17,166 nt of DNA, taken from the NCBI GenBank assembly GCA_041640635.1, contig JBEPZX010000025.1:1-17166 (forward strand), read 5' to 3'. The notes under the pieces are model-generated. The model did not search any database. It was not told where the DNA came from and worked only from the letters and a program-made list of their open reading frames with translations. The position numbers and the translations under genes are program-made. The stretch is from Aquificaceae bacterium. Its GTDB lineage: Bacteria > Aquificota > Aquificia > Aquificales > Aquificaceae. Positions 1 through 17,166 of the stretch are shown here, piece after piece. Within the stretch, counting starts at the first letter, position 1. Every line of letters begins with the position of its first letter.

Positions 1-59
1 GTTATAACTTCACAAGATTTACTTTTTTCTAAAACCTTTAGAATATCTGATAAGCTCAC
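1..59 (-). CDS. Possible 5' end of a downstream CDS, truncated by the window edge (MSLSDILKVLEKSKSCEVI...)
   Basis: GTG at 59-57 lies 8 nt after the mtnA stop and the frame is open to the window edge. TATAAT (72-67, minus strand) is 7 nt upstream. Only 19 codons are visible. Confidence 0.4.
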   Translation of the reverse strand, partial: MSLSDILKVLEKSKSCEVI

Positions 60-67
60 ATTATTAA

Positions 68-1030
68 TTATAAATTTAAAGGTGGTGAATAAATATTTGT
101 TTCTGTAATAATAGCCGTTATGTTCTCCGCTGGCGTTACATCAAAAGCCAGGTGCAAAGCATCTGATTCTTTTGGTGCAAAAAGGCAATCTTTATAGCTT
201 TTTACTTCTTGAGGTGGTCTTTCCTCTATTACTATCTGATTACCTTTTTCTATACTCAAATCAAATGTGGACATGGGAGCCACTACGTAAAAGGGGATAC
301 CGTGGGCTTTTGCGAGCACAGAGAGAGAGTAAGTACCTATTTTGTTTGCTACATCTCCTCTTTTGGTTATTCTATCTGCGCCTACAATCACACAATCCAC
401 TAAACCCTTACTCATCAAAAAACCTGCTGTAGAATCTGTAATTATCTTGTGCGGTATGTTCTCTTTCAGCAGTTCCCAAGCGGTAAGCCTTGAACCTTGA
501 AGATACGGTCTTGTCTCATCTACCCATACAAATATATCCTTTTCCTGATAGTGACAGCTTCTTATGACACCAAGAGCCGTTCCCCAACCTGCTGTTGCCA
601 AAGCTCCAGTGTTGCAATGTGTAAGTATTTTTGCTCCTTTAGGTACCAACTTAGCTCCCAGCTCTCCCATTTTTTTATTGGCTTGGTAGTCTTCTTGTTC
701 TATTTTTTTTGCCTCTTCTTCTATGTTTTTCCCTTCTATCAGAGCTTTCATCATTCTATCTAAAGCCCAAAATAGATTGTAAGCTGTAGGGCGTGTATTT
801 TTCAACGTTTGGTGAACAATTTCTGAATCTTCTCCTTGCATTATTCCCAAAACAAAGCCGTAGGCGGCTGTGCAGCCTATTGCAGGTGCTCCTCTAACTG
901 CCATATCTTTTATAGATTTTGCTACTTCCTTGTAACTCTTTAGTTCGAGCCAAATTTCTTCCTGTGGAAGTGCTCTCTGATCCAGAAGTAATAACCTATC
1001 ACCTTTCCATATAAAGGCTTTAACTTCCAT
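68..1030 (-). CDS. mtnA: S-methyl-5-thioribose-1-phosphate isomerase (methionine salvage, eIF-2B family)
   Basis: Motifs [71 protein letters not shown]. Confidence 0.96.
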
Positions 1031-1082
1031 AAAAGATTAGTATAAGCTAAGATATGAAACTCCAAGTTTTTTGTGTTTGTTT

Positions 1083-1114
1083 TTAACCAATTTTTAACAA
1101 TTAATGAATAGACT
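1083..1114 (+). promoter_or_regulatory. Putative PhoB/OmpR-type tandem box (TTAAC-N6-TTAAC) plus -10 element TAGACT
   Basis: TTAAC at 1083-1087 and 1094-1098 (11-bp period) occupies the -35 position relative to TAGACT at 1109-1114. Confidence 0.5.
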
Positions 1115-1124
1115 TTTAGTAGCT

Positions 1125-2930
1125 ATGGAAATAAATTGGAAAGTGGAAGAAAAGATTATCTTCGATGATAAGCAGTTTGTTTTGGATGTAGTAAATAACA
1201 ACAAGCTTACAGTTCATTTTCAACCCATATTTTCATCGGATGGTAATGTATATGGTTACGAAGCCCTTTCAAGGTTGAAAAACTCAGATAATACTAACAT
1301 TAGTATATGGGAACTTTTCAAAAAATCTATTGCTACACAAACGGTATCTTTATTGGATCTAAAATGTAGAGAGAATGCCTTCAAAGCTTCATCAGAGCTT
1401 GGTTTATTTAACCTTCCATTTAAGCCTCTACTTTTTATCAATATAAGCCCTTTCGTTCTTTTAGATCCAAATCATCATACAGGTTTGACGGAGAATCTCT
1501 TGTATAAGTACAAGATTCCTAAGGATCGTATTGTTATAGAAATAACTGAAGAAGCATCTAAAGAAAATCATGGTTTGCTTATAAGAACAATACAGCATTA
1601 CAGAAATAGGGGATTCAAAATAGCCATCGATGATTTCGGATCTGGCTATAGTGGATTGAACCTTCTTTTACACGTAGAACCTGATTATGTAAAAATAGAT
1701 CGGGAGATTCTATCTGGTGTACACAAAAGTGTTAAAAAGAGTATTTTACTAGATTCTATCCTAGAAACATGCAACAAGCTTGGAATAAAACCTGTGGCTG
1801 AAGGTATTGAAGAAGAGGAAGAGCTAAAGACTTTATTAAATATAGGTTTTGAGCTATTTCAAGGTTTCTACTTATGTAAACCTGGTCCCGAACTTTTCAC
1901 AGGAAAATTAAATATATTAGGACATGGCAAACAGCTGGAAAATATAGAATTTATTGGAGATATCGTAGAAGAAGTGGAACCTGTATCGCCAGATGTCTCC
2001 GTAATAAGATTGTTTTATAGATTCTTAGAAAATGAAAATCTCAAAGGTATACCCGTCTTAGAAGATGGGAAAATAGTGGGATACGTATCCCGTAAAAAGT
2101 TTATAGAAAAGATAATATTAGGAAATTACGGCTATGGAATGCATTTAAACGCTTACAAACGTGTAAGCGACATAATGGAATCTAATCCGCTCATTGTTGA
2201 GCACGATATGACTATAGAAAACGTTGCTAGTAAATTCCGCAAGGTGAGTTTTAGTGAGCTAAACAATTATCTGTTAGTCACTAAAAATGGTAAGTATTAT
2301 GGAGTTGTATATTTTGATGTGCTTTTCAATGCTATAGTTCAAAGAACCATATTGTTGGCTAAGGACGCTAATCCGTTAACTGGTTTTCCTGGTAACAAAG
2401 CTATTTATAGGGAAATAGAAAGGAGACTCTCTAAAGGTGTTCCTTTTGATATTTGTTATATAGATATCAATAATTTTAAGCCCTACAATGATTACTACGG
2501 ATTCGAAAAAGGCGATTTTGTAATAAAGGTGCTTGCAGAGTGTATTAGAAAGGTTACCCAACCCTATCAAGATTTGTGCTTTACTGGTCACATAGGAGGT
2601 GATGATTTTATATTGATAACATTACCTGATATATCCATTAACATATGTGAAGGTATAATCAAAGAATTTGAAGAAAACTTGACCAAACTGCACTATCCAG
2701 AAGATATAGAGAGAGGCTATTACATCTCCAAGAACAGAAAGGGAGAAGTAGAAAAATTTAATCTTCTTTCCCTTTCCATAGGGATAGTAAGCACAGGCGA
2801 AAGGCAGATAAACTCATATGCTCATATTGCGTCTATAGCTTCCGAAGTTAAAGCTGCAGCAAAAGCTCTCCATGCATCTACAGGAAGATCGGTGATCTTT
2901 AAGGATAGAAGACGGGGAAATGAGTTATAA
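1125..2930 (+). CDS. EAL-CBS-GGDEF c-di-GMP phosphodiesterase/diguanylate cyclase
   Basis: EAL motifs YEALSR, FINIS, IEITE, DDFGSGYS, VKIDR, VAEGIE, FQGFY. Central CBS pair (GIPVLEDGKIVGYVS; LVTKNGKYYGVV). GGDEF domain NPLTGFPGN, DINNFKPYND, GHIGGDDF. Start 1125 is preferred over 1104 because of promoter position. Confidence 0.92.
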   Translation: MEINWKVEEKIIFDDKQFVLDVVNNNKLTVHFQPIFSSDGNVYGYEALSRLKNSDNTNISIWELFKKSIATQTVSLLDLKCRENAFKASSELGLFNLPFKPLLFINISPFVLLDPNHHTGLTENLLYKYKIPKDRIVIEITEEASKENHGLLIRTIQHYRNRGFKIAIDDFGSGYSGLNLLLHVEPDYVKIDREILSGVHKSVKKSILLDSILETCNKLGIKPVAEGIEEEEELKTLLNIGFELFQGFYLCKPGPELFTGKLNILGHGKQLENIEFIGDIVEEVEPVSPDVSVIRLFYRFLENENLKGIPVLEDGKIVGYVSRKKFIEKIILGNYGYGMHLNAYKRVSDIMESNPLIVEHDMTIENVASKFRKVSFSELNNYLLVTKNGKYYGVVYFDVLFNAIVQRTILLAKDANPLTGFPGNKAIYREIERRLSKGVPFDICYIDINNFKPYNDYYGFEKGDFVIKVLAECIRKVTQPYQDLCFTGHIGGDDFILITLPDISINICEGIIKEFEENLTKLHYPEDIERGYYISKNRKGEVEKFNLLSLSIGIVSTGERQINSYAHIASIASEVKAAAKALHASTGRSVIFKDRRRGNEL

Positions 2931-2941
2931 TACAAAAACTT

Positions 2942-4318
2942 ATGAAAATAGTCATAGTAGGAAATGGACCAGCAGCAGCCAGTGCGGTAGAAGCTATAAG
3001 ATCTCTTTGTCAAGAAACTCAAATTGTGATGCTATCAGACGAGGAGTACCCAACTTACGCTCCTAATTGCATGGAAAACGTTATAAGAAACGATATAGAC
3101 CAGCAAGCTCTCTTTTACAAAGGTGGATATGAGTTCTACGAAAAACACAAAGTGGATTTTAGACCTGGAAAGGAAGTAGTTAGTATAGATAACAAGCGTA
3201 AGGTGGTAATAGTAAAAGGTGGGGAAGAGATAAGTTACGATAAATGTCTTTTGGCAGCTGGTGCCAGCGCCTTTGTTCCTCCTATACCCGGCGTAAATCT
3301 AAAGGGTGTGACTACAGCAAAGAACCTAGATGATGCAAAGCGAATAAGAAACTGGATACTTTCTGGCAAGGTAAAATCAGCCGTTATCATAGGAGCTGGT
3401 CCAATAGGTATAGAAGATGCAGAAACACTGCACCATATGGGTATAGAAGTTAGCGTAGTTGAGGTTTTCGATAGAGTTCTTCCTAGAATGCTAGACAAAT
3501 ATATGGCAAATATTTATATGAAGTTCTTGGAAAAGGAGGGTGTAAAGTTCTACCTAAATCATCAAGTAATAGCCATACATGGAGAAGATGAATGGGTGGA
3601 AGCGGTTGAGATAAAGCAATACGGAAGCGATGTTAGCAAGTTTATAAAAGCAGATTTAGTTATTCTTTCAACTGGTGTAAGACCTAGGATAAACCTTGTT
3701 CAGGATACAGACATAAAAATACACATAGACGAGGTAAGAAACAGAGTAGTAGGTGGCATACTTGTGGATGAATACCAAAGAACATCAGACCCTGACGTAT
3801 ACGCAGCAGGAGATATATGTTCTGGAAAAGATGCTTGGGGAAATTTTAGATGGATAGCTTTATTTCCTCCCGCTCAGCAGGGTGGTTACTTAGCGGGACT
3901 AAACATGATGGGAATGTCAATAAGAAACCCTGGGCTTGTAGACTATAATGCTGTAAAGACAAGGGCAGTAACTGCAGGTAGCGGTGGAATATTTGAAGAT
4001 GCTGAAGAGTCGCATCTTTTTGAGTATGAAAATTCTTTGGTAAAGATCTTTATTAGGGATTCTAAAGTATGTGGTTATCAATTTGTAGGCATTCCTTTGG
4101 AGAGATACCTAAATCCAAGCAATTTATTTCTTACAAACTTACACAAAAAGATAGAACATATGGTAAAGGATAAAGGTTTGGGTTTAGAAGCATCAGGTGT
4201 TTTATTTCATCACTTCCTAAAGTTAAACAGGGAGTTTAATGATAAGGTTTCAAAAGCCATAAAGAAGGGTATGCTTAGGTCTCTTGCAAATCCTCTTTTT
4301 GATGTTCCTTTGTTTTAG
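2942..4318 (+). CDS. FAD-dependent pyridine nucleotide-disulfide oxidoreductase (NADH oxidase/rubredoxin reductase/CoA-disulfide reductase-like)
   Basis: FAD Rossmann motif VIVGNGPAA, YDKCLLAAGA, NADH-binding GAGPIGIE followed by acidic VVE, and second FAD motif TSDPDVYAAGD. Confidence 0.9.
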   Translation: MKIVIVGNGPAAASAVEAIRSLCQETQIVMLSDEEYPTYAPNCMENVIRNDIDQQALFYKGGYEFYEKHKVDFRPGKEVVSIDNKRKVVIVKGGEEISYDKCLLAAGASAFVPPIPGVNLKGVTTAKNLDDAKRIRNWILSGKVKSAVIIGAGPIGIEDAETLHHMGIEVSVVEVFDRVLPRMLDKYMANIYMKFLEKEGVKFYLNHQVIAIHGEDEWVEAVEIKQYGSDVSKFIKADLVILSTGVRPRINLVQDTDIKIHIDEVRNRVVGGILVDEYQRTSDPDVYAAGDICSGKDAWGNFRWIALFPPAQQGGYLAGLNMMGMSIRNPGLVDYNAVKTRAVTAGSGGIFEDAEESHLFEYENSLVKIFIRDSKVCGYQFVGIPLERYLNPSNLFLTNLHKKIEHMVKDKGLGLEASGVLFHHFLKLNREFNDKVSKAIKKGMLRSLANPLFDVPLF

Positions 4319-5735
4319 GTTTATAGATAACTACCTTGTTCTTGCCGGTAGATTTGGCTTCGTAAAGTGCCTCATCTGCCTCTCTTATTAGATCATCTAT
4401 GTTTTCTGTCCCCTTTCTAAAGTGTGAAATACCAATGCTTACGGTTGTTTTTATCTCTTTGTTGTTGTAGATGACTATAGTGTTTTCAAATCCCTTTCTT
4501 ATACGTTCGGATACTTTGTATGCACCATCTGTGTTGGTATTTGGAAGTAATACGGCGAACTCCTCACCTCCAAACCTGGCTGCCACATCCGAACTTCTAA
4601 GCTCAGATTTTAATATGTTTGCAAAAGCCCTAAGTAACATATCTCCAGCATCATGCCCAAAAGTATCGTTAACTTTCTTAAAGTTATCGATATCAATGAT
4701 AATTACACTTAAGCTCGTATCATACCTTTTTGCATTTTCAATAAGTGTTTGTGCATTAATAAAAAAGTATCTCCTGTTAGGAAGGTTTGTCAGTGGGTCA
4801 TAGTATGCTAACTCTTCTAGTTCTTTGTTTTTGAGCTCTAGCTCTTTAATTAGCTCTTTTATCTTATTTACGGCGTCATAAAAGGCTCTTTTTAGTATTC
4901 CTATTTCATCCTTTGAGTTACTTTTTTGCAGGAGTTCAACCACCTCAAAATTGCCCATTTCAATCTGTTCTGCTACCTTTGTAAGTTCGTTTATGTCCTT
5001 GGTTAAGTAAGATGCTATTCTATTTAGTAATATTGAAGACATTAAAGAAATAACTACGGCAAAGGACAAAAGCAATAGGAAGTTTTCATACTCCCTTCTA
5101 TATACGTTTTTCAAATCCTTAAATAGGACTATTTTACCTCTAGCATTACCATCTTGAAACCACATAGGAAGTTCCATTAGAAGCACTTTATTCAAGAATT
5201 TACCGTGTATTTCCCAACCTTTTATATCTAATGGGTATGAAAGTAGCTCTTCTTTGCTTCTTTTTTCAACTATTATTCTACTGTCAAGTATTTGCTTATT
5301 TTTCATATACTCGTCTAGTTCCTGACCTTTTAAATCTAGCCATTCTCTGTATATCACAATTGCGTAATTTTCAGAATGCAGAAATTTTATCATTTTTAGT
5401 ATTTCTTCGATAGATTCACCAACAAAGTAACAACCATTCTCAAATTTTCTCTGTATACCGTAAATCGTTCCTGATGGCAAAGTTAAAAAGTATCCTTTTA
5501 TCGTTTCACATTCTCTGCCTATCCATAGTTTTATGTCAACCTTTTCCCTATTTTGCAGTTCTTTTATTTCATGTTCCAAAATTTGTATGTATGATTGATG
5601 TGCTTTGTTGTATACTTCTACTATGTAGTTCTCAAGGTGTTTGTTGAATAAATATGCTACTGCTAACAGCATAAATAAGGTTGTGAATAATGCATTACCT
5701 AATAAACTAAGTAGTATTTTCCCTTTGAGGGACAT
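4275..5735 (-). CDS. Membrane-bound diguanylate cyclase (TM, periplasmic sensor, TM, HAMP, GGDEF)
   Basis: Two hydrophobic helices, HAMP (SKDEIGILKRAF), YDPLTNLPNRRYF, DIDNFKKVNDTFGHDAGD, I-site RSSD and active site RFGGEEF. The ORF-track start 5789 overlaps nadD, so ATG 5735 (MSLKGKIL) is preferred. Confidence 0.92.
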   Translation of the reverse strand: MSLKGKILLSLLGNALFTTLFMLLAVAYLFNKHLENYIVEVYNKAHQSYIQILEHEIKELQNREKVDIKLWIGRECETIKGYFLTLPSGTIYGIQRKFENGCYFVGESIEEILKMIKFLHSENYAIVIYREWLDLKGQELDEYMKNKQILDSRIIVEKRSKEELLSYPLDIKGWEIHGKFLNKVLLMELPMWFQDGNARGKIVLFKDLKNVYRREYENFLLLLSFAVVISLMSSILLNRIASYLTKDINELTKVAEQIEMGNFEVVELLQKSNSKDEIGILKRAFYDAVNKIKELIKELELKNKELEELAYYDPLTNLPNRRYFFINAQTLIENAKRYDTSLSVIIIDIDNFKKVNDTFGHDAGDMLLRAFANILKSELRSSDVAARFGGEEFAVLLPNTNTDGAYKVSERIRKGFENTIVIYNNKEIKTTVSIGISHFRKGTENIDDLIREADEALYEAKSTGKNKVVIYKPKTKEHQKEDLQET

Positions 5736-5754
5736 GATGTAAACTATTTTAATC
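5736..5754. promoter_or_regulatory. Putative abutting divergent -10 elements for the cyclase gene and nadD
   Basis: The 19-bp gap holds TAAACT (5740-5745, +) 9 nt before the nadD ATG and TAAAAT (5751-5746, -) 10 nt before the cyclase ATG. Confidence 0.5.
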
Positions 5755-6348
5755 ATGCATCTTTTTTTTGGCGGAAGTTTCGATCCCATACATATTGGAC
5801 ACCTAATTGTGGGAAGAGATGTCTTAGAAAAACTGAGAGCAGATAAGCTGACCTTTATACCTACTTATCAAGCACCTTTAAAAGAAGCACATCAAGCAAG
5901 ACCGTTAGACAGGTTGAGTATGATAAAACTAGCTATAAAAGATCAAAAAAACTTTCAAGTCAGCGATATTGAGATTAAAAGAGGTGGCATCTCTTATACC
6001 GTCGATACGGTGATGGAGCTTTTTAAACTCTATAGTGAAAAACCATACTTTGTTATGGGTGCAGATAGTCTTCTCAGCTTACATTTGTGGAAAGAGCCCC
6101 AAAAAGTTACCTCTCTTGCTTGCTTGGTTGTAGTAGATAGGTTCAATAAGGCAAAGGAGATTCTTAAGTATATGAAATATAAATTCCCACATCTTAAAGA
6201 GGATCAAGACTATATACTCTTAGAGGTAAGAAGGGTTGATGTATCTTCTACAGAAATAAGAGAAAGAGTTAGGACTGGGAAATCTATCAGGTGGCTTGTC
6301 CCTCAAGAAGTGGAAGACTATATAATAAGAAAGGGGCTCTACAAGTGA
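5755..6348 (+). CDS. nadD: Nicotinate-nucleotide adenylyltransferase
   Basis: FGGSFDPIHIGH (HIGH motif), SYTVDT, MGADSL, VSSTEIRER, VPQEVEDYI. Confidence 0.96.
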   Translation: MHLFFGGSFDPIHIGHLIVGRDVLEKLRADKLTFIPTYQAPLKEAHQARPLDRLSMIKLAIKDQKNFQVSDIEIKRGGISYTVDTVMELFKLYSEKPYFVMGADSLLSLHLWKEPQKVTSLACLVVVDRFNKAKEILKYMKYKFPHLKEDQDYILLEVRRVDVSSTEIRERVRTGKSIRWLVPQEVEDYIIRKGLYK

Positions 6349-7727
6349 GACTTAAATTATGTGGTGCTGCCAAGTTGGTTACTGGTAGTTGTATATATAT
6401 ACAAGTTCACGATAAAAATATTCTGATAGACTGTGGAATGTTTCAAGGTACACAAGAGGAAGAAAATAGAAAACCTTTTCCTTTTGATCCTAAAAATATA
6501 GATTACTTAATTTTGACTCACGCGCACATAGATCATTGCGGTCGTATTCTTCTCTTGGTAAGACAAGGGTTCAAAGGTAAAATCGTTTGTACGGACCCTA
6601 CCGCAAAGATAGCAAATATTATGCTTTTAGACGCTGCAAAGGTTATGTACGAAAACTACAAAACTATGCTCAGAAAACTTGAAAGGACAGGTAAGGTTCC
6701 GCCTGAACCTCTTTACGATGAATACGATGTTTTGGAGAGCTTACCTCTTTTTAGTCTAAGACTTCCATACTACAAAGAGTACAGGATATCAAACAATATT
6801 AGTGTGACACTCAAAAATTCCGGACATATTTTGGGTTCTGCTTTTGTTGAGCTTAAAGTTTATGAAGATAAGAAGGAGAAAAAAATTATTTTCTCTGGGG
6901 ATCTTGGGAATAAGAACAAACCCATAGTAGATGATCCGGATCATCCAAGTAAAGCCGATTACGTATTTATAGAAGGTACATATGGGGATCGTAACCATAG
7001 AGATTTTCGAGCTTCAAAGGAAGAACTTTTGGATGCGATAAAGTATGCTTTTTCTAGAAACGGAAACGTCTTGATTCCATCTTACGCTTTAGAGCGAGCT
7101 CAGGAGGTTCTTTTTGTATTAAGGGAGTTTTATGATGAAGGAAAGCTTCCAAAGTGTAAGATATTTTTGGATAGTCCACTGGCTATAAGTATAACAAAGA
7201 TATTTCTTTCCAATCCAGATTTTTACGATAGAGAAACTTACAAAATTTTTCTAGAGAAAAATCCTTTTGATTTACCAAATTTATACTTGACAAAAGATGT
7301 TGAAGAATCAAAATCCATAAATACTGTAACCTCGGGCGCTATAATCATAGCAGGATCCGGAATGTTAACGGGTGGCAGGATACTACACCATCTTAAGTAT
7401 AACCTTTGGAGAGAAGAGTGTGCTTTGGTGTTTATAGGCTACCAACCCGAAGGAACACTTGGACGGAAAATAATAGATGGTGCAGATGTAGTTAAGATAT
7501 TCGGTGAAGATATAAGTGTCAAAGCAAAAATCTACACTATAAATGGCTTTTCTTCCCATGCGGATCAAGCTGGCCTTTTAGAGTGGCTTTCATACACACA
7601 AAATCCTAAAAAGGTTTTCTTAGTTCACGGCGAAGAGCAAAAATTAGGCATTTTTAAGGATGCGATACATAGAAACCTAGGTTTAGACGCCTATATCCCA
7701 AGTATGGATCAAGAATTAGAGCTTTAA
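6345..7727 (+). CDS. Metallo-beta-lactamase/beta-CASP RNA-metabolising hydrolase
   Basis: GAAKLVTGS, IDCG, THAHIDHCG (HxHxDH), GHILGS, FSGDLG, EGTYG, GSGMLTGGR, GFSSHAD, VHGE. GTG 6345 overlaps the nadD stop (GTGA) and is preferred over 6291. Confidence 0.93.
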   Translation: MRLKLCGAAKLVTGSCIYIQVHDKNILIDCGMFQGTQEEENRKPFPFDPKNIDYLILTHAHIDHCGRILLLVRQGFKGKIVCTDPTAKIANIMLLDAAKVMYENYKTMLRKLERTGKVPPEPLYDEYDVLESLPLFSLRLPYYKEYRISNNISVTLKNSGHILGSAFVELKVYEDKKEKKIIFSGDLGNKNKPIVDDPDHPSKADYVFIEGTYGDRNHRDFRASKEELLDAIKYAFSRNGNVLIPSYALERAQEVLFVLREFYDEGKLPKCKIFLDSPLAISITKIFLSNPDFYDRETYKIFLEKNPFDLPNLYLTKDVEESKSINTVTSGAIIIAGSGMLTGGRILHHLKYNLWREECALVFIGYQPEGTLGRKIIDGADVVKIFGEDISVKAKIYTINGFSSHADQAGLLEWLSYTQNPKKVFLVHGEEQKLGIFKDAIHRNLGLDAYIPSMDQELEL

Positions 7728-7768
7728 TTCACTACTTCATGCTATTTGTGGTGTTTTCTTTGTATGAA

Positions 7769-7796
7769 TGTAAATATAATAGGAATTATATTAACA
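7769..7796. other. Candidate dif-like (Xer tyrosine recombinase) site TGTAAATATAA-TAGGAA-TTATATTAACA
   Basis: 28-bp 11-6-11 inverted repeat with one arm mismatch and an ATAA-N6-TTAT core. The right arm matches the E. coli XerD arm TTATGTTAAAT at 8 of 11 positions. It lies between convergent genes. Confidence 0.5.
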
Positions 7797-7842
7797 ACAC
7801 TCTCTTTAATCTTATTGCTGTTTAGTGATATCAAATTTTATA

Positions 7843-7893
7843 TTTGACGGCAAAAATATAAATATGTCAAAGCGTTATAAATAAACATGTCAA
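7843..7893. repeat. Direct repeat ATAAA(T/C)ATGTCAA (7858-7870, 7881-7893) plus inverted TTTGAC-N17-GTCAAA (7843-7871)
   Basis: Read directly from the sequence. On the minus strand it gives TTGACA-N17-TTGACA. Confidence 0.55.
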
Positions 7894-7925
7894 TAAGTAT
7901 AAGAGGGCTGGTATTTGTTACAAAT

Positions 7926-8618
7926 TTAAAACATATTACTAAGCTTACTTTTCAACTTATTAATTGCCTGTAACTTTATCTGAGAGACACGGGCTACCGA
8001 TACATTAAGAATTTCTGCAATAGCCTGCAAGGGTAGCTCTTCATAAAACACTAACTGAAGCACTAGTTGTTCTTTATAATCTAGTTCCTTGACAGCTTGT
8101 AGAAGTTTTTCTCGTATATCCTTTTTCAGTACAGCTTCCTCAGGATCATCTTCATTAGATGGAAAGAACTCTTCGTAACTTCTCCCTTCACTGAAGAGCT
8201 CATCTAAACTTAAAAAATTGGAAAAGGCGATTTTTTCTAAATCTTTCTGAAGGTCTTGTATGGATACGTTTAAATATCTCGCAATTTCTTCATCTGTGGG
8301 TTCTTTCCCAGTCATGCTAGTTAGTTCTTCTATTGCTCTTTTTATTTTTTTCTCTTTCTCTCTTAGGCTTTTGCCTAAATTGTCAAGACTTCTTAAATAA
8401 TCGTAAATAGCACCCTTTATTCTTAACTTAATATAAGCAATTCCACCCTTTGATATATCCAACTTATTCACAGCTTCTACGAGCCCCAAGATGCCATATC
8501 CAACTAGATCATTTATATCTACAGAGTTAGGTAGACGTTTGTATATTTTGTATGCTACTGACTTTACTAGTGGCAGGTATTTAAGAATAAGTTCCTCCTT
8601 TTCTTTTCCCGTAAGCAT
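7926..8618 (-). CDS. fliA: FliA/WhiG family RNA polymerase sigma factor (sigma-28)
   Basis: KYLPLVKSVA, RLPNSVDINDLVGYGILGL, RIKGAIYDYLRSLD, GKEPTDEEIA, LSLDEL, and region 4 EELPLQAIAEILNVSVARVSQIK. Confidence 0.92.
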   Translation of the reverse strand: MLTGKEKEELILKYLPLVKSVAYKIYKRLPNSVDINDLVGYGILGLVEAVNKLDISKGGIAYIKLRIKGAIYDYLRSLDNLGKSLREKEKKIKRAIEELTSMTGKEPTDEEIARYLNVSIQDLQKDLEKIAFSNFLSLDELFSEGRSYEEFFPSNEDDPEEAVLKKDIREKLLQAVKELDYKEQLVLQLVFYEELPLQAIAEILNVSVARVSQIKLQAINKLKSKLSNMF

Positions 8619-8696
8619 AGGATTTTAAAAGTATTATATCTGTTCTTTTGCATAGAATAGTTCGAAAGAGTCTTAATATTTACTTACATAGATGCC

Positions 8697-9299
8697 TTAA
8701 CTTTGGCTTGCTCTCAATTTTTCGATCTCTACTTCTTTTTGAAAGAGCTCTTTTTCCTTTTCCAAAAGTGCTTTTTGAATTTCTAAGTCCTTTTGTGCTA
8801 TTTGGAATTCCTTTTCTTTAAGTTTTGCTTCTAACTCTTTGTTTTCTTGCTCTAAACGCTTTATCTCTTCTTTTAATTTTTCTAATTCTCTTTCCATTTG
8901 GCTGATCTTAGTCGCATTCGCTTCTTTCTCTTGTCTTAGAAATTCTATCTCCTTTTCCTTAACTGCCAACAAGGTGTATAAACTCGAAAGTTCATATAGT
9001 AGTTCCTCCTTTTGCATATCTTTAGCTATTTGGAGTTCTATATATGTAGCAATAAGGCTTCCTTCTAATGAAGATTTCAATTTATCTATTGTTTCTTTCA
9101 ATTGTGTCTGAATCTCTTCTTTTTGCTTCTTAGTTCCTGCCAAATGATCGTATTCTTCCTGGGAAATATAAACATACCATATTCCATCTTCCTCTTTAGA
9201 TCCACTTAAAATACCTGCCCTTATCCTGTTTTTTACCGTGTTTAAAGATACTCCAGAGAGATTTGCATACTCACTTGCTTTTATCTTTAGAAGTTCCAT
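8697..9299 (-). CDS. Hypothetical protein with N-terminal excisionase/MerR-like winged HTH and a long C-terminal coiled coil
   Basis: KASEYANLSGVSLNTVKNRIRAGILSGSKEEDGIWYV fits a wHTH. The C-terminal roughly 90 aa form an E/K/L heptad repeat. Confidence 0.8.
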   Translation of the reverse strand: MELLKIKASEYANLSGVSLNTVKNRIRAGILSGSKEEDGIWYVYISQEEYDHLAGTKKQKEEIQTQLKETIDKLKSSLEGSLIATYIELQIAKDMQKEELLYELSSLYTLLAVKEKEIEFLRQEKEANATKISQMERELEKLKEEIKRLEQENKELEAKLKEKEFQIAQKDLEIQKALLEKEKELFQKEVEIEKLRASQS

Positions 9300-9364
9300 G
9301 AAAAATATAATAATACTTTTTTAAATTTTTATTGATTACTCATTAAAAGCTTATTTAAAGTTTA

Positions 9365-9387
9365 AAACCTAAAAAAATTTTAGATTT
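9365..9387. promoter_or_regulatory. Inverted repeat AAACCTAAAA-AAA-TTTTAGATTT (weak terminator or operator)
   Basis: 10-3-10 palindrome with one mismatch, directly after the HerA stop and about 65 bp upstream of the HTH gene. Confidence 0.35.
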
Positions 9388-9390
9388 ACA

Positions 9391-11212
9391 CTAGAGCTTT
9401 ATACTACACATCATTGGAAATCCAACAGCTATGCCAGTTAAGTAAAAACTACCTGTTTTTAAAGAAGGTAATAAACCAAGGTAATCTTGCTCATAAGGAC
9501 CAAAAAAGGGAGATATTGCATCTATATCGTTCTTTGTAACCAATCTAAATATAGCCTGTGTGTTCATTTGTGAAAGTACATACTTACTCAAGTTTGCAGG
9601 CCTTTGTGTTATTGCTACAAGACCTAAAGAAAATTTTCTGCCTTCTAAGGCTATTTGCCTACTTACTTGAAAGGATATTTTATCCGTGCTAATATGATCC
9701 ACTCCCCTTTCAGGTGAGAAATGATGTGCTTCTTCCAAAACTATAAGCCTTTTTTGATGAAAGTGCCTTGAAACATTGAAGATTTCTTTAAGTATCAAAC
9801 CGACAAGGTTTATTCTAGAATCTAAGATTACTATATCTTTCAAATCGAATAAAACTACTTGCTTCTCTGAATTTATACCTTTGTTTATGAGGTTACATAC
9901 GTGGGTTTGGTTTTTAATTGCTTCGTTTCCATTGTAGTGGGACAATAGATCTAAAAAATCACTAATTGTATCTTTAATATCTCCACAAGAATATAATTTC
10001 AATATGTCTTCAAAGGATTTAGAGTTGTAAGCTATGAACTTAATGTCAGGTTTAGGTATTTACGTATTAGAGAAAAACTCTCTCATGAGTTGATTTTTCT
10101 TGAATATTTATACCTTCATTTTTAAATAATTCCTTTAAATCTTCAGCGTTTATTGGGAAAACAGTATTGGGAAAAACTATATGTTCTATATCTTTTGACG
10201 AAATTTTTTCTTTGTATTCTCCATATACATCAAAAATAAAAACCTTAACTTCTTGATTTTGTAGATTTTCAATCAATTTACTTACAAAAGTTGTTTTCCC
10301 AGAACCGGTAGAGCCAAGCACGGCCATGTGCATACCACATACCTTATTAATGTCAATAAATGCTTTGGATCTAGATGTTGCTATATTTCCACACTCAACT
10401 GGAATACTCATAGGGTATCCAGCCATATTTATCTTGAAGATCTGGTCATCCTCTAAAGGAAATGCTTGTGCTGGAAGCTCTAAGGGATATATGGGTGGCC
10501 TAGTTTTACTTTCTCTTTCTTCAACTTCATGAAGATATTCTATAAGAGGTTTTATTAACACATGAGTGATTTTTCCTAATTCTTCATTTTTTGCGTAGAA
10601 AAAGGAAGCAAGCAATAGCTTATTTTTACAAAACTCCGGTTGTACTTGTATATCTTGCGTATATTGGCTAATTATCCTGCATAAAACGTAGCCTCTGTTT
10701 GTGGGGATTTTTACGAAGGATTCTAATGGCATATTTTCAAGTAAAACACCCTTCAAAAATCCATTCTCGAGCTTCTGATATATAACTATGCTAGCAGAGT
10801 CCTCAAGTTTGATGGATTGGCTCATTATTTCCTGATAGGTCTTTATTACCTCTTTTATATCTGGTGCGTAAGTTAGAAATTCTAAGTTTTCTTCCATTCC
10901 TCCATAGGTAACGTTTGCCGAACCTACCAAAGCTTTTTCATCATCCACCATGATTATCTTGGCATGAAGCTTAGAACTTATATATAGCTTTGCATTGAAA
11001 GCTTGAACTACTCTAAAAGTTCTTAGATCAGTTATTTTTATATCTTGCAAGTTTGATACTCTTATTACTACTTCAATAGACACATCATCTTTTATGTTTG
11101 CTAGCATCCTTTCCAGGAGATCCCCTCTTATCCATGGAGAAATTATGCTAACTTTTCTCTTAGCTTGTGATACTAAGTTTATTATGTCGTTAATGTGTGG
11201 ACTTTCCATCAT
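9391..11212 (-). pseudogene. PLD(HKD)-nuclease/HerA-family (DUF87) ATPase fusion, split into two ORFs (10067-11212 and 9391-10002/10059)
   Basis: N-part has LHAKIIMVDDEKALVGSAN (HxK-x4-D-x6-GSxN), Walker A HMAVLGSTGSGKT and FDVYGEY. C-part has Walker B IVLEEAH, EGRKFSL, TQRP and SQMNT. The two halves of one ATPase fold are in different frames, with stops at 10067-10069 and 10060-10062. Confidence 0.8.
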
Positions 11213-11690
11213 TTATATCCCTCGTCATCCTTATCCAGTAATTGAACTTATCTTTTTCCTCAAATCCAAGTTTCTTATAAAAATTTATTGCTTCTCGATT
11301 TTCATCTCCAACCCATAGTTCCGCAACATCAATCCCTCTTTCTTTAAAGTATTCAAACGCCTTATTTATCAATTCTTTGCCTATTCCCAACTTTCTGTAA
11401 GTAGGTAAAACAACGAGTTCATGAATAGCTCCGACTACCTTTCCTTCCCTCTTGCTGTACCAATTTCCGTCACTAGCAACAAAGCCCACTATTTCTCCAT
11501 TGATTTTGGCTATAAAAATTCCAGCAATATCCCTTCTAAAGAGCCATTGAAGATATGCCATTACATCATCTTCATGGGTGTAAGCATACTCTTGTAGATT
11601 TTTATAACCTACCATGTAAACTTCAACGAGCTTATATATATCATCAATCTTCGCTCTTTCTATTGTGAAATTCACTACCTTTTCACTCAT
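11190..11690 (-). CDS. GNAT family N-acetyltransferase (RimI-like fold)
   Basis: IHELVVLPTYRKLGIGKEL (acetyl-CoA motif A) and LWVGDENREAINFYKKLGF. ATGA overlap with lolA. Confidence 0.9.
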   Translation of the reverse strand: MSEKVVNFTIERAKIDDIYKLVEVYMVGYKNLQEYAYTHEDDVMAYLQWLFRRDIAGIFIAKINGEIVGFVASDGNWYSKREGKVVGAIHELVVLPTYRKLGIGKELINKAFEYFKERGIDVAELWVGDENREAINFYKKLGFEEKDKFNYWIRMTRDINDGKSTH

Positions 11691-12292
11691 TGCTTTATAA
11701 TTTTCGTACCCTTTGGAGTTTCCGTGCTGAATAGATTTTGTGAAGGAGTAAAATTTTTACTTACACTTACAATTTCAAAAGCTACAACAGTACCATCTTT
11801 ATTCTCTATTTTTATGCTACTTATGTTTAAGTTATCATCTACATCTACATAAACTTTGTTGAAATGTTCATCTTTAAGCTTTGGTTTAAGAACAAGTGTC
11901 TTTACACCGTTTTTTTGTAACTCACCTACCTTTTCAAATACGCTACTAAGTGGTTTTGAAACTAAGAACAATGCTTCTATTACTGGTGATTTATTATTTT
12001 GTATGTTGTCTTTTATCGCTACTTTTTCTTCTGGGGAGTAAATAAGTATCTCTCTTGAATCACTAACTATTATCAACTTTTCGGGCTGTTCATACTCTAT
12101 CCTAAATTTTCCACCTGGTTGTGCATAAAAAAAGCCTTTTGAAATTTCAGCTTTTGTTGTCCATGGGTAGTTAACTTTTTGTAAAAACACCACCTTTACA
12201 GATCTTATACTTGTAAATGCTTTTTCTAGTTCATTAAGATCACTGGATAGAACCAGAAAAGGGAAAAGTAAAAGTAAGATTAACACTTTCAT
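11687..12292 (-). CDS. lolA: Outer-membrane lipoprotein carrier protein LolA
   Basis: Signal peptide MKVLILLLLFPFLVLS, FLQK, SKGFFYAQPGGKFRIEYEQPEKLIIVSD, LVLKPK, C-terminal LFSTETPKG. Confidence 0.85.
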   Translation of the reverse strand: MKVLILLLLFPFLVLSSDLNELEKAFTSIRSVKVVFLQKVNYPWTTKAEISKGFFYAQPGGKFRIEYEQPEKLIIVSDSREILIYSPEEKVAIKDNIQNNKSPVIEALFLVSKPLSSVFEKVGELQKNGVKTLVLKPKLKDEHFNKVYVDVDDNLNISSIKIENKDGTVVAFEIVSVSKNFTPSQNLFSTETPKGTKIIKQ

Positions 12293-13371
12293 AATCTATG
12301 AATCCTCCTTAGAAAGGATAAAATAACATCAAACCACATTCTGACAATATCCAAGTTTACAGCATCTAGTACATCATAGAAAGTGTGTCTTAAACCAAAA
12401 GGATATGAGCTCAAAAATAATGCTTGTACTCCTTGCTTTTTAAATGGTATGTGGTCACTTGATGCATTTTTGGATTCTTTAAAATCTATGTCTACTTTTA
12501 GATCCTTTATATGTTTATAAAACATATTCATTATTCTTTCTCCATTTTCACCTTCTGAATCGCTGTATATTACTGCAGGATTGGACCAACCTATGGCATC
12601 AAGGTTTATGCAGTAAAAAACGTGTTTTAATCCTTTGTTGACATGAAACCATGAACCTTCCAAACCAACCTCTTCCGCATCTGTTATCATAAACCTAAAT
12701 CTGTAGGGAACGTTGAAGTTTTTCCTTAATTCTTCGTAAAGAAATGGAAGAATTAAAAATCCTATACCATTATCTATGGCTCCAAAAATCTCGTGTTTGG
12801 TATCCATATGTGCCGTTATGTAAACTACAGGACCTTTTCCTATTTCAAATAATATGTTGCTACATTTTATTCTTTTTTTGGTACTTTCTACTTTTAGGTA
12901 AGCTTCTGCGTCTTCTATTACACTTAGACTATCTTGTTTTACATTCACTACTGGGATAGGTGCTCCCTTAGAGTATCCATAATAGTGTACATTAAGGTTT
13001 TCTGTGTATGTTACAATAGCTTTATAATGCTCATCCAAAGCTCTTTTAAGCATCTGCCTTTCTTGTCTATAGCTGCAAAGTCCTATGTCACCCCCTAACG
13101 GATTTTTTTTCACAAAACCCTTAATTTCTGCAGAAGGGCTATCTAGATAAGCTACACACGGTATATCTTCATTACCAACTGATAATTTACATTCTTTGGG
13201 GATGAATTTTTCCACTACAAAATCTTCCGTATGAAAAGGTATATTTTTGGCTTCAAGAAGAGAAATAATTGCCTCTTTGGTCCTTTTGTGCCCTTCTGTA
13301 CCTATTAATCTATTTTCTTTTAATACGTTTTGCGCTAAATCATATAGTTCTTCAAAAGTTTCATTTTTCAT
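12289..13371 (-). CDS. M28 family zinc metallopeptidase (aminopeptidase)
   Basis: TAHMDT, GAIDNGIG, DAEEVGLEGS, INLDAIG, SSDHIPF, HTFYD. No signal peptide. Confidence 0.88.
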   Translation of the reverse strand: MKNETFEELYDLAQNVLKENRLIGTEGHKRTKEAIISLLEAKNIPFHTEDFVVEKFIPKECKLSVGNEDIPCVAYLDSPSAEIKGFVKKNPLGGDIGLCSYRQERQMLKRALDEHYKAIVTYTENLNVHYYGYSKGAPIPVVNVKQDSLSVIEDAEAYLKVESTKKRIKCSNILFEIGKGPVVYITAHMDTKHEIFGAIDNGIGFLILPFLYEELRKNFNVPYRFRFMITDAEEVGLEGSWFHVNKGLKHVFYCINLDAIGWSNPAVIYSDSEGENGERIMNMFYKHIKDLKVDIDFKESKNASSDHIPFKKQGVQALFLSSYPFGLRHTFYDVLDAVNLDIVRMWFDVILSFLRRIHRL

Positions 13372-14278
13372 ATGTTGGTGTTAGCCAAACTTTGTACCTT
13401 TCTATTTTCCCTCTAACAGCTTTAAAATAGAAGTCTTGAAGTTCCTTAGTAATCGGGCCAACTGTGCCGTCACTTACCTTCCTATTGTCTATCTCTATTA
13501 CGGGTGTTATTTCTGCCGCTGTGCCTGTCATAAAAACTTCATCTGCAACGTAAAGCTCACTCCTAGCTATAGCTCTCTCTTCTACTTCTATAGCAAATTC
13601 TTTTCTCAATAGCATAATAACTGCACGTCTGGTTATACCTTCTAGTATATGTTCAGAGTATGAAGGAGTGATGGCTTTACCGTTTCTAATTATGAATAGA
13701 TTCTCTCCAGAGCCTTCTGCTATAAAACCATGTTGGTTTAACATTAGGGCTTCGTCGTAGCCAGCCAAAAGAGCTTCTGTTTTTGCTAAAGCACTATTTA
13801 CGTAAGCACCTGCTACTTTCCATCTAGATGGTATGGAATTATCATCATTTCTGCGCCAGGAGGATACTTTTACTTTTATTCCCTTTGATGTGTCTAAATA
13901 ACGACCAAAGTTGTAAGTATATATGGCAATATCTGGAGTAAAACCTATGAGTTTTGGTGTAAGTGCCAAATCTTTAAAGTACGCTATTGGTCTTATATAA
14001 ACATCTTGCCTTATTTGGCTCTTTCTTAGAATTTCTTTGGTTATTTCTACTAGATCTTGTGCTGTATAGGGAAGCTCCATAAACATAGCTTTAGCATTTT
14101 TTAAGAGCCTTTCGTAATGCTCCTTAGCAAATAATATATAAAGTTGCTGTTCTTCTTCATTCCAATAAGCTCTTATTCCTTCAAAAACAGCGGTTCCATA
14201 ATGGAAGGAGTTAGTCTTTATATTGATATTCGCCTCATCTACAGTAACTATTTTCCCTTCAAAAAATGCATACTCCAT
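13361..14278 (-). CDS. ilvE: Branched-chain amino acid aminotransferase (PLP fold IV)
   Basis: FHYGTAVFEGIRAY, VYIRP, KVAGAYVNS, GYDEALML, EGSGENLF, ILEGITR, DEVFMTGTAAEITPV. Confidence 0.96.
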   Translation of the reverse strand: MEYAFFEGKIVTVDEANINIKTNSFHYGTAVFEGIRAYWNEEEQQLYILFAKEHYERLLKNAKAMFMELPYTAQDLVEITKEILRKSQIRQDVYIRPIAYFKDLALTPKLIGFTPDIAIYTYNFGRYLDTSKGIKVKVSSWRRNDDNSIPSRWKVAGAYVNSALAKTEALLAGYDEALMLNQHGFIAEGSGENLFIIRNGKAITPSYSEHILEGITRRAVIMLLRKEFAIEVEERAIARSELYVADEVFMTGTAAEITPVIEIDNRKVSDGTVGPITKELQDFYFKAVRGKIERYKVWLTPTYEK

Positions 14279-14285
14279 GAAGGAA

Positions 14286-14295
14286 TATTATAATA
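14286..14295. promoter_or_regulatory. Palindromic bidirectional -10 element TATTATAATA between ilvE and PAP2
   Basis: Gives TATAAT on both strands, 8 nt before the ilvE ATG and 17 nt before the PAP2 ATG. Confidence 0.55.
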
Positions 14296-14311
14296 GTAGA
14301 CATAAAAAGTT

Positions 14312-14932
14312 ATGTTGCAAAATGCGAACATAAAGGTTTTTCTCTTAATTAACGGTTTTAGATCTAAGTTTCTAGATTTTTTCTTTTTCAATATTACACA
14401 TTTGGGAAGTGGCTATATAGTTATACCTTTGACGGTAATTCTATACTTTATAGAAAAGGGAAAAATATGGCCTGTTGTGGTAGCTTATGTTCTATCTGGA
14501 GTTACTGTTCAAATTATAAAATCTTTTTTTCATGTTCAAAGACCTGCAGCGCTTTTAGAAAGGGTATACATAATTGGCGACACTCATCATCATAGGTCCT
14601 TCCCTTCTGGTCATACTGCTACAGCTATGGCGCTTTTTTACGTACTTTCATATGACCAAATTTTGCTAGTAAAGTTTGCCTTGTTTCTCATAGCTTTTCT
14701 TGTAGGTTACTCTCGCATATACATAGGTGTTCATTTTCCATTAGATGTTTTTGTAGGTGCCCTTTTGGGAATAACTTGGGGGTATTTGGCTACACAGTAC
14801 AATTTTTCCATTTTTTTAGTAACTTTTATAGCCATTCTTGGCATTGCAATTAGATACAGAAATGATTTATTTCATTACTTGCGCTACTTTATAGCATGGA
14901 TATTCTTCTATATCAAAAATGTAGCAAGATAG
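14312..14932 (+). CDS. PAP2-family membrane phosphatase (undecaprenyl-PP/lipid phosphate phosphatase-like)
   Basis: C1 KSFFHVQRP, C2 SFPSGH, C3 SRIYIGVHFPLDV, with multiple TM helices. Confidence 0.92.
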   Translation: MLQNANIKVFLLINGFRSKFLDFFFFNITHLGSGYIVIPLTVILYFIEKGKIWPVVVAYVLSGVTVQIIKSFFHVQRPAALLERVYIIGDTHHHRSFPSGHTATAMALFYVLSYDQILLVKFALFLIAFLVGYSRIYIGVHFPLDVFVGALLGITWGYLATQYNFSIFLVTFIAILGIAIRYRNDLFHYLRYFIAWIFFYIKNVAR

Positions 14933-15876
14933 TAGTATAGAGGGAGCCCAATGGCAATGTTAAAGGGAAAAGTTAAAGCCAGTGCCATAGGAACATATAT
15001 ACTTGGGTTTGCTTCTGGAACAGATATACGCATAGCTGCAGGAACTGCTATATAAGATGCGCTGGCAGAAAGCACGGCAAAGAGGAATGCATCTCCTTCT
15101 GACAGACCAAAGAGCTTAGCAAGCAACAAAGCCACAAAGGCATTAAAAACGGGAAGCGTGATTGCAAAAATTATGAGGAAAACTCCCACTTTCTTGAGAT
15201 CTTCCAATCTACGCGCAGCTATTATACCCATATCCAGAAGAAAAAAAGCAAGCATACCTTTAAATAAATCACCAAATAGCGGTTCCATAGTTTTCCATCC
15301 CTTTTCTCCTGTAGAAAAACCTATAGCTAATGAACCAAGAAGTAAGAACACTGAAGGATTCAAAAATGCTTCTTTCAATATTTGATTCCAGGATCTTTCT
15401 TCATTAGTATTTTGTGGATTAAATATGGAAAGAAGTATAAAACCTACTATAATAGCTGGCGATTCCATAAGTGCTAAAGCTGCCACCATATAACCACCGT
15501 ATTCTATTTGCAAACTGTTTAAAAAACTTGTAGCTGTTATAAATGTTACTGCACTAACAGAACCATAACATGCTGACACTGCAACTGAATTGTATATATC
15601 TAGTTTTAGCCTAAGTATGAAAAAGGCATAAATGGGAACAGCGAATGCCATAAATATTGCCAGTGCTAAAGCTTTCAGTGCATCTACAGAAAGTCCACTC
15701 TGGTGAAGCTTATACCCACCGTTAAGACCTATAGAAATTATTAAGTAAAGAGAAAAAAGCTTTGAAAGAGGCTGAGGTATATCTAAATCTGACTTTAAAA
15801 GTATAGCTAGCATTCCTAAAAAGAAGAAAAGTATAAAAGGATTTATCACATTTTGTATTATTAAATCCATCCACAT
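14908..15876 (-). CDS. sbtA: Sodium-dependent bicarbonate transport family permease (SbtA/DUF897)
   Basis: LKSDLDIP, SLYLIISIGLNGG, YGSVSAVTF, LMESPAI, FLLDMG, ASASYIAVPAAMR, PEANP, LTFPFNI. Strong SD AGGAGG upstream. Confidence 0.92.
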   Translation of the reverse strand: MWMDLIIQNVINPFILFFFLGMLAILLKSDLDIPQPLSKLFSLYLIISIGLNGGYKLHQSGLSVDALKALALAIFMAFAVPIYAFFILRLKLDIYNSVAVSACYGSVSAVTFITATSFLNSLQIEYGGYMVAALALMESPAIIVGFILLSIFNPQNTNEERSWNQILKEAFLNPSVFLLLGSLAIGFSTGEKGWKTMEPLFGDLFKGMLAFFLLDMGIIAARRLEDLKKVGVFLIIFAITLPVFNAFVALLLAKLFGLSEGDAFLFAVLSASASYIAVPAAMRISVPEANPSIYVPMALALTFPFNIAIGLPLYYYLATFLI

Positions 15877-16179
15877 AACAAAATAACCTCCTAGAAGTTT
15901 TTGAAAGAGTCGCGGTATTTTGATGGTTAATTTTAATAATAAATCCTTTATGTAAGAATGATAAAAGACATAGAGATAGATTAAGGTGTTAATAAACTAA
16001 TAAAAAACTGCTATACCTCAAATGCATTTTTAGATTTTAGTTCTCCTTTCATAAAGGATCATAATTCCTCAAATCGATAGTGAAGTTGTTTGTGTAAGAT
16101 GAAAAGCAAAAATTTATTTATTTATTTTTATGAAATGAAAAATTAATTTCAATGAAAGGAACTCTCCTATTTTATTAAA

Positions 16180-16204
16180 TTTTATAAGTAGTATAGTTAT
16201 AAAA
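16180..16204. promoter_or_regulatory. Palindromic operator-like site TTTTATAAGTA-GTA-TAGTTATAAAA upstream of sbtA
   Basis: 11-3-11 inverted repeat with one mismatch. It overlaps minus-strand TATAAC/TATACT -10-like hexamers, with TTGAAT 16 nt upstream of TATAAC. Confidence 0.45.
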
Positions 16205-16342
16205 CGTGATTGCTTAGATTCAATAAAAATCCAAGAGTGTAAAATAAAAAGGGACTACGAGAAATACCACAGTAAGAGTAAGAATTATTTATCTTTCTTT
16301 TGTAAAACTTTGCTGTTTAGCTCAATCCAGTTTACATTATGA

Positions 16343-17166
16343 CTAAAGTAATTTTATTAATGAATAAATCTTTTCCGCATCTGTAAAAGCTGTAGATATA
16401 TCCGATTCTGGATGCCCATACAACCCACACAACGTAATTATCTTCGTATGCGTATACTTTTTAAGCATTCTTATGACAAAGTCTGTTCTGTAACAGTGCA
16501 CCCCAACGAGTATGGTCAGATCGTTGTCGGTCTCTAGAATGGCATGGTGCGGATTTGGTGGATTTACCTCAATTTTTGGGTCATAGTTTTTTGCCTTTGG
16601 TTTGTAATCTGGCAGAACTTTTACATTTAAGTTGTCAATCTTTTCTATAAGCTCCTTGAGCGCTTCAGCTTTTTGTTTGAGTTTTGGATCATGCCAATCC
16701 CAAAAAAGTAAAGGTCCAATTACGACAGTTGGTTTTTTGGATTGTTTAATAGCTTGGACTATGGCTTTGACAGCTTGGGCAAAGTTGGTCTCCTTCCCGT
16801 CGATGGTTGCTTCCCCTTTGAAAACTTCCTCCATTAGGGCTACCCTAGTGGTATCCTCTTCTGGAGATGGTGCGGCTTTTGGTTTTTTGTAATAGGGTGG
16901 CTTAAAGTCTAAAAAGTAAGGAGAGAAATCAAAAGTTTTTGTTTCTTTTTGGTAGGTTTTTGTTTGTGACTTTACACTGAGAACCTTTTCCATATCTTCC
17001 TTTATTAGGTCTAACTCTACACTAAATTCTCCGTGATAAGCTTTTTCTTCTTCTTCTACACCCAAGCTGTAACATGTAGTTCCTATAATGTCCAAAAGCA
17101 CGCCATTTGCTCCCTCTTTAGCAGCTTTGCTAAAAATCTCGTATCTTTTTTCGTAAAACTCGTAAC
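16343..17166 (-). CDS. 3' part of a protein ending in a PorD/ForD-like domain (2-oxoacid:ferredoxin oxidoreductase delta subunit, CO dehydrogenase beta-subunit family); 5'-truncated
   Basis: GEATIDGK, KPTVVIGPLLFWDW, LPDYKPK, EVNPPNPH, VGVHC and TLCGLYGH resemble Aquificae/Nitrospira five-subunit OFOR delta subunits (from memory). The frame stays open from 17101 to the window edge (YEFYEKRYEIFSKAAKEGANG). Confidence 0.75.
   Translation of the reverse strand, partial: YEFYEKRYEIFSKAAKEGANGVLLDIIGTTCYSLGVEEEEKAYHGEFSVELDLIKEDMEKVLSVKSQTKTYQKETKTFDFSPYFLDFKPPYYKKPKAAPSPEEDTTRVALMEEVFKGEATIDGKETNFAQAVKAIVQAIKQSKKPTVVIGPLLFWDWHDPKLKQKAEALKELIEKIDNLNVKVLPDYKPKAKNYDPKIEVNPPNPHHAILETDNDLTILVGVHCYRTDFVIRMLKKYTHTKIITLCGLYGHPESDISTAFTDAEKIYSLIKLL

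Follow-up and report, generated by a model that had tools for sequence, protein, structure and literature searches.

The 28-bp palindrome at positions 7769-7796 of the window (the whole 17,166-nt stretch analyzed, contig C25 of G000, an Aquificaceae draft genome of 52 contigs and 98% completeness) is most likely the chromosomal dif site of a single-recombinase, FtsK-independent Xer system of the Aquificaceae, a hot-spring family. This assignment, proposed as a candidate in the sequence-only reading, holds on the uniqueness of the site, conservation limited to 28 bp, one Xer recombinase, co-absence of the site with Xer, and a mostly origin-opposite position. In the best reading of these comparisons, the system would work like archaeal XerA/dif, yet its Xer is not a XerA.

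The site reads TGTAAATATAA-TAGGAA-TTATATTAACA on the plus strand and comprises two predicted 11-bp Xer-binding arms (left, 7769-7779; right, 7786-7796) around an asymmetric 6-bp central region (7780-7785; TTCCTA on the opposite strand), in agreement with the sequence, coordinates, and 11-6-11 geometry first described. The left arm is one base away from the family consensus TGTTAATATAA, the right arm is the commonest half-site of the family (24/52), and the family consensus of the center is TTGCYA. Both arms mirror each other at 10 of 11 positions, and the symmetry ends where the arms end. The site sits in a 198-bp gap between a gene for a beta-CASP metallo-beta-lactamase-fold nuclease (6291-7727, plus strand), a left neighbor that is not conserved beside the site, and the sigma-28 gene fliA (7926-8618, minus strand). 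The sole other gap above 100 bp in the window spans 15877-16342, so that this is indeed one of only two large intergenic gaps. No intrinsic terminator was found, and an Rfam search gave one snoRNA match below threshold, which we take as chance.

The form alone is not unusual: with N runs excluded, the 1.43-Mb assembly has 24 palindromes of 11-6-11 geometry that allow no more than one mismatch. In contrast, AATATAA-N6-TTATATT is present once in the whole assembly, the second-best match to the 22 arm bases has four mismatches, and none of 300 simulated windows contained such a palindrome with an ATAA-N6-TTAT core; the site is thus unique in its genome. Gene orientation toward the site was recovered as well, with 4/6 genes on the left and 10/11 ORFs on the right aiming at it (9/10 if the split herA is counted as one). 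As an argument for a terminus this is weak, because the genes are grouped in operons, and two appear to owe their direction to a secondary flip.

Among relatives, conservation is confined to the 28 bp. The symmetric pattern with up to three mismatches has matches in 28/36 relatives taken as Aquificaceae (f1), in 0/8 drafts of one sister genus (f2), and in 13/16 genomes of an AT-rich family (f3), while a reversed-pattern control gave near zero matches in f1. For the inspection of loci, G029 and G034 were dropped because their matches lie within ORFs, as was G013, which has a diverged second copy only and whose HTH gene (see below) begins at a contig end; the better copy was used for G036, and G006 was added. 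One good intergenic site is present in 26/36 f1 relatives, including 11/11 closed genomes, a count weakened by kinship among the relatives, which are not independent; the 10 relatives in which the primary site was not found are all drafts. As expected of a dif, the closed f1 chromosomes (11/11) keep a single intergenic copy while the flanks vary. Alignment of 26 sites (25 relatives and G000) yields the family element TGTTAAYATAA-TTGCYA-TTATRTTAACA, with 1.1-2.0 bits at most arm positions, at most 0.54 bit in the flanks, and a partly conserved spacer that is found in either orientation relative to the neighboring gene.

G000 encodes one tyrosine recombinase of 287 aa (contig C9, about 4750-5613; one PF00589 match), and exactly one PF00589 match is also found in 23/36 f1 relatives. 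A count of Xer homologs in G000, suggested as a check at the outset, hence gives one conserved Xer. A tyrosine recombinase is present in 34/36 f1, 16/16 f3, and 1/8 f2 genomes, and 7/11 closed f1 genomes have no second one. In f2, where the site is found in 0/8, enzyme and site are absent together, which counts as one event because f2 is one genus of drafts. The catalytic residues R144, K174, H234, R237, H260, and Y270 are invariant in 57/57 aligned orthologs (57 of 120 listed), and the R-K-H-R-H/W-Y set of tyrosine recombinases is intact in the family Xer.

Profile scores place the family Xer far below the curated cut-offs for XerA (93.7 versus 220 bits), XerD (91.4 versus 329.6), XerC (90.8 versus 335), and XerS (40.4 versus 267), and no XerH model is among its profile matches. 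The best match among solved structures is XerA of P. abyssi (4A8E, E 1.8e-10). In a tree of 51 recombinases built from fetched loci, which contains no archaeal sequence and no reference XerA, XerC, or XerD, the 15 family orthologs form one clade (100/99) separate from the f3 clade; homologs named in their sources come from Thermocrinis, Hydrogenobacter, and Aquificaceae, for which reason f1 is taken as Aquificaceae. With these scores and its own family clade, the recombinase is not the archaeal XerA that the symmetric arms had called to mind. G007 carries a broken xer-like remnant after the HTH gene (L008:2261-2615), with an intact xer 10 kb off.

FtsK-gamma (PF09397) was found in 0/61 genomes, compared with 8/14 controls. 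All PF01580 matches cover just the N-terminal P-loop part of the model, and the best one in G000 is the PLD-HerA gene of the window itself. Thus, neither of the two hallmarks of XerC/XerD-FtsK systems, two paralogous recombinases and an FtsK translocase, was found. Aquifex is reportedly without FtsK, according to the 2004 work of Iyer and colleagues on FtsK and HerA. Among the f2 drafts (G037-G051, odd numbers), no tyrosine recombinase was found in 7/8, and FtsK-gamma and the site in none.

Because it departs from each of them in a defining feature, we do not file the system under XerA, XerCD, XerS, or XerH. XerS/difSL and XerH/difH, the latter FtsK-dependent, resemble it in having a single recombinase whose gene often lies beside the site. 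Their sites are atypical with a GAAAAC...TTTTC core (accessible sections of PMC2731167), and XerS is still FtsK-dependent (accessible sections of PMC2958812); here, the core is canonical, and the XerS score falls short as given above. With XerC/XerD-dif-FtsK of E. coli and most bacteria, the system shares the 28-bp 11-6-11 form, the ATAA-N6-TTAT core, and a single intergenic copy that is usually origin-opposite. The arms are identical at 8-9/11 positions to the E. coli XerD arm TTATGTTAAAT (as given in the accessible part of PMC2731167), which resembles the family half-site TTATRTTAACA; the inverted repeat thus carries a XerD-like arm, as a dif does. In contrast to XerC/XerD-dif-FtsK, one Xer, no XerC-type arm, and no FtsK in 61 genomes were found.

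The closest likeness is to archaeal XerA/dif of Pyrococcus, Thermococcus, and Sulfolobus, where one recombinase acts at a near-symmetric 11-6-11 site without FtsK, a combination that is also found here, and where the position of the site is loosely tied to the terminus. Thermococcales dif lies at 122-144 degrees (PMC5357621), and Sulfolobus dif lies outside the fork-fusion zones (PMC3020120), both according to the accessible text. The differences are the bacterial host, the linked small DNA-binding gene, and the dif-binding motif, which is (K/N)RG(S/T/V)LQV here, whereas XerA has xKx. The accessible sections of PMC5357621, PMC2958812, and PMC3020120 describe XerCD and XerS systems as requiring FtsK and archaeal XerA as recombining without it; bacterial dif/Xer is presented there as FtsK-dependent, and FtsK-free resolution is described for archaea.

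The sequence-only reading had further suggested that the window may hold the replication terminus, a comparison that we made in closed relatives. Origin-like DnaA-box clusters were located by sequence in G002, G006, G014, G021, G050, G054, and G057 and from motif positions alone in G010, G012, G026, and G028, that of G026 not being at a strand-bias switch; no cluster was found in G011, G020, G032, and G060 of the 15 closed genomes. In each sampled genome, strand bias was read at the four-fold sites of 20 segments of 20 kb; its sign changes at the G006 and G002 clusters, so that both are validated and the sign is fixed. Expressed as a fraction of the chromosome, the site-to-origin distance is 0.496 in G002, 0.48-0.50 in G028, 0.48-0.49 in G012, 0.46-0.49 in G050, 0.472 in G021, 0.447 in G026, 0.433 in G006, 0.35-0.36 in G010, 0.29-0.31 in G054, and 0.092 in G014, ranges being given where chromosome length is known only rounded. 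Hence, in 10 closed genomes the site is 0.43-0.50 from the origin in seven, 0.29-0.36 in two, and 0.09 in one (G014, whose 9-box origin is unambiguous). The binomial p value for 7/10 at 0.43 or more is 9e-5 (by genera 5/7, p 9e-4), both affected by a threshold picked after the data were seen and by kin that are not independent. In G050, which has two candidate sites, the counted one has the spacer matching its family; with the other, at about 0.16, the count becomes 6/10. G057 was excluded from the count because it has no full site; its core match of 14 bp lies at a distance of about 0.09 from the origin.

The best-fit terminus of G002 (885-945 kb, permutation p 0.004) includes the site at 915.7 kb, and that of G006 lies 57-137 kb past its site; a significant two-replichore signal was seen in 2/6 sampled genomes, the fits for G014, G021, G026, and G032 not being significant (p 0.21-0.75). 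These positions suggest a terminus preference with exceptions, as in archaea: seven of the ten sites lie opposite the origin, and those of G014, G054, and G010 do not. The origin-like cluster of G000 lies outside the window on another contig, and the window, part of a 52-contig draft, would likely hold the terminus.

Several other markers were rejected. As an origin marker dnaA was dropped, since its distance to the site varies widely, between a few kb and about 0.45 of the chromosome, and the box clusters lie far from it; efp adjoins the cluster in G002 only, and one origin-like gap in G021 is a CRISPR array. Low GC is no safe sign of the terminus either: the window ranks third from the bottom among 187 stretches, yet the origin-bearing contig C15 is equally low, and four-fold-site strand bias to the left versus the right of the site has too few sites inside the window. 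The AT-rich origin-like gaps (C15:18190-18600 in G000, C1:226127-226962 in G002, and L373:13540-14080 in G021) have TTTCACA or TTTCCACA in place of the classic DnaA box and, in closed genomes, lie far from dnaA. The accessible parts of bioRxiv 10.1101/2020.07.08.193532 and PMC10721633 yielded nothing on origin position.

An addition to the sequence-only reading is that the site usually lies about 90 bp upstream of one of two types of small DNA-binding gene, either a ribbon-helix-helix (RHH) gene or an HTH-coiled-coil gene, which xer often follows. In the window, the HTH-coiled-coil gene (8697-9299, minus strand) encodes 200 aa, in which a MerR/excisionase-like winged HTH at the N terminus (about residues 3-46) is combined with a long coiled coil. 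Its product, modeled at pLDDT 91, has no significant Pfam, NCBIfam, or Foldseek assignment. Weak matches in Foldseek include BldC, RacA, and a DNA-binding protein of phage P2 (E 0.12-0.18; rmsd 1.5-5.6 across 46-57 columns), and its ESM Atlas neighbors are DUF3972 clusters of Campylobacterota (score 0.92); with RacA, BldC, P2 Cox, and DUF3972 proteins it shares the winged HTH. Strong homologs bear Aquificota-type names only, except for one MAG label.

A clear HTH-coiled-coil ortholog is present in 19/36 f1 relatives. In 17/19 it follows the site at a distance of about 85-100 bp, and the other two genes begin at a contig end. Moreover, xer directly follows in 11/19, and site, promoter, HTH gene, and xer form one run in 10 genomes. 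Metagenome loci have the same arrangement of site and HTH gene in 16/17, the seventeenth beginning at the gene. In genera g6 and g9, an unrelated RHH gene takes the same place (6/6), so that in 23/26 relatives a small DNA-binding gene (17 HTH and 6 RHH) lies downstream of the site at a distance of about 85-105 bp. A TTGACA-like element lies just downstream of the site at loci with a DNA-binding gene. Between site and gene, TGAYRNCA-type repeats occur at 12/14 HTH loci and 0/6 RHH loci and GTARTRC-type repeats at 6/6 RHH loci and 0/14 HTH loci; since the motifs were derived from the same loci, these counts are descriptive and no independent test. Unlike ram and matS sites, which are spread around their locus, the promoter repeats show no matS-like spread around the site. 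In G014, G025, and G036, the site is present without either gene; neither is thus essential everywhere.

In the window itself this arrangement is disturbed. Positions 7797-7915 (plus strand) form a promoter-like region that, by eye and motif counts, is homologous to the promoter of the HTH-coiled-coil gene in relatives, with TGAYRNCA-type repeats at 7826 and 7845, and now faces the 3' end of fliA. Because the right flank resembles the HTH promoter, yet both the HTH gene, which is without a purine-rich ribosome-binding site, and fliA point back at the site, we infer that the segment of about 7920-9300 was inverted in this lineage, which would have separated the HTH gene from its promoter. Within the apparently flipped segment, fliA is a passenger, adjoining the site in 0/46 related loci compared. 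No repeat pair was found at the ends of the segment. The arrangement may possibly be a misassembly; one contig of the single public DNA run listed, which may be the source sample, bridges the right-hand junction, and none of the contigs of that run spans the stretch. Among sequencing runs of RNA, none was listed as containing it. Contigs of run X1 part from the window sequence precisely at two points, the right edge of the site (7796-7798) and 9306; they may come from other strains or species that share the site, or may show alternative arrangements.

Beyond these relatives, the symmetric motif, searched for as an exact match in all GTDB genomes, occurs in at least 122 stretches. Among the matches listed, 25 of 80 flanked loci have a tyrosine recombinase ORF within 2.5 kb (8/14 Aquificota, 7/9 Peribacteria/Peregrinibacteria, and 10/57 others), counts that are given without a formal background rate. 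Since recombinase ORFs lie near the motif across phyla, this proximity independently supports the motif as a probable Xer target. In Peribacteria/Peregrinibacteria (L082, L101, L121, L130, L134, L139, and L144), symmetric sites with the spacer TGCATT, AATGCA, or TGCAGT adjoin a tyrosine recombinase gene or lie within about 30 bp upstream of it, probably a second single-Xer dif module. In Paenibacillus (L127/L128, L079, L094, L098, L110, and L120), a tyrosine recombinase gene is flanked or directly adjoined by the motif, L127 having a copy on either side; with several copies per genome, this looks like mobile Xer cassettes. Diverged second dif-like copies occur at G013:C46:50520 (intergenic, about 8 kb from xer), G022:C15:7558, G007:C13:34719, G028:C1:462750, and G050:C1:209073, and further ones at G044:C3:338880 and 338935; they are possibly scars of Xer-hijacking elements. 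On a 2.2-kb Aquificaceae contig (L067:1675-1700), a site is flanked by two divergent genes of 116 aa that are related to each other, and the setting is plasmid-like.

These second copies (G007, G013, G022, G028, and G050) and the L067 copy speak for an attB or attP remnant of a mobile tyrosine integrase without a housekeeping role, the alternative already raised in the sequence-only reading. A single copy in 11/11 closed f1 genomes, seven of them without a second tyrosine recombinase, makes a pure attachment site extremely improbable; moreover, no mobile element flanks the site in G000, and the cognate Xer is a single family-wide clade. Attachment as the only role is therefore largely excluded, and use of the site by hijacking elements is compatible with a dif.

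The nearly constant position about 85-105 bp upstream of a DNA-binding gene in 23 of 26 relatives, just upstream of the TTGACA-like element and likewise in 16/17 metagenome loci, fits an operator of the HTH-coiled-coil, RHH, or another regulator. As the site is usually upstream of a promoter, this alternative is stronger than the sequence-only reading could see. Against it, the HTH and RHH folds are unrelated and each comes with its own repeats between site and gene, so that neither protein explains the shared 28-mer; further, the site is kept where both genes are missing (G014, G025, and G036), lies between converging genes in G000, and is a single copy with a conserved spacer that tracks tyrosine recombinases across phyla. 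We consider an operator very improbable. Very improbable, too, is that Xer binds the site chiefly as a repressor of its own operon or in some other role, decatenation or plasmid resolution for example, which would suit the contiguous run up to xer in 10 genomes and the off-terminus position in 3/10. The site is kept though xer is distant in G000, G002, G011, G014, G020, G026, and others, and repression needs neither an origin-opposite bias nor a conserved asymmetric spacer.

If the site is a dif, as we favor, known Xer systems suggest that two monomers of the single Xer would bind each site, that the sister sites of a chromosome dimer would pair in a tetramer, and that two rounds of tyrosine-mediated strand exchange over the asymmetric 6-bp center would release two monomers. 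Use by a single enzyme fits the symmetry of the site, and the asymmetric center would give direction. Without FtsK and KOPS, the sites would have to pair through the closeness of the sisters late in replication, as has been suggested for archaea. Site position would then be under looser selection, and the displaced sites would be accounted for.

The HTH-coiled-coil or RHH gene may assist the Xer system or may simply be linked to it. Going further, we put forward as a tentative and rather doubtful proposal that a dedicated accessory protein encoded beside dif replaces FtsK control, in a three-part module with PLD-HerA as a possible DNA pump. The HTH-coiled-coil protein, or in two genera the RHH protein, would bind its own repeats within 100 bp of dif and set the direction of resolution on Xer, like the accessory sequences of plasmid cer/psi; alternatively, it might tether the terminus, like RacA- or ZapT-like proteins. 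The PLD-nuclease-HerA ATPase fusion gene of the window (9391-11212, minus strand) is read in two frames (10067-11212 and 9391-10002), with the split near 10003-10066; in relatives it is a single ORF of some 620-660 aa. PLD-HerA and the site are no more than 75 kb apart in G010, G012, G021, G032, and G035 and far apart in G002, G006, G014, G026, G028, and G054, and the gene may possibly be linked to the Xer system. Such a three-part bacterial dimer-resolution module, if true, is absent from the literature searched.

A search of the literature, with supplements and most subscription papers outside its range, gave no description of an Aquificota dif/Xer/FtsK system, and the DUF3972 literature gave no paper on this system. 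Table 1 of the dif survey PMC3025954, accessible in part, has no Aquificae row, and its supplement might list Aquificae. The main texts of PMC8138268, PMC2731167, and PMC2958812 leave Aquificae unmentioned, and the supplement of PMC8138268 might contain entries. With the predicted pair of one thermostable protein and one oligonucleotide, dimer resolution in FtsK-less bacteria becomes directly testable, and an uncharacterized gene family gains a candidate accessory protein. A putatively self-sufficient thermostable recombinase with its site may possibly serve as a genetic tool. For genomes in which dnaA position and GC skew are uninformative, the site provides a probable terminus landmark along with origin candidates.
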